Source: an uncultured Nitrososphaerota archaeon
GTDB lineage: Archaea; Thermoproteota; Nitrososphaeria; Nitrososphaerales; Gagatemarchaeaceae
Assembly: GCA_963703285.1 (NCBI GenBank)
Contig: OY969807.1
Span: 416,001-480,000, forward strand
DNA length: 64,000 nucleotides
Reading direction: 5' to 3'
Made by a program: the position numbers and the translations under genes. Below the pieces are notes generated by a model. The model had not been told where the DNA came from. It worked only from the letters and a program-made list of their open reading frames with translations, and did not search any database. Shown here in pieces: positions 1-64,000 of this stretch. Numbering within the stretch: position 1 is the first letter of the stretch; each line of letters begins with the position of its first letter.

Positions 1-1705
1 GAGGGCCGACAGACAGTATCGCGGCCTGGTCAACTTCATCGCAGGCGACACGGTGGTCGTCGAGTCGGAGGGGATCGCCTACGCGCTCGCCACCGAGGGC
101 TTCAGGACCGTGACTGCGGGCGGCGAGATATTCGAGCTAGGAGGAAGGGCCTTCGCCTACGGCCTGCACGACGTCGTCTCGAACATCCTCCAGTCCCTGG
201 AGGACATTGAGGACACGGGCGAGGTCGAGAGCGCGGTGGCCGCGCTGAAGGCCGCCATAGAGAAGCGCAAGCAGCTGCTCACCAACATGGAGCTCGACGG
301 CCGAGCGCTCGGCAAGGACCGCGTGAAGAAGATCGCCTCTGTCGCGGCCACGGGGGCGGAGGCGGAGACCATCTCCCGCCTCAGCAAGAGGTACCGCGCC
401 TTGTTCCGATCGCAGAGGCAGGAGAGGGACAACCAGCAGAAGGTTGTCGACCGGTACCTGCGCAGGCAGCAGACGCTCCAATCCAAGAGGGAGTCCATCA
501 CCCAGGAGATCAAGACCTTCGAGGTGACGCTGAAGCAGTGGGATGAGCTCGAGCTGGACAGGATGCTCGCCGAGCTCGAGGGGTCGAGGAACGACCTCTC
601 CCTGCAGCTGAACGAGCTGGTCTCCCGCGTCTCGGACGTCCACCTGTCGTACACGCGCGAGAGGTCGAACCTCGAGGAGATGCTCGAACCATCCTACCAG
701 AGGGTGAGGGTGGACCTCGAGAACGCGGAGCTCAAGTACGAGGACGACAGGCTCTTCATGCAGAACGGACGGAGGGAGCTGAGCGAGCTTGGCAAGAGGT
801 TCGCCGACCTCGACGCGCAGCTGCAGAAGGTCCTCTCCTCGTCCGCCAACAGCCAGCCGGTCATAGCCGAGTTCAACACCAAGATCAAGAGGCTCGAGGA
901 GGAGCGGTCGGCGGCTGAGAGGTCAGCGCTGAACACCGAGAAGGAGATCTTCTCCCTCCAGCAGGCCGCGGGCTCCATCCAGGAGAAGGTCGAGCAGTTC
1001 CTCGGACAGCTGCGCGTCTACGGCTACGATGACGTCCTCGAGGTCTTCGAGGGGAGCGAGCAGATGCTCTCGCAGGTGGAGTTCGAGTTCGAGGGTTTGG
1101 GCAGGTTCGTGAACAAGAGCGCCGAACGCGAGTACGCCGCGATCTACGACAACTACAGGCACCTCTCGGAGAGGATCAACGAGCTCGAGCGCGAGAGGAC
1201 GTCCATCGTGCGGTTCATCGAGAACATCGACGCGGAGAAGAAGAAGGTCTTCACGTCCGCCTACGAGACCATAAACGCCGAGTTCTCGGCCACCTTCAAG
1301 CGCCTGACGAACGGGGAGGGCCGGCTCGAGCTTGAGAACAAGGAGGACGCCTTCTCGGGAGGAATATTCCTGATGGGCAACTTCCGGGGAAAGGGCGACT
1401 GGGAGTCGTCGTCGATGTCCGGGGGAGAGAAGTCGGTCACGGCGGTCGCCCTGATACTCGCCATCCAGAAGGTCCACCCTCATCCGTTCTACCTCTTCGA
1501 CGAGATCGACCAGAACCTCGACCAGGCCAACTCGAAGAACCTCGCTGAGTTCCTCAGGGAGCGGTCAAACGGGGCCCAGATCATGGTCGTGTCCCTGAAG
1601 GACACGATGGTAGCCCAGAGCAGCGTCACCTACGGCGTCTACGCCGTCGGGGGTGTCTCGAGGATAGTCCGGTCCAAGCTGGAGGTCGAGCTCAAGAGTG
1701 GTTGA
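1..1705 (+). CDS. smc: Chromosome segregation protein SMC, C-terminal part (truncated by window edge)
   Basis: Long coiled coil, ABC signature MSGGEKS, Walker B FYLFDEID and D-loop; followed by scpA and scpB. Confidence 0.95.
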   Translation, partial: RADRQYRGLVNFIAGDTVVVESEGIAYALATEGFRTVTAGGEIFELGGRAFAYGLHDVVSNILQSLEDIEDTGEVESAVAALKAAIEKRKQLLTNMELDGRALGKDRVKKIASVAATGAEAETISRLSKRYRALFRSQRQERDNQQKVVDRYLRRQQTLQSKRESITQEIKTFEVTLKQWDELELDRMLAELEGSRNDLSLQLNELVSRVSDVHLSYTRERSNLEEMLEPSYQRVRVDLENAELKYEDDRLFMQNGRRELSELGKRFADLDAQLQKVLSSSANSQPVIAEFNTKIKRLEEERSAAERSALNTEKEIFSLQQAAGSIQEKVEQFLGQLRVYGYDDVLEVFEGSEQMLSQVEFEFEGLGRFVNKSAEREYAAIYDNYRHLSERINELERERTSIVRFIENIDAEKKKVFTSAYETINAEFSATFKRLTNGEGRLELENKEDAFSGGIFLMGNFRGKGDWESSSMSGGEKSVTAVALILAIQKVHPHPFYLFDEIDQNLDQANSKNLAEFLRERSNGAQIMVVSLKDTMVAQSSVTYGVYAVGGVSRIVRSKLEVELKSG

Positions 1706-2351
1706 AGACGAGTCGCTGTCGCGGCCGCCGCTGAACCTGCTGATCGACCCCAGGGCCGCGAAGAGGCAGAGCCCCTGGGAGATACACATAACCGAGCTGC
1801 TCGACCTCTTCCTCAAGGCGATCACGCGGTCGGAGATTCTGGACCTCAGGGTAGCGGGGACCGCCGCGGTGACGTCCGCCACGATCTACCGGTTCAAGGT
1901 CGAGTCGCTCTTCCTCTTCGAGAGGCTCCAGAGGGAGAGGAGGATCGTAGACACGACGGAGCCCCCCCAGATCGTCGTGATGCCCTTCCGGTACGAGATT
2001 TACTCCACGACGGTCGACGAGCTCTTCGAGGCCCTCTCGCGGATCCTGGAGGAGATTGTCGTCCACGAGAGGGAGGAGAGCACCGTCTCCACCTCGCTGC
2101 TCGACGATTCGCCTCCACCGAACCCCGAGGAGTACCTCATAACCATCCTCTCGAACCTGCAGGCCTTCAAGGCCATCCTCCGGGACAGGATCGGGGAGCT
2201 CGGACGGATCAAGTTCTCGGACCTGGTCCGGGGGATGCCCGTGGTCGAGGCGGCGCGGACGTTCATCCTCCTCCTCTTCTCCGCCAGCGGCGGGGAGGTG
2301 GTCCTGGAGCAGGACGGCGAAGAAGACTTCCTCGTGATTCTGGTGGGCTGA
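1698..2351 (+). CDS. scpA: Kleisin ScpA
   Basis: PWEIHITELL N-terminal motif, C-terminal wHTH (FILLLF...VVLEQ); overlaps smc stop. Confidence 0.88.
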   Translation: MVEDESLSRPPLNLLIDPRAAKRQSPWEIHITELLDLFLKAITRSEILDLRVAGTAAVTSATIYRFKVESLFLFERLQRERRIVDTTEPPQIVVMPFRYEIYSTTVDELFEALSRILEEIVVHEREESTVSTSLLDDSPPPNPEEYLITILSNLQAFKAILRDRIGELGRIKFSDLVRGMPVVEAARTFILLLFSASGGEVVLEQDGEEDFLVILVG

Positions 2352-2352
2352 C

Positions 2353-2877
2353 TTGAGCGAAGCGGCCAGGGACGTCCGTGCGAGGATAGAGGCGGCGCTC
2401 TACTCTTCGGGCAGGGCGCTCGACGCAGAGCAGCTCGCGAACGCGGCGGGGATATCGTCGAAGAGGCGCGCCACCGAGGAGGCGAAGGCGATAGCCGCGA
2501 GCCTCAAGTCTGCCCTCTCGGCCGTCGAGATAGTCGAGTACCCGGGGCCCAGGTTCGCGATGCAGCTCAAGGCGGAGTACACGAGCGTCGCCCGCAGGTT
2601 CGCCACGAAGCCGCTCCTCTCGAAGGCCGCCCTCAGGACGCTCTCCTTCATCGCGTACTTCCAGCCGATCTCCAGCTCCGACCTCGCCGCCAGGAGGAGC
2701 TCGTCGGTCTACGAGCACGTCAAGGACCTAGAGGAGGTCGGCTTCCTGGTGTGGGAGAGGAAGGGCCGCAGTAAGCTCTACAGGACCACCCCCGAGTTCG
2801 CGGAGTACTTCGGGCTCAGCACGGACGTACCGACCCTGAAGCATCAGCTCGAGAGACGGACCATGATACTGCGGTAG
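2353..2877 (+). CDS. scpB: SMC-Scp complex subunit ScpB
   Basis: IEAALY, LSKAALRTLSFIAYFQPI and LYRTTPEFAEYFGL motifs. Confidence 0.93.
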   Translation: MSEAARDVRARIEAALYSSGRALDAEQLANAAGISSKRRATEEAKAIAASLKSALSAVEIVEYPGPRFAMQLKAEYTSVARRFATKPLLSKAALRTLSFIAYFQPISSSDLAARRSSSVYEHVKDLEEVGFLVWERKGRSKLYRTTPEFAEYFGLSTDVPTLKHQLERRTMILR

Positions 2878-2976
2878 CCGTCCCCTCCAGACAGTGCGGA
2901 TGGGAGGACGCCAGGCTGATCCCTCAAGAGAAAGCCTTAACACCTCCCGCTGGGCCGCCGGTCAAGGTTTCCACAC

Positions 2977-3360
2977 ATGGTCAAGGCCGTCGAGAACCTC
3001 AGGAAGAAGAAGCTCACCGGAGGGAAGAGGAGGCCGAACCGCTCCCGAAGGGCGTTCGAGGCCGACGACTATCCCTTCGAGCCGGTGGTCGGCGAGACCG
3101 TAAGGTCCCCGAAGAGGACTAGGGGAGGCACGCTCTCCTACGGGCTCCGCTCGGCGTCGGAGGCAAACGTCTGCGACGCCTCCACCGGGAAGACGGTGAA
3201 GAGCAAGATAATCCGCGTCTCGGCCAACAAGGCAAACAGGGAGTACGAGCGGAGGGGCGTCATAACGAAGGGAGCGGTCATCGAGACGGAGCTTGGGAGC
3301 GCGAGGGTGACCTCGAGACCGAGCGACGATGGCGTCGTCAACGCGGTGCTCATCAAGTGA
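2977..3360 (+). CDS. rps8e: 30S ribosomal protein eS8 (S8e)
   Basis: KKLTGGKRR, RTRGG, ITKGAVIETELGSARVTSRP motifs. Confidence 0.96.
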   Translation: MVKAVENLRKKKLTGGKRRPNRSRRAFEADDYPFEPVVGETVRSPKRTRGGTLSYGLRSASEANVCDASTGKTVKSKIIRVSANKANREYERRGVITKGAVIETELGSARVTSRPSDDGVVNAVLIK

Positions 3361-3361
3361 C

Positions 3362-3682
3362 TTGAAGTCCTACGACAGGTTCGTTGTCTGGCTGGATTAC
3401 CTCGATTCGGAGAGAAAACGGTCCGAGGGGAGGCGCGTCCCCCTCAACTCGTGCTCCCGCGCTCCCACGCTCGACGAGCTGACGCTCGCCTGCGCCAGGC
3501 TGAACCTCCACCCCGAACCCCAGGTTGCGAGGTTCCCCTCCGCGGCCTCGCGGATATCGGGTTACGTCTCGGTCGACAAGAGGTCGAGGAAGCAGCCCGA
3601 ACTCATGCAGATCTCGCGCGAGCTCTCGAAGGTCAAGGGCGAGAGGGCCGCCGGCCAAGGAAAACTTAAAGGCAAGTCCTAG
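3362..3682 (+). CDS. srp19: Signal recognition particle protein SRP19
   Basis: VVWLDYLDSERKRSEGRRVP motif; TTG start at 3362 inferred. Confidence 0.9.
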   Translation: MKSYDRFVVWLDYLDSERKRSEGRRVPLNSCSRAPTLDELTLACARLNLHPEPQVARFPSAASRISGYVSVDKRSRKQPELMQISRELSKVKGERAAGQGKLKGKS

Positions 3683-3697
3683 TCATTCCGCTCCTAC

Positions 3698-3919
3698 ATG
3701 CGAGAGGTAGGGGAGGTTCTTCACACTGCCCGAAGCGGGCGCATAATACTTCGCCTCGAGGGCGAGGTTCCTGCGGGGACGGTTCTCCTCGATTCGAAGG
3801 GGAGGAACGCCGCGAAGGTGATGGAACTCCTCGGTCCGGTCGCGAAGCCGTACGCGTCTGCGATACCCGGGTCCTCGAAGTTCGGGACGAAGGGACAGAA
3901 GGCCTACCTCTCAGGGTAG
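3698..3919 (+). CDS. gar1: H/ACA RNP component Gar1
   Basis: VGEVLH...ELLGPVAKPYAS motif; conserved position upstream of tfb. Confidence 0.85.
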   Translation: MREVGEVLHTARSGRIILRLEGEVPAGTVLLDSKGRNAAKVMELLGPVAKPYASAIPGSSKFGTKGQKAYLSG

Positions 3920-3930
3920 GGCAGACGCAC

Positions 3931-4875
3931 ATGTGGGAGACCAGAGCCGACGAAGGGCTTTTCCGGATTTACTGCCCCAACTGTGGCAACAGGCTCATCG
4001 GTGACTCGGAGAAGGGCGAGCAGGTCTGCCCCTCCTGCGGCTACGTGACCAGCGCTCCGGAGGACGAGGGCCCGGAGTGGAAGGCGGTGGACCTCGAAGA
4101 GAAGAGCAAGCGCGTCCGCGTCGGTTCGCCGACCACGCTCACGCTCCACGACCTGGGCCTCTCGACCGACATAAGCATGGAGATGCGCGACTCCCACGGG
4201 AAGTACCTCGACCCGACCATGCGCGCCACCGTGGAGAAGATGAAGAAGTGGCAGAGTCGGATACGGACCAGCAACAGCCAGGAGCGCGGGCTCTCGATAG
4301 TTCTGGCGAGGATCACCGAGGTCTGCGACAACCTGTCCCTTCCCAAGAACGTGGCCGAGACGGCGGCCCACATCTATCGCACCTCCGTCAGGCTGAAGGT
4401 CGCCAAGAGCAAGTCGATAATGGGGATGACCGCGGCGGTGGTACTTCTCGCGTGCAGGAAGTGCGGCGTGAGCAGGACCCTGAAGGAGGTCGCTAGGGCG
4501 GCCGGTATCGAGAAGGGCGCCGCGGCGAAGTACTTCAGGCTGATTCTGAAGGACGTGGAGAAGGACTACGTGCCCCCGCCGTCCGTCGAGAAGCACATCT
4601 CCAAGCTAGTGAACCTTGCCAAGATAGACCCCAGGGTCGAGCACCTCGCGCTGTACCTCTCCCGTTCGACCAACGACTCGAAGATCTCGAGCGGCAAGGC
4701 CCCCGCGGGGTTGGCCGCGGCGTACGTCTACATGTCGTGCGTGATGCGCGGCGAGCACCTGCCCCAGAGGGAGATAGCAGAGTTCGCCGAGGTGACCGAG
4801 GTGACCGTCAGGAACAGGTGCAGGGAGCTACTAGACAACTACATAATAAGGCAGAAACTGGGGTCGGCGGAATAG
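3931..4875 (+). CDS. tfb: Transcription initiation factor IIB
   Basis: Zn ribbon CPNC..CPSCG, GPEW B-reader, two cyclin repeats, VTEVTVRNR. Confidence 0.96.
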   Translation: MWETRADEGLFRIYCPNCGNRLIGDSEKGEQVCPSCGYVTSAPEDEGPEWKAVDLEEKSKRVRVGSPTTLTLHDLGLSTDISMEMRDSHGKYLDPTMRATVEKMKKWQSRIRTSNSQERGLSIVLARITEVCDNLSLPKNVAETAAHIYRTSVRLKVAKSKSIMGMTAAVVLLACRKCGVSRTLKEVARAAGIEKGAAAKYFRLILKDVEKDYVPPPSVEKHISKLVNLAKIDPRVEHLALYLSRSTNDSKISSGKAPAGLAAAYVYMSCVMRGEHLPQREIAEFAEVTEVTVRNRCRELLDNYIIRQKLGSAE

Positions 4876-5370
4876 TTGGAAAGGAAGAAGAGCTCGACGC
4901 AGACGAAGACGGAGAAGCCGGCCAAGGCGGAGAAGGAGGCTAGCCAGAAGCCCCCGCGCCCCGCGGGCCTGGCCGAGAAGACTGAGGAGGAGCTCGTCGA
5001 CCTGACCTCGAGGGTCTACAAGCTCGTCGTGGAGAGAGGCAAGGACGGGGTGCTCCAGAGCGAGATATGGAAGGAGCTCGGGCTCACGAGCAGGGACGGC
5101 TCGAGGCTGGCGATAAGGCTGGAGAAGAGGGGCATGATAAAGAGGGTCAAGGTCCTCGACGACGGAAGGTGGACGTACAAGCTCACCCCGCTGCGACTGC
5201 CCGCCAACATCTCGTCGATGGAGTCGGCCCCGTGCATCGTCTGCCCGGTGGAGGGCAAGTGCTCCGTGACCACCGAGGTCAATCCGTTCACATGCCCGCT
5301 GTTGGGGCCCTGGGTTGTGAAGGAGCACAAGGACTCCCTCGTGATGGTCACCGTCGCGCAAGTCGCCTAG
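4876..5370 (+). CDS. RPC34-like winged-helix/Fe-S protein (TFE beta subunit)
   Basis: GVLQSEIWKELGLTSRDGSR wHTH plus C-terminal PCxxCxxxxxC...C cluster; gar1-tfb synteny. Confidence 0.8.
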   Translation: MERKKSSTQTKTEKPAKAEKEASQKPPRPAGLAEKTEEELVDLTSRVYKLVVERGKDGVLQSEIWKELGLTSRDGSRLAIRLEKRGMIKRVKVLDDGRWTYKLTPLRLPANISSMESAPCIVCPVEGKCSVTTEVNPFTCPLLGPWVVKEHKDSLVMVTVAQVA

Positions 5371-5376
5371 GGCGCC

Positions 5377-5973
5377 ATGAGGCTATCAGAGGCCCGCAGG
5401 GACTACTACCGCAGGCGGGCAAAGGAAGAGGGGTACAAGAGCAGGGCCGCCTACAAGCTCCTCGAGGCAATCAAGAAGTACGGGCTCATCAGGCCGGGCG
5501 AGAGGGTCATTGACCTCGGGGCGGCACCAGGCGGATGGCTCCAGGTCGCATCCAAGGCCGCCGGCCCGACGGGGATGGTCGTCGGGGTCGACATCTCCCC
5601 CATCAGGGTAGAGATGGAGAACGTCCGCACCCTGAGGATGGACGTCAACGACCCCGGGCTGCCGGCGGCCATCAGTGACCTCCTGAAGCGACCGGCCGAC
5701 GTCCTTCTCTCCGACATCTCCCCCCGGATCTCAGGCGTCTGGGACCTCGACCAGTACAAGCAGATCGAGCTCACGATAAGGTCCATCTCGATGGGAGACG
5801 AGCTCCTCAGGGTGGGCGGGAAGGCGATGTTCAAGGTCTTCCAGGGCGAGCGCTTCAAGGAGGCTGAGGAGGCGGCGCGAAGTCGTTTCGAGTTCGTTGC
5901 CATCATGAAGCCCCTGGCCAGCAGGACCGAGAGCTCCGAGATGTACCTCCTCTGCCTAAAGCGGCGCGCGTGA
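5377..5973 (+). CDS. rlmE: 23S rRNA 2'-O-methyltransferase RlmE/FtsJ
   Basis: YKSRAAYKL, DLGAAPGGW, KPLASRTESSEMY motifs. Confidence 0.95.
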   Translation: MRLSEARRDYYRRRAKEEGYKSRAAYKLLEAIKKYGLIRPGERVIDLGAAPGGWLQVASKAAGPTGMVVGVDISPIRVEMENVRTLRMDVNDPGLPAAISDLLKRPADVLLSDISPRISGVWDLDQYKQIELTIRSISMGDELLRVGGKAMFKVFQGERFKEAEEAARSRFEFVAIMKPLASRTESSEMYLLCLKRRA

Positions 5974-7131
5974 TGCCTCGCGCAGCGCGGAGGAGAACTG
6001 TTCGTAGCTCGCGTCCGTCTTGATCCCACCCCCTTCGAAGGGCTGACCGGCCGCCGCGAAGCCCGCGTTCTCGAGGGCCTCCAGGGCCCTGCGGGCCGAG
6101 ACGGAGGGTATCCTCATCCTGGAGCACGCGCGCTCCGTGGAGTAGCTGTATGGTGGGAAGCGGTCCACGTTCCGTAGCGAGACAAGTGTGCCCGCCGCGT
6201 CCGTCCACCCCCTGCTCTCCGAGAACCCGGCAGCGCCGTCCACGACCTCGTTGTCGAGGAGGCCCCCGGTCCAGAGGGGTCCGGCCGAGTGCACTCTGGA
6301 CCCGCACCGCGGACAGCGCTGGAGCGACGTCGGGCCTTCGGAGCGGTCGCCGCAGGCGTTGCACTGCGTGACGTAGCCGATGGATCTTACCGACCCGTCC
6401 GCGGCCTTCGCGCCCCTCCTCACCCTGAAGAAGACTCGAAGGTAGTGCAGCGTGCTGTGGGCCGCGACCGGCTCAATCCCGATGTCGTTGATGCCGCCCA
6501 TCCGGGCCGCGAACCCCAGGAGTATCCTGAGTCCGGTCTCGTGCACGTATTCGCTGCGGACGGCCAGCGCACCGTACCTCCTCAGCGATACCGCGGGGTA
6601 GACGCCGCAGAGGACCGCGGCGTCTGTCGCCGTCACCGACAGCATCGCCCCGTCCGAGGCCGCCATGGTTGCGGCGAGCACCAAGGGCGCGGGCGTGCCG
6701 AACGGGTCCACGTCGACGGCGTCGAACTTCTCCTGCCTCTCGAACCTCGAGGCGAGGAACCTGGCGGACTCTCCGTGCACCACGGTGCACCTGCCGCCGA
6801 GGCGGTTCCTACGGACGCTCCTCCTCGCGACGGCGAGCGAGGGCTCGCTGAAATCTAGGAGCGTCACACGGACGTCGCGGGACGACTCCTTGGCGATACG
6901 AAGCCCCCTCGCCCCCGTGGCCGCGAGGGCGTCGAGGTATGTGGCGGGCCTCGTGACCGCGGCTACCGCCACGGAGATGTCCCTGTTCGTCCTCGCGGCG
7001 GGGTTGAAGAAGACGGGATGCGTGGGGGGCAGCCTCCCACCGAGGCTCGCGGCGGGAACGTACAGCTCAGTCTCACCCTCGGTGACGAGCTCGAGCTTCG
7101 GAAGCACGACGCCGGGCAGGCGGTGAAGCAT
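5956..7131 (-). CDS. trm1: tRNA (guanine-26-N2)-dimethyltransferase Trm1
   Basis: VFFNP, DALAATGARGLR, DVDPFGTP, VTATD, Zn ribbon, GPLW. Confidence 0.93.
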   Translation of the reverse strand: MLHRLPGVVLPKLELVTEGETELYVPAASLGGRLPPTHPVFFNPAARTNRDISVAVAAVTRPATYLDALAATGARGLRIAKESSRDVRVTLLDFSEPSLAVARRSVRRNRLGGRCTVVHGESARFLASRFERQEKFDAVDVDPFGTPAPLVLAATMAASDGAMLSVTATDAAVLCGVYPAVSLRRYGALAVRSEYVHETGLRILLGFAARMGGINDIGIEPVAAHSTLHYLRVFFRVRRGAKAADGSVRSIGYVTQCNACGDRSEGPTSLQRCPRCGSRVHSAGPLWTGGLLDNEVVDGAAGFSESRGWTDAAGTLVSLRNVDRFPPYSYSTERACSRMRIPSVSARRALEALENAGFAAAGQPFEGGGIKTDASYEQFSSALREASRAPL

Positions 7132-7159
7132 TTAAGCCGAACCAGGCGCTGGACTGCCG

Positions 7160-7732
7160 TTGTCCACCCGCGTTCGAGCCTGGATCCTCTCCGGGCCACC
7201 GGGTATCGGCAAGTCCACGGTCGTCTCCAGGGTCATCTACCTCGTCCGCTCGAAGGGGTACGGGGTCGGCGGGTGCCTAACGAGGGAGAGGAGGCGGGGA
7301 AGGGAGCGGGTCGGATTCACGATAATCGACCTCATGACGGGCATCGAGGCGCCGCTCGCCTCCTCCGACAGCTCCCTGGGCCCCAGAGTAGGCCGCTACC
7401 GGGTGGACGTCAAGGGGCTCGCCGAGATCGGGGCGGGCGCTCTCCGCAGGGCCGCCGGGGGCGCCGACCTGATAGTCATCGACGAGGTAGGTCCCATGGA
7501 GCTGACGAGCCCGGAGTTCAGGAGGGCCGTCGAGAGTTGCCTAGGCTCGGGTAGGCCGATCCTCGCCGTCGTCCACGAGATGATGAAGGACCCCCTCATA
7601 GACTCGATTCGCTCGCTCCCCGAGAAGGAGACGACGGAGGTCACCCTCCACAACAGGGAGTCTCTCGCGGAGTCCCTCTCGCGGCAGATCCTGGACGCCC
7701 TCTCCCTGCGTGAGCAACGACCGGAGTCCTGA
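7160..7732 (+). CDS. THEP1-family NTPase
   Basis: GPPGIGKST P-loop, IVIDEVGPME. Confidence 0.92.
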   Translation: MSTRVRAWILSGPPGIGKSTVVSRVIYLVRSKGYGVGGCLTRERRRGRERVGFTIIDLMTGIEAPLASSDSSLGPRVGRYRVDVKGLAEIGAGALRRAAGGADLIVIDEVGPMELTSPEFRRAVESCLGSGRPILAVVHEMMKDPLIDSIRSLPEKETTEVTLHNRESLAESLSRQILDALSLREQRPES

Positions 7733-7734
7733 GG

Positions 7735-8394
7735 ATGGCGTCCCGCGACAGGGTTGGGGGGATCGACGAGGCGGGACGCGGATCCGTCGTCGGTCCGCTT
7801 GTCGTGGCCGGAGTCTCGGCGAGCGCCGGGGCCCTGGATCGTCTCCAGGAGCTGGGAGTGAAGGACTCCAAGCTGCTAACGAGGCGGAGGAGGTCGTCCC
7901 TCTACGAGGACATCAGGAGCCACTGCGACGTGGTCGTCTTCCTCCCAATCCACCCGCCCGAGATCGACAGGTACGTGATTTACGGTCGCAGGCTGCGGAA
8001 GCTCAACTTCCTCGAGGCTATACACATGGCGAGGATAATACCCCTCCTCTCGGTGGATCAGGTCTTCGTCGACGCGCCTGACACCAACCCCTCGCGGTTC
8101 GCTTCGGAGCTGTCTGCGATGCTCGACCCCTGTCCGAAGATAGTGGCGGAGCACAGGGCCGACAGGAACTACGTCGTCGTCTCGGCCGCATCCATAGTCG
8201 CGAAGGTCGAGCGGGACCGCGCCGTGGAGCTGCTCCGGGCGGAGAACGGCGAGTTCGGGTCGGGGTACCCCTCGGACGCAGAGACCATAGCCTATCTCAG
8301 GAGCTGGGTCGAGAGGGAGGGGGCCATCCCGTCCTTCGCGAGGAGGTCTTGGAAGACTTGGGACAGGATTCTTACCCTCACGCTCTCTCCCTAG
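7735..8394 (+). CDS. rnhB: Ribonuclease HII
   Basis: GIDEAGRG, KDSK, SAASIVAKVERD, GSGYPSD. Confidence 0.96.
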   Translation: MASRDRVGGIDEAGRGSVVGPLVVAGVSASAGALDRLQELGVKDSKLLTRRRRSSLYEDIRSHCDVVVFLPIHPPEIDRYVIYGRRLRKLNFLEAIHMARIIPLLSVDQVFVDAPDTNPSRFASELSAMLDPCPKIVAEHRADRNYVVVSAASIVAKVERDRAVELLRAENGEFGSGYPSDAETIAYLRSWVEREGAIPSFARRSWKTWDRILTLTLSP

Positions 8395-9053
8395 ATGCCG
8401 TATGTTGCGGAGATGAGGGCGTGGTCCCTGTCGAAGGGGCTGAGCTCTATGGTCCTGCCCACCGAGAAACCGGCTTGGGCAAGCTTCGCCGCCTCATCGC
8501 GGAAGACGTCCCTCGGCTCCCTAAGCACGTCGATGGACCTCGACTTCACGACGAGGAGCAGGGTCCCCCCGCTCTTGAGGTTCCTCCTGCAGTTTTCGAT
8601 CGCTATCCCGGTCTGGTCCTGCTGGGCGATGTCGCAGTAGACGACGTCGACCCTGCCGAACGACGAGAACCTCCCCGCGTCCCTGGCGTCGGCGATGTAG
8701 GGGACGACGTTCTTCCTCACCTTCGCAACCTTCTCGATGAATTCCCGCCCCACCCGGGGCGCGAACTCGACCCCGATGACCAGCCCCTTTGGCCCGACGA
8801 TGTCGGAGACGTGGGAGGGCGTCGTCCCGGTCGACGTTCCGAGGTAGAGCACTCTGTCGCCGACTCTGATGGTGTCGGGGGGGAGCCCCTTGAGGATGGC
8901 GCCGGCGAGCTTGGACCTGAAGGGGTCCCAGGTCCGGAACTCAGTCCCCTCTATCCTGACGAGGTCTTCTCCGTACGTCCTCGTACCCGGAACGAGGTTC
9001 CTTGTGAGGACCTCTTCCCTTCCGCCCCTTGCCGTAACGAGGACGTTTGTCAT
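8391..9053 (-). CDS. flpA: Fibrillarin, box C/D 2'-O-methyltransferase
   Basis: WDPFRSKLAGAI, VLYLGTSTGTTPSHVSDIV, DIAQQDQ. Confidence 0.95.
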   Translation of the reverse strand: MTNVLVTARGGREEVLTRNLVPGTRTYGEDLVRIEGTEFRTWDPFRSKLAGAILKGLPPDTIRVGDRVLYLGTSTGTTPSHVSDIVGPKGLVIGVEFAPRVGREFIEKVAKVRKNVVPYIADARDAGRFSSFGRVDVVYCDIAQQDQTGIAIENCRRNLKSGGTLLLVVKSRSIDVLREPRDVFRDEAAKLAQAGFSVGRTIELSPFDRDHALISATYGI

Positions 9054-10200
9054 CTCCCTGCGATCTTTTCGGCGCGACGGTCTCCCTTGGCTCCTTATAC
9101 TTTATCCTGATCTCCTCCAGCCTCCTCTCCAGAGTCCCCGTGAGCGCGTCCTCCTTCGAGCCCCTGTAGAAGTCGATCCTCGCTGCGATGGCTATCTTGT
9201 TGGCGAGCGCGCGTGCGATCTTGCCCCGCTGCCACTTCGGCGCGCTGTGCACCGCGTCGTGCTGGAAGAGTATCCCGTGCTTCGGGGGGCGGGCGCCCGT
9301 CCTGAGCGCCCTGAAGAGCGCCTTCTCTGCTCCAAGGACCTGGATGGTGCTCGCGGGCAGCCTGGCCAGCCTTTCGAGGCCGCCAGCCCTCGCCATGAGC
9401 CTCGCCCCGATCGTCGCCCCCGCCACCGCCGTCGTGTTGGGCGCGATCCTGCCCATGGTCGACTCGACGTACTCGGCCATCTTCTCCCTCTCCGATGCTA
9501 TCCCAAGCACGACCTGCGCAAGGCCGATCATCCTGTTGAGGTCTCGTTCCGTGACCGCGCCCCCCTTCGACGCTTCCGAGGCGAGGAGGATCGCCTCCAC
9601 CTTCTTGTCGCTGAACCCCTTCCCGTCCAGCTTCTCCTCGCTGAACCCGCCCCTGGCTCCGTTCTCGACAATCAGCCTGCTGAGCGCCACGTTGTCGCCA
9701 ATTATCTGCTGGAGTTCAGGGAAGTGAAGCCCGTACCACTCGGCCACCCTCTCCGAGGTGACGTTGAGGAACCTGTCGAGCTCATCGAGCGCCTGGATGG
9801 CGTGTACGAGCTGGAGGTCCTCCCTCGACGACTCCACGCTGATCCGCTTCTCGGCGGCCTCGAGCGCCCGCAGCCTCACCATCTCGGTCGCCTCGTCTTC
9901 GTCCTTGGCGAGCCCCGCCCTGACCATGATGGCGATCCTCTGGGCGTTGAGCTCGTCGAGCTCCGCCTCCGTGAGGAGGCTCACCCTGAGGCCGAGCTTC
10001 TGGAGCTCCGGGGGCGACGCTTGGTCCGCCACCTTCACCGACTCGAACCCCTCCGACCTCGCTTTCCCGCCGATCCTGGCGATGTCCTGGGCTGGGTCGG
10101 TGGACCTCTTCACCGCGAAGACGACCCTCTCCCCTTGCAGCAGGACGAAACCCGCTTCGGTCTCGATGAGGACTGGCTCGTCTGCCAAAATCTTTCCCAC
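8941..10200 (-). CDS. nop5: Nop5/Nop56 box C/D RNP protein
   Basis: EWYGLHFPEL, PASTIQVLGAEKALF, PPKHGILFQH. Confidence 0.95.
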   Translation of the reverse strand: MGKILADEPVLIETEAGFVLLQGERVVFAVKRSTDPAQDIARIGGKARSEGFESVKVADQASPPELQKLGLRVSLLTEAELDELNAQRIAIMVRAGLAKDEDEATEMVRLRALEAAEKRISVESSREDLQLVHAIQALDELDRFLNVTSERVAEWYGLHFPELQQIIGDNVALSRLIVENGARGGFSEEKLDGKGFSDKKVEAILLASEASKGGAVTERDLNRMIGLAQVVLGIASEREKMAEYVESTMGRIAPNTTAVAGATIGARLMARAGGLERLARLPASTIQVLGAEKALFRALRTGARPPKHGILFQHDAVHSAPKWQRGKIARALANKIAIAARIDFYRGSKEDALTGTLERRLEEIRIKYKEPRETVAPKRSQGDDKRPRYGKGRKGRGPHKEPRSGYEDVRRRPRQDRGD

Positions 10201-10257
10201 CCCGGCGTCTCGTCATCGGCTTAAAGGTTATCTTCGTTGCCTTTGGCCGTCGGGCCG

Positions 10258-11172
10258 ATGGTCGAGAAACCTCTCCGAGTCTCCTTCGCCGGGCTGAAGC
10301 TGGAGAACCCCCTGATGCTCGCGTCGGGGATAGCCGGGGTCACCGTGAAGACCCTCACGAGGGCCGTGGAGTCGGGCGCGGGGGCGGCGGTCTCCAAGTC
10401 GATCGGGCTCGAGCCGAGGGAGGGATACAGGAACCCGACGGTGGTAGCCACGGACAGCGGCCTCCTCAACGCGGTCGGTCTCTCCAACCCGGGCGCGCGC
10501 GTCTTCTCCGAGGAACTCTCAGAGGTCAAGGGGCGGCACCTTCCGATAATCGTCTCGATATTCGGCGGAGGACCGGTCGAGTTCGGCCGGGTCACGGAGA
10601 TACTCGACGGCAACGAGTTCTTGGCTTACGAGCTCAACCTCTCCTGCCCTCACGTCGAGGGCGTCGGCACGGAGATAGGCCACGACCCCGAGATAGTCGC
10701 CTCCGTCGTGAAGGCGGTACGGGCCAGGACGAAGAGGCCGGTCTTCGCAAAGCTCTCCGCCAACACGCACCGGATGGTGGAGGTCGCGAGGGCCGCCGTG
10801 GACTCGGGAGCAGACGGCCTGACTGCCATAAACACGATGCGGGCGATGGCCATCGAAGTGGAGACAAGGAGGCCGGTCCTAACCAACAAGTTCGGGGGCC
10901 TCTCTGGCGGCGCCATAAGGCCCATCGCCGTGGCACGCATCTTCGAGCTCCACGAGGCGCTGAAGGTCCCCATAATCGGCTGCGGAGGCGTCTCGAGCTG
11001 GGAGCACGCCGTCGAGATGATCCTCGCGGGCGCGAGTTCGGTCGAGATGGGCACCGCGCTCTACGAGGGCTATGGCGTCTTCGAGAAGGTGAACAGGGGC
11101 ATAGAACGGTACATGAAGAGGAAGAGGTACAGGAAGATCGAGGAGATGGTGGGGCTTGGACATAGGTTCTGA
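10258..11172 (+). CDS. pyrD: Dihydroorotate dehydrogenase family 1B, catalytic subunit
   Basis: NPLMLASG, ELNLSCPH, GGLSGGAIRP; ATG 10258. Confidence 0.94.
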   Translation: MVEKPLRVSFAGLKLENPLMLASGIAGVTVKTLTRAVESGAGAAVSKSIGLEPREGYRNPTVVATDSGLLNAVGLSNPGARVFSEELSEVKGRHLPIIVSIFGGGPVEFGRVTEILDGNEFLAYELNLSCPHVEGVGTEIGHDPEIVASVVKAVRARTKRPVFAKLSANTHRMVEVARAAVDSGADGLTAINTMRAMAIEVETRRPVLTNKFGGLSGGAIRPIAVARIFELHEALKVPIIGCGGVSSWEHAVEMILAGASSVEMGTALYEGYGVFEKVNRGIERYMKRKRYRKIEEMVGLGHRF

Positions 11173-11968
11173 GAGGATCCGCATCCGGCGGGTCCTGAGG
11201 AACGTCAGGGAGAACCGCAGCATCAACACGGTCTACTTCAGGGACGAGGCTTGCTCGGGGGCGAAGCCGGGACAGTTCGTGATGGTCTGGGAGCCGGGGT
11301 ACGACGAGTTCCCGATGAGCCTCTCGAACTACGACGAGCGCGGGCTCTGCTCCGTGACTGCAAAGCCCTGGGGGCCCGGCAGCAACGAACTCGTGAGGTC
11401 GAAGAGGGGCGACCTCATCGGGATCAGGGGTCCCTACGGCAGGCCGTTCACCGTCGACGCATGCAGCGCGCTCCTCGTGGGAGGGGGGACGGGGCTCGCG
11501 CCCCTGCTGCCTCTCGCAAGGGCGCTCCGGAAGGCCGGGGCGAGGGTGGCCGTCGTGGTCGGAGGAAGGTCGAAGCCGGACCTCCTCTTCGAGAAGCAGC
11601 TGCAGCGGCTGCTGAAGAAGAAGAACGTCTTTCCTACGACAGACGACGGGTCCTACGGGCACGCGGGGTTCGCGACCGACATGGCCGAGGGGCTTATCAC
11701 CGAGAGGAAGGTCTCAAGGATCTACTGCTGCGGCCCGGAGATAATGATGAGGAAGCTCTACGACATCTCCGCGCGGGCCGGCCTGGAGTTCGAGGCCAGC
11801 CTGGAGAGGAGCATGAAGTGCGGGATAGGGATTTGCGGGAGCTGCGCCGTGGGCGAGAAGCTGCTCTGCAGGGACGGGGCGGTCCTTGACCTCGAGGACC
11901 TGAAGCCCTCCCTCGACGAGTTCGGCCTGCTCCAGCGGGACCCGTCGGGTCGATACATCAAGGTCTGA
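11156..11968 (+). CDS. pyrK: Dihydroorotate dehydrogenase electron-transfer subunit
   Basis: PGQFVMVW, GGGTGLAP, MKCGIGICGSC 2Fe-2S motif. Confidence 0.93.
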   Translation: MDIGSERIRIRRVLRNVRENRSINTVYFRDEACSGAKPGQFVMVWEPGYDEFPMSLSNYDERGLCSVTAKPWGPGSNELVRSKRGDLIGIRGPYGRPFTVDACSALLVGGGTGLAPLLPLARALRKAGARVAVVVGGRSKPDLLFEKQLQRLLKKKNVFPTTDDGSYGHAGFATDMAEGLITERKVSRIYCCGPEIMMRKLYDISARAGLEFEASLERSMKCGIGICGSCAVGEKLLCRDGAVLDLEDLKPSLDEFGLLQRDPSGRYIKV

Positions 11969-12016
11969 CCCGCCCCGGAAAGGCTTTTACAATCTTCGCG
12001 ATACACCGCGACCACA

Positions 12017-12682
12017 TTGAGCTTCCCGTTCAAGAGGATCGTCGACCTGGCAGTCCCGATGACCAGCATGAACACGCCGGTCTACCCCGGCTACCCCCAG
12101 CCTCTCCGGACGACCTTCTCCACCCTCAGGGACGACGGATACCAGTCTTATGTCTGGACGTTCGGGGAACACGTCTCCACCCACGTGGACGCCCCGGTCC
12201 ACATGGTCGCCGGCGGCAAACCCGTCGAGAAGATGCCCCTCTCCCACTACGTCGGGCGCGGGGTTGTCCTGGACTTCTCCAAGAAGCCGAGTCGGTTCCA
12301 GATCAGGAAGGCTGACGTCGAGAAGGCGTTGGTAAGGAGCGGCCACGCAGGTGAGGTGGGGAAGGGATGGATAGTCCTCTTCCACCTGAACTACACGTCC
12401 AAGAACAAGACCCCGGAGTGGATGGAGCATCCGGACATAACGAGGGAGGCGGCCGAGTACCTCATAGGCCTCGGGGTGGAGGCCGTGGGCGTCGACGCCC
12501 CTGGGCCGGACCACCCTCCGTTCGAGGCGCACAAGTCATTCCTCCCGAAGGAGGTGGTGATTTTCGAGAACCTGAACAACCTCGACAAGCTCGTGGGGAA
12601 GGACTTTCTCTTCGTCGGGACACCGATTGCCCTTGCGGGCGGGACCGCCGGAATCTCCCGGCCGGTCGCCTTACTCTCCTAG
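12017..12682 (+). CDS. Cyclase / kynurenine formamidase-family metal hydrolase
   Basis: EHVSTHVDAPVH motif, IFENL. Confidence 0.88.
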   Translation: MSFPFKRIVDLAVPMTSMNTPVYPGYPQPLRTTFSTLRDDGYQSYVWTFGEHVSTHVDAPVHMVAGGKPVEKMPLSHYVGRGVVLDFSKKPSRFQIRKADVEKALVRSGHAGEVGKGWIVLFHLNYTSKNKTPEWMEHPDITREAAEYLIGLGVEAVGVDAPGPDHPPFEAHKSFLPKEVVIFENLNNLDKLVGKDFLFVGTPIALAGGTAGISRPVALLS

Positions 12683-12698
12683 ACCCGAGCGACCGCGG

Positions 12699-14331
12699 TT
12701 ACTCCGGCGGGATAGCCCTGAGCGCCAGGTCCAAGCTCATACCCTTGCTCTTGTGGTACTGGTCACTGACGAAGTAGATCAGGAAGCCGGCGACGATGAG
12801 CGAGACTACGAGGACCTCGCTGAACTCGTTGGCGACGCCTATTGCCGGGTTCGACAGTGCGAGGTACCCGACGTAGCCGAACCCAATCGCGGTCAGCGCG
12901 CCTATCAACGAGATGATCGGGAGGCCCCCGACCTTAGCAGCCATCCAACCACTGGCCGTCGAGAAGATGTCTCTCCTCATGTACGGGAATGCCATCAACG
13001 CGAGCCCCGGGACTGTGTACGATATCCCCCAGATGACGGTGCCCATGGTGAAGTACGTCGCATAGCCGAGCACCTCGAAGAGGTACGAGAGAACTACTCC
13101 GATCACCGCCGCGACCAAGACGGCAAGATACGGTGTGTGGAACCTCTCGCTCACGTTTGCGAACGTCGACGGGATCACCCTGTCGAACGACCAGGCGAAG
13201 AGATACTTCGTGACGATCCAGAAGTATGCGAATACGGGGCCAAGGGAACCGATGATGTACACGATGAACATGGCCGTGATGAGCGCGTTGTTAGGGTAGG
13301 CAGACACCGCAAGAAATAGGGGCTGAGTGGGCTGGAAGGGGAGCGGGAAGCTCGCCGTACTCGGGACCGATCCTCCATGAATCCAGCCATAGCCGACCTG
13401 AGTGATCCAGTTGAACCCTAGCGTGTTCACCGTAAGTTGGGACGTGACCGACCAGTAGATTATGCCGAACACGAGGGACAGGAAGAGGGCTATCGGGAGC
13501 GCCCTGCGGATGTTCTTGATTTCACCGGCGAACGCGTTGGAGTAGTTGCCGCCGAAGAGGAAGAGGAATGCAAAGGGCAGCGCGAGGAGAATCCCGGAGA
13601 ATCCCAGTTTGAAGCCGGGGAACGTCGCCGTCGACACGGCGGTGCTCTGCAGCGCCGAGTAGGAATACGAGGGACTGAGGGTGGTCATCGAGCGCGTCCC
13701 AGTTGTGTATGAACGTCGCGTTGCTCGTGGTCCCGAGTATGTACCACATCATGATCATACCTGCGATGGCGAAAATCCATGTCACGTAGAGGAATCCCTT
13801 GATGAACTTGGAGCCCAGGATTGCGAATACCGCCACCATGATGGTGAACAGCACCGACAGCTCGAAGGTCCCCGTGGCCCCTCCGAGGAAGGTTCCAAGG
13901 TTGGTCAACGAGGCAGAATTTGAGATGAGCCCGTAGGTCGAGAAGACGGACGAAAACGCGAACGAGAGAGGCCCCACGCCCGCCCCGATGTAGGCGGTCA
14001 GGAATACGACCATGACGTAGACCAACGACCACGTGAACCCGATCGACGGGTGGAAGACACGCCCGATCCACACGTAGTCGTTGCCGGTCCTGGGCATCAG
14101 TATGCCGATTATCGAGTATGTCAACATCAGCACGACGAACGGGATCGCGGCGACCAGCAGCGATTCGGTCAGGTTCGCGCCTAGCGTGTTCCCGTAGAAC
14201 CACGGGAACTGCGTTATGGTGAAGACCAGAGCGAAGACGAAGACGGAGGCCAGAAGGAGGGTATCTATTGCACCGAACTCCCTTACGAGTCCGGTTGCAT
14301 CTCGCGCAAACACCTTTGTGGGATTCTGCAA
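12699..14331 (-). CDS. APC-family amino acid/amine permease with a +1 frameshift near 13689 (error or pseudogene)
   Basis: Two consecutive ORFs (FARDATGLVRE..MPRTGNDYVW; FAGEIK..FAWSFDRVIP) that together match the intact paralog at 27826-29421. Confidence 0.82.
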
Positions 14332-14378
14332 ATTACCGTTATCTGGTCGACCCCGGGCTATATAACTTGTTTGCCGTA

Positions 14379-14384
14379 TTTAAA
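14379..14384 (+). promoter_or_regulatory. TATA box TTTAAA, back-to-back with TATATAA (14359-14365) of the divergent permease
   Basis: AT-rich boxes in a GC-rich background between divergent genes. Confidence 0.5.
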
Positions 14385-14578
14385 GCGGGAAGAGTTAGGA
14401 GACTTCTGCCTAACCTTTCGGTCAGGGGTCCAGAGTCAGCAAGACTGGGCTGATGTAAGCTAGACGATCGAACCGCTCGTCAGCGCGCACCACGCTGGGC
14501 CCGATGCTCAAGGAGTCCACTCGGGCAGAAGGCAAAGGTTCACATTGTGCTCGCAAGGGATACTCGGGCACTCGCAGC

Positions 14579-16194
14579 ATGTCCTACAGACACGCTCTTT
14601 CTCGATTGGGCAAGAGTGGAGCCGTCGCCTCCGCCGACCCGCTTGCGACCGCCGCCGGGCTGAGGGTTCTGAAGAGGGGAGGGAACGCGGTCGATGCGGC
14701 CGTCGCGACCAGCCTGGCCCTCGGGGTGGTCGCCCCCGCTCTGTCCGGAATCGGCGGCGGAGGGTTCTTCCTGGTCCGCCCCAGCGGCGGCGAGACGCTC
14801 TACATCGACTACCGGGAGGTCGCTCCCAGGGCCTCGAGGCCCGACATGTTCCCCCTCGACGGGGACGGTTCCCCGCTCGGAGCCGCCAACAGCGTGGGTC
14901 ACCTCGCGGTAGGAGTCCCGGGGACGGTCGCCGGGCTGACCTTCGCCCTGGAGAGGTACGGACGCATGAAGTTCAGGGACGTCGCCTCGCCCGCGATCGA
15001 GTACGCGAGGAGGGGGTTCCCAGTCAGCCGCTTCCTCGCCCACATCATGTCGAAGGACGTGAACGGCGCGAGCGCGAAGCTGAGGAGGTTCCCGGAGAGC
15101 CGAAGGGCCTGGCTCAGGGGCGGCAGGACCTACCGCTCCGGCGCCGTCAAGCGGTCGGCGGACCTCGCCGAAACACTCGAGCTCGTGGCGACCGAGGGTC
15201 GGGACGCCTTCTACCGCGGCGTCCTTGCGCGGGCGATAGCCAAGGAGATGACCCAGAACGGAGGCAGGCTGGACGAAGCAGACCTGGGGGTCTACGACGT
15301 GAAGGTGAGGAAGCCCGTGACCGGCACCTACAGGGGCCTCGAGGTCCACTCGATGCCTCCCCCGTCCCTCGGCGGAGTCACCATCGTACAGCTCCTGAAC
15401 ATCTTCGAGCGGATGGACCTTCGGGAGAGCGGGCTCAACACTGCGGCGACCATAGCCAGCATGGCGAGGGCGATTTCGTCCGTCTGGCCGCCGCTGAGGT
15501 CGCAGATCGGAGACCCGGACTTCGTGGCCTCCGACCTCTTGAGGTTGAGCTCGAAGGACTACGCGGCCAGGCTGATGTCGGGCCGGGCAGAGCGACGCGC
15601 GCCCCCGCAGCGGGGCCGGGGAGCCAGACCACGCACCTGAGCGTGATGGACGGCGAGAGGAACGTCGCGGCCATTACCGAGTCGATCGAGTGCTACTTCG
15701 GGTCGGGTGTCACCGTCCCGGGCACAGGGGTCATCTTGAACGACACGATGCACGACTTCGATCCCAGTCCCGGCCTCCCGAACTCGATCGCGCCAGGCAA
15801 GAGGCCGCTCAGCAACATGTCACCGACCCTGCTCCTGAGAGACGGAGAGCCCTTCCTGGTGGCGGGCTCCGCAGGCAGTTCCAGGATAGTCACCTCGACA
15901 CTCCAGACGATACTCAACGTCGTCGACCACTCGCTGGACGTCGGTCCCGCGGTGGACGCGCCCCGGTTCCACTATGAGGGGTCGGGTCCGATACTGATGG
16001 AGAGCAGGATAGGGGAGGTCGTGAGGGAAGGGCTCCGCGAGGCAGGGTACGAGTGCGAGACGCCGGACTACGTCCAGCTGAGGCGCGGGTACGACGTCTA
16101 CTTCGGCGGTGTCCACGCGGTCATGGTCGGGCGCAGGGGAGAGCTCAGGGGCGCGGCGGATCCCCGAAGGTGGGGGTCTGCGGCGGCTTACTGA
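14579..16194 (+). CDS. ggt: Gamma-glutamyltransferase with a frameshift around 15580-15620
   Basis: GGNAVDAA, SGIGGGGF, IDYRE in one frame; catalytic TTHLS, LND, PGKRPLSNMSP, DPRR in the next frame. Confidence 0.88.
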
Positions 16195-16230
16195 GAACCG
16201 TTAATTATTCTGACAGGGAGGAAGCGGAGC

Positions 16231-17571
16231 GTGAAGCGGAGCAGGGCGAAGGAGCTCTTCAGGAGGCTGAACGGGACCGTCGCGGCTTCCAGCAGGCTGG
16301 CCTACTACCCTCTGGTCGTGAAGGAAGCGCACGGCTCGACGGTGACCGACGTCGACGGGAGGCGCTACATCGATTTCAACGCGGGGTGGACGGTCGCCGG
16401 GGTCGGATTTTCCAACCGGGAGGTGATCGAGGCGGTCGAGGAGGAGCTCTCAAGGTCGGCGGGGCTGGCGGGAGGGACCTTCCCGAGCGAGGTCACCATA
16501 GAGTTCGCCGAGAAGCTCGTCTCCCTCGCACCGGGGCGCTTCGACAAGCGTGTCTGGTTTGGCCACTCCGGGGGTGACGCCTGCGCCGCGGCCTACAAGC
16601 TCTTTCCCATCTCCACCCAGCGGGAGAGGTCGGTCACCTTCTATGGCGGGATGCACGGAGTGGACCTTGCGGGCCTCGCTATGGGGGGCATCCTCCCGAC
16701 CTCGCGCTACCGCGTCCCGAGCCTCGTCTCAAAGGTCCCGTACGCTTACTGCTACAGGTGTCCCTACGGCCTCGAATACCCTGGCTGCGGTGTCTACTGC
16801 TCCAGCGGCTTCATCGAGGAGCAGCTCTTCAAGAACGTCTGCCCGCCCGAGGACACGGCCTTCATGCTCGTCGAGCCGATGCAGAGCGATTCTGGAGACG
16901 TGATACCGCCCAAGGAGTTCCTCCCGAACCTTCGAAAGACCGCCGACCGGTTCGGGATAGCCCTCGTGGCGGACGAGGTTAAGGTGGGTTTCGGGCGGAC
17001 GGGCGAGATGTTCGGGGTGGACCACACGGGCGTCGTCCCTGACGCGATGGCCCTGGGCAAGTCTGTGGCCTCGGGGTTGCCTGTGGGAGCACTCGTGGCG
17101 AGAGAGGCTCTCTTCCCCCGGGCCTACGCCTACTCGACTCTGGTGGGTAACGCCGTGGGCGCCGCCGCCGGGCTGGCGACCATAAGGATAATCGAGAGGG
17201 ACAGGCTTCCCGAGAGGGCGGCGAAGCTCGGCCGCAGGCTCAAGAAGAGGCTGGAGGAAGCCATGGGGAGCCACCCCCTCATCGGAGATGTGAGGGGGCA
17301 GGGGTTGCTCGTGGGGGTGGAGCTCGTGAAGGACAGGAGGACGAAGGAACCAGCACGGGCCGAGACGGCGAAGGCCGTCTACCGCGCCTGGGAGCTCGGG
17401 CTTCTCTCGGTTTTCGTCGGAGCGGACGGCAACGTCATAGAGCTCACGCCCCCTCTCGTCGTGGGAGAGGACGAACTCGAGAAAGGCACTGAGATCCTCC
17501 TTAGGGCGATCGGCGACGTAGAGAAGGGGAGGGTCCCGGACTCTGTGACCCGGGGATACACCGGGATGTAG
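16231..17571 (+). CDS. Class III PLP aminotransferase (GabT/putrescine-type)
   Basis: DVDGRRYIDF, EPMQSDSG, DEVKVGFGRTG, ALGKS. Confidence 0.92.
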   Translation: MKRSRAKELFRRLNGTVAASSRLAYYPLVVKEAHGSTVTDVDGRRYIDFNAGWTVAGVGFSNREVIEAVEEELSRSAGLAGGTFPSEVTIEFAEKLVSLAPGRFDKRVWFGHSGGDACAAAYKLFPISTQRERSVTFYGGMHGVDLAGLAMGGILPTSRYRVPSLVSKVPYAYCYRCPYGLEYPGCGVYCSSGFIEEQLFKNVCPPEDTAFMLVEPMQSDSGDVIPPKEFLPNLRKTADRFGIALVADEVKVGFGRTGEMFGVDHTGVVPDAMALGKSVASGLPVGALVAREALFPRAYAYSTLVGNAVGAAAGLATIRIIERDRLPERAAKLGRRLKKRLEEAMGSHPLIGDVRGQGLLVGVELVKDRRTKEPARAETAKAVYRAWELGLLSVFVGADGNVIELTPPLVVGEDELEKGTEILLRAIGDVEKGRVPDSVTRGYTGM

Positions 17572-17575
17572 CGCG

Positions 17576-18745
17576 CTACCAGGGCTTGTAGACCCGCCTT
17601 GCGTTCTCGGCGAGTATCATCTTTGCAGCCGCGTGCGCCTCCTCCTCGTCGTAGACCCCGGTCGCCACGAAGGCGGAGAGCGACTCCTCGAGAACCCTTC
17701 TCCCTATCTTCGCACCGGCCCAGTGGATCTCTGGTATGACCACACCGTCGGAGCCGTAGACTACCCTGGCGGGCGGCGCCATGTCGAGTATCTGCGTCGT
17801 CTTCTCGATCTCTCCGGGCACGCTGGCGAAGGGTATCATTTCAGAGAGGTCGACGTAGACGTTCTTGAGGGCGTTCGCGTAGAACGCCGCCTCCTGCGAG
17901 AACGGGTACCCACCGTGGATGAGGAAGATCTTCGTCTTGCGGCTTACGGGGTCCTTGAGGAACTCGTAGAGCTGCGTCGGATTGGTCTTGTCGAAGACGA
18001 CGTCGATGTCCCCCATGCCGGAGTGGATGTGGAATGTCGCACCCAGCTCGGGGCACATGGATGCGACGCGCCTGACGTACCAGTCCCTGATGTGCTTGAC
18101 GTCCCTCGCCCTCGTCGCCTTGGACCTCTCGTAGTCGGCCTTCACCTCTTCGTCCGTCGGTTCCTCGATGTGGAGGCCTGTTCTGTAGGCGATGACCGAC
18201 TTGAACGCGATGGCATGCTGCTTCGTGACGGCGTCCTTCAGGGACTGGTCGAACCTCGCCACGAAGTCGTCGAAGCTGCTGGACTCGTCCACCGCCGCCT
18301 GGAATCTCGGCTCGATGCGTGCCACCCTCCTCATGGGCACCGGCATGAGGTCCTCGAACTCCGTCAGGTCGATCCTCGCGAGGCCGCTCCCCACGGTGAC
18401 CTCGGAGTACCCGTCGTCCACGAAGAGGCCCTCAATCCCGGCGTCGTAGAATAGCTCGCCGCAGTACGCCCAGTAGTCCTTCGCAGCCCTCTTGTTCCTC
18501 GCCTCGATCACCTCGGAGAGGGTGGGCTTGCATCCCAGGAATCCCGCTAGGAGGTGCGTTATCTGCCTCCCCATCGGGGTGAACTCCGAGTGCAGGAGGT
18601 TCTCCGGGTCCGCCGCCTCCTGCGCCGAGAGCCCGCCCATGTTCATAAGGCTGAGATAGAGCTCCTTCGATATCGCACGCGTGGACTCCGACCACGGGTG
18701 GCTGTGGTGGTCTATGGCAGGGTATGCTGAGAAGTCCAGCTTCAA
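17576..18745 (-). CDS. Amidohydrolase family 2 (similar to the FluG/NodGS N-terminal domain)
   Basis: IDHHSH, FKSVIAYRTGL, HIHSGMGD, LIHGGYP, YGSDG. Confidence 0.85.
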   Translation of the reverse strand: MKLDFSAYPAIDHHSHPWSESTRAISKELYLSLMNMGGLSAQEAADPENLLHSEFTPMGRQITHLLAGFLGCKPTLSEVIEARNKRAAKDYWAYCGELFYDAGIEGLFVDDGYSEVTVGSGLARIDLTEFEDLMPVPMRRVARIEPRFQAAVDESSSFDDFVARFDQSLKDAVTKQHAIAFKSVIAYRTGLHIEEPTDEEVKADYERSKATRARDVKHIRDWYVRRVASMCPELGATFHIHSGMGDIDVVFDKTNPTQLYEFLKDPVSRKTKIFLIHGGYPFSQEAAFYANALKNVYVDLSEMIPFASVPGEIEKTTQILDMAPPARVVYGSDGVVIPEIHWAGAKIGRRVLEESLSAFVATGVYDEEEAHAAAKMILAENARRVYKPW

Positions 18746-18788
18746 GGGCTCCAGCGGTGGGGCCGCGGTCTATTATGCCTTCGGGGGC

Positions 18789-20129
18789 CTAGAATAGGTC
18801 GAGCTGGTTGTCCACTTCGTACTGTGTTACCTTGTCCGCCATCTGAGCGACCTCCTGCTCCTTGTTCCTGATGTACTCCGTGAAAAGCGGCTCGCCCATG
18901 GACTTCCTGAGGACCTCGTCCTTCTCGAGCGCCGCAAGAGCCTCGCTCAGTGAGCGCGGCATCAGTCTGAAACCCGCCTCCCTGATCTCCCTGTCGCTCA
19001 TGAAGGAGAGGTCGACGGTCAGGGGATCCCCGGGGTCCAGCCTCCTCTCGATGCCGTCAAGCCCCGCAGCGAGTATCGCGCCGAGCGCGAGGTAGGGGTT
19101 CATCGTCCCGTCGGGGAACCTGCACTCCAGCCTCGCCGCCTTCCCCCTCTCGTCGGGTATCCTGACCGCCGCCCCCCTAGCCCCGGCGCCGTAGACGGCG
19201 GCGTCGGCGTTCCACTTCCCGGGGAGCATCCGCCTGTACGAGTTCGGCATCGGGGCCGCGACGGCCGAGAGGCCGGGGAGGTGCTCGATGATCCCGCCTA
19301 TGAAGTGGTACGCCGTTGGGCTAAGCCCCATCTTCTTGTCCCCGGGTCTGTCGAAGAGGTTCCTCCCCGAGGAGCTCTGGAGGCTCATGTGAAGGTGCAT
19401 CCCGCTCCCCCACCAGTCGTGACCTATCTTGGGCATGAACGAGGCGATGAAGCCGTGCCTGCGCGCGACGGCCTTCGTCGCATCTTTGAAGTAGACGATG
19501 TCGTCGGCGGGCTTGATCCCCTCGCTGTGCTCTATGTCGAACTCCAGCTGACCTCGGCCTCCCTCGACATGGCCCTTGATGACCTGGACGTTCACCGAGC
19601 GGAGCGCCGCCACGAGATCTGTGATCAGCTCGTGGTGGACGTTGAAACCCTCCTGGCTGTGCGTGTAGAAGTTGTCGACGCGTAAGACCCGTCCCTCCTC
19701 CCTCCTCACCAGGTGAAACTCGCCCTCGAACCCGACGAAGAACCGGTACCCCCGGGCGGCCGCGCGCCCGAGGACGCGCCTGTAGTACGACCGCGCGCAC
19801 AGCTCGGAGACCCGTCCGTCCTTCTCGTGGACATCGCCGAGGAACCGCCCTATCCCGCTCAGGTAGCTGGGGATTGCGAACGTTTCTGGGTCCGCCACCA
19901 CCGCAAGGTCGCCCTGAGAGATGTTCATCGACGCTCCCCGCACCGGGTTGTCGTTGTGGCTGAACGCGAAGTTCCCCCGGGAGGTCTTTATCCCCTCGTC
20001 GAGGATCCTGTCGAGTTCCCCGATCGTCGCGGGTTTCATCCGCGCGATGCCCGTGAAGTCGACATAACCGACCCCCAACATGCTGAGCCCGTTCTCCTTG
20101 ATCGCCCGCCTGATCTCCGAGCGCTGCAA
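18789..20129 (-). CDS. Glutamine synthetase-like gamma-glutamyl ligase (PuuA-like)
   Basis: GFEGEF, EGGRGQLE, SFMPK, GSGMHLHMS, NSYRR, LECRFPD. Confidence 0.88.
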   Translation of the reverse strand: MQRSEIRRAIKENGLSMLGVGYVDFTGIARMKPATIGELDRILDEGIKTSRGNFAFSHNDNPVRGASMNISQGDLAVVADPETFAIPSYLSGIGRFLGDVHEKDGRVSELCARSYYRRVLGRAAARGYRFFVGFEGEFHLVRREEGRVLRVDNFYTHSQEGFNVHHELITDLVAALRSVNVQVIKGHVEGGRGQLEFDIEHSEGIKPADDIVYFKDATKAVARRHGFIASFMPKIGHDWWGSGMHLHMSLQSSSGRNLFDRPGDKKMGLSPTAYHFIGGIIEHLPGLSAVAAPMPNSYRRMLPGKWNADAAVYGAGARGAAVRIPDERGKAARLECRFPDGTMNPYLALGAILAAGLDGIERRLDPGDPLTVDLSFMSDREIREAGFRLMPRSLSEALAALEKDEVLRKSMGEPLFTEYIRNKEQEVAQMADKVTQYEVDNQLDLF

Positions 20130-20217
20130 AACGCCACGAGGCGCTGTCGTTCCGCTTTAAAAAGGGGCTTTGCGCCCTCTCCGCAGGACGCGACCTCCCT
20201 CCAGGCGGCCTGGCGCC

Positions 20218-22665
20218 TCAGTCTTTTCGCTGCTTACCCGCCGTCATGGCCGCGAAGACCGAATGTGCGGTCGTGGGAGCGCTGTCGGCCTCGGCGCCCG
20301 GCCTCACTCGCGCCAGCGCGTCGTTCAGGGCGTTGATGACGGCTGCGTACGACCCTATGGTGCCGCTCTCGCCCACACCCTTCACGCCGTTCAGCGTCAC
20401 CGTCGACGGGGTGACCCTGTGAAAGACCTCTATCTCCGGGCTCTCCACGGACGTCAGGAGCGAGTAGTCTCCTAGGTTGCACGTGAGGAGGTTGCCGCCC
20501 TCGTCATATGCGAGCTCCTCGAGGAGGCTTCCGCCTATGCCGTGGACGATGCCCCCGCGTATCTGGCCGTCGACTATGGTCTCGTTTATCATCCGTCCGC
20601 AGTCCTCCACGACGACGTACCTCGAGATCTTCTCCACCCTCCCCGAATCGGCGTCCAGGGTCAGCGCGCACAGGTGCACCCCGCTCGAGTAGCTCATCGA
20701 ACTGAGGGCGAACTTCGACTCGGCGGAGATGTCCATCCCTCCGGAGTCCTCGAGCACCTTCTCCAGCGTGGCAATCTGGGACCGTGGTTCGGTAGCCGTC
20801 ACGATGAATCCTCCCGCGAGGGAGAGGGACTTCGGCTCGACTCCCAGGGTCCTGGAGGCCCTCTCGAGGAGCTGGGCCCGCACTTTGCGTGCGGCGTCGA
20901 CGACCGCGCTTCCCCCCGTGGCCGCCGACCTGCTGCCGAAGGTCCCGATGCCGAAGGGGACGAGGTCGGTGTCCCCCCAGACCACCCTGACCCGCTCGAG
21001 GGGGACCCCTAGCTCCTCGGACGCCAGCTGTGCGAAGGCGGTCTCGTGCCCCTGCCCGTGGGGAGAAGAGCCCGTGAAGACGGTCACGTTGCCGGCGCTG
21101 TGCAGGACCACTCTGCCATACTCCGACAAGAAGGACAGGCCGCCTTCCCACGCGGAACCACCCTCCTCGCCCGTCCCGCCTCCCTCGCCAGAGGAATTCC
21201 AGGCCGACCCTCCTTCCTCTTTTGCGTCCGAGTCCTCCGATTCCTGCCACTGTCCAGAGTCCGAATCTCCACCGGCCTCCTGCTCTTCGCTGCTCCCGCG
21301 TAGGGAGATCCCTATCCCGGCTACGAGGGCATGGCCTGAACCCGCTCCCCGCCGGAAGAGAGAGTTGACCGTCTCACGCCACGTCAGGAGTTCATCGTAT
21401 CCGGACGACTTCACGAGGGTGTCCATGAGGGCCTGGTAGTCGACCCCGTCAGACCTCTCCGTCCCCACGACGTTCCTCCGCCTGAGTTCTATCGGGTCGA
21501 TACCGACCTTCTTGGCCATTATGTCCATCGCCCTCTCGATGAAGTAGCAGCCCTCCGGCAAGCCCGCGCCCCTCATCGGACCGATGGGCATCTTGTTCGT
21601 CACGTACGCCGTCACCGACAGGTCGAGGTTCGGGATGTCGTACGGCCCCGCCATGGTCTCCATCGACGCCGATGGCATGTGGACCTGCGTACCCGAGACC
21701 CCGACGTCGCACTCTATCGTTCCCTTCAGCGCGACGATCCTGCCGTCCCTGTCGCAGGCTAGGGTCACGTCGCAGTACTCGTCCCTCCCCGCCGCGCCTT
21801 CGAGGAACTCCTCCGTCCTCGTGGCGGTCCACTTGACCGTGCGCCCGGTCGACTTTGCGAACAGGCAAGCGAGGAGGGGCCACGGATAGGAGGGCCCTCC
21901 CTTGCTCCCGAAGCCCCCTCCCACGTCCACGACCCTGACGTGGAACTTCTTCTGCGGGAGACCCAGCTCTCCCGCAAGAACCCTCTGCAGTCCGTGCACT
22001 GACTGGAGCGTCGCACAGACCTCGAAGCGGTCGAGTCCCTTGTCGTAGCTCACTAGGACGCTGTGGGGCTCCATCGGCGCGGCTGCCTGGCGCCTGATGC
22101 CGAGCCTTCGGCTGATGACGTGGAGGGCTCTCGCGATCGCCTCTTCGGCGCGGCCACGCCGCTGCTGGTCGCTCTGCGAGACGTTGTCCTTCCAGTCGGA
22201 ATAAACCAGCATCCTCCCGCGTTTCGACTCCTCTATGGTAGAGACGGCGGGGAGCGCCTCGTACTCTACCTCGACCCGCTCGACGAGGTCCTCGACCGAG
22301 TACCTTTCTCTCGCCAGTATCGCGGCCACCGGCTCGCCCACGAACCTCACCTCCCCCACTGCCAGGTGGTAGCGCCTCGCCGGCCTCTGCTGGGGCCACG
22401 GATTCTGGATTACGGGGCGCACCTTCGCCTTCACGAGGTCCTCGCCGGTCAGGGATGCGATGAAGTCGGGGGAGGAACGAGCCCGGGAAAAGTCGATGCG
22501 CTTGATCCTGGCGTGCGGGTGGGGACTCAGAACCAGGCCCATGTATGCCTGGCCCTCAACGTTGACGTCGTCGAGGAAGCGAGCGGCTCCGGTGAAAAAC
22601 CTCGGGTCCTCGACCCTTCGTGGTACCTCCTCCCTCTTCTGCTCCGTGACGGCCCGTGTGATCAT
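20218..22665 (-). CDS. Xanthine dehydrogenase/CoxL-family molybdopterin large subunit
   Basis: RVEDPRFFTG, VGGGFGSKG, MRGAG, HGQGHETAFAQ, GTFGSRS, KGVGESG. Confidence 0.9.
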   Translation of the reverse strand: MITRAVTEQKREEVPRRVEDPRFFTGAARFLDDVNVEGQAYMGLVLSPHPHARIKRIDFSRARSSPDFIASLTGEDLVKAKVRPVIQNPWPQQRPARRYHLAVGEVRFVGEPVAAILARERYSVEDLVERVEVEYEALPAVSTIEESKRGRMLVYSDWKDNVSQSDQQRRGRAEEAIARALHVISRRLGIRRQAAAPMEPHSVLVSYDKGLDRFEVCATLQSVHGLQRVLAGELGLPQKKFHVRVVDVGGGFGSKGGPSYPWPLLACLFAKSTGRTVKWTATRTEEFLEGAAGRDEYCDVTLACDRDGRIVALKGTIECDVGVSGTQVHMPSASMETMAGPYDIPNLDLSVTAYVTNKMPIGPMRGAGLPEGCYFIERAMDIMAKKVGIDPIELRRRNVVGTERSDGVDYQALMDTLVKSSGYDELLTWRETVNSLFRRGAGSGHALVAGIGISLRGSSEEQEAGGDSDSGQWQESEDSDAKEEGGSAWNSSGEGGGTGEEGGSAWEGGLSFLSEYGRVVLHSAGNVTVFTGSSPHGQGHETAFAQLASEELGVPLERVRVVWGDTDLVPFGIGTFGSRSAATGGSAVVDAARKVRAQLLERASRTLGVEPKSLSLAGGFIVTATEPRSQIATLEKVLEDSGGMDISAESKFALSSMSYSSGVHLCALTLDADSGRVEKISRYVVVEDCGRMINETIVDGQIRGGIVHGIGGSLLEELAYDEGGNLLTCNLGDYSLLTSVESPEIEVFHRVTPSTVTLNGVKGVGESGTIGSYAAVINALNDALARVRPGAEADSAPTTAHSVFAAMTAGKQRKD

Positions 22666-22743
22666 CTTCAGTCAGCCGCTGCGTCGAGCGCGTCCCAGAA
22701 TAGGCTTTCGGCGCTCCCCGTCGTGACGCCGATCCCATCGGCC

Positions 22744-23304
22744 CTAGAGCTTCGCGCCGCAGCCGCCGCAGAACTTCGCGCCAGGGGAGTTCTCTGCCCC
22801 ACACGCGGAGCACTTCGACGGCCCGAGGGGCGCTCCGCAGTTGTTGCAGAACTTCCCGCCCCCGCTTTGCTGGCCGCACTGCGGGCAGATACCCGCACCC
22901 GCCTGGGCGCCCGTGACCGCTTTGGGCTCCGCCAGGGCCGCCGCGTCGGTCGAGCAGAGCGAGACGTCTGCCTTCCAGTCGTTGTCACACACGTACTTGC
23001 TGCACTTCGGGCACTGGTGGAGGTGCGCCGCAGACTCGGCGGTCGCCTTCTTCAGTGCGGCGTCGTGTTCCTTCGTCCATTCGGGCGTCTGGTAGGCCTG
23101 CCCCCCGAGCGCGCCGGCGAGGCTCGCCCTGCTCGAGAACATCGACCCGAACCTCGAGACGTCGTTGAAGACCGCCTTCTTCCTAGCTTCCTGGGAGGCG
23201 ACGAACGCCGACTCGAATCCCTTTCCGCAGGCTTCGCACTTGAAAATGAACTGAAAACCCTGTTCCGTGCTCTTGTCCTCCACGTTCGACCCTAGGGATT
23301 GCAC
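22744..23304 (-). CDS. Double zinc-ribbon domain protein
   Basis: GFQFIFKCEACG plus repeated CxxC...KFCxxCG ribbons. Confidence 0.75.
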   Translation of the reverse strand: MQSLGSNVEDKSTEQGFQFIFKCEACGKGFESAFVASQEARKKAVFNDVSRFGSMFSSRASLAGALGGQAYQTPEWTKEHDAALKKATAESAAHLHQCPKCSKYVCDNDWKADVSLCSTDAAALAEPKAVTGAQAGAGICPQCGQQSGGGKFCNNCGAPLGPSKCSACGAENSPGAKFCGGCGAKL

Positions 23305-23429
23305 GGGCCGAAGCGAGGTCGGCGGACTTTTAAGGCTTGGGACGGGCGCGGGTAACCACGACCTAGTGACGACCGGGTCCCAAACAATTGCGCGTGACGC
23401 TTAACTGCCAGAGTTTTCCAAGCAGAGCC

Positions 23430-23783
23430 ATGGCAAGCTTCGGGTTCCTGCTGACGGGCGGCCCGTATCAAACCGAGCGCTGGGAGACCGCGTGCAAGAT
23501 TGCTGACGCGGCTCTGGACCGGTCCGACAAGGTCACGTTCTTCCTCTTCCTCGACGGGGTCTACAACTGCCTCGGCACCCAGGTCTTCGCGATGATGGAG
23601 AAGCTCCCCATGGACTACTTCAAGGCGCTGCTGGCGAAGGGCGCCGTCATCTATGCCTGCGAGACGTGCTGCTACAACCGCGGGCTCGGCGAGGGGTCGA
23701 ACTTCTATCCGGGGGTCAAGATCGCAGGCGTGCCGACGGTAGCCGCGATGGCCAAGGACTGCGACAGGCTTCTGACCCTTTAG
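23430..23783 (+). CDS. DsrE/TusD-like sulfur carrier
   Basis: GPY, FLFLDGVY, ACETCCYNRG. Confidence 0.85.
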   Translation: MASFGFLLTGGPYQTERWETACKIADAALDRSDKVTFFLFLDGVYNCLGTQVFAMMEKLPMDYFKALLAKGAVIYACETCCYNRGLGEGSNFYPGVKIAGVPTVAAMAKDCDRLLTL

Positions 23784-23795
23784 GAGAGATGAGCC

Positions 23796-24056
23796 TTGAC
23801 AGTGTACCTGATAGACGAACCCTTCGCCAAGACGGGCCTCGCGTACGCCGCGAACGACGCCGGGGCGCGCATCGTGCTCTTGCAGGACGCCGTGCACATG
23901 GCCCGGAGCGGCGCCATCCCGGGAAGCGTCTTCGCCCTCGCGGACGACGTCGCGAGGAGGGGGCTCACGGGCTCCATCAGCCCGAGCGTTCAGGTGATCG
24001 GGTACGACAAGCTCGTTGAGATGATGGAGGGCGACCGCGTGGTCTGCTTCCTCTAG
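23796..24056 (+). CDS. DsrH/TusB-like protein
   Basis: VLLQDAV, ALADDVARRGL, IGYDKLVEM. Confidence 0.82.
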   Translation: MTVYLIDEPFAKTGLAYAANDAGARIVLLQDAVHMARSGAIPGSVFALADDVARRGLTGSISPSVQVIGYDKLVEMMEGDRVVCFL

Positions 24057-24067
24057 CGGTGAGATGA

Positions 24068-24418
24068 TTGCCCAAGAACATCTTCGTCTCGTTCCTGCGC
24101 CCGCCCGTCGGCAGCATCTTCTTCGTCGAGGGATTGAGGGTGGCGGGCAGCCTCGTGAAGAGCGATGACCACAACAAGGTGGTCGTCGCGTTCCTGGGAA
24201 AGGGCGCGAGGTGCGCCCTCCGCGGCGTGGAGAGGTCGTACGCCGTCAAGTTCCAGGACCTTTTCCCAGCCGAAGCTGGCAAGAGGTTCTACGTCGAGGA
24301 GGAGTCTCTGAAGGAGGAAGGCATCGACCCAGGTCAGCTGGCGGATGACTTCGCCGTCGCCTCGAGGAGGGCACTGCAGGAGATGATGCTGAAGGCGGAC
24401 CAGTGCATAAGCTTCTAG
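24068..24418 (+). CDS. DsrF/TusC-like protein
   Basis: PPVGS..EGLRVA, YVEEESLKEEGI. Confidence 0.78.
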   Translation: MPKNIFVSFLRPPVGSIFFVEGLRVAGSLVKSDDHNKVVVAFLGKGARCALRGVERSYAVKFQDLFPAEAGKRFYVEEESLKEEGIDPGQLADDFAVASRRALQEMMLKADQCISF

Positions 24419-24535
24419 AGTCGAGCCACAACTTCAGAGACCTGTTCCGGCTGATTCTCAACCCTCTCACCACCGAACTGCTTCATGACTTGAACTGCCG
24501 TCTAGACGAATGAAACAGACGTCCTTGCTGGGGGG

Positions 24536-24541
24536 TTATAT
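24536..24541 (+). promoter_or_regulatory. TATA box TTATAT upstream of the endonuclease-eS30-elp3 unit
   Basis: About 30 nt upstream of GTG 24572, a spacing like other promoters in this window. Confidence 0.5.
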
Positions 24542-24571
24542 CCGTCCTTGGTCTTACTCTAGGAACAAAAC

Positions 24572-25207
24572 GTGCAAGCGTCGAGGGAGAACCCCGGGAC
24601 GTTCGATTGTAGCATCTGTGGGGCGAAGTTCCTTCGTTCACGTCAGCTATGCGGTCACAGAGTCGGTAAACACAGCGGTCGTGTCCGTGCCAAGAATTCG
24701 TCGATTGTCCTAGATGAACTCTCGGAGATTCAAATCGGGTACCTTGCGACATTCCTAGATGGTGAGGGAGGAGTCCAGATCACTCGTTCGGAGAGGAAAG
24801 ACCGCGCATACAAAATCGCTCTCCACCCTACTGTCTACTTCACGAACACCTTTAGGCCCTCAATCGACGCATTGCACAACTGGATTAGATCAGGCACTCA
24901 GGTTGTCTCACGCACCCGTGATGGCCGCAAGGACACTCACGTCCTTCACGTGACTGGTATGAGAAACATCTTGCTCTTGCTGGAGGTGCTCGCTCCTTAC
25001 TTAATCATCAAATCTCGACAGGCAAGCGTGATGATGGAGTTTTGTCACAGCCGACTAGGCCACTACAGGGGCCAGGATCGACATTACACAGAAAGGGAGT
25101 TAGAACTATATAGCTGCCTGCATCGACTGAACGAAAGAGGTGTAACAAAGAACGCCAACGCACGGAAGTCTTACCAAGGCGGGGAAATGCGATACCGCAC
25201 CCTTTAG
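24572..25207 (+). mobile_element. Free-standing single-motif LAGLIDADG homing endonuclease with an N-terminal C2H2 zinc finger
   Basis: CSICGAKFLRSRQLCGHRVGKH zinc finger; YLATFLDGEG motif; VYFTNT; LLEVLAPYLIIK; visibly lower GC than flanks. Confidence 0.85.
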
Positions 25208-25338
25208 TCCGAGGTCAGACTCCAAAGATAGAAGGCAAGCCTAGGAAGGGAGCAATCCCCAAGGTAAGGAACCGCAAGACCTACATCAAGAGATTCACAC
25301 TCAAGCGAAAGCCAGGCCAGAATTGGCAGCGCACCTAG
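25152..25338 (+). CDS. rps30e: 30S ribosomal protein eS30 (S30e), two exons: 25152-25186 and 25206-25338
   Basis: Manual translation: exon 1 (ACG)-PTHGSLTKAGK; exon 2 VRGQTPKIEGKPRKGAIPKVRNRKTYIKRFTLKRKPGQNWQRT-stop; SD-like GAGGTG at 25137-25142. Confidence 0.92.
25187..25205 (+). other. 19-nt bulge-helix-bulge (BHB) micro-intron in rps30e
   Basis: GGC/GTC outer helix, GGGG/CCCT central 4 bp, AAA and TTA 3-nt bulges, TGCG-ATAC-CGCA intron hairpin; canonical cleavage restores the frame. Confidence 0.85.
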
Positions 25339-26927
25339 ATCGGGAGTTCACGGACCCCGAGAGGGCGGCGGTAAAGGACGTAGCATCCCAGGTCCTCCAG
25401 GGGAGGATACGGGGGAGGCCCCAGCTCGAGCGCGCGAAGCGGGAGGCCGCCGTCAACCACCACCTCTCGATGTACCTGTCCAACTCCTCGATCCTCCTCG
25501 CCCTCCCTGAAGCCGAGCGCTCCAGGTGGAGCGAGCTCCTCCGCATCCACCCCAGGAGGAGCGCCTCGGGGATAATCATCGTGACCGTCTTCTCCGCTCC
25601 CTTCGGCTGCCCTCACGGCACGTGCGTCTTCTGCCCCGGCGGGCCGCGGCTCGGCACCCCGCAGAGCTACATGCCGGATGGCCCGAGCCAGAGGATAGCG
25701 AAGGGCCTGAACTACGACCCCTATCTGCAGACCAGGCGCTCCCTGAAGAAGTACGCCGAGAAGGGGCACGAGACATCGAAGGCAGAGGCGATCATCGAGG
25801 GGGGAACGTTCATCGCCCTGCCGCAGGACTACCAGCTCCCCTTCGTCAAGAGCGTCTACGAGGGCCTCAACGGCGTCAGGTCCACCTCGCTCGAGGAGGC
25901 ACAGCGCAAGAACGAGTCTGCCTCGAGCAGGTGCGTCGGCCTGACCGTAGAGTCGAAGCCTGACTGGTGCAGGAGGGAGCACATCGACCAGATGCTCTCA
26001 TACGGCGTAACCCGCCTCGAGATCGGCGTCCAGAGCCTCCACGACGGTCCCCTCAGGGCGAGCAACCGCGGCCACACCGTGCAGGACTCCGCGGACGCCT
26101 TCCAGGTCGCCAGGGACGCGGGCCTGAAGATATGCGCGCACATGATGCCCGGGCTCCCGGAGTCGAACCCGAGCGATGACCTCCAGGACATGAGACGGCT
26201 GTTCGATGACGAGGCGTTCCGACCGGACATGTCAAAGCTCTACCCGACCCTCGTCGTGAGGGAGACGGCGCTCGCCAGGCTGGCCGAGTCGGGGCTCTAC
26301 CGACCGTACGACCTCGAGGAGGTTGTCGACCTTCTCGCCGAGATGAAGAGGTACGTCCCGAGGTGGCACAGGATCATGAGGATAATGAGGGAGATACCCG
26401 AGAAGGACATACGCGCCGGCCCCGACGCCGGAAACCTGCGGGAGCTCGTACTTCGTCGGGTCGAGGAACTCGGCTTCAGGTGCAACTGCATCAGATGCAG
26501 GGAGGTCGCCCTGGCCACCCCGCTCGACGCAGGCCCATCCGACCCCCAGTTAGTGACAACGGAGTACTCTGCCTCGGGAGGGGTGGAGACGTTTGCGTCC
26601 TTCGAGTATCCGGAGACGGGCGCCGTAGCCGCTTTCATCAGGATGAGGTCGCCCTCCGACCTGGCGCACAGGACCGAGGTGGACGGGTCGTGCATCGTCC
26701 GGGAGCTCAAGGTCTACGGAAGGGTCGTCTCGGTCGGCGAGAGGAACCAGGACGCCTGGCAGCACAGGGGGCTTGGGAAGGCCCTCTTGGGAGAGATGGA
26801 GAAGGTGGCCCGTGAACGCTTCGGCGCCAAGCGCATTCTTGTGATGAGCGCCGTCGGGACGAGAAACTACTACAGGAAGTTCGGCTACGAGAGGTGCGGC
26901 CCGTACATGAGCAAGCCGCTTCGTTAA
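25323..26927 (+). CDS. elp3: Elp3 radical-SAM/KAT tRNA U34 acetyltransferase
   Basis: CPHGTCVFCPGG, PQSY, IIEGGTF, ESKPDWC, RELKVYG, QHRGLG. Confidence 0.95.
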   Translation: MAAHLDREFTDPERAAVKDVASQVLQGRIRGRPQLERAKREAAVNHHLSMYLSNSSILLALPEAERSRWSELLRIHPRRSASGIIIVTVFSAPFGCPHGTCVFCPGGPRLGTPQSYMPDGPSQRIAKGLNYDPYLQTRRSLKKYAEKGHETSKAEAIIEGGTFIALPQDYQLPFVKSVYEGLNGVRSTSLEEAQRKNESASSRCVGLTVESKPDWCRREHIDQMLSYGVTRLEIGVQSLHDGPLRASNRGHTVQDSADAFQVARDAGLKICAHMMPGLPESNPSDDLQDMRRLFDDEAFRPDMSKLYPTLVVRETALARLAESGLYRPYDLEEVVDLLAEMKRYVPRWHRIMRIMREIPEKDIRAGPDAGNLRELVLRRVEELGFRCNCIRCREVALATPLDAGPSDPQLVTTEYSASGGVETFASFEYPETGAVAAFIRMRSPSDLAHRTEVDGSCIVRELKVYGRVVSVGERNQDAWQHRGLGKALLGEMEKVARERFGAKRILVMSAVGTRNYYRKFGYERCGPYMSKPLR

Positions 26928-26952
26928 AAGCGCACGGATCCGACGGGTCCAC

Positions 26953-27618
26953 GTGCAGAAGATAGGGGACTGCCCCTTCGCGGACGACGTCCTCTTCGAC
27001 GTCGAGCGAGGCGTCTGGGCCAGGATGTCCGGGGGGCTGGTCACCGTGGGGATAGACACCATACAGGCCTGGATCAGCGGCCCCTTCACGGCCGTCACGT
27101 TCAAGGAGCTGGGCGCGGTCGTCGACCGCTGGAAGAGCCTCGGGTCGGTCGAGGGACCCCGCCACTTCGACGTCGTGAGGTCGCCGCTGAGCGGGCGCGT
27201 CGTCGCGGTCAACGGGTCGCTCCTCGCCGACCCCGGGCTACTCAACCACGATCCGTACGGGGAGGGGTGGTTCGCGAAGCTGGCACCGCTGAAGCTCGAG
27301 GACGAGAAGGGCGGCTTGCTCTCCCTTGGTGCCGCGAGACCCGCCCTCGAGCGGAAGATCGGGGAGCTCAAGGTCAGGTGCTTCGCCGACTTCCCCGACT
27401 ATGAGATGTTCGAGATAGGCTCGGAGTGCGCGGGCATCCTCGTCAAGCTCGACGAGCTAATCTCGCGCTCCCCCATAGGCGCGGTTGTGCACCTCGTCTC
27501 GGACGACCCGACGGCCGAGGTCGAACTCGTAGCCTGGGGCGAGCGGACGGGTCAGGAGGTTCTAGAGAGCAGGAAGGAGGGGAACCTGTATCACTTCATC
27601 ATAAAGAAGACCCACTAG
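26953..27618 (+). CDS. GcvH-like domain fused to a C-terminal TusA/SirA domain
   Basis: SPLSGRVVAVN..LNHDPYGEGW (GcvH); VHLVSDDPTAEVELVAWGERTGQEVL..YHFIIKK (TusA). Confidence 0.82.
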   Translation: MQKIGDCPFADDVLFDVERGVWARMSGGLVTVGIDTIQAWISGPFTAVTFKELGAVVDRWKSLGSVEGPRHFDVVRSPLSGRVVAVNGSLLADPGLLNHDPYGEGWFAKLAPLKLEDEKGGLLSLGAARPALERKIGELKVRCFADFPDYEMFEIGSECAGILVKLDELISRSPIGAVVHLVSDDPTAEVELVAWGERTGQEVLESRKEGNLYHFIIKKTH

Positions 27619-27825
27619 GGGATGGTTTGGCGCGCCTAGTCTTCAAGGGACGGCGGCGAAGGGCCCGAGGAGCTGGGCACTCGCGTCCACGCTGCTTTGG
27701 CTGTTCTCTTTGGGGCGTCTCGGCAGTCGCCTCGCAGTTCGTGTTCGACGCCTACTCATCCCCTCCGCTGGCGGATTCACGAAGAAATAAATAACATACG
27801 ATGTAATGCGAAAGCTGCCAAAAGA

Positions 27826-29421
27826 TTGACGAGTCCCGAAAGGGGAGCTTTCGTACGCGAGGCGACGGGCCTCACGCGGCAGATCAGCGGTTTCGACGCA
27901 TTCCTCGGAAACATCCTCGCCATGGGGATCGCCTACTTCTTCGTATTCGAGTTCTTCGCGACGCTCCTCTTCCCGGGCGTAGACCTGCCCATCACGATCC
28001 TGGTGACGCTGATACCGGGGCTCGTGGTCGCTCTCCTCTACTACCTCTTCACGGTCGCGATGCCCAGGACTGGCGGGGACTACGTTTGGACCAGCAGGGC
28101 TATCGGCGCCCCCCTCGGCTTCATGACCAACTTCGTCCTGACGTTCACCTGGTTGGCGAGCCTCGCGACGGCCGTCGCCTGGGGGATCAGCTACGGGGTC
28201 ATCCCGAGCCTGGCGGCGGTCGGAATGGTACAGAGCAACTCGGGACTGATCAGCCTGGCGAGCTCACTGGCGAAACCTGACACCGCGTTCGGGATATCCT
28301 GCGTCCTGATAATCGTCTTCATCCTTCCGATAATGTTCGGCACGAGGGTGGCGTTCCGCGTCATGCTCGCCATGTTCCTGATTTCGCTGGCCGGAGCCCT
28401 GGTGACGGTGGCGGCCTACTTCTCGGCCCCGAACGCCACCTTCATCGCGAACTTCAACCACTACTCGGGGATGAACTATGCGAACGCGATAACGACCGCA
28501 GCGCTCCCTCTGGGCTTCGTGGCGTCGGCCACGGTGGTCGGCTCGATATTCACCATGACCAACTTCCTGGGCTTCTTCAGCTCGGCGTACTTCTCGGGCG
28601 AGGTGAAGAGGGTCCAGCGCTCGCAGGTCTACGCGATGTTCGGCTCGCTCCTCTTCCTGATGGTGATCGCGTTCCTAATCTACGGCTCGGCGTACTACTC
28701 GGCGGGCTCTAGCTTCCTCAACGCCATCTCGCTCCTCTACGTAACCGGGAAGACCTACACGCTCCCGGCGGTCCCGACGCTGAACTTCCTGGTCGCCTTC
28801 GCGAGCCCCAACCCGGTGGTGATAATGCTCTCCGGGATAGCGCTCCTTGCGACCGGCCTCGGCGGCGCGACGCTGTTCGCCTTCGTGTGCGTCAGGAACC
28901 TGTTCTCGTGGTCCTTCGACAGGGTGATGCCGACCGCGCTCACGCGCCTCGACTCGAAGAGGGGGAGCCCGAACTACGCCGTGGCGGTCATCCTCGTCGT
29001 GGCCATAGTCCTGGAGGCGGTCTACTACTTCAGCTCGTTCTTCACCTACTACGTCTTCGCGACGCTGAACCTGTTCATCGTCTTCACGATGGTCTCGATA
29101 GCGGCGATAGTCTTCCCGTACAAGCTGAAGAACGTCTTCGAGAACTCTCCGGCGATAGTGAAGAAGAAGATCGGGTCCGTCCCCGCGATAACCGTCCTCG
29201 GCGTCGTCGGGGTGGTGGTCAACGTCTTCTTCGGGTACGAGACCACCAACCCATTGATCAGCACGCCCCCGAGCGGGACCATACTCGTCCAGTACCTCTC
29301 GTACGCGACGGTGCCCCTGACGATAGTCGCCGGCCTGGTCATCTACGCGATCGCGTACTACGTCCGCCGCGGTCAGGGGATACAGCTCGGGGCCGCCTTC
29401 AAGGAGATTCCGCCGGAGTAA
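27826..29421 (+). CDS. APC-family amino acid permease
   Basis: FVREATGLTR, AMPRTGGDYVW, FSGEVK, about 12 hydrophobic segments; TTG start inferred. Confidence 0.9.
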   Translation: MTSPERGAFVREATGLTRQISGFDAFLGNILAMGIAYFFVFEFFATLLFPGVDLPITILVTLIPGLVVALLYYLFTVAMPRTGGDYVWTSRAIGAPLGFMTNFVLTFTWLASLATAVAWGISYGVIPSLAAVGMVQSNSGLISLASSLAKPDTAFGISCVLIIVFILPIMFGTRVAFRVMLAMFLISLAGALVTVAAYFSAPNATFIANFNHYSGMNYANAITTAALPLGFVASATVVGSIFTMTNFLGFFSSAYFSGEVKRVQRSQVYAMFGSLLFLMVIAFLIYGSAYYSAGSSFLNAISLLYVTGKTYTLPAVPTLNFLVAFASPNPVVIMLSGIALLATGLGGATLFAFVCVRNLFSWSFDRVMPTALTRLDSKRGSPNYAVAVILVVAIVLEAVYYFSSFFTYYVFATLNLFIVFTMVSIAAIVFPYKLKNVFENSPAIVKKKIGSVPAITVLGVVGVVVNVFFGYETTNPLISTPPSGTILVQYLSYATVPLTIVAGLVIYAIAYYVRRGQGIQLGAAFKEIPPE

Positions 29422-29425
29422 TGGG

Positions 29426-30328
29426 TTGGCCGGCTCGAGACCCGGGCGCATCAAGAAGACCGAAGGGAAGGTCAAGGTCCTCGGGTTCGGCCTCTACTAC
29501 AAGGTCTTCACGCCTCCCTCGCCGAGGGGGACCGTCGTCTGCCTCCACGGAAGGCCCGGCGCGACCCACGACTACCTCCTCCCGCTCAGGGACCTGGCCC
29601 GGTCGGGGTGGAGGGTCGTCTTCTACGACCAGCTGGGCTGCGGGATGTCGGAGCTCCCACGGGACCACGCCCTCTTCACGATCGAGCGCGCGGTAGAGGA
29701 CCTCGAGGAGTTCAGGAAGACGATGGGCCTCGGCAGGGTCCACCTCATGGGTTCGAGCTACGGGGGGATGCTCGCCCTGGCGTACGCGCTGAAGTATCAG
29801 AGGAACCTGAAGAGCCTGATCACCACGGGGGGCATCGCGAGCATACCGCTCGCCATCGAGGAGATGCAGCGTCTCAAGCATGAGCTCCCGCCGGCGGTCC
29901 TCCGCACCATGGCCAGGTATGAGGCGCAGGGCGCCTACGAGGACCCGAACTACGAGAGGGCTGTGATGGTCTTCTACAAGAGGCACCTTCTCCGGAGGAA
30001 GCACTGGCCCAAGGAGCAGGAGTACACGATGTCTCACATGAGCAAGCCGGTCTATGGGACGATGAACGGCCCGAACGAGTTCACGATAATCGGGAACATA
30101 CGCTACTGGGACGTCACCGAGAGGCTACACGAGGTCAGGGTCGCCACCCTCGTCACCGGCGGGCGCTACGACGAGGTGACCCCCAGGGTGGCGAGGGGCA
30201 TCCACGACCACATCAGGGGCTCCAAGCTGGTCATCTTCGAGAAGAGCTCGCACCTCGCCATGTGGGAGGAGCGCCGGCGCTACATGCGGACGCTGGATCG
30301 ATTCATGGGCTCGGCTTCGCGGCGTTAG
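29426..30328 (+). CDS. Proline iminopeptidase (tricorn F1-like, S33)
   Basis: HGRPG, YDQLGCG, GSSYGG, MNGPNEF, GRYDEVTP. Confidence 0.92.
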   Translation: MAGSRPGRIKKTEGKVKVLGFGLYYKVFTPPSPRGTVVCLHGRPGATHDYLLPLRDLARSGWRVVFYDQLGCGMSELPRDHALFTIERAVEDLEEFRKTMGLGRVHLMGSSYGGMLALAYALKYQRNLKSLITTGGIASIPLAIEEMQRLKHELPPAVLRTMARYEAQGAYEDPNYERAVMVFYKRHLLRRKHWPKEQEYTMSHMSKPVYGTMNGPNEFTIIGNIRYWDVTERLHEVRVATLVTGGRYDEVTPRVARGIHDHIRGSKLVIFEKSSHLAMWEERRRYMRTLDRFMGSASRR

Positions 30329-31130
30329 GGGGTTCCATCGCGTCGTGGTTCTTGAGCCACCAGCGCGCTATCTCCTCGGCCGTCGCGACCCAGACTCCCT
30401 CGTGGGACTTCACGTGCGCTATGATCTTCTCGAGGGCCCTGCTCGCCGCCGGCCTCCCGGTCACCAGAGGGTGCATGGTGAGGCAGTAGAACTTCCCCTC
30501 CTCGTAAAGGACGTCGAACTCGTCCCTCCAGAGCTCGAAGACCTCCTGCGGGGAGTACCCCCTCTCCACGTAGTTGTCGAAGTCGTCCAGGGTGACCGCG
30601 CTCGGGAGCTCGACTATGCCGGAGTCCTTGAAGCTGTGGACGTATGGCAGGTCGTTGTCGAGCGCGTCGCCCCTCCAGATGAACCCTCCGAGTTCGTGCA
30701 GCAGCCTCACCGTGTCTTTGCTGGGGTTCCAGTCGGGAGTCCTGTGCCCCACCGGCTTCCTCCCCGTTATCCTCTGTACTATCTCGACGGTCTTCCTGAT
30801 GTCCTCCTTCTCGTCCTCGGCCTTCATGTTGTAGTAGGGCCGGTGGTCCCATCCGTGGACGGCCAGCTCGTGCCCCTCCGACTGGATGAGCTTCACGACA
30901 TCGGGTCGCTTCTCCGCGGTCTTGCCCACCATGCAGAAGGTGGCCTTGACCTGGTGCCTCGCCAGGACCCGCAAGACCCTCTGCGTGCCCGCGTTCATGT
31001 CGTAGTAGCCCTGGCTCAGGTAGAACATCTTCTCCGCGCCGTAAGCGTCTATTATGCCCGACTCGTCGTCGTTGTCGAACGTGAAGACAGCCGCGCATCT
31101 CACGCCGGGTGGCCAGACGGTCTCGTTCAA
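30303..31130 (-). CDS. Polysaccharide deacetylase family protein
   Basis: WPPGVRCAAVFTFDND, GHELAVHGWDH, LTMHP. Confidence 0.88.
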   Translation of the reverse strand: MNETVWPPGVRCAAVFTFDNDDESGIIDAYGAEKMFYLSQGYYDMNAGTQRVLRVLARHQVKATFCMVGKTAEKRPDVVKLIQSEGHELAVHGWDHRPYYNMKAEDEKEDIRKTVEIVQRITGRKPVGHRTPDWNPSKDTVRLLHELGGFIWRGDALDNDLPYVHSFKDSGIVELPSAVTLDDFDNYVERGYSPQEVFELWRDEFDVLYEEGKFYCLTMHPLVTGRPAASRALEKIIAHVKSHEGVWVATAEEIARWWLKNHDAMEPPNAAKPSP

Positions 31131-31212
31131 GGCTGCGTCCTTCGACCGCCGACCCCGGATTTGAGCTTTTGCCTCCCCGGCAGCGATGCGGGGAGGACGG
31201 AGGCGAGGTGCC

Positions 31213-32070
31213 TTACCTCTCGATGGGCGTACCGACCGAGTTCCCCCACTCCGTCCAAGAACCGTCGTAGTTCCTGACGTTGGGGTATCCCAGCAGGTAG
31301 GTGAGCACGAACCAGCTGTGGGACGACCTCTCGCCGATCCTGCAGTAGGTTATGACCTCCTTCTCGGGGGCGACACCCTTCGCGGCGTACAGGGCCAATA
31401 TCTCTTCCCTTGTCTTGAAGGTGCCGTCGGCGTCGTTGACGGTCTGCACCCACGGGACGTTCTTGGCGCCGGGGATGTGCCCGCCCCGCTGGGCGTGCTC
31501 CGTCGGATACTCCGGGGGCGCGAGTATCTCTCCGCTGAACTCCTTGGGGCCCCTGACGTCTACGAATACCTTGTCGCCCCTGCCGATCGCCTTCAGCACC
31601 TCGTCCTTGTAGGCCCTCAGCCTCTGGTTGGCGCCGGCGGCCCTGAAGTCGGTCTTTGGATACGAGGGCACGTCCTTCGTCACCGGCCTGTCCTCGAGGA
31701 GCCACTTCTTCCTTCCGCCGTTGATTATCTTGACCTTCTCCACTCCGTAGTACTTGAAGACCCAGAAGGCGAAGGCCGCGAACCAGTTGTTGAAATCGCC
31801 GTAGAGGACGACCCACGTGTCCTTGGTTATGCCAGCGCCGCTGAAGAGCTCATCGAGTTGCTCTCTGCTCAGTATGTCCCTCCTCAGAGGGTCATTGATG
31901 TCCTTCTTCCAGTCGAAGAGGACCGCGCCCGGTATGTGCCCTATGGCGTAGTTCGCCGCGGGGTCGTAGTCGACCTCGGCGACCCGCACGTCGGCGTCCT
32001 TCAGGTGCTCGACAAGCCAGGTCGTCTCGACCAGCACCTCGGGGTGAGCATAGTTTCGAGTGGCACTCAT
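31213..32070 (-). CDS. Two-domain rhodanese / thiosulfate sulfurtransferase
   Basis: GHIPGA twice, active-site YCRIGERSS, YDGSWTEW. Confidence 0.95.
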   Translation of the reverse strand: MSATRNYAHPEVLVETTWLVEHLKDADVRVAEVDYDPAANYAIGHIPGAVLFDWKKDINDPLRRDILSREQLDELFSGAGITKDTWVVLYGDFNNWFAAFAFWVFKYYGVEKVKIINGGRKKWLLEDRPVTKDVPSYPKTDFRAAGANQRLRAYKDEVLKAIGRGDKVFVDVRGPKEFSGEILAPPEYPTEHAQRGGHIPGAKNVPWVQTVNDADGTFKTREEILALYAAKGVAPEKEVITYCRIGERSSHSWFVLTYLLGYPNVRNYDGSWTEWGNSVGTPIER

Positions 32071-32131
32071 AATTGATAGGAGAAATTATTCGCTATATTA
32101 ATTATTTTGCTCATGTTATTCTGCTGCGAAT

Positions 32132-33514
32132 ATGAACGGGACGCCTAGTGGTGACTCCAAGGATTTATCTCCACCGTCGCCTAGCGCCCTCACCGTGGAC
32201 GAACTTGCGGGGTATCGCGGGCCGGCCCTCGAGAGGCTAGAGGCTGTCGGCGCGAAGATCGGAGACCTCGTCGAGCTGCGTCTGCGCGACGATACGATAA
32301 GGGGCACCCTCGTCCCCCGGTACCAGAGCAACGACGACTCGCACATCGTCATCAAGCTGAAGAGCGGCTACAACGTCGGCATCGGGATAGAGCGGGTGTC
32401 GGGCATATTGGTCCTCGCGGAGGGTGAGAAGCCCGCCTTCACGTCCAATCCTCCCGGGGCCAAGCACGGGCTCCCCCGCGTCTCGATACTGGGCACCGGC
32501 GGCACCATCGCCAGCCGTGTCGACTACAGGACCGGCGCGGTTCGCCCGGCGATATCATCCGAGGACCTCTACTCCCTCATGCCCGAGCTATCGGAGATCG
32601 CGGAGGTGTCCCCGGAGATAGTCGTCACGGCCCTGAGCGAGAACCTCGAGCCGAGCCACTGGGGGAAGATCGCGGAGAAGGTCGCCGGGTCGGTTGCGGC
32701 CGGGGCCCGCGGCGTGGTCGTCACGACGGGCACGGACGTCATGGGCTACACGAGCGCCGCGCTGAGCTTCGCCCTCCAGGGGGTTCCCGTCCCGGTGCTC
32801 GTCGTGGGCTCCCAGCGGTCCTCCGACAGGCCCTCCTCCGATGCCTACCTGAACCTCATGGGAGCGGTCTCGATGGCCGTGACCGCGGAGTTCTCGGGCG
32901 TCTACGTCGTCATGCACGCAAACACGAGCGACGAACTCCTCGCGGTGCATCTGGGGACGAGGGTGAGGAAGAACCACACCAGCGCGCGGGACGCGTTCCA
33001 GTCGGTCGGGAGGGACCCCGTGGCGTTCTGGACGCGCGGGGGCCTCCAGCAGGTCTCCGGAGGCCTCCCTCCTAGGGAGTCCGCGCGCTTCTCCGCGAAG
33101 CCCGCCTTCGAGCCTGCCGTCGCTCTCCTGAAGTTCTACCCCTCGATGCCGACGTCCCACCTGGAGGCGATCACCGGCGGGGGTCTGAGGGGCCTAGTCA
33201 TCGAGGGTTCCGGTCTGGGGCACGTCAACAGCAAGAACATCGCGGCGCTCAGGCGCTACATAGAGACGGGGGGCCTGGTCTGCATGACCTCGCAGTGCGT
33301 CTGGGGCCGGGTCGACATGAACGTCTACGACAACGGGAGAGACCTGCTCGGCGCGGGCGTCGTGCCCTTGGAGGACATGCTCGCCGAGACCGCCCTCGCC
33401 AAGATGATGTGGGTTCTCGCCAACACGACGACCGTCGAGCAGGCGGGGTCCCTGATGAGGACGAGCCTGGCGGGCGAGATCAACGAAAGGTCGATGCCGA
33501 GCCGATCAGCATGA
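32132..33514 (+). CDS. gatD: Glu-tRNA(Gln) amidotransferase subunit D
   Basis: KLKSGYNVG, TGGTIASRVDYRTG, SQRSSDRPSSD; true start may be GTG ~32195. Confidence 0.95.
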   Translation: MNGTPSGDSKDLSPPSPSALTVDELAGYRGPALERLEAVGAKIGDLVELRLRDDTIRGTLVPRYQSNDDSHIVIKLKSGYNVGIGIERVSGILVLAEGEKPAFTSNPPGAKHGLPRVSILGTGGTIASRVDYRTGAVRPAISSEDLYSLMPELSEIAEVSPEIVVTALSENLEPSHWGKIAEKVAGSVAAGARGVVVTTGTDVMGYTSAALSFALQGVPVPVLVVGSQRSSDRPSSDAYLNLMGAVSMAVTAEFSGVYVVMHANTSDELLAVHLGTRVRKNHTSARDAFQSVGRDPVAFWTRGGLQQVSGGLPPRESARFSAKPAFEPAVALLKFYPSMPTSHLEAITGGGLRGLVIEGSGLGHVNSKNIAALRRYIETGGLVCMTSQCVWGRVDMNVYDNGRDLLGAGVVPLEDMLAETALAKMMWVLANTTTVEQAGSLMRTSLAGEINERSMPSRSA

Positions 33515-35418
33515 CACTGCCCTTCGACCCATCCGAGGCGGGGATGAAGGTGGGCATCGAGATACACCAGCAGCTCGCCACGACGAAGAAGCTCTTCTGC
33601 CCTTGCCCCGTTGTCAAGTCCTCGGAGCTCCCGCTCTCCTTCGAGAGGAGGCTCAGGCCGAGCCAGAGCGAGCTCGGAAGGATCGACCCAGCGGCGGTCT
33701 TCGAGTTCAACAAGGGCAAAGCGAACAGGTACATGTGGAATCCGGAGTCGTCCTGCCTCGTTGAGGCGGACGAGGAACCACCCCACGCCATGAACCGCGA
33801 CGCCATAGGGATCGGCCTGCTCATCTCCTCGATGCTGGGCGCCAGGGCCATCGAGGAGATTCACGTCATGAGGAAGATCGTCATCGACGGGTCGAACACC
33901 TCGGGCTTCCAGAGGACCGCCGTGGTCGGGCTGGGTGGGCGCCTGGCGTTCGACGGGAAGTCCGTCGGCGTGCAGTCGGTCACGGTCGAGGAGGACTCCG
34001 CCAGGGTCCTCGGCGAGGAGCCCGGCTTCAGGTCGTTCGCACTGGATAGGCTCGGTGTGCCTCTGGTCGAGATCGCGCTCGACCCGCTGGTCGGCTTCCC
34101 CGAGGACGTCGAGAGCGCCGCGCTCCAACTAGGGAGGGCGCTGAGGTCGACCGGCAAGGTCGCACGCGGGCTCGGGACGATCAGGCAGGACCTCAACGTC
34201 TCTGTCATGGGGGGCGAGGTCGTGGAGGTGAAGGGCGTCCAGAAGCTGAACCTCATAGCGAAGGTGGTCCGGTACGAGGGCCTGCGGCAGGTGGGCCTCA
34301 TCCGCATCGCGGAGGAGATCAAGGGGCGCGGAATAGCATCGGTGAGCTGCCGCGTGGTCGAAGCGACATCGCACCTCCCATCGAGCTCCTCCCCGATAGT
34401 CAGGAAGGCGGTGCACGACGGGGGCGACGTGCTCTGCGTCGTCGCAGGAGGGCTCGCGGGCATCCTCGGCTTCGAGCCCTTCCCGGGGATAAGGCTCGGG
34501 AAAGAGCTCGCCGAGATAGCGAGGACAAACTCGCTGGGCGGCGTCATCCACTCGGACGAGTTCCGAAAGCAGAGGATCTCGGAGGCCGAGGAGTCTGCCC
34601 TCAGGAGGGCGACGGGTGCTTCTGAGAAGGATGGCCTCGTCCTGGTCGCGGGCCCACGGGAGAGCACCTCCGTGGTCGCATCTCTCCTGGCCGAGAGGCT
34701 GGAGGCCGCGGCGAGGGGGGTCCCCAAGGAGACCCGGGCGGCGACCGAGGAGGGGGAGACGAGGTACCTCAGGCCGCGTCCGGGGGCAGCCAGGATGTAC
34801 CCGGAGACGGACATACCAGAGATCGTGATCACCGAGGCCTGGATGGCCGAGATAGAAGGCGCCATCCCCGTGCCGTGGGAGGAGAAGGTCCGGTCCTACG
34901 TCGACCTGTACTCGCTCAGCCCCGACCTCTCCCTCCGGTTGTACGATTCCGGTGACGCACCGCTCTTCGAGAAGCTCGCCGACGTGCTGAGCCTGGACCG
35001 GTCCGTCGTTGCGTCCATCCTTGTGGAGCTGCCAGCACGTCTCGCGAGAGAGGGGCTGGACGAGAGCAGGATCACCGAGCTTCAGCTGACTGAGCTGCTC
35101 ACATCCCTGGACAGGGGTGAGTTTGCGAAGGAGGCCGCCGTCGAGGTACTCCGGGAGGTCGCGGGAGGAGGGGCGGCGACGGTCGGGGAGGCGGTCAAGA
35201 AGCTCAAGCTGTCGCACCTCCCCGAGGAGGAGCTGCGGGCGACCATAGACAGGGTCGTGCGTGACAATCGGTCCCTCATCGAGGAGAAGGGCGACCGTTC
35301 CTTCAGCGTGCTCATGGGAGAGGTGATGAAGACCGCGAGGGGGCGCGTCGACGGCGAGGTCGTCAGCCGGCTCCTCAGGGAGCGGATGGCCGAAACCCGT
35401 GAGAACTCGGCGGGATAG
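33511..35418 (+). CDS. gatE: Glu-tRNA(Gln) amidotransferase subunit E
   Basis: KVGIEIHQQL, MRKIVIDGSNTSGFQRT, RPRPGAARMYPETD. Confidence 0.96.
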   Translation: MTLPFDPSEAGMKVGIEIHQQLATTKKLFCPCPVVKSSELPLSFERRLRPSQSELGRIDPAAVFEFNKGKANRYMWNPESSCLVEADEEPPHAMNRDAIGIGLLISSMLGARAIEEIHVMRKIVIDGSNTSGFQRTAVVGLGGRLAFDGKSVGVQSVTVEEDSARVLGEEPGFRSFALDRLGVPLVEIALDPLVGFPEDVESAALQLGRALRSTGKVARGLGTIRQDLNVSVMGGEVVEVKGVQKLNLIAKVVRYEGLRQVGLIRIAEEIKGRGIASVSCRVVEATSHLPSSSSPIVRKAVHDGGDVLCVVAGGLAGILGFEPFPGIRLGKELAEIARTNSLGGVIHSDEFRKQRISEAEESALRRATGASEKDGLVLVAGPRESTSVVASLLAERLEAAARGVPKETRAATEEGETRYLRPRPGAARMYPETDIPEIVITEAWMAEIEGAIPVPWEEKVRSYVDLYSLSPDLSLRLYDSGDAPLFEKLADVLSLDRSVVASILVELPARLAREGLDESRITELQLTELLTSLDRGEFAKEAAVEVLREVAGGGAATVGEAVKKLKLSHLPEEELRATIDRVVRDNRSLIEEKGDRSFSVLMGEVMKTARGRVDGEVVSRLLRERMAETRENSAG

Positions 35419-35447
35419 ATTTTCGACGCAAAAGTTTAGAAACTCAG

Positions 35448-35993
35448 GTGGAGGGGTTCCTCGCGTTGTCATCAGATAGGATCAAGATTAGAGTCAGGTC
35501 GGGTCAGAACGAGGCAGAGATCGAGGCGGAGGCTGGAAGGATCAGGGAAGCCATCGAACTGATCCCCGAGATAGCGAGCAAACTACCAGAGAGCAGGCCC
35601 GACGTTCGCCGCGTCCTCTCTCCCAACGAACCGACCTCGGCCCAGCCGCCGGCAGACGTGCGGTCCGGCTCCGAACTTCCTGCGATCTCGATAGAGAAGG
35701 GGGACTCTCTCAGCGACGTCATCACGAAGTTCTTCGCCGACCAGTGGGGCAGGTCCCCCAGGAAGCTCTCTGAGGTCCGCGACGCCCTCCAGTCCTACGG
35801 GTTGAACTATCCAAAACAGTCAGTAGCGGTAGCGTTGCTGAGGCTCGCCAAGTCGTCGAGGATGAGGAGGTTCAAGAGCGAGGGCGGCGAGTACGTCTAC
35901 ACGACGTCGACGGCGATGATGCCATCTCAGGTCCTGATCCTCCCTGACACAGAGGAGGCGCAGCCAGCGGTCCAGAGCTCGGCAAACCTTTAA
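35448..35993 (+). CDS. Hypothetical protein: N-terminal beta-hairpin plus C-terminal winged helix
   Basis: WGRSPRKLSEVRDALQSYGLNYPKQSVAVALLRL wHTH-like pattern; host-like codon usage. Confidence 0.7.
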   Translation: MEGFLALSSDRIKIRVRSGQNEAEIEAEAGRIREAIELIPEIASKLPESRPDVRRVLSPNEPTSAQPPADVRSGSELPAISIEKGDSLSDVITKFFADQWGRSPRKLSEVRDALQSYGLNYPKQSVAVALLRLAKSSRMRRFKSEGGEYVYTTSTAMMPSQVLILPDTEEAQPAVQSSANL

Positions 35994-36028
35994 GCGCCGC
36001 AGGACCGGCTCGCTGAACCAGGTGTCGG

Positions 36029-36562
36029 TTGCAGTTGTCTAGCGAGAAGCCGCTCTCCATCTCCGTCGCCTACGGCGATGTGAAGGTCGATTTCTCAGGG
36101 TCTCCCGAGGTCGTGTTTCGCTCCCTCCACGAGTTCATCAGCAAGGAGATACCGAACATAGACCTCGCGAAGAGCATCTCCGTCAACTACTCGCTGAACG
36201 ACCTCGTCCAGATGTTCAAGGACTACATCCGCTTCACGGAGGAGGGGCCCCGGGTCTGGGTCCAGGACAGGAAGCTCAGCGACAAAGACGTCATCCTGCT
36301 ACAGCTCGCCGCTGCGAGGGCCGCCCGCCTCTCGGGGAAGGCTCAGCACGAGGACATGAGCGTCTCGGAGCTCGAGACCGCCACTTCCCTCAACCCGAAG
36401 ACGATCGGCTCCAGGCTGTCAGAGCTCAACAAGGCCGGCGCGGCGGAGCGCAGGGACGTGGACGGCACTGGGAGGTACAAGATCACGACGACCGGCGTCC
36501 ACTGGCTGCACACGCAGCTCCAGAAGAAGTTCCCGAAGGGCGCTCAGGTCCCGCCGGTCTGA
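36029..36562 (+). CDS. Hypothetical winged-helix protein
   Basis: MSVSELETATSLNPKTIGSRLSELNKAG..RYKIT wHTH pattern. Confidence 0.72.
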   Translation: MQLSSEKPLSISVAYGDVKVDFSGSPEVVFRSLHEFISKEIPNIDLAKSISVNYSLNDLVQMFKDYIRFTEEGPRVWVQDRKLSDKDVILLQLAAARAARLSGKAQHEDMSVSELETATSLNPKTIGSRLSELNKAGAAERRDVDGTGRYKITTTGVHWLHTQLQKKFPKGAQVPPV

Positions 36563-36969
36563 GCCGAGGGCCTCTTCTGCACGTACCTGTAATTCCTCAT
36601 CGTCCCGTCCCTCGAGAGCGTCCCCTCGCGCACGAGGTCCACGAGCGCGTGGGAGACGGCCGTCCTGTCGTAGTGGTATCCGCGCCTCGCCATCTCGTCG
36701 TGCACCTCGGAGAGCGCCCTCTCCGCCCCGAACCAACCCTCCTTCCACATCGTCTGTAGCAGCCCCCTGCAGGTCTCGAACCTCCTCTCGCCCTCTTCCT
36801 CGGTCCCGCCCTCCGGGGGCGCGATTGCGACCTCCTCCTTCGAGGCCATGCCCGCTATCACGCTCTCCACCGCCTGCTGGACCTTGTCCGCGGGCGAGGT
36901 GATCTCAATCTCCCATGCCCCCCTCTTGAGCTTCACGGTCACGTTGAGCGGCTGGGGGTCGGTAGACAA
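36544..36969 (-). CDS. Hypothetical winged-helix protein, paralog of 35448-35993
   Basis: WFGAERALSEVHDEMARRGYHYDRTAVSHALVDL; TTG start at 36969 inferred from upstream TATA box and purine-rich RBS. Confidence 0.72.
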   Translation of the reverse strand: MSTDPQPLNVTVKLKRGAWEIEITSPADKVQQAVESVIAGMASKEEVAIAPPEGGTEEEGERRFETCRGLLQTMWKEGWFGAERALSEVHDEMARRGYHYDRTAVSHALVDLVREGTLSRDGTMRNYRYVQKRPSAQTGGT

Positions 36970-36992
36970 AACGCTCCTATCCTTGTTGTTCC

Positions 36993-37116
36993 TGTTGCGC
37001 ATCTTGGGCGCCTTATTTAAGATGAGCCCGCAGAGGACCATGGATTCCTTATTGCGCAAGCGCATGTTGCGCAATACTTATAAAGCAAGATGCCGTAGCC
37101 CATGTTGCGCAACATG
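36993..37116. promoter_or_regulatory. Divergent promoter with four TGTTGCGCAACA-like palindromic operators
   Basis: Copies at 36993-37004, 37050-37061, 37065-37076 and perfect CATGTTGCGCAACATG at 37101-37116; TATA boxes at 37013-37020 (-) and 37078-37084 (+). Confidence 0.7.
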
Positions 37117-38108
37117 AGCACTCAACTTAAGGTCGCGACCGTGGTCAACGTGGACGCGCTTACCCTCCTTGCGAGCGAGTTCCGCGGGCAGTTCAACGAG
37201 GCCTCGGTGGTGATAAACGAGCGGCTCGTCGGCAGGCCATTCATATTCAACAGGGACGGGAAGGACACCTATCCGTTTGAGGGGTGGGAGGGCGGGTCCG
37301 AGGGCGAGGCACTCCTCATCGAAGCCTCCGCGGAGTCGGTGACCATAGCATCGACCGACTCGTCTTGCATCCTTCTTGGGGAGAGCTCGGACGGAGCCGT
37401 CTACGCGGTCCGCGCCGCCGTCTGCTTCGCTTGTCAGGGCTCCGTACAGGGCTACTTCAGGATAGGACCGATCATCGTCCACCTCTCTCCGCTCGGGTCG
37501 CTGGGCCTTCCCGCGAGGCTCGAAGGCTACGAGCTTAGGGTGGCGCTCTCGGACCACCTCATAGCCGAGAGGATCATCAGGAACGCGGTCGAGAAGAAGA
37601 TACTCGCCTCGCTCCTCTCGTTCCCCGGGAGGATGGTCGTCGTGGCCGACGGCTCTCTCAAGCACCCGCTCGACACCTTCCCCGCGTCGCTGCTGAGGGA
37701 CGAAGGGTCGGAGTCCCCCCTGGTCGGTTTCTCCAAGTCGAGCGGCATCATATCGTCCAACAGACTCTCGGCGCTCGTCTCCAGGGCGGCGGGCCCCGCC
37801 TACAGCACGGTCTCCGACGGTCCAGTCCAGACGCTGCTCGCGAAGTTCTCGAGGGACGGGCTCGTCTTCAGGCTCGACCTCGCCAGGACGGGGGGAGGGT
37901 CGGGGTGACGCTGGGCTGCATGCTATCCAACGACTCGTACAACGCAGGGTATCCCGAGTCTCTCCGTGTGGCGCACCACCTCTCGGTCTTCTCGAGGTGC
38001 GAGGACATGGCGCTCAAGGCCTACATCTCGAACAGGTACTCGCTCAAGCAGCTGAGGTCCTTCGGGCTCCGCAGGATAGCTCTGGGCGGGCTGAGCAACT
38101 CCGGGTGA
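37114..38108 (+). CDS. nurA: NurA-family nuclease, frameshifted near the G-run at 37890-37895
   Basis: VVADGSL, LVGFSKSS, FRLD, then GYPESLRVAH in the next frame; upstream of herA. Confidence 0.8.
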
Positions 38109-38114
38109 GCGTGG

Positions 38115-39578
38115 GTGAGGATCCTTAGGAAGGACGGCCCAAACATCCTGGTGGTGGCCTCCCACAACGAGGACGTAAGGATGGGGGACTATCTCATGGT
38201 CACTGAGAAGGACAGGAGCCTTGTGCTCCAGGTAATCGACGAGAACTACCTGGACGTGGACGGCATAATGGAGGAGGTCGCTAGGGAGGAGGTTCTCCTC
38301 TCGTCCGTGCAGGGGATGACAGAGGACCCCGCGGGCGTGGGGAGCATCTCCAGGGAGATACGCGACATGAGGCTCCTCCAGTGCAAGGCCAGAGGAAGCG
38401 TGGAGCACGGCCGGCATAGCCCCCGGATCGACTGGATCCCCTCACGGACCACCTCGGTGATAACGAGGCAAAACGTGAACGAGATCCTCGATTCGGCGGG
38501 CAACCGGGGGCAGAGGAGGATCAAGATAGGCAAGTCTGGCAGGGCCTCCTCCTTCTCAGTGACCGCCGAGGCCCTCGACGGCAGGATCACGATAATCACG
38601 GGGAGAAAGGAGTCGGGCAAGTCCCACCTCGCCAAGATGCTGGTCAGGGGGCTGCTCGAGCACGGCGCCTACTGCATAGTCTTCGATCTCAACGACGAAT
38701 ACGGTTCCATCGGCCTCGCAGCCGACGGGACCAAGACGGGCGTCGCCGACAGGGTGGAGGTCCGCAAGCCCGCCAGGGACATGAAGTTCAGCCTGGAGGC
38801 TGCGGGGCTGCGCGCGGTCACCTCCCTCCTCCAGCACTCGCTGGAGATGCCGGGCACCACCATGCGGGAGTTCATGAGGATCTGGGAGAACATGGAGAGC
38901 AAGCACGACCTCTCGATGGAGTCGCTGGGGACGTACATCCAGCAGTGGAGGTGCAACGAGTTCGTTCGGGACGCCCTCAACGCGCGGTACTACACGCTCT
39001 CGAACTCCGGTCTCTTCAGCGACTCCGACCGCGCCTTCCGGCTGGACGACTTCTTCAGGTCTCACCCGGACGGCGGCGCGCTCGTGATCTCCCTCAGCAG
39101 GGTGTCGCCGCTCAATCGGAGGATGACCGTCGAGCTGATACTCTCGAAGCTCGTCGAGCTGCTGGAGCAGAGGGCGATCCCGCCCGTCTTCCTGCTCTCG
39201 GAGGAGGCGCACCTCTACCTAAGGGAGACCTACTGGGAGGACCTGATAACGAGGATGAGGCACTTCGGCGTCTTCACGACCTTCGTGACGAACCAGCCCG
39301 ACGCCATAAAGCCCGAGATCTACAGGCAGGCCGACAACATCTTCCTGTACAACTTCTCGAGCGAGACCGACCTCAACATGGTCGCCCAGGCCTCGATGGT
39401 GGACACAGACACGGTCAGGTCGATAGTCAGGACCCTCCCTCCGCGGATGTGCCTCGTGCTGGGGCACGCCGTGAACAACCTGCCTGTGGTGGTGGCGATA
39501 GACGAGTTCGACGCTCCGCCGAGCGGCATAACGAGGCGCTTCTTCGACGGGCGCGTGGTCGCAACCCTCAGCAGGTGA
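38115..39578 (+). CDS. herA: HerA-family ATPase/helicase
   Basis: N-terminal HAS-barrel-like region, GRKESGKS Walker A, VFDLNDEY, LSEEAH, RMRHFG, TNQP. Confidence 0.88.
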   Translation: MRILRKDGPNILVVASHNEDVRMGDYLMVTEKDRSLVLQVIDENYLDVDGIMEEVAREEVLLSSVQGMTEDPAGVGSISREIRDMRLLQCKARGSVEHGRHSPRIDWIPSRTTSVITRQNVNEILDSAGNRGQRRIKIGKSGRASSFSVTAEALDGRITIITGRKESGKSHLAKMLVRGLLEHGAYCIVFDLNDEYGSIGLAADGTKTGVADRVEVRKPARDMKFSLEAAGLRAVTSLLQHSLEMPGTTMREFMRIWENMESKHDLSMESLGTYIQQWRCNEFVRDALNARYYTLSNSGLFSDSDRAFRLDDFFRSHPDGGALVISLSRVSPLNRRMTVELILSKLVELLEQRAIPPVFLLSEEAHLYLRETYWEDLITRMRHFGVFTTFVTNQPDAIKPEIYRQADNIFLYNFSSETDLNMVAQASMVDTDTVRSIVRTLPPRMCLVLGHAVNNLPVVVAIDEFDAPPSGITRRFFDGRVVATLSR

Positions 39579-39642
39579 CCCGGTAGTTCGGGGTGAGGTC
39601 CGGTTCGGCAAATGTTTAAAGCGGATTCGCTAAACGCCAAGC

Positions 39643-40338
39643 ATGTTGGAGTCTAGCCGGCAGGATTCCCTTATCAAGATTGCAGGTGAAGTGGTCGCCA
39701 GCCCCGATCCCGGGAGGGCGCTCAAGGTCTGGCGCGAGAAGCTCGCGATAAAGCAGGTCCAGCTCGCGAGGGCCCTGAAGCTCTCCCCTTCCGTCCTGAG
39801 CGACTACGAGAGCGGCAGGAGGCCCTCTCCCGGCGTGATGTTCGTGAGGAAGTACATCGAGGCGCTCGTCTCGCTCGACGAGGCTCACGGCAGGGTCGCG
39901 TCCAGGCTCCTGACACCCGAGAAGAGCTCGGCGATTCTCGCCATCAGCGAGTTCAACCGCCCGATCTCGGCGAGCGCCATACTTGCCGCGGTCAAGGGCA
40001 CGGTCCTCTCCGGCGACCCTTCCAGGACCAGCCTCTACGGTTACACGGTGGTGGACAGCATAAAGACGATCTACGCGCTCTCGGGCTACGACTTCTACAG
40101 GATATTCGGCGCGACGACCGAGAGGGCAATCGTCTTCACCAAGGTGGGCGCTGGGAGGAGCCCGCTGGTCGCGGTGCGTGTCTCCCAGCTGAAGCCGAGG
40201 ATGGTCGTGATCCATGGCCCGACCCAGACGGACCCGCTCGCCATAGAGCTCGCCAAGAAGGAGGGCCTGATATTCGCCCTCTCCAACGCGGCAAACGAGG
40301 AGGAGATCATCTCCTCCCTTCGAGCCCTGACCCAGTAA
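39643..40338 (+). CDS. XRE-type HTH transcriptional regulator with conserved archaeal C-terminal domain
   Basis: IAGEVVASPDPGRALKVWRE, LSDYESGRR, YGYTVVDSIK. Confidence 0.85.
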   Translation: MLESSRQDSLIKIAGEVVASPDPGRALKVWREKLAIKQVQLARALKLSPSVLSDYESGRRPSPGVMFVRKYIEALVSLDEAHGRVASRLLTPEKSSAILAISEFNRPISASAILAAVKGTVLSGDPSRTSLYGYTVVDSIKTIYALSGYDFYRIFGATTERAIVFTKVGAGRSPLVAVRVSQLKPRMVVIHGPTQTDPLAIELAKKEGLIFALSNAANEEEIISSLRALTQ

Positions 40339-40366
40339 CCGCCGGCCGCTGGGCCCCCGCACCCGT

Positions 40367-41229
40367 TTGGCAACCCTTTTAGGCACACCTCCGACACGGC
40401 CCGCGACAACATTGCCCCCGGCGGACCTGCTAATGGCCCTGGGAGAGCTCGCTGTGGTCATCGCGTTTGCGCTGACAGCGATTGGAGCAAAGGCCATCGA
40501 CAAGAGAGGCTTCCTCGCGAGCGTCGCCGTGGGTTTTGCGATCTTCCTCGGGGGAGGCTGGAGGTGGTTCGTCATAATCGCCTCCTTCTTCGTCCTCGCG
40601 GTGAGCGCGACCTGGTTCAAGTACGAGTACAAGAAGAGCCTGGGTAGCGCCCAGGAGAAGGGGGAACGCGGAACTGGCCGAACATCCTCGCCAACGGGGG
40701 CGCCGCGGCCGTCTTCGGTTTGGCGGAGCTCATCGCGGGAGGCTCCGTCTTTGCCATCCTGTACCTCGGCGCCATGTCGGCCGCGGCCTCTGACACGGTC
40801 GCGACGGAGCTCGGCCTCCTGAGCAGGTCCGAGCCCCGCCTGATAACACGGCTTAGGGAGAGAGTACGCCCGGGGACCTCCGGCGGAGTAACTGCGCTGG
40901 GCTTTGGAGGGACCCTGATAGCGTCGGTGGCAATCGGCGTGATAGCCGCCGTCCTCGGCGTGGTGAGGGAGCTTCCGGCGCCAGAGGTGGTCGCCATCAC
41001 GGCAGCGGGAGGCATCATCGGTTCGGTCGTCGACAGCATTGTGGGGGCGACGGTTCAGGGGAAGGGCGTTTGTTCGGTCTGCGGCAACCCGACCGAGAGC
41101 TTCATCCACTGCGGGAAGCGGGCTCGGAGGCTGTCCGGGTTCTCCAGCGTAGACAACAACATCGTGAACCTTGTCGCCACGATCGCGGGGGCAGCCGCTT
41201 CGCTCGCCATCTTTGCTTTCGTCGTCTAG
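40367..41229 (+). CDS. DUF92/TMEM19 membrane protein, frameshifted in the G-run at 40660-40664
   Basis: One extra G restores EKGGTRNWPNILANG; SDTVATELG, PGTSGGVT, DSIVGATVQ, DNNIVN. Confidence 0.85.
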
Positions 41230-42719
41230 GAGAGCCGCTTCGTTAGCCAGGCGGGGAGGTCCACCACTTCCACCCTCTCCTGGAGCTTCGTGTCCCTGTT
41301 CCTGACCGTGACCGTCCCCCGGGAGAGTGTCTCGCTGTCGACGGTCACGCAGAAGGGCACCCCTGCCTCGTCCGCGCGGGCGTAGCGCCTCCCGATGGAC
41401 CCGCCCTCGTCGTGGATAGCGTCCAGCTTCACGCGGAGCGCGTCGTATATCTCGGTGGCCTTCTCGGGCAGCCCATCCCTCGAGACGAGGGGGAAGACGC
41501 CGACCTGGACCGGCGCGACGTCCGGCCTCAGGGCCAGGTAGGTCCTGCCCTCCTCGACCCTGTACGCCGCATCGAGCAGCGTGTAGAGGCTCCTGTCTAT
41601 GCCCATTGAAAGCTCGAAGATGTGGGGAAGCACCTTCGTTCCGCCGTCCTCGACCGTGAAGTCGCTCTTGCTCACCTCGGCGTGCCGGCGGAGGTCATAG
41701 TCGGACCTGTAGTTGCAAGCCACCAGCTCGAGCCACCCCCAGGATGTCCTGACCTCGAGGTCGAACGCGACGGTGGAGTAGAACGCCCTCTCCCTATCGC
41801 CCAGCTTCCTGAGCCTGATGTCCCTGGTCGCTATTCCGACGCTCTCGTAAAACGACTGGATAAGGTAGAGGTAGTAGCCTATGAGCCTGTTGGGAATCGT
41901 GCCGGCGGCGATGGCGTCCGAGACTTTGACGGGGACCGGTTCCTCGTCCCCCTCTGAGATGTTGAGCCCATGTGGCAGGGCGACATCGAACCTGGCAAGG
42001 TCGACGTTCCCGGGATTGAAGAGGACCTCGATCTCCGCCTGGTAAAGTTCCCTGAGCCTGATGATCCCCTGGCGGGGCGCGATCTCGTTCCTGAAGGACT
42101 TACCCAGCTGTGCGAAACCCTTGGGGAGCTTGAGGCGCTGCGTCTTGAAGAGGAACGGGACGTCCACGAATATCCCCTGACACGTCTCCGGGCGGAGATA
42201 GGCCTCCTCGCCGAGTGGTCCTATCCCGACCCTGAACATCATGTTGAACCGCTTCGTCCCGCTCAGCGGGTTCTTGCAGTTGCTGCAGACGATGGAGTTC
42301 TCCGTCATGAGGGAGTCGTACTCTGCGTCCTCCAACCCCTCCGGTACCGCCCGCTTTGTCTTCTCCTCGATGAGCTTGTCGGCCCTGTAGATGGCGTGGC
42401 ACCTGGAGCACTCCACGATGGGGTCGCTGAAGGACCCCACGTGACCCGAGGCGACGAAGACGGCTCTGGGGAGAATCTGGGCTGTGTCCACCTCCACCAT
42501 CTCGTCGGCCTTCACGAGCCTCTTCCTCCAGAGCGAGACGTACCTGTTCTTGAAGAGGACCCCGAGGGGCCCGTAGTCCCAGAACCCGGCCGGCACGTTT
42601 GGATACGAGTCTGCCGTCCTGAAGAAGAAGCCCCTGCGCGCCGCCAGATTCATGACCTCGTCGTACCTCCCGGTCCTCTGGGCTGGCAATCCCTCCGCGG
42701 TCTCCTGTGTCTCTGGCAA
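41226..42719 (-). CDS. glyS: Glycine--tRNA ligase (homodimeric type)
   Basis: GFWDYGPLG, YLRPETCQG, FRNEIAPRQGIIRLRE, GSIGRRYARADE. Confidence 0.96.
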   Translation of the reverse strand: MPETQETAEGLPAQRTGRYDEVMNLAARRGFFFRTADSYPNVPAGFWDYGPLGVLFKNRYVSLWRKRLVKADEMVEVDTAQILPRAVFVASGHVGSFSDPIVECSRCHAIYRADKLIEEKTKRAVPEGLEDAEYDSLMTENSIVCSNCKNPLSGTKRFNMMFRVGIGPLGEEAYLRPETCQGIFVDVPFLFKTQRLKLPKGFAQLGKSFRNEIAPRQGIIRLRELYQAEIEVLFNPGNVDLARFDVALPHGLNISEGDEEPVPVKVSDAIAAGTIPNRLIGYYLYLIQSFYESVGIATRDIRLRKLGDRERAFYSTVAFDLEVRTSWGWLELVACNYRSDYDLRRHAEVSKSDFTVEDGGTKVLPHIFELSMGIDRSLYTLLDAAYRVEEGRTYLALRPDVAPVQVGVFPLVSRDGLPEKATEIYDALRVKLDAIHDEGGSIGRRYARADEAGVPFCVTVDSETLSRGTVTVRNRDTKLQERVEVVDLPAWLTKRLS

Positions 42720-42820
42720 CTGCTACGAGGAAAACGCCCTCGGTGGACGTCTTAAATCTCTTCTTCGGCGCGGGCCGTCCTCCCGGTACCCGTCTGCCGG
42801 TGGCGGGAGCCGGCCTCCGG

Positions 42821-43000
42821 TCAGATCGCTTTGATCTGCTTCACGACGCTGGGCCTTACCTTTCTGAAGACCCTGTACCCGCAGATGCACTTCACTTCGG
42901 GGAGGTTGCTGAGCTCCTCCTGGCTGGTCTTGGTCCCGCACCTCACGCACTCGTATATCGAGCTCTGGAAGACCTTGACCGGCTCTTCTGTCTCTGCCAT
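42821..43000 (-). CDS. rpoP: RNA polymerase subunit Rpo12/P
   Basis: YECVRCG..VKCICGYRVFRKVR. Confidence 0.9.
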   Translation of the reverse strand: MAETEEPVKVFQSSIYECVRCGTKTSQEELSNLPEVKCICGYRVFRKVRPSVVKQIKAI

Positions 43001-43118
43001 GTTTCCGAGTGAACTCGGCGCCTGCATCTATTTCTGTCTTGCTCTGCTTTCCGGCTCCGTCCTACGTTCCCCGGACAAAACGTTAAATCCGGCTCCGGGG
43101 GGAGACCGCCCACACGAC

Positions 43119-43415
43119 ATGGCCAACGACAGGGCTCTTGGCGGTGCGATTCTCGGCGGCAGCATCCTCGGAATCATCGTCTACGGGCTCCTGCTCTACT
43201 TCTGGCCAACCATAATACTCGAGATAACCGCCTTCCTCGCCGTGGTCATCCTCCTCGGGATCCTCGCCTGGATCGGCTGGACGATGGCGACGACCCCGCC
43301 CCCGGAGCCGATAACCGAGTCCCCGCCGCCCCCGGCGGCACCCCCGACGACGCCCGCGACGCCCGCCACGCCTGAGACCCCCACCCCTCCTCCCCCGACT
43401 GAGAAGGAAGCATAG
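43119..43415 (+). CDS. Small conserved membrane protein with Pro-rich tail
   Basis: Two TM segments, ILAWIGWTMATTPPP motif. Confidence 0.75.
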   Translation: MANDRALGGAILGGSILGIIVYGLLLYFWPTIILEITAFLAVVILLGILAWIGWTMATTPPPEPITESPPPPAAPPTTPATPATPETPTPPPPTEKEA

Positions 43416-43418
43416 CCC

Positions 43419-44159
43419 TCAGCGCGCCGCTTGCGCTCGCCTGTAGTTCCTGAACCGCATCGCGAGCACGCTTCGGAAGAACTCCCAGACCTCCTTCTCC
43501 GACATCTTGGATTCCCCCCTCTCGCGAAGCTCGAAGACGAACGGGACCTCCGCCATGCTGAGGCCGTTCTCCTTGAAGACGTAGAGCGACTCCACCTGGA
43601 AGATGAACCCCGTCGAGTGGAGTCTGGCCCCGAGGAGCGTGTCGACAGCCCTGCGGTCGAGGGCCTTGAAACCCGTCGTCGTGTCGTGGACCTTCAGCCC
43701 CAGGACCGTCCTTGCGAGCCGGTTCGCGCCCCTGCTCACCATCTTCCTCCTGCCCTTCAGCCCCCTGAAGCTCCCACCCTCGATGTACCTGGAACCTACG
43801 GCGACGTCGACTCCGCCCGAGACCACGTCGACGAGCGGCTTCACGCTCTCCGGAGGGTGCTGTAGGTCCGAGTCCATCTGCACGAAGACTGCGGGTTCGA
43901 AGAGCTCGATGGCCTTCCTGAAGCCGTCCAGGTAGGCGGTGCCGAGCCCCATCTTCCCCTCCCTCTCGAGAAGGTGGACGTAGTCGTGCGTGCCCGCGAG
44001 CCTCGAGATCTCCGACCCCGTCCCGTCAGGGCTGCCGTCGTCGACGAAGAGGAGGTGGAGGTCCCCTCCGAGCGCGGCTCTGACCGGCTCGAGCCTCTCC
44101 AATAGCGGTCCTACGTTCTCCCTCTCGTTGAAGGTCGGGACGACGACGACCACGCTCAC
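43419..44159 (-). CDS. GT2 polyprenol-phosphate glycosyltransferase (Dpm1-like)
   Basis: VPTFNERENV, VDDGSPDGT, MDSDLQHPP, GSRY. Confidence 0.92.
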   Translation of the reverse strand: MSVVVVVPTFNERENVGPLLERLEPVRAALGGDLHLLFVDDGSPDGTGSEISRLAGTHDYVHLLEREGKMGLGTAYLDGFRKAIELFEPAVFVQMDSDLQHPPESVKPLVDVVSGGVDVAVGSRYIEGGSFRGLKGRRKMVSRGANRLARTVLGLKVHDTTTGFKALDRRAVDTLLGARLHSTGFIFQVESLYVFKENGLSMAEVPFVFELRERGESKMSEKEVWEFFRSVLAMRFRNYRRAQAAR

Positions 44160-44180
44160 TTCTCTCGCGCCCCGGGCGGC

Positions 44181-45302
44181 CTAGCCGCTCCGAATGGCCT
44201 TCCCAAGCTCCGAGGCGATGTAGCCGACCTCCTCCTCGGTGACCTCCGGGTGGACGGGGAGAGACAGGACATGGTCGACCGCGTCGTACACGCCGGGGAG
44301 TTCCTCCGCTCCGTGCCCGAGGTTGCGGTAGAGCTCCATCCGGTTTACGGGGGTCCTCCAGTACACCGAGGAGCCGATCCCTCTCGCCCTCAGCCTGTCG
44401 TTCACGCCGTCCCTGTCCCTGTCGAGGTGGACCGTGTAGAGGTACCAGATGTGCGTCCTGTCGGCCTTCGTCTGCCTCATGGTCACGCCCCCGAGCCCGG
44501 CTATCGACTCTCCCAGGGCGGCCGCGTTCCTCCTCCGCGCGGCGATGAACTCCGCGAGCCTGTCCATCTGGACGGCCGCCAGGGCCGCAGCCACCTCCGG
44601 CATCCTGAAGTTGTACCCGAGTATCCGCGTGTCGTAACCGTCCCGCATGCCGTGGTTCCTCATCATCCTCAGCCTGTCGGCGAGGTCGTCGTCGTTGGTC
44701 GAGATGGCTCCGCCCTCCCCTGAGGTGATGACCTTGGTGGCGTAGAGGCTGAAGCAGCCCGCGTCGTCGGTCGCCCCCGTCTGCCTTCCCTTGTACTCGG
44801 CGCCGAGGGACTCCGCCGCGTCCTCAATCACCTTCACGGAGTTCTTCGCCGCGATCTCCCTTATCTCGTCGAGGTCCACCGGGTAGCCGTAGAGGTGGAC
44901 CGGGATTATCGCCTTCGTCCTGCTCGTCACCTTCCTCTCGACGTCCCTCGGGTCTATCGTGTAGTCGGACTGGACGTCCACGAAGACGGGCTTGGCGCTG
45001 CAGGCGACGACCACGTTGGCGGTGGCCTCGAAGGTGAAGGCGGGGATGATGACCTCGTCGCCGGCCCGGATGTTGTAGGCCATCAGCGAGGTCTGAAGCG
45101 CGGCGGTCCCTGAGTTGACCGCTATCACGTGCTTCACCCCGAGCTGCGAGGCGAGCTTCCGCTCGAACTCCCTGACGTGCTTCCCGCCCTCGTAGCTTGC
45201 ATCGGTGAGGAGTCCGCTCTCCAGGACGTCGGAGACAGCCCGCTTCTCCCTCTCGCCGATGACGGGCTTGTTGATAGGTATGAAGCGCACGGTTCTCGAC
45301 AT
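44181..45302 (-). CDS. DegT/DnrJ/EryC1/StrS sugar aminotransferase
   Basis: NSGTAAL, EDAAESLG, FSLYATKVITSGEGG, GYNFRM. Confidence 0.93.
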   Translation of the reverse strand: MSRTVRFIPINKPVIGEREKRAVSDVLESGLLTDASYEGGKHVREFERKLASQLGVKHVIAVNSGTAALQTSLMAYNIRAGDEVIIPAFTFEATANVVVACSAKPVFVDVQSDYTIDPRDVERKVTSRTKAIIPVHLYGYPVDLDEIREIAAKNSVKVIEDAAESLGAEYKGRQTGATDDAGCFSLYATKVITSGEGGAISTNDDDLADRLRMMRNHGMRDGYDTRILGYNFRMPEVAAALAAVQMDRLAEFIAARRRNAAALGESIAGLGGVTMRQTKADRTHIWYLYTVHLDRDRDGVNDRLRARGIGSSVYWRTPVNRMELYRNLGHGAEELPGVYDAVDHVLSLPVHPEVTEEEVGYIASELGKAIRSG

Positions 45303-45303
45303 C

Positions 45304-46365
45304 CTAGGCCGCCAGGACCTCCCGCGTAATCTCCCTTCCCTTGAAGTGGTCCCTGACGGGCGCCAGCACCTCGGCCAGGCCCTTCGAGACGGCCCCCTTG
45401 AGGTCCGTCGGGTGGAGCTTCCCCGCGGCGTAGTCCCCCTCGACCTCGGCGTAGCTTCCGTAGGTCACGTCCCCCCCGTACTTTTCGTCCCTCTCTATGC
45501 TGAGCGACGGAGCCTCGTGGAAGAGTACGTACTTGGTGAACTCGAGCACGGGGTTCCCCTCGACGACCCTCTCGGGGCACCAGGCCTTCGCGACCTTCCT
45601 GGCTATCTCGTCGGGCGAGTCGTGGATGAAGATCGCGCTGTCTGGCTTCGACTTGCTCATCTTGCTGGTGATGACCCTGTCGGCGACGACGTCCTCGTCT
45701 ATGCCGGAGCTCCTGGGCTCGCCTAGCCCGGCCAGGATGTGGTGGTGGACCGCCACGGGCTTCTTCCACTTGAGCGACGGGAAGACCTCCCTGGCGAGCA
45801 TGTGCACCTTCCTCTGGTCCATCCCCGCCTGGACGACGTCGAGGTCCATCGCCCGGATGTCGGTCGCCTGCATCGGCGGGTAGAGGTACTGCGCGACGTC
45901 GAGCTTCTCCTTGGTGGACCGCCCCATGATCGTCAGGCATCGCACGTCCCTCTCGAGGCTGATCTGCTTCGAGAACCTGAGGAGGTTCCTCCAATACTCG
46001 TCGTTCCCCTTGTAGAGGTCGCTCCCGTACTTCACATCGACCCCCGGACAGACGAACCTGAACGCCTCCGCGTAGTAGTCCCTGGCGACGCGCTCTATCT
46101 TGGCCCAGTCGCCACCCCACTTGTTGTTGATGTAGCTGTGCCAGTCGGCGAGGAAGACGGTGCAGCTCATCCCGGCCCTGATGAAGTCGTTGATCTTGAA
46201 GCCGTTTATCAGCAGCGAGCCCAGGTTGAGGACGCCAGAGACCTCGAGCCCGATGTAGTGCTTCGGGTGCGGCTCCCTCTCGAAGAGGGCGCGGAGCTCC
46301 TGCTCGGTGACTATCTCCTCGGTGGGCGGCCTCTTCACGAGCTCGACCTTCTCTTCCAGTTCCAT
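45304..46365 (-). CDS. tyrS: Tyrosine--tRNA ligase
   Basis: YIGLEVSG, YPPMQATD, GMDQRKVH, KMSKS. Confidence 0.95.
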   Translation of the reverse strand: MELEEKVELVKRPPTEEIVTEQELRALFEREPHPKHYIGLEVSGVLNLGSLLINGFKINDFIRAGMSCTVFLADWHSYINNKWGGDWAKIERVARDYYAEAFRFVCPGVDVKYGSDLYKGNDEYWRNLLRFSKQISLERDVRCLTIMGRSTKEKLDVAQYLYPPMQATDIRAMDLDVVQAGMDQRKVHMLAREVFPSLKWKKPVAVHHHILAGLGEPRSSGIDEDVVADRVITSKMSKSKPDSAIFIHDSPDEIARKVAKAWCPERVVEGNPVLEFTKYVLFHEAPSLSIERDEKYGGDVTYGSYAEVEGDYAAGKLHPTDLKGAVSKGLAEVLAPVRDHFKGREITREVLAA

Positions 46366-46464
46366 TCGTCAGGGGCCCAGCCTCGTTCGTGATTTAAGGT
46401 ATTGTCCGAGGCGTCCTACTGCGTCCCGGCGCCGCGAACCGAAGGCGCGGGTCCACGGACGAGG

Positions 46465-46824
46465 CTATGTCTCTTGCTTCAGGACGTTGGCGTAGAAGAG
46501 GTAGAGGTAGAGGACCGTCAAGACCAGGAAGAGGGGGACCGAGACGAACGCAAGAGACTGGACTGCGCCCCCTACGACCGTCAAGCCGACGTACACCTGG
46601 TAGAGCGCGACGATGACACCGAAGACCGAGCTCGCCGCGACCACGGGCTTCGTGAGCCAGCTCGAGGCCCACATCACCAGGAGGGCTCCGCTCGCGAAGC
46701 ACGCGAGAGCAGCCCAGACGAGCACGACGCCTCCGCCTGCGGCTACGATGCCCGCCCATGCGACGCCGGCCACGAAGAAGAGGATGGTGGGGACCCTCAG
46801 GAGGTTGCTCTGCTCCGGCTTCAC
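46465..46824 (-). CDS. Hypothetical membrane protein (about 4 TM)
   Basis: Hydrophobic ORF filling the gap between tyrS and polB; GTG start inferred. Confidence 0.55.
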   Translation of the reverse strand: MKPEQSNLLRVPTILFFVAGVAWAGIVAAGGGVVLVWAALACFASGALLVMWASSWLTKPVVAASSVFGVIVALYQVYVGLTVVGGAVQSLAFVSVPLFLVLTVLYLYLFYANVLKQET

Positions 46825-46963
46825 ATCGCAAGCGAAATCCTGTCCGGATATAAATGTAGTAATCTGAGCGCGCGTGTTTCGGTCGCGGAGGCGCGGCGAA
46901 TCTCCGCCAACTATAAATCCACGGGGCGAGTCACCGGCCTTCCTTCTTCGGTGTGCTGCTACG

Positions 46964-49900
46964 ATGTTGACGACCATCAATGAACCGCTTGACCTCGCCG
47001 CGAAGCTCTCCGGGCTTCTGGCGCCAGCCTCGGAGCTCGAAGAGGGGTTGCTCGTCTCAGCGGTCTACGACGGCGAGAAGAGGCTCGCGGTCCTCAAGTT
47101 CTACGACCCGAAGCTCGACAGGGTCTGGAGGTGGGAGGACAACACCGGGCACAGGCCCTACTGCTTCAGCAAGCAGCCCATGAGCGAGCTCAGCTCGCTG
47201 CGTTCGAGGCCGGACATCGTCGGGATTGAGGAGGTCCAGAAGCTCGACCTGCTCTCGGACTCGACCATCGAGGTGAGGAAGATCGTCGCCTCGGACCCGC
47301 TGGCCATCGGTGGCTCTCCCGGGAAGAGCGTCCGTGACGAGATGGAGGTATGGGAGGCCGACATAAAGTACTACGAGAACTACATCTACGACAGGAACCT
47401 CAGGATCGGGACCTACTACAGGATACGTGACGGCCGGATAATCGCGGTCGAGAAGGAGATGCCCGAGATCGTCGCCCGCTCGCTCGACCAGATACTTGCG
47501 AAGAACACGGGGGGGCAGAACAGGTTCATACGCGAGTGGGCCGAGCTCCTGTCGCAGCCGCTCTGTCCGTTCAAGCGCATCGCGATGGACATCGAGGTCG
47601 CGAACGAGGAGTCCAGGATACCCGACCCTGAGAAGGCCGACAGGGACGTGATAGCGATCTCGTTCCACAACGACTCCGAGTCGCTGGTCTATGCGGTCGC
47701 GAGGGAGGGAGACCGCTCCCTCGAAGGGGCCGCGACGAGCTACTCGGCAGTCCTCTTCGACGATGAGGAGACCATGATTCGCGCCGCCTTCTCCAAGATC
47801 ATGGACTACCCCTTCCTGATAACCTTCAACGGCGACGACTTCGACCTGAGGTACCTCGTCCACAGGGCGGAGAAGAAGGGGATCAAGCCCGACGAGATAC
47901 CGATCTCCCTCATGCGGCAGGAGGCAGCGCTGAAGCATGGCGTCCACATCGACCTCTACCGTTTCTTCAACAACCGCTCAATCCAGATCTACGTCTACGG
48001 CAACAAGTACAGCGAGCACACCCTCAACGGCGTCTCGGAGGCGGTCCTGGGCAAGTCCAAGATAGAGTTCGAGGGGAATGTGGCGGACCTCCCGCTGCTC
48101 GAGCTCTCGAACTACTGCCTGAACGACTCGCAGCTGACCTACGAGCTTACGAGCCTCAACGGGTCGCTCATGATGAAGATCCTCCTGGTCATCTCGCGCA
48201 TCGCCAAGATGCCGATGAACGACGTTGCCAGGGTTGGCGTTTCGAACTGGATCAGGTCGATGCTCTTCTACGAGCACCGGAGGATGAACGCGATCATCCC
48301 CCGCAAAGACGAGCTCGCCCAGAAGGGCGGCGCCTCCTCCGAGGCGATAATCAAGGGGAAGAAGTACAAGGGCGGGCTTGTCATAGAGCCGACGCCCGGG
48401 GTCCACTTCGGCGTCTCGGTACTAGACTTCGCGAGCCTGTACCCGTCGATCATCAAGGTCCACAACCTCTCCTACGAGACCGTCAACTGCCCGCACGAGG
48501 AGTGCCGCTCGAACAAGGTCCCAGACACGGACAACTGGGTCTGCACGAAGAGGTCCGGCATCGAGAGCCTGGTCACGGGGTCGCTGAGGGACCTGAGGGT
48601 CGGTCACTACAAGCATCTCGCGAAGGATAAATCGCTCTCCGTTGAGGAAATGGAGCTGAATTCGGTCGTTTCACAGGGATTAAAGGTGATTTTGAACGCC
48701 AGTTACGGCGTGATGGGTTTTGAGACGTTCGCGCTCTACTGTCTCCCGGTCGCCGAGGCCACGGCCGCGTACGGGAGGTACGCCATCACCAAGACGATAG
48801 ACAAGTGCAAGCATGAGGGAATCTCTGTGATCTACTCCGACACGGACAGCCTCTTCGTCGAGAATCCGAACAAGTCGAAGATTGACGAGCTGACGAGGTG
48901 GGCGGAGCACGACCTGGGCGTCGAGCTCGACGTCGACAAGAGCTACCGTTATGTCGCGTTCAGCGAGAGGAAGAAGAACTACTTCGGCGTGCTGCAGGAC
49001 GGGACGGCCGATATCAAAGGTTTGACTGGCAAGAAGTCGATAAGCGGAGACACTCCTATTCTAGCTCGGATTGACGGAAGCGTCTTCTTCACGAATGTCG
49101 AGGACGTCTTCCGGAAGTTTACCGATGGGAGTCGAGTGGAGTTGCCAACCATCAGCGACGATCTCATCTCAAGCTGGAGCGTGATTGACGACGCGACTTC
49201 ACACGAAGTCCAGGAAATCTATACATTGGGCACGAGCAAAGGGAGACAGCTGAAACTTTCTGGCGACCACAGTATCTTTTTCATCGACAAATATGGCCGG
49301 CTATTCTGCAAGGCCACAAGAGACGTCCAGGTGGGAGACGTACTTGTGGGTGCAAAGTTCATTCCAGACTCGGGAAGACCTTTGACTCTCGATGTTAGCA
49401 AATCTCTGAACCAAACCGTCGAGGTTGACGGCCTGCTTTACTCAGCGAAGACTCACTCGACAAAGGGGACGCCTATCAAAAGGCTCCTTCCTGTTACGGA
49501 AGATTTGGGAATGTTGTTTGGCCTCTTCACCGCCGAGGGGTCTACCGCATCCCGCGAGGGATCAAGGTCCAACGTGATTACGCAGAGCGAAGTCATTAAT
49601 CGAGAGGTTTGCGACGCGCTAAGATCCGCGTGGACGAGGACTTTCGGATGGGACATCAACCCTCTCAGAGACCCAAACAAACGATCATTCTACTTGCCCA
49701 TCCTCTACGCTCAGTTATTCAAGTTCCAATGTGGCGGGAGGAGCGAGTCTAAACATGTTCCTGGCTTCATGTTCTCCGCTTCATTGGAAGTTGTACGGTC
49801 CTATCTTAGGGGTCTATTCTCGGGAGACGGATTCAGCGGCGAGGGTAAAAAAATCGGCATTGCTTCCGAGAGTCGGCTGCTGATTGAACAGACGGCGTAT

Positions 49901-50890
49901 CTACTGGCCTACTTCGACATCGATTGCCGATTCAGAACATGCTACAACTCCAAGTACAAACTCTATTATTATCAGCTGAGCATCATTGGCACCTCGAGTC
50001 GACGAAGGTTCCAAGAGCGCATCGGCTTCCTGCAGCCGAGGTTCCAGAAGATTCCAGCTAATGGCCCGCGAAACAAGGAGTTACTTCCCGTCTCAACCGA
50101 AGGACTGATTCAAGTAAAGAGAAGTATTCTCAAGAGGCTAGGGGTTAGCAGGTTCAGGCACGTCAAGATGCACGACTCTAGGTCGTTCAACCTGAGCCTG
50201 CTGAGCGACTACAATGAGGTCATTGCTTCCTTGGCTGCCCGCGCGGACCCACTCGAGAAGAGCTTGCTTTTGAGCATTCGGAACATGATTAACAACCAAG
50301 ACGCGACCTATGACGAGATCGTATCCGCCAAGCGAGAAGTTGGCTCGTGCAGGATGTACGACTTCTCCGTACCTGGTCTTGAGAGGTTCGTGGCGGGTAA
50401 CCTTCCCTCTCTGCTGCATAACAGCCAAACACCCGAGTTCCTGAAGAAGGCGTTCTACGACTGCCTGGCGATACTGGGCACGGTCTACGGCGCGGACGAC
50501 TTCGAGCGCGCGAGGAGGGAAATCAAGGCCCTGCTCACGAAGATGGTATCTTCTCTCAGGAACAAGGAGATCCCGCTTGACGAGCTCTCTTTCAACGTCA
50601 TGATAGGGAAGGCCGTCTCCGGTTACGCAGGGACGACCCCCCAGCACGTGAGGGCGGCGCAGCTGCTTCAGAGGACCGGGCGGGAGATCAAGGCGGGCGA
50701 CATCATCTCCTTCGTGAAGACGAAGACGCCCCCCAACGTGAAACCCGTCAGCCTTGCGCGGGTCGACGAGGTCGACGTCGACAAGTACCTAGAGTATGCG
50801 AGCTCGATGTTCGACCAGATGCTCGACTCGCTGGGTTTCAGCTTCGACGAGATCCTGGGCTCCACGACGCTCGACGCCTTCTGGTCCTGA
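46964..50890 (+). CDS. polB: Family B DNA polymerase containing one intein
   Basis: Exonuclease DIE and FNGDDFD; motif A DFASLYPS; motif B KVILNASYG; motif C YSDTDS; C-terminal PIP box TLDAFW. Confidence 0.96.
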   Translation: MLTTINEPLDLAAKLSGLLAPASELEEGLLVSAVYDGEKRLAVLKFYDPKLDRVWRWEDNTGHRPYCFSKQPMSELSSLRSRPDIVGIEEVQKLDLLSDSTIEVRKIVASDPLAIGGSPGKSVRDEMEVWEADIKYYENYIYDRNLRIGTYYRIRDGRIIAVEKEMPEIVARSLDQILAKNTGGQNRFIREWAELLSQPLCPFKRIAMDIEVANEESRIPDPEKADRDVIAISFHNDSESLVYAVAREGDRSLEGAATSYSAVLFDDEETMIRAAFSKIMDYPFLITFNGDDFDLRYLVHRAEKKGIKPDEIPISLMRQEAALKHGVHIDLYRFFNNRSIQIYVYGNKYSEHTLNGVSEAVLGKSKIEFEGNVADLPLLELSNYCLNDSQLTYELTSLNGSLMMKILLVISRIAKMPMNDVARVGVSNWIRSMLFYEHRRMNAIIPRKDELAQKGGASSEAIIKGKKYKGGLVIEPTPGVHFGVSVLDFASLYPSIIKVHNLSYETVNCPHEECRSNKVPDTDNWVCTKRSGIESLVTGSLRDLRVGHYKHLAKDKSLSVEEMELNSVVSQGLKVILNASYGVMGFETFALYCLPVAEATAAYGRYAITKTIDKCKHEGISVIYSDTDSLFVENPNKSKIDELTRWAEHDLGVELDVDKSYRYVAFSERKKNYFGVLQDGTADIKGLTGKKSISGDTPILARIDGSVFFTNVEDVFRKFTDGSRVELPTISDDLISSWSVIDDATSHEVQEIYTLGTSKGRQLKLSGDHSIFFIDKYGRLFCKATRDVQVGDVLVGAKFIPDSGRPLTLDVSKSLNQTVEVDGLLYSAKTHSTKGTPIKRLLPVTEDLGMLFGLFTAEGSTASREGSRSNVITQSEVINREVCDALRSAWTRTFGWDINPLRDPNKRSFYLPILYAQLFKFQCGGRSESKHVPGFMFSASLEVVRSYLRGLFSGDGFSGEGKKIGIASESRLLIEQTAYLLAYFDIDCRFRTCYNSKYKLYYYQLSIIGTSSRRRFQERIGFLQPRFQKIPANGPRNKELLPVSTEGLIQVKRSILKRLGVSRFRHVKMHDSRSFNLSLLSDYNEVIASLAARADPLEKSLLLSIRNMINNQDATYDEIVSAKREVGSCRMYDFSVPGLERFVAGNLPSLLHNSQTPEFLKKAFYDCLAILGTVYGADDFERARREIKALLTKMVSSLRNKEIPLDELSFNVMIGKAVSGYAGTTPQHVRAAQLLQRTGREIKAGDIISFVKTKTPPNVKPVSLARVDEVDVDKYLEYASSMFDQMLDSLGFSFDEILGSTTLDAFWS
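49037..50422 (+). mobile_element. LAGLIDADG-containing intein (462 aa) in PolB
   Basis: Block A SISGDTPI, block B LSGDHSIF, LFGLFTAEG and YLRGLFSGDG, block F YDFSV, terminal LLHN followed by Ser; lower GC; removal gives KGLTGKKSQTP. Confidence 0.92.
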
Positions 50891-50934
50891 GCCATCGCAA
50901 CTCTTATCAAAACGTCCCCGTCGCTACGCGCGGC

Positions 50935-51828
50935 TTGGAACCAGAGAGGGACCTCGTTGGCTACGGGAACAAGAAGTTCCACTTCTCCTGGCCCGGGGGC
51001 CGGAGGCTGGCCCTCAGCATAGTGCTCAACTTCGAGGAGGGCGCCGAGCACTCCGTCGCCACGGACGGGATGATAGAGTCGGTGGGGGAGTTCCTCCCCG
51101 TCGACCTGAAGGTGCGCGACGTGGGGAACGAGAGCGCCTACGAGTACGGCCCCCGCGTGGGCATCTGGAGGATCCTCGAGACCCTCAAGAAGTACGACGC
51201 CAGGGCTACCTTCTTCGCGACCGCGATGGCGCTCAGGGCCAACAAGCCGGCGACCGAGGCCATCGTGAAGGCGGGGCACGAGATAGCCGACCACGGGCTC
51301 ACATGGACGGAGCACTTCCGGTACACCTACGACGAGGAGAGGGAAGTCATCGTGAAGTCCGTCGCGCTCATCGAGGAGCTCATCGGGAAGAAGCCGGTCG
51401 GCTTCTACGCGAGGGAGCCTAGCCCCAACACTCTCCGCATCGTGGGGGAGCTGCCAAACTTCATCTACGACTCGGACGCCTACAACGACGACCTCCCCTA
51501 CAGGGCGAAGGGGGGTGGGATACTCATACTCCCGTACACCCCGGACGCGAACGACTTCCACTTCCTCTCGCCGATGCACCGCTTCAGCAACTCCTCGGAC
51601 TTCTTCGTCTATCTCAAGGACTCGTTCGATGTCCTCCGCGAGGAGAGCAAGGCCAAACCCAAGATGATGTCCGTCGGGCTGCACACCCGCGTCACGGGTA
51701 GGCCGGGTCGCATCGTGGCCCTCAGGCGGTTGCTGGAGTACGTGAGGGGGTTCGACGACGTCTGGATAGCGACGAGGGAGGAGATAGCCCGCTACTGGAT
51801 CGAGCAGGTAGAGCCCCTCCTGATGTGA
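50935..51828 (+). CDS. PuuE/allantoinase-like polysaccharide deacetylase family protein
   Basis: RDLVGYG, WPGGRRLALSIVLNFEEGAE, YEYGPRVG, MMSVGLH. Confidence 0.88.
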   Translation: MEPERDLVGYGNKKFHFSWPGGRRLALSIVLNFEEGAEHSVATDGMIESVGEFLPVDLKVRDVGNESAYEYGPRVGIWRILETLKKYDARATFFATAMALRANKPATEAIVKAGHEIADHGLTWTEHFRYTYDEEREVIVKSVALIEELIGKKPVGFYAREPSPNTLRIVGELPNFIYDSDAYNDDLPYRAKGGGILILPYTPDANDFHFLSPMHRFSNSSDFFVYLKDSFDVLREESKAKPKMMSVGLHTRVTGRPGRIVALRRLLEYVRGFDDVWIATREEIARYWIEQVEPLLM

Positions 51829-51876
51829 TTTCGCCCCCGAAACGCACATTACCGGCGACGTCGGCACCCAGATGAT

Positions 51877-52293
51877 TTGCCGCTAAAGTTCGGGAAGATA
51901 GAGCAGACGGTCTTCGTTGACGCCAGCCCGGAAGAGGTCTACGAAGCCTTCCTCGACCCCAAGAAGCACGGCGCGTTCACCGGCTCGCCCGCGAAGACGA
52001 ACGCCAGGGTGGGCTCTGAGTTCACTGCCTGGGACGGGTACATCTCCGGCAAGAACGTCGAGCTCGTGAAGGGGAAGAAGATAGTCCAGGAGTGGGAGAC
52101 GACCGAGTGGCCGGAGGGGTACCCCCGCTCGCGGCTCGAGTTCACGCTGACACCCAAGAGGGGCGGGACCGAGCTCAAGATGGTCCACTCGAAGGTCCCT
52201 GCCGAGCAGGTCGAGGAGTACACGTCCGGCTGGTACAGCTCCTACTGGGAACCGCTCAAGGAGTACTTCGCAGAGAAGAAGCGCGCGCCCTAG
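51877..52293 (+). CDS. SRPBCC/AHSA1 domain protein
   Basis: ASPEEVYEAF, FTAWDGYISG, GWYSSYW. Confidence 0.88.
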   Translation: MPLKFGKIEQTVFVDASPEEVYEAFLDPKKHGAFTGSPAKTNARVGSEFTAWDGYISGKNVELVKGKKIVQEWETTEWPEGYPRSRLEFTLTPKRGGTELKMVHSKVPAEQVEEYTSGWYSSYWEPLKEYFAEKKRAP

Positions 52294-54005
52294 GCGTAGG
52301 ACGCCATCTTCTGGCCGAGCTCCGAGAGGAAGTCCTCGGTCCTGAGGCCGTACCTGACGTCGCCCTCTCTCGCCCTCACGGCGATGGTGCCTCCCTCCTG
52401 CTCCTTCCCCCCGATGACGACCATGTAGGGGATTTTCTGGAGCTGGGCGTTCCTGATCTTGCCCCCGATGGTCCCAGAGTCGTCGTCCAGCTCGGCCCTT
52501 ATGCCCGCGGAGCGCAGCTTCCTCAGCACTCCCGTGGCATACTCCCTGTTGTCGTCCGAGATGGGCAAGACCCTCACCTGCACCGGGGCCAGCCAGAGCG
52601 GGAACCTCCCCTGGTAGTGCTCGATGAGTATCCCAATGAACCTCTCGAGGGTTCCGAGTATCGTCCTGTGGATGACCACCGGGGTGTGCTCCTTGCCGTC
52701 CGTGCCGGTGTAGGCGAGCCTGAACCTCTTGGGCATCTGCATGTCGAGCTGGATGGTCGCGCACTGCCAGGCCCTCCCCATCGAATCCTGTATGTCGACG
52801 TCAATCTTGGGACCATAGAAGCCGCCCTCCTTCTCCTTGACCTCGTAGGGGAGCCCCTTCGAGGCGACGACCTCTTTGAGGATCTTGGTGGCCTTGTCCC
52901 ACTCCTCCTCGGTTCCGAGGTGCTGGTCGGGCATGGTCGAGACGTATACCTTGAAGTCGAGCTTGAACTTCCCGTACATCTCCACCATGAGGTCTAGGAG
53001 GCCGGCGATCTCGGCCGGAGCTCCCTCCTCGCTGACGAAGATGTGTGCGTCGTCCTGGGTGAGAACCTTGACCCTGAAGAGGCCGCTCGCGACGCCGCTG
53101 AGCTCGTTCCTGTAGAGCGGGTCGAAGTCCGAGACCCTGAGCGGGAGGTCCCTGAATGACCACTTCCGCGTCTTGTAGAAGAGGAACGTCGAGGGGCAGT
53201 TCATCGGCTTGAGCCCGAACTCCTCGTCGCCGAGGTGTGTGATGAACATGTTGTCCTTGTAGTTATCCCAGTGCCCGCTCACCTTCCAGAGCACGGTGTT
53301 GGCCAGCGAAGGGGTGCTGATCTCGATGTAGTTCCTCTTGGCCAGCTCCTCCCTCACGAGCGCGATCAGCCTGTCCCTCAGCTTGACGCCCTTGTCGTGC
53401 CAGTAGACCATCCCCGGGGACGGCTCCTGGAAGCTGAAGAGGTCGAGCCTCTCCCCGATGACCCTGTGGTCGGTCTCGGGGAGGCCCACGAAGTCGCTCT
53501 TCTTGACCCTGGCCAGCATCTGCTCCTCGGTCATCTCCGGCTTCCGCTCGGAGACCACCCTCACGGGCTCCGCGGGCAAGACCGCCTGCGCGGCGCCCGA
53601 CTGATAGACCCTCGACTGCTCGGCGAGCGGGTGGCCCTTGACCTTGATCTGGAACGCCTTGTTCCACCCGAACGGTGCCCTGTAGGTCTCCAGCCCCGCT
53701 TCCTTCGCGTACCTCTCCATCGCCTTCAGTACCTCGAGCGCCTCCCTCGGTCTGGCCAGGTTCTGAGAGAGGTGGGCGTAGGGGTAGATGATGACCCTGT
53801 TGACCTTAAGCCTCCCGAGGAACTCCCTGGTCCCCTCGATGGCCCTCTTGGCGACCTCGTCGTCGTCCCCCTGCTCGACCGATGTGAAGAGGACGACAAT
53901 CTCCTCGTAGCGGAACCTCTTCTTCTCGGCCTCCTCGGCGGAGGAGATCTCCTTCTCCTTCGGCTCGTACTCGATGAAGTCGAGGTGCTGCTGTAGTATC
54001 CTCAT
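52290..54005 (-). CDS. thrS: Threonine--tRNA ligase with archaeal editing domain
   Basis: MRILQQH..YPYAHLS..APFGW editing domain; LKPMNCP, YRNELSG, FYGPKID, VIHR. Confidence 0.96.
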   Translation of the reverse strand: MRILQQHLDFIEYEPKEKEISSAEEAEKKRFRYEEIVVLFTSVEQGDDDEVAKRAIEGTREFLGRLKVNRVIIYPYAHLSQNLARPREALEVLKAMERYAKEAGLETYRAPFGWNKAFQIKVKGHPLAEQSRVYQSGAAQAVLPAEPVRVVSERKPEMTEEQMLARVKKSDFVGLPETDHRVIGERLDLFSFQEPSPGMVYWHDKGVKLRDRLIALVREELAKRNYIEISTPSLANTVLWKVSGHWDNYKDNMFITHLGDEEFGLKPMNCPSTFLFYKTRKWSFRDLPLRVSDFDPLYRNELSGVASGLFRVKVLTQDDAHIFVSEEGAPAEIAGLLDLMVEMYGKFKLDFKVYVSTMPDQHLGTEEEWDKATKILKEVVASKGLPYEVKEKEGGFYGPKIDVDIQDSMGRAWQCATIQLDMQMPKRFRLAYTGTDGKEHTPVVIHRTILGTLERFIGILIEHYQGRFPLWLAPVQVRVLPISDDNREYATGVLRKLRSAGIRAELDDDSGTIGGKIRNAQLQKIPYMVVIGGKEQEGGTIAVRAREGDVRYGLRTEDFLSELGQKMASYA

Positions 54006-54020
54006 GTAGACTATCCGGTC

Positions 54021-54227
54021 CTAGCCCCACCGGGCCCTCTCGATGTCGCGGTCCTTCTTGGTCGACTTCTTCCACGCCTTGTAGTGGTCGTGGCAGAGGT
54101 AGACCCTCCTGCCCTCTCCCCCGGCCGACAGGCCCGACCCTGCGAGCTGGCTTCTGCTGATGGACCTCTCGCCCGGGTTCCGGCAGCCGCCGACCGAGCA
54201 GGAGACGCCCTTCTCTATCTTCCCCAT
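54021..54227 (-). CDS. Small Zn-binding protein upstream of thrS
   Basis: CSVGGC...LCHDHY Cys/His pattern; co-oriented 15 nt upstream of thrS. Confidence 0.7.
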   Translation of the reverse strand: MGKIEKGVSCSVGGCRNPGERSISRSQLAGSGLSAGGEGRRVYLCHDHYKAWKKSTKKDRDIERARWG

Positions 54228-54361
54228 GTGGAGCCGGCCTCTCTGCGGGTGACCACGTTTAGAATCTTGCGGTGGGACGCCGGGGATACTGTTTAGTCTC
54301 TTGTCATGATGGCCGTGGGATAGCCAGAAGGGGATTCTGGTCTATTCAGGCGGGATCGTGG

Positions 54362-54741
54362 TCAGCGTTCGCCGAACCGTAACCCCTTACCATGGATGAC
54401 ATCAAAGATGTTCCCGTCAGGGTCTGCCAAGGTGGTAAAGTCCTCTCCTCTACGCCGAGCCCGCTTGAGGGTCGCGCCGAGGTTGATTAGCCGTTTGACT
54501 TCATTCTCAGCGTCTGTGCTGTAGAGTTCCAAGTGGAGTCTGTACTGGTCCATATGCCCCCCTGACGTGAGGCCGAGTGAAATGTTAGGACCTTTCCCCT
54601 GAGGGTCTTTCAGAATGACCCAGCCCCTCTTTGGGGGTACTTCGGGACGTAATGAAGCGCCTCCTGCCAGAATGCCATCATCTTGGGAAAGTCATCGCAG
54701 TCAATGAATATTGAACCGACCCAGAGTTTGCCTTCTACCAT
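54362..54741 (-). CDS. VOC/glyoxalase-like protein, frameshifted in the homopolymer at 54633-54637
   Basis: Manual translation SIFIDCDDFPKMMAFWQEAL, then RLHLEL..LGA..LADPDGNIFDVI; low GC. Confidence 0.75.
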
Positions 54742-54894
54742 AACTTTACGGCCAAGCGACGTTCAAGTCATTTGGGTTAAGAATTTCGGTTCCGTCAATG
54801 GAGCTTTTCTTGATTTCGGGTTAGAGCCGCACGTATCGCCCACGTATCGACGCCGGGAAGAGCTCTAATACGAACAGGGGGGAGGAGGCGGTGC

Positions 54895-55464
54895 GTGCTA
54901 GACAAGCTGAGGGGCAGGGTGGCCGCGGCCTCTCTCCGGATGGGGCGCAGCGCGGCGAGGGTGATGCCCTCGCCCACGGCCTGGACCGCGACGGGCTTCT
55001 TCTTCTCGCTCGTAGCCGCGGCCCTCTTCGCGACGGGCCATCCCGTCTACGGCGCGCTCGCCGGGGTCGCCGTCCTCGTCTCGGGGTTCTTCGACATCCT
55101 GGACGGGGCGGTCGCCAGGGCCACCGGCGCGGTCAGCAGGAGAGGCGCCTTTCTGGACTCGACGATGGACAGGGTGGGAGAGACGGCGATCTACCTGGGG
55201 ATACTGCTGGGGAACACGACCTCCCCGTTCCTCGTATTCCTCGCGCTCGCGGCGAGCCTCCTCGTGAGCTACACGAGGGCGAAGGCGGACGCCCTCTCCG
55301 TGAACCTCGCCGGGGTCGGCATAGGGGAGAGGAGCGAGAGGCTCATCGTGATCGGCGTCGCAGCGCTCCTGGGGCTGCTGCCCTGGGGCGTCATCGTGGT
55401 CGCGGCTCTCGCCATCGTCACGTTCGTGGAGAGGGTGGCGAGGGTGACGGCGGCGCTGAAGTAG
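54895..55464 (+). CDS. CDP-alcohol phosphatidyltransferase (archaetidylinositol phosphate synthase-like)
   Basis: DILDGAVAR...GAFLDSTMDR, SYTRAKA, GERSER. Confidence 0.92.
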   Translation: MLDKLRGRVAAASLRMGRSAARVMPSPTAWTATGFFFSLVAAALFATGHPVYGALAGVAVLVSGFFDILDGAVARATGAVSRRGAFLDSTMDRVGETAIYLGILLGNTTSPFLVFLALAASLLVSYTRAKADALSVNLAGVGIGERSERLIVIGVAALLGLLPWGVIVVAALAIVTFVERVARVTAALK

Positions 55465-56242
55465 AAACGGTCCCTGCGTTGGCCAGCTCGCGCTTGTCTA
55501 GGCCCCGTCTCGCACGCGCTGTTCTGTTTTGAATCCACGCTTCGACCATGTCGTCGAGTTGTGTTTGTGATAGCTTGGTCCTTCTTCTCTCGTTCCAAGC
55601 TTCGACAGACTGCCTTGCGAATTGCCTCCAAACCGTTCCCATATAGACGTCGGTGGTTAGCTTTCCCCGGATGACCCCCGAAGATGGAAAGAAAGATAGG
55701 GCGGCTCTTGACTCGAGTGCCTTCAGGCCTTTCAAGTCGTCTGACAGGAGGCTAAGAAGGCAGTATGCTCTTACGCCTTGAAGCTTGACGATGTGAGTCG
55801 GAAGCCGTCCCTTCGGAGGGGTAGCCCCGGAGATTACTCTTGCCCCCAGTTGCTCGGCGATGACATCGATAGCACCGTCATCATTCATCGCTCCTTCTAC
55901 CATCAAGGATGTCCTGCCGGATTGTCGAGAGTGCGCTACAGTTATCGACGCTTCGTCCGATATCCACTGTGCGACTCTGGCTCTAGCTGCAGGCGTAGAC
56001 AAGAGGTCTGAGAGTACCTGGTTGATTGGAATCTCCGGTCGCATTTCTGGTTTGAGGTTGAGCCTTTGTGTCCATCGTGTGACAGTACGCCTCGAGACCC
56101 CGAAGAAAGTCGCTACCGAAGTCTGAGTTCCTAACTCATGATATGCTTCTAGAATGCGTTCAGACGGAGGGGGTGAAACTGGACTTGTGTTGGTGTGCTC
56201 AATACGATTGGCACTCTGAGACCGTGCCGCGGAGCTTCCCAA
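55418..56242 (-). mobile_element. Free-standing HTH plus degenerate LAGLIDADG-like endonuclease
   Basis: TQTSVATFFGVSRRTVTRW HTH; VAQWISDEASITV motif; AYCLLSLLSDDLKGLK; low GC; TTG 56242 inferred (ORF open to 56329). Confidence 0.62.
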
Positions 56243-56295
56243 AGTTCTCTGCGGATAGAAGCCATTTCTCGGTTTAAGCACCAATGTCTGACAAA

Positions 56296-56334
56296 AGAAG
56301 GAATGAAGAGGGGTCGGGTCCCTCAACATTTCCG
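56296..56334 (-). terminator. Stem-loop plus pyrimidine/T tract after rps26e
   Basis: Minus strand GAGGG-ACCCGAC-CCCTC followed by TTCATTCCTTCTTTT. Confidence 0.4.
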
Positions 56335-56345
56335 GTTGGCTTTGC

Positions 56346-56621
56346 TTAGTTGAACCTTCGCTCCGCCTTCGCTCTCACGTTGACGATGCCGTAGTGCACC
56401 GCGCAAGACACGCAATAATATTTTACAGAGGTCGGACTTGCGATGTACGCGCCCGCCGCCCTCAGCTCCCTCGCAAGCTGGGGCTCGACCAAGCTCGTCC
56501 TGGTCGTCACCTTCTTCGCCTTGTCCCTGGGAACGTGCGCGCCGCAGTTGCTGCAGGAGACGACTGCCGAGCTGCCCTTGCCGCCCTTGGCTCTTCCTCG
56601 GCTCTTCCTTTTCTTGGTCAT
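56346..56621 (-). CDS. rps26e: 30S ribosomal protein eS26 (S26e)
   Basis: MTKKRKSRGR, CSNCGAHVPRDKA, YCVSCAVH. Confidence 0.95.
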   Translation of the reverse strand: MTKKRKSRGRAKGGKGSSAVVSCSNCGAHVPRDKAKKVTTRTSLVEPQLARELRAAGAYIASPTSVKYYCVSCAVHYGIVNVRAKAERRFN

Positions 56622-56771
56622 AACGGCAGCGCCCCCGGGGGTGGCTTAAAAGGTTGGGGTGCCAGACGGCTCCCCGAGCTCCTGAGACCCGCCCGCGGAA
56701 ATTCCTAAATACGGAACGGCCGGGCGGTGCGAAAGGCGAGCTGGTAACGTCCCTAACACCCGTCTCCGCAG

Positions 56772-58417
56772 TGACCGCGCAGGGTCAGCCTCCCCAGATC
56801 CTCAACGAGGACGCGACGCAGACGAGGGGGGACTCGGCGCGGAGGAACAACATCCAGGCGGCGATGCTCATCGCGGCGACGGTGCGGACGTCGCTGGGCC
56901 CCCACGGGATGGACAAGATGTGCATCTCCTACGAGAACGTCGTGACGATAACCAACGACGGCGCGACGATGCTGAAGGACATGATGGTCTACCACCCCGC
57001 GGCCAAGATACTGGTGGAGCTCTCGAAGGCCACCGACGGGACGGTGGGGGACGGCACGACCTCGGCGGTCGTCCTCGCCGGGGCACTGCTCGAGAGGGCG
57101 GACGAGCTGATGAAGAGGGGCCTCCATCCCGTCGTGATAGCCGGGGGGTTCGCGAAGGCGGCCGCGAAGGCGGTCCAGGTGCTCGAGGAGGACTCGGTGA
57201 AGGTGCCGGCGCGGGACAGGGCGACGCTGGTCAAGGCCGCCAGGACGAGCATGCAGACCAAGGTCATCGCCGGGTACGCCCAGACGCTGGCCGAGAAGGT
57301 GGCGGACGCGGTGCTTAACGTAGCCTACCTGAAGGACGGCAAGTACCTCGTCGACATCAAGAGCATAAAGGTGGAGAAGAAGGCCGGCGGGGGCGTCTCG
57401 GACACGAGGTTCATCAGGGGCGTGACGCTGGACCAGAAGCTCGTCCACCCGAACATGCCGAAGAGGATAGAGAAGGCCAAGATCGCGATACTCAGCGTCC
57501 CCTTCAAGATCGATACGACGAAGTTTGCCTACCTCAACAACATGATCACCATCAGGGACCCGTCGATGCTGACGAAGTTCCTCGACGAGGAGACGAGGAT
57601 GCTCAGGTCCATGGTCGATAAGGTCAAGGCGACGGGTGCAACCATGGTCATCTGCCAGAAGGAGATCGACGAAGTGGCCCAGTCGCTGCTAGACAGGGCG
57701 GGGTTGATCGCGGTGCAGAAGGCCTACGAGTACGAGATGGCGAGGACGGCGCGGGCGGTCGGCGCCAGGATCGTCGACAACTTCGACGACCTCAGGGCGG
57801 AGGACCTCGGCTATGCCGAGGTGGTCGAGGAGCGGAAGCTCGACAACGACACGTTGCTCTTCATCGAGGGGTGCAGGGACCCGAGGTCAGTGACGATACT
57901 CATCAGGGGCGCCCAGAAGAGGATTCTCGAGGAGGCCGATCGGTCGATCCACGACGCGATAATGGTGGCCAAGGACCTGTTGGAGGAGCCGGCGCTCGTC
58001 GCGGGCGGGGGCGCGGCGGAGGCGGAGGCGGCCTACCAGGTTGAGAAGTGGTCGGAGGGGCTCTCCGGCCGCGAGCAGCTGGCCGCCGAGAAGTTCGCCG
58101 AGGCGCTCGAGCAGATACCGATAACTCTGGCCGAGAACGCAGGGATGGACAGGATCAACACGGCGGCCGAGCTACGGTCCAAGCACGGCGCCGGGGGCAG
58201 GTGGCACGGCGTCTCCGCCGCGGGCAAGGTGGCGGACATGCGCAAGGAGGACGTCGTGGAGCCCCTGAAGGTGAAGAGGCAGGTCGTCCTCGCCGCGACC
58301 GAGGCGGCGTCGATGATCCTGCGCGTCGACAACATAGTGATGAGGAAGCCGCCGAACCCGCACCTCCAGCAGGGGATGGAGAGGACGCCTGAGATGAACG
58401 CGCCTCCGCCGGTCTGA
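56772..58417 (+). CDS. Group II chaperonin (thermosome) subunit
   Basis: TSLGPHGMDKM, TNDGAT, GDGTTS, AGGGA, LRVD; start uncertain (ORF open from 56654). Confidence 0.92.
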
Positions 58418-58489
58418 GCCCGCGCGCAGCGGGACCGTCCCCTAGCCAAACTCTTAGATAATCTCCGATTGGTAGGCGGTGCCTCTCCG

Positions 58490-59392
58490 ATGAACGTCCT
58501 CGTCGCCGGTTTCATGACCATCGACAAGATCGAGCTTCCGGTCAGGACGATATCGTCGGTCGGGGGTCCTCCCTCCTACGCGGGGCTCCTCTGCTCCCGC
58601 TTCGGGCTGGACGTCACCGCGCTGACGAAGATAGGTGTCGACTTCCCGGACGAGCAGCTCGTCTGGCTCGCGCGGAACGGGCTGACGCTGAGGGCGGTCG
58701 ACAAGAGCGCGACGAAGAAGACCACACGCTTCAAGCTCGTCCCCAAGGGCGACGAGAGGGTCCTCTACCTCCTCGAGAGGTGCGAGGACATCGGCATCGA
58801 GCAGGTCCCCGACACGCACTACAACGCGCTCCTCGTGAGCCCCCTCGCCAACGAGATCACCCAGCCCGTCTTCGACGAGATACGGCGGCGCTCCGACTTC
58901 TGCTTCCTCGACCCCCAGGGCTACGTCAGGAGCTTCGACGATACGGGTCGCGTCTACGTGACGCCCTGGAGCGACGAGAAGGTCCTGGGGTCGGTGGACG
59001 CGCTCAAGATGGACCTCGCCGAGTGCGAGGCGATAACTGGGAAGGCCGTCCCCGCGGAGGCCTTCGCGAAGCTCTCCGCGAGGGGGATAAGGAAGGCGGT
59101 CATCACCAGTGGCGCAAACCCCGCCATGGTGCTCGACGGCACGCGGGTGATGAGGGTCGAGGTCCCGACCGTGAAGGTGGTCGACTCGACCGGCGCCGGA
59201 GACATCTTCGCAGGGGCCCTCGTGACCTGCTACCTGCGCTCCCGCGACTTCCTCTGGTCCTGCTGCTTCGGAATCGCCGCCTCCTCCCTCTCCCTGACCT
59301 CCATAGCGCTGGGGAAGGTGGACCTTCCGAGGTCCGTCGACCAGGTGGCCCGGCGGCTCTACTCGTCCGCCGTCACCGTCTCGACGGCCTAG
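58490..59392 (+). CDS. PfkB-family carbohydrate/nucleoside kinase
   Basis: GGPPSYAG, DPQG, DSTGAGDIF. Confidence 0.9.
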   Translation: MNVLVAGFMTIDKIELPVRTISSVGGPPSYAGLLCSRFGLDVTALTKIGVDFPDEQLVWLARNGLTLRAVDKSATKKTTRFKLVPKGDERVLYLLERCEDIGIEQVPDTHYNALLVSPLANEITQPVFDEIRRRSDFCFLDPQGYVRSFDDTGRVYVTPWSDEKVLGSVDALKMDLAECEAITGKAVPAEAFAKLSARGIRKAVITSGANPAMVLDGTRVMRVEVPTVKVVDSTGAGDIFAGALVTCYLRSRDFLWSCCFGIAASSLSLTSIALGKVDLPRSVDQVARRLYSSAVTVSTA

Positions 59393-59394
59393 GC

Positions 59395-60840
59395 TCAGTA
59401 GGACTTTGCGAAGTTGGCGATGGACGCTCCGGCGGCCCCGCAGAGCACGCACGCGCCCGCGCCTCCCGCCTGACCGAGCGGGATGTTGATTATCTTCGCC
59501 CCCGTCTCCTGCTTGACCTTCTCCTCGCAGGCGGAGGCGCCGCACCACCGCGCCTGGACCACGCCGCCCTTCGATGCGATTATGGTCTTCAGCTCGTCGT
59601 AGGTGTCGGCCGCGCGGACGTTCGCCTTCAGCCACTCGGTGGCCCGCGAGAGCAGGTTGCTCTGGATCTCCTGCAGCTCCCTGGAGACCTCCTGGGCCAG
59701 GTCCGTGAGCTTGACGGCCCGCTTTGAGGAGGTGTCCCTCCTCGCCAGCACCGCCTGGCCCTGCTCCATATCCCTGGGCCCGACCTCGACCCTGAGGGGC
59801 ACCCCCCGCAACTCCCACTCGTTGAACTTCCTGCCCGGCGTAAGGTAGTCCCTTTCGTCGAGCTTCACCGCGAACGAGCGGGCAAGCTCGTCGCGAATCC
59901 TTCTTGCGACCTCGAGCACCGGCCCCTTCGTCTCGTCCTTGACTATGGGGACGATGACGACCTGGATGGGCGCCACCCTGGGTGGCAGTACCGGCCCTCT
60001 GTCGTCGCCGTGCATGGCGACCATCACCCCGATCTCCCGCGTGGTTATCGCCCACGTGTTCTGCCAGACGAGCTGCCTCTCGCCCTTCTGGTCGACGAAG
60101 CCGAGGTCGAACGCCTTGGCGAAGTTCTGGCCGTCGGAGTGGAAGTCGGGCCCCTGGATTGCCTTCCCATCCGGCATGACGTGCTCTATGCTGTAGCTGG
60201 CGAGCGCGCCTGCGAACTTCTCGCTCTCGGTCTTCCTCCCCATCAGGCCGGGGAGCGCCATGAGGTCCTCGGTAATCATCTTGTAGATACCCAGTATCTG
60301 GTCCCTCTCCGCCTCGGCCTCCTCCCTCGTGGCGAACATCGTGTGTCCCTCGTTCCAGAGGAACTCCCTCCCCCGCAAGAACGGTGTCGGGTGCTTGAAC
60401 TCCCACCTGACAACGTTGTTCCAGAGGTTCAGCCTGAGAGGGAGGTCCCTCCATGACCTTATCCACTTCTTGACGACCTCGTAGATTATCGTCTCCGATG
60501 TGGGCCGAACCGCGAGCCTCTCCTCGAGCTTCGAGTTGCCCGCCTCGCTGACCCACGCGACCTCCGGGGCGAACCCCTGTACGTGCTCCTGCTCCTTCCT
60601 CAGCAGGCGCTCGGGTATGAAGAGTGGGAAGTACGCGTTCTGCACGCCCGCCTTCTTGAACTCGAGGTCGGTCGCGTCCCTGACCTTCTCCCAGACGGCG
60701 TAGCCCGAGGGGCGGTAGACGAGGCAGCCGGAGACGGGGCTGTAGTCGGCGAGCTCCGACCTTAGGATCGCCTGGGTGTACCACTCGTCGAAGTCCTCCG
60801 CCTTCTTCGCCGTCATACCCTCCTGCTTGCCCTCGGACAT
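59395..60840 (-). CDS. proS: Proline--tRNA ligase (archaeal/eukaryal type)
   Basis: FDEWY, RPTSET, NVVRWE, FLRGREFLWNEGHT, C-terminal FAKSY. Confidence 0.96.
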   Translation of the reverse strand: MSEGKQEGMTAKKAEDFDEWYTQAILRSELADYSPVSGCLVYRPSGYAVWEKVRDATDLEFKKAGVQNAYFPLFIPERLLRKEQEHVQGFAPEVAWVSEAGNSKLEERLAVRPTSETIIYEVVKKWIRSWRDLPLRLNLWNNVVRWEFKHPTPFLRGREFLWNEGHTMFATREEAEAERDQILGIYKMITEDLMALPGLMGRKTESEKFAGALASYSIEHVMPDGKAIQGPDFHSDGQNFAKAFDLGFVDQKGERQLVWQNTWAITTREIGVMVAMHGDDRGPVLPPRVAPIQVVIVPIVKDETKGPVLEVARRIRDELARSFAVKLDERDYLTPGRKFNEWELRGVPLRVEVGPRDMEQGQAVLARRDTSSKRAVKLTDLAQEVSRELQEIQSNLLSRATEWLKANVRAADTYDELKTIIASKGGVVQARWCGASACEEKVKQETGAKIINIPLGQAGGAGACVLCGAAGASIANFAKSY

Positions 60841-60865
60841 GGAGTTGGACGGGGCTTCCTCAGGG

Positions 60866-62842
60866 TTAATGAACTTGAGCCCTTCGGGGGCGGGCTCTCC
60901 GACCCGTCCGGCCTGGAGTTGCCTTTCCGCGCGGCTTTAGGTGCGTGTTGAACCACCTGATGTAGTGGTTCAGCCTCTCGACGCGGTGCTTCGGCTTCCC
61001 GGTCCGCGAGAGGTCGTGGTTCTCCCCGGGGAAGAGGACCATCTCCGGTTTACGCCCCGCGTACTTCAGGGCGGCGAAGAGCTGGAACGCTTCCGGGAGC
61101 GGGCACCTGTAGTCCTCGAACGAGTGGACGATCATAAGCGGCGTCTTCATGGCCCTGACGTACCTGATCGGCGATGCGGCCATCAGCCTCTCCTCGTCCT
61201 CCCAAGGATCGGACTTCGTCTGGTCCTTCGTGAACCAGATGCCGATGTCCGAGGTGCCGAACATGCTGAACCAGCTGGCGATTGACCTGTCGGTGACCCC
61301 GGCCCTGAACCTCTCCGTGTGGCCCAGCGCCCAGTTGGTCATGAAACCGCCGTAGGACCCTCCCGCGATCGCCACCCTCCCCCCGTCGATCGGGAAGCTC
61401 GCGACCGCGTGGTCGAGCCCCTCCATGAGGTCCTGAAAGTCCCTCGTGCCGTAGGCCCCCCTGATGTCGGCGAACCTCTCGGAGTAGCCGTCGCTCCCCC
61501 TCGGGTTGAGGCAGACGACGGCGTAACCGGCCCCGGCGTAGCACTGCAGCTCGTGGGAGTAGGCGTAGCCGAAGGCCGTCTTCGGCCCACCGTGGACGTA
61601 CAGGACCGCAGGGTGCTTCCCCTCGCCCTCCGGCAGGAGGACCCACCCCTCGATTCTCGCCCCGTCGCTGGCCTTGAAGTTGAATGGGACCGCCCTGGCG
61701 CTTGCAAGACGCGAGCGCGCCTCGCGGTTGAAGGAGGTGATGGCCTTCGCCTCCGCTCCCCCGACGTAGAGCTCCTCCGGGCTGGACGCGTCCATCGCGA
61801 CGAAGGCAATCTTGCCCTTCCGTACGTCGAACCCCTCGATGGACCTCTCCCCTCCTAGCACCTCCTCGGAGGCGCCCTTCAGGTTGGTGCGGAAGAGGCG
61901 CGCCGAACCTCCGTCCTGCCTGAGGTGATAGATCCATTCACCGTCCCAGACCAGGTCCGTGGGACCGTGGCCGCCCGACCTCACGTCGGAGTTCAGAGTG
62001 TTTGCCAGGTTCCTGTCGGTGCGGCCGATCTGCTTGGGCCGCGGCCCGCCTCGCGCGCCGACCACCCACAGCCTGTCGTGCGATGCGAAGCCCCTCGGGA
62101 AGTTCGTCCCCGAGAACGCGACGAGTCTGTCGTCGGCGCTCCACGCGACGGCCTCGACCCCGAAGTTGCCCCGCGTCAGCTTCCTCGTCCTCCCCGACCG
62201 GAGGCCTTTGAGGAAGATTTCGCTGATGTACGGCCTCATCTCGCTGACGCGGGCCACGTATGCGAGCGTCCTCCCGTCGTGGGAGACGGCGAAGTCCGAG
62301 ACGTCGATCTCGCCCGACGTAAGCTGGCGCGGCTCCCTCCCCTGTTCTACACTGAAGACGTGCCCGCGCGAGTTGTACACGAACCCCTTTCCGTTCGACC
62401 AGACGTCGAGGCGCCTGACGACCCTGACGTCTGTCTTCTCTGCCTCGACCACGGACGAGAGGAAGAAGACGGTCCTCGAGTTCGGGGACCAGGCGAATTT
62501 GTCGATGCCCTCCTTTCTCTTTACCACGAGGGTGGCCTCGCCCCCGTCCGCTGCGATCGAGTATAGCTCCGATCCCTTCTCATCCTTAGCCAACCCCCTC
62601 TTGGAGGCGAACAGGAGGCGCCTCCCGTCGGGGGACCAGGCAGGCCCGCCGTCCTTGCCCGTGCTCGTGAACCTGCGCGCCCTGCCCTCCTGAGAGATCA
62701 CCCAGACATCCGACGTGTAGGCGTCTTCTTTGATGTCGGCGTGCTTGACAGAGACGGCGACTGCGCCGGTTCGCGGCGAGATGCTCGGCTTCGAGATGGT
62801 CCTATAGACCCCCAGGTCTTCCGGCCTTATCAGTCGGCCCAT
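60866..62842 (-). CDS. S9-family acylaminoacyl peptidase
   Basis: Beta-propeller WSPDG repeats, HGGP, GGSYGG, EDYRCP, GENH. Confidence 0.93.
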   Translation of the reverse strand: MGRLIRPEDLGVYRTISKPSISPRTGAVAVSVKHADIKEDAYTSDVWVISQEGRARRFTSTGKDGGPAWSPDGRRLLFASKRGLAKDEKGSELYSIAADGGEATLVVKRKEGIDKFAWSPNSRTVFFLSSVVEAEKTDVRVVRRLDVWSNGKGFVYNSRGHVFSVEQGREPRQLTSGEIDVSDFAVSHDGRTLAYVARVSEMRPYISEIFLKGLRSGRTRKLTRGNFGVEAVAWSADDRLVAFSGTNFPRGFASHDRLWVVGARGGPRPKQIGRTDRNLANTLNSDVRSGGHGPTDLVWDGEWIYHLRQDGGSARLFRTNLKGASEEVLGGERSIEGFDVRKGKIAFVAMDASSPEELYVGGAEAKAITSFNREARSRLASARAVPFNFKASDGARIEGWVLLPEGEGKHPAVLYVHGGPKTAFGYAYSHELQCYAGAGYAVVCLNPRGSDGYSERFADIRGAYGTRDFQDLMEGLDHAVASFPIDGGRVAIAGGSYGGFMTNWALGHTERFRAGVTDRSIASWFSMFGTSDIGIWFTKDQTKSDPWEDEERLMAASPIRYVRAMKTPLMIVHSFEDYRCPLPEAFQLFAALKYAGRKPEMVLFPGENHDLSRTGKPKHRVERLNHYIRWFNTHLKPRGKATPGRTGRRARPRRAQVH

Positions 62843-62951
62843 GGCGATGGTGCGGACGGCCCCGCTAATTCCCTTTCGCTGGCGGCCGACCGTGGGCGCT
62901 CGCGCACGGAAAGGTGATAACGGCGGGGCGGCAGGCTCCATAGCGCAGCGA

Positions 62952-63785
62952 TTGAAGAGAGTACGAATAGGCTTCCAGGGCGAGCACGGCGCGTTCAGCG
63001 AGGAGGCGGTCGTCAAGCACTTCGGAGGCGCCGTCGAGCCGGTCCCCGCGAGGTCCATCCGGGAGGTCTTCAACCTCACCGAGGCGGGCGGGGTCGAGGC
63101 GGGCGTCGTGCCCGTCGAGAACTCGATAGAGGGCAGCGTCTCCGAGACCTACGACATGCTCCTAACCTCAAGCGCCAAGGTCGTCGGCGAGGTCCCGGTG
63201 AAGGTCGTCCACTGCCTTATCGCGCTGCCGGCCACGAAGCTCACCCAGGTCAAGGTCATCTACTCCCACCCCCAGGCGCTCGCGCAGTGCAGGAACTTCG
63301 TCGCCGGCCTGCGAGCCGAACCCAGAGTCGCCTATGACACCGCCGGGAGCGTGAAGATGATCAAGGAGGAGGGACTCGTGGGCGCGGGGGCCATCGCGAG
63401 CGAGAGGGCCGCCGAGATATACGGCCTCAAGGTGCTGAAGAAGGGGATAGAGGACTACGGCCGCAACTTCACCAGGTTCGTCGTGATCTCCATGAGAGAG
63501 GGGAAGAGGACGCGGGGAAGCAAGACCTCGCTCGTCCTCTCGGTGCCCAACGTCCCCGGGTCGCTTTACGGCGTCCTTGAGGTCTTTGCCGGGGCCGGGA
63601 TCAACCTCACGAAGATCGAGTCCCGCCCGACGAGGCAGCGTCCCTGGGAGTACTACATGTTCCTGGACTTCGAGGGGCATCACAAGGACAGGGTCGTCTC
63701 GAAGGCCCTAGCCGAGATAGCCACCAAGACCGTCTTCCTCAAGGTCCTCGGTTCCTTCCCGATATCGAGGGAGGAGCTGCTCTGA
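62952..63785 (+). CDS. pheA: Prephenate dehydratase
   Basis: FQGEHGAFSE, PVENSIEG, SHPQALAQC, NFTRF, LTKIESRP. Confidence 0.95.
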   Translation: MKRVRIGFQGEHGAFSEEAVVKHFGGAVEPVPARSIREVFNLTEAGGVEAGVVPVENSIEGSVSETYDMLLTSSAKVVGEVPVKVVHCLIALPATKLTQVKVIYSHPQALAQCRNFVAGLRAEPRVAYDTAGSVKMIKEEGLVGAGAIASERAAEIYGLKVLKKGIEDYGRNFTRFVVISMREGKRTRGSKTSLVLSVPNVPGSLYGVLEVFAGAGINLTKIESRPTRQRPWEYYMFLDFEGHHKDRVVSKALAEIATKTVFLKVLGSFPISREELL

Positions 63786-64000
63786 GACGAGCGGGAGCCA
63801 GGCGCTAGAGGAGGTGGCCGCTGAGGTGCGGTCGTGCGAGAAGTGCCCGCTCCACCTCTCCCGCACCAACGCGGTCCCCGGGGAGGGGCCGGCCGACGCT
63901 TTGGTCGTGATCGTCGGCGAGGCGCCCGGTCGGAACGAGGACGAGCAGGGGCGCCCGTTCGTGGGGGCCGCGGGGGCCAACCTTGACGGCCTGCTCCACG
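63781..64000 (+). CDS. udg: Family 4 uracil-DNA glycosylase, N-terminal part (runs off window)
   Basis: Manual translation CEKCPLHLSRTNAVPGEG..VGEAPGRNEDEQGRPFVGAAG; start uncertain. Confidence 0.88.

Follow-up and report, generated by a model that had tools for sequence, protein, structure and literature searches.

The 19 nucleotides at positions 25187-25205 are, in all likelihood, an archaeal bulge-helix-bulge (BHB) intron of the hBHBh' form within the coding sequence of a single-copy gene, that of the ribosomal protein eS30. The positions are those of the window, the 64,000-nucleotide stretch of archaeal DNA that was analysed. The insert is very probably a tRNA-type intron that is removed from an mRNA, which is a rarity for protein genes. 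It is linked, both physically and evolutionarily, to a free-standing LAGLIDADG endonuclease gene directly upstream. This link suggests that the intron may have spread by means of a homing endonuclease.

The eS30 reading is split at 25186/25206 by 19 nt and continues in another frame. The frame of 25152 yields THGSLTKAGK and then runs through junk up to a TAG at 25242-25244. The rest of the protein, VRGQTPKIEGKPRKGAIPKVRNRKTYIKRFTLKRKPGQNWQRT, lies in the frame of 25207 and ends at the stop at 25336-25338. A preliminary description of this DNA had claimed a 19-nt frame break in eS30 and an unspliced mRNA ending in junk at 25244; reading both frames shows the break to be exact to the base, and the TAG is found where the junk was said to end. 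The gene is made up of the following parts.

25152-25186, + strand: eS30 exon 1, with ACG at the start-codon position, PTHGSLTKAG, and AA, the first two bases of a Lys codon
25187-25205, + strand: 19-nt BHB intron, consisting of base 3 of the 5' bulge, the hairpin, the 3' strand of the central helix and bases 1-2 of the 3' bulge
25206-25338, + strand: eS30 exon 2, with the last base of the Lys codon, VRGQTPK...QRT, and the stop TAG at 25336-25338

When 25187-25205 are excised in silico, 55 codons result, and 53 of 54 residues are identical to those of uninterrupted genes, the nearest relatives being G009 and G014. Joining AA to A GTC gives Lys-Val, the same as in uninterrupted orthologues. In the same genus there are intronless alleles from which exactly these 19 bases are missing.

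A PF04758 profile search of the whole genome (2.25 Mb, 96% complete, one contig) returns this locus as its sole match and no second copy of eS30. The score is 20 bits, under the family cut-off. Exon 2 alone matches model positions 12-58 with an E-value of 2.7e-4. No Rfam family or tRNA was found at the locus. Absence of the 19 nt from genomic reads had been named as a refutation; they are present in a contig from a public DNA run (X1, record 3), which covers 24968-25253 without differences and possibly comes from the same sample as the genome assembly. A search of public sequencing runs for the locus returned four DNA runs, all of one soil study, and no RNA run.

The exon borders and the intron can be folded into the elements listed here, all of them at the coordinates given in the preliminary description.

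25178-25180, + strand: outer helix h, 5' strand GGC, pairing with GTC at 25207-25209 (G-C, G-U, C-G)
25181-25184, + strand: central 4-bp helix H, exon strand GGGG, pairing with intron CCCT at 25200-25203
25185-25187, + strand: 5' bulge AAA, predicted cut after 25186
25188-25199, + strand: intron hairpin h', TGCG/CGCA with loop ATAC
25204-25206, + strand: 3' bulge TTA, predicted cut after 25205

The two 3-nt bulges lie on opposite strands with the 4-bp helix between them. The minimum-energy fold of 25170-25217 from ViennaRNA is this same structure, with a slight difference in the outer helix only, where U25208 is skipped and G25179-C25209 and G25178-C25210 are paired. Archaeal EndA cuts after the second base of each bulge.

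Splicing would proceed as follows. In the transcript, exon bases 25178-25184 would pair with 25200-25209, while the intron forms its own 4-bp hairpin. This pairing would display the two bulges four base pairs apart, and the RNA-splicing endonuclease would cut each of them after its second base. RtcB would then ligate the exons to ...GGG AAA GTC..., and the mRNA would encode the 55-codon eS30. Unspliced RNA would give a 12-residue N-terminus followed by junk. The genome contains two matches to EndA (PF01974, E-values 7e-27 and 1e-22) and one to RtcB (PF01139, 4.5e-170). In intron mode, ARAGORN predicts introns for 30 of its 42 tRNA genes, some of these calls being doubtful. We infer cutting and ligation in the cell, as claimed before for EndA and a ligase, from the geometry of the element, the restored protein, the single copy, the enzyme genes, the conserved site, the covariation and the intronless alleles.

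Neither the stability nor the occurrence of the fold is unusual. The fold energy has a z-score of -0.96 against shuffles, 31 of 200 being equally stable, and was dropped as support for the intron. The strict h3-H4-bulge3-h'4 motif is found 6259 times in the genome on both strands, or 2.6e-5 per position and length, and the 3080 cases on one strand compare with 2798 in a shuffled genome. The case is decided by comparative evidence. What lies beyond chance is that the motif stands at the sole position and length that restore the conserved protein, and that compensatory changes preserve it in 28 distinct sequences spread over 6 genera.

A hunt for more mRNA introns across the genome took the 6259 motifs to 1167 with an ORF-joining filter and to 32 with a filter on codon-position GC. 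Those of the 32 that were inspected by eye are neighbouring genes and not split genes. With its low GC and short exon, eS30 itself would be lost at this filter, and the scan is no evidence that it is the sole case.

The pairing is conserved among relatives. Over the 28 distinct sequences, 96.0% of 326 cells remain paired, compared to 77.6% in shuffles, and none of 500 shuffles reaches this value. Cells changed on both sides number 59 as against 16.0, and the covariation score is 0.522 as against 0.159. Pairing is kept in 97.6% of cells in helix 1 (h, 3 bp), 99.1% in helix 2 (the central one) and 92.3% in h' (4-5 bp), where four of the five pairs have changed on both sides. Overall, double changes occur in 7 of 12 pairs. 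For instance, pair 9-26, which joins the wobble base of an exon Gly codon to the first base of the intron strand, is GC in 16 sequences, CG in 6, UG in 5 and AU in 1. Pair 6-29 is GU in 18, AU in 3, GC in 3, UA in 2 and CG in 1. The third base of the 3' bulge is A in 28 of 28. The sequences are related and not independent, so the shuffle control overstates the significance for kin. Stronger arguments are the four pair types found at one position and a control in which the partners are slid by 1-3 columns, leaving only 31-56% of cells paired. Exon wobble bases that covary with intron bases mean that RNA structure exerts selection on codons.

The intron is widespread in its archaeal family. Among 97 family genomes, 23 have no PF04758 match at E <= 0.1 and stand outside all counts, and locus L058 gave no anchor and was left unparsed. 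An insert of 19-20 nt is present at the identical site in 32 of the 72 eS30 loci that were parsed. A second BHB intron, of 31 nt, splits a Leu codon 12 nt upstream in 40 of the 72. This intron alone occurs in 19 loci, both in 13, the upstream one alone in 27 and neither in 13, so that eS30 is interrupted in 59 of 72 species-level loci, and across the family the two micro-introns occupy the first 40 nt of the gene. Same-position inserts with compensatory pairs, which the preliminary description had proposed looking for, are thus found at 32 of the 72 loci, and they covary strongly. The upstream intron is also kept paired (97.2% as against 90.6% in shuffles, reached by none of 500), with 31 double-change cells and a wobble pair that is GC in 25 sequences and AU in 8. 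Its alignment (A4) holds 33 of 38 distinct sequences, the 32-nt inserts of L035, L037, L043 and L053 and the 46-nt insert of L078 having been left out to avoid gaps. Insert length is 19-20 nt at the window's site and 31-46 nt at the upstream one, and the BHB cut rule restores the codon in all 32 inserts here and all 40 there.

Outside the family, all 14 loci from other families of the order are without either intron. The order-wide survey took in 251 genomes that are at least 80% complete, and the sole weak non-family match among the rows listed there, G158, is a 1-nt frameshift with no intron. Within the family, the five nearest labelled relatives of the genome also have neither intron. An RtcB tree of 23 genomes, weakly resolved with 10 of 20 inner branches open, requires 8 or more state changes over the 20 genomes that are labelled, compared to a shuffled mean of 9.8 (32 of 300 shuffles have 8 or fewer). 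Within one genus, sampled with 20 genomes, the intron changes between present and absent at least 5 times.

Two explanations would do without RNA splicing. The ribosome may skip the 19 nt, by translational bypass (hopping) as in phage T4 gene 60, or frameshifting may rescue the gene. A short non-coding gap with a hairpin in a small essential gene does resemble a bypass element. However, the gap is not flanked by matching take-off and landing codons, the covariation keeps an exact BHB architecture whose exon-intron pairing a bypass hairpin would not need, and the gap varies in length at both sites while the cut rule always restores the codon. This makes bypass highly improbable. Even slighter is the chance that the locus is a pseudogene or an assembly artefact, as a frame-broken gene without ATG might be. 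Frameshift errors do occur in the assemblies of relatives, such as RtcB in three frames in G021 and G022 and the 1-nt shift in the eS30 of G158. Yet no other eS30 copy was found in the genome, the same insert is shared by 32 species-level genomes whose exons are intact and whose inserts show compensatory changes, the identical sequence stands in a separate contig of a public run, and a structured 19-nt insert is atypical of sequencing error.

The start of eS30 has its own peculiarity, and two features precede it.

25137-25142, + strand: Shine-Dalgarno-like GAGGTG, 9 nt 5' of the ACG, putative function
25106-25112, + strand: TATA-like CTATATA, about 45 nt 5' of the ACG, putative promoter element

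The Met position of eS30 is occupied by ACG (25152-25154). An in-frame TAA lies at 25143-25145, and no ATG, GTG or TTG is found between it and the conserved HGSL. The 55-residue eS30 of the preliminary description therefore holds as a spliced product of 55 codons with its match at 53 of 54 residues, but not as one with a usual start codon. A GGAGG/GAGGTG-like word stands 8-10 nt 5' of the start position in ATG loci and ACG loci alike. CTATATA is also present in relatives without the upstream nuclease gene, and the ACG layout is the same in them. Across the family, eS30 has two deeply diverged 5' haplotypes: ATG or TTG with the 31-nt intron, and ACG without it.

A larger intron that encloses the LAGLIDADG ORF and supplies an upstream ATG was also considered. 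This candidate was dropped because two possible 3' splice registers at 25152-25155 showed no complementary 5' partner in a by-eye check, the Shine-Dalgarno-like spacing to the ACG is normal and nuclease-free relatives have the same layout. According to PMC7531240, eS30 sits in the mRNA entry channel. A conserved ACG in the start-codon position of such a ribosomal protein is a separate lead on start-codon selection in archaea.

Upstream of eS30, and overlapping it, is a nuclease gene.

24572-25207, + strand: free-standing gene of 211 codons for a C2H2 zinc finger and a single-motif LAGLIDADG (I-CreI-like) endonuclease, recognised from ORF, profile and model

Its frame crosses the putative eS30 promoter, exon 1 and the intron, and its stop TAG (25205-25207) lies on the 3' splice site. 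Pfam gives nothing useful for this ORF (DUF6988, E 0.044), and its identity had to come from a profile search against PDB and a structure model. The profile, built from 7 homologues, matches I-MsoI (5.2e-12), I-CvuI (1.1e-6), I-Vdi141I (2.1e-6) and I-CreI (about 1e-3). The AlphaFold model, with a pLDDT of 81.9, is matched by Foldseek to I-CreI and I-MsoI with prob 1.00 and target TM 0.68-0.75. The motif is GY.A.FLDGEGG, in which D63, G64, E65, G66 and G67 are invariant in 7 of 7 homologues; its acidic residue we take to be catalytic, as in I-CreI. The course of this gene through exon 1 to the 3' splice site had been missed in the preliminary description, as had the ACG start.

The gene has 13 close homologues in the 97 family genomes. 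Twelve are directly upstream of eS30, and the thirteenth (G097) is at a contig end compatible with the same layout. Of the 13 eS30 loci with a LAGLIDADG gene, 12 have the 19-20 nt intron, the exception (L086) being a frameshifted gene, and all 6 intact copies are beside it. The reverse does not hold: 20 of the 32 loci with this intron have no adjoining LAGLIDADG gene, and none of the 13 loci with both introns has one.

A second nuclease gene, unrelated to the LAGLIDADG gene, accompanies the 31-nt intron. It is found at 15 of the 40 loci with that intron and at none of the 32 without. The ORF, a candidate PD-(D/E)XK nuclease, lies upstream of eS30 (for example L029:907-1542), and its model has a pLDDT of 75.1. 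Its best Foldseek matches are Hjc resolvases (E 1.1e-3, target TM 0.44-0.49), R2 endonuclease domains and VRR_NUC. No PDB sequence match was found, nor any significant Pfam domain beyond weak zinc-ribbon matches. Residues shared by all 11 sequences compared are P133, D134, E147, E149 and K152. The co-occurrence of each eS30 intron with its own free-standing upstream nuclease gene is new here.

An arrangement of this kind is known from phages. In collaborative homing, a free-standing endonuclease is combined with an ORF-less intron, as are F-CphI and the psbA group I intron of cyanophage S-PM2, or mobE and the I-TevIII intron of T4. The eS30 micro-introns may, as a tentative proposal with not quite an even chance, be the immunity half of two-part selfish elements of the same kind, the other half being the upstream free-standing homing endonuclease. 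The zinc-finger LAGLIDADG enzyme would go with the intron of 19-20 nt, and the 31-nt intron would be paired with a PD-(D/E)XK-like enzyme that bears a zinc ribbon. The enzyme would cut intronless eS30 alleles at the insertion site, and repair templated by the donor would copy nuclease gene and intron together. The cell would tolerate the intron, since its tRNA-splicing machinery excises it, and the carrier would be protected by its split target. The two diverged 5' haplotypes would then be co-conversion tracts, one per element. If true, collaborative homing would be seen here for the first time in a cellular organism, and for the first time with a protein-spliced BHB intron. It would also provide a concrete route by which BHB introns enter protein-coding genes and spread in them.

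Alternately, the intron may be spliced and yet be a neutral passenger. The LAGLIDADG gene would then be an independent selfish element with an intergenic or other nearby target, and the intron would hitch-hike in its co-conversion tract, or be an old family trait lost at random, without protecting a target site. A LAGLIDADG trace beside only 12 of the 32 intron loci (13 with G097 at its contig end) would fit this, as would its absence from the double-intron loci and the open branches of the genus tree. So would a palindrome scan of the insertion site in 13 intronless alleles, where no pseudo-palindrome stands out: the best means are 4.5-4.6 of 11 positions, at offsets +1 and +8, compared to 2.5 over all offsets. 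Against it stand the intron at 12 of 13 LAGLIDADG loci and at every intact copy, with a frameshifted gene as the exception, and the same one-way link of a second, unrelated nuclease (15 of 40 as against 0 of 32). A neutral passenger is a serious if less probable reading.

The preliminary description had offered a regulatory role, in which eS30 output depends on EndA and RtcB and ribosome production is coupled to the capacity for tRNA splicing. Splicing would be obligatory for a functional product, the host gene is that of a ribosomal protein, and introns are called in many of the genome's tRNA genes. However, neither intron is present at 13 of the 72 loci in the family, among them those of the five nearest labelled relatives, and presence changes repeatedly within one genus. 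A dispensable mobile element accounts better for such patchiness than a conserved regulatory circuit would. A regulatory device is thus unlikely, and the tie between ribosomal protein supply and tRNA splicing is not supported; the adjoining homing-endonuclease gene offers a different reason for the intron. We think that this homing-endonuclease link is why the intron is present.

These introns have consequences for how genomes are read. Since the gene is invisible to ORF callers and falls under the PF04758 cut-off in this genome, eS30 is expected to be reported missing or pseudogenised in most family genomes, which would affect annotation, marker-gene sets and estimates of completeness. The one-way association with two nuclease genes makes the movement and invasion of protein-spliced introns directly testable.

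BHB introns in protein genes have a single precedent in print. Watanabe et al. reportedly described one in 2002, in the pre-mRNA of the pseudouridine synthase gene cbf5 in Crenarchaeota. The cbf5 pre-mRNA intron of Crenarchaeota is also the subject of Yokobori et al. 2009 (PMC2738675), and a 2020 paper calls cbf5 the only reported case in a coding sequence (PMC7714728). Literature searches found no eS30 intron and no later host gene beyond cbf5; together with PMC7714728, this agrees with the earlier statement that none is reported in rps30e. With a second host gene, what was a curiosity would become a class, the new host being a ribosomal protein with two introns that is interrupted in 59 of 72 family loci. 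In both genes the coding sequence is broken by a tRNA-type BHB intron, presumed to be a substrate of the splicing endonuclease, which is gained and lost among relatives in a patchy pattern. The eS30 introns differ in their host and lineage (cbf5 is uninterrupted in this genome), in being two, 12 nt apart in a tiny gene and only 19-20 and 31-32 nt long, and in their association with nuclease genes that adjoin the host; their splicing is predicted.

The hBHBh' introns of archaeal tRNAs, which are processed by EndA and RtcB, share the motif geometry, the predicted cut positions and the size range of short introns with the eS30 intron, and the enzymes are encoded in the genome. The eS30 substrate, in contrast, is an mRNA. 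Its central helix is built from codons (the wobble bases of Ala-Gly) and intron bases, so coding and structure constrain the same nucleotides.

LAGLIDADG enzymes are also found with BHB introns of archaeal rRNA, I-DmoI being one example. Another, I-Vdi141I (PDB 3e54), is of the same enzyme family as the protein in the window (E 2.1e-6; Foldseek prob 1.00), and here too a BHB intron lies in a gene of the translation apparatus. Unlike these enzymes, the eS30-linked gene is outside the intron, free upstream, carries an N-terminal C2H2 zinc finger and overlaps the putative promoter and first exon of its host.

Finally, collaborative homing (PMC6083498, PMC2790892), with the F-CphI/psbA intron and T4 mobE/I-TevIII systems, shares with eS30 a free-standing endonuclease gene and, in the gene next to it, a short intron without an ORF that could interrupt the target. 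One-way co-occurrence, decaying endonuclease copies and a seemingly patchy distribution are shared as well. The eS30 elements differ from the phage systems in having cellular archaeal hosts and a protein-spliced BHB intron instead of a self-splicing group I intron, and they are putative members of this class.

The source genome is a single contig of 2.25 Mb, estimated from marker genes to be 96% complete. A local fall in GC content, to about 50% from about 65%, marks the stretch between a DsrE-like gene and an Elp3-like gene; this stretch holds a 211-codon open reading frame (ORF) and a broken gene for ribosomal protein eS30. Window positions are given first; the last entry refers to relatives.

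24068-24418: DsrE-like gene (PF02635, E 8e-8)
24572-25207: 211-codon LAGLIDADG ORF, its stop codon TAG (25205-25207) lying on the 3' splice site
25323-26927: Elp3-like radical-SAM/GNAT gene
L029:907-1542 and 14 other loci of relatives (alignment A2): second nuclease-like ORF, about 200 codons, directly upstream of eS30

Three-frame translation places the first part of eS30, ...TPTHGSLTKAGK, in the same frame as 25152, where it is followed by junk until a TAG at 25242-25244. The second part, VRGQTPKIEGKPRKGAIPKVRNRKTYIKRFTLKRKPGQNWQRT*, lies in the same frame as 25207 and stops at 25336-25338; by itself it matches positions 12-58 of Pfam Ribosomal_S30 (E 2.7e-4). The gap between the parts is 19 nt, and the locus is the sole PF04758 match of the genome. 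With its start listed as the TTG at 25323, the Elp3-like ORF overlaps the final 16 nt of eS30 (25323-25338), and its true start may lie further downstream.

The sequence of 25178-25209 is identical to that in the preliminary description, whose account of a frame broken by a 19-nt BHB insert is borne out by translation, fold and coordinates. From 5' to 3', the minimum-energy fold consists of a helix, a 4-bp helix, a 3-nt bulge, a 4-bp hairpin, a 4-bp helix, a 3-nt bulge and a helix. In canonical tRNA introns at 37/38, the bulge of each strand lies 3' of the central helix, and the eS30 insert has this arrangement on both strands. If each bulge is cut after its second base, 25187-25205 are lost and AA is brought next to A GTC. 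This gives a product of 55 codons, which matches the uninterrupted eS30 of the nearest relatives (genomes G009 and G014) at 53 of 54 residues. Two EndA-domain genes and an RtcB gene are present in the genome; of its 42 tRNA genes, 30 are given introns by ARAGORN's intron mode, the very long ones being doubtful. The eS30 transcript would, in all likelihood, be cut by the splicing endonuclease at the two bulges and its exons ligated by RtcB, resulting in a translatable mRNA.

The fold energy of the BHB is not unusual (z = -0.96 against shuffles), and the genome contains 6259 instances of the strict motif, or 2.6e-5 per position and length, a frequency close to that in a shuffled genome. Because both measures are uninformative, the case rests on position and comparison. 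As for position, the motif occupies the single position and length that restore the eS30 protein.

Comparison was provided by a search for eS30 in 41 relatives and then in all 97 genomes of the same family, where the matches are mostly cut off at model position 11-12 or 5-7. The 86 parsed loci comprise 72 from the family (10 genera sampled) and 14 from other families of the order; locus L058 has no anchor. An insert of 19-20 nt at the Lys|Val site is found alone in 19 of the 72 family loci, including the window. In 27 others the only insert is one of 31-32 nt, located 12 nt upstream, which splits the Leu codon of HGSL. Both occur together in 13 loci, and the remaining 13 have neither. The upstream intron, which the window lacks, is thus found at 40 of the 72 loci (for instance L029:1576-1631 and L023:1170-1225, alignment A4). 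In intronless alleles of the same genus, exactly the predicted intron bases are missing. Outside the family, the 14 loci are all without an insert and have ATG or GTG as start codon. At one locus from another family of the order (L118, G158:C156:44899-45033), HGSL is followed by a single extra nucleotide, which is a frameshift rather than an intron, and is due to an assembly error or a pseudogene. At L078:442-512 (genome G055) the upstream intron reaches 46 nt owing to a run of GTC/ATC triplet repeats in its hairpin loop, and the BHB part is unchanged.

Covariation was assessed for the 19-20 nt intron in an alignment of 28 distinct sequences. Of 326 cells, 96.0% are paired vs 77.6% in shuffles, with 0 of 500 shuffles reaching the observed value, and sliding the partners by 1-3 columns gives only 31-56% pairing. 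Double-sided changes are seen in 7 of 12 pairs (59 such cells, 16 expected). The most telling evidence is in two pairs between the wobble bases of the Ala-Gly codons in exon 1 and the intron: one is G-C in 16 sequences, C-G in 6, U-G in 5 and A-U in 1; the other is G-U in 18, A-U in 3, G-C in 3, U-A in 2 and C-G in 1. The intron hairpin differs wholly across genera and is always paired (UGCG/CGCA, CUCUC/GAGAG, CAUC/GAUG, CACC/GGUG). For the upstream intron, 33 of 38 distinct sequences were used; pairing is 97.2% vs 90.6% in shuffles (0 of 500), a wobble pair is G-C in 25 and A-U in 8, and the outer helix is just one G-C pair. Since kin are not independent, the shuffle figures should not be read as probabilities, a limit that affects neither the slid controls nor the argument from multiple pair types.

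A BHB intron in the eS30 mRNA is supported by its anatomy, by the enzyme genes present, by conservation of the site, by covariation and by alleles that lack precisely the intron. The finding extends beyond the first description: across the family, a pair of micro-introns populates a hidden ribosomal protein gene, each tied to a nuclease gene. A search of the accessible literature on BHB and the splicing endonuclease, mostly outside subscription journals, found no eS30 intron. In a 2020 study of EndA substrates, cbf5 is given as the only mRNA with a reported BHB intron, and a BHB site in a Haloferax 5' UTR is added (PMC7714728). In the source genome, cbf5 is uninterrupted.

The Met-aligned codon of eS30 is ACG (25152-25154), with an in-frame TAA two codons upstream (25143-25145); a Shine-Dalgarno-like word precedes the ACG by 9 nt. 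In the family, starts at the 40 loci with the upstream intron are ATG (33) or TTG (7). At the 32 loci without it the codon in this place is ACG (29), TCG (1, L080), GTT (1, L084) and ATG (1, L004). The Shine-Dalgarno-like word is equally distant in both classes, and the simplest reading is that eS30 would be initiated at the near-cognate ACG.

The ORF at 24572-25207 is not recognized by Pfam. A profile built from it and six homologues from relatives matches solved LAGLIDADG homing endonucleases (I-MsoI, E 5.2e-12; I-CvuI, E 1.1e-6; archaeal intron-encoded I-Vdi141I, E 2.1e-6; I-CreI, E about 1e-3). Its AlphaFold model (pLDDT 81.9) has a Foldseek probability of 1.00 to I-CreI and I-MsoI (target TM 0.68-0.75). 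The N-terminus matches C2H2 zinc fingers, the FLDGEGG motif is invariant in 7/7 homologues, and a TATA-like word, found by eye, lies upstream at 24536-24541. The last 35 or so codons cross the eS30 TATA-like box (25106-25112), the Shine-Dalgarno-like GAGGTG (25137-25142), exon 1 and the intron. Relatives without the ORF have the same promoter and leader sequence straight after the DsrE-like gene. Residues E176, L177, L179, Y180, L183, N187 and G190, encoded in the overlap (25100-25207), are invariant in 7/7 homologues, which may be due to the eS30 signals rather than to the enzyme. Elsewhere in the genome, weak LAGLIDADG-like matches to this endonuclease are located at C1:1703154-1703600 (31% identity, inside a 586-codon open frame) and C1:1721395-1721763 (26%); they could represent an intein or a further homing endonuclease.

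By tblastn against all parsed loci, the LAGLIDADG ORF is found, intact or decayed, at 13 loci, of which 12 carry the 19-20 nt intron and none the upstream intron. The exception (L086, genome G074) has no intron and a frameshifted copy. Of the 13 copies, six are intact (the window, L021, L022, L024, L067 and L080), the others being truncated or in pieces. Whole-genome searches of the 97 family genomes gave 13 close homologues (43-62% identity, the window's own copy apart), one of them the single copy in the source genome. Twelve lie directly upstream of eS30; the other, in G097, is at a contig end with eS30 at the end of another contig, which is compatible with the same arrangement. Distant matches (22-34% identity) are located elsewhere. 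The link is weakened by the 20 loci, out of 32 with the 19-20 nt intron, that have no adjoining LAGLIDADG gene.

The second ORF family lies upstream of eS30 at 15/40 loci with the upstream intron vs 0/32 without it. Beyond weak hits to an N-terminal zinc ribbon it has no significant Pfam match, and no PDB sequence match. The model of its C-terminal domain (pLDDT 75.1) weakly resembles Hjc resolvases, R2 endonuclease domains and VRR_NUC (E 1e-3, TM 0.44-0.49), and PD...E.E..K is invariant in 11/11 sequences. It is tentatively assigned as PD-(D/E)XK-like.

A tree built from RtcB, an unlinked protein, served to map the distribution within the genus (23 genomes, 20 labelled); its resolution is weak, 10 of its 20 inner branches being open. 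The four eS30 states require at least 8 changes among the labelled genomes (shuffled mean 9.8; 32 of 300 shuffles as low). The source genome belongs to a well-supported clade (SH-aLRT 99) in which none of the five other labelled members carries an intron or the nuclease gene. Intron turnover is evidently high, and changes on this tree may be gains or losses alike. In four genomes of the genus (G016, G020, G017 and G012; L106-L109) the Pfam match of RtcB starts only at model position 27-49, yet the open frames have 996-997 codons, or roughly double the usual length; an intein or some other large insertion seems to lie close to the N-terminus. In G021 and G022, RtcB is in three pieces in different frames, which points to frameshift errors in both assemblies, so other broken genes there need care.

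The intron could possibly regulate eS30 and tie it to tRNA-splicing capacity, as was originally proposed; however, both introns are dispensable in close relatives, and this idea is not favoured. Alternatively, the association with nuclease genes suggests homing, put forward here tentatively and at somewhat less than even chances: the LAGLIDADG enzyme would attack the insertion site in intronless alleles of eS30, the intron would shield its carrier, and intron and nuclease gene would spread jointly by gene conversion. The second nuclease and the upstream intron would be related in the same way. In cyanophages, a free-standing endonuclease is reportedly paired with the psbA intron, and the proposed joint spread of the eS30 intron and the LAGLIDADG gene can be likened to that system.
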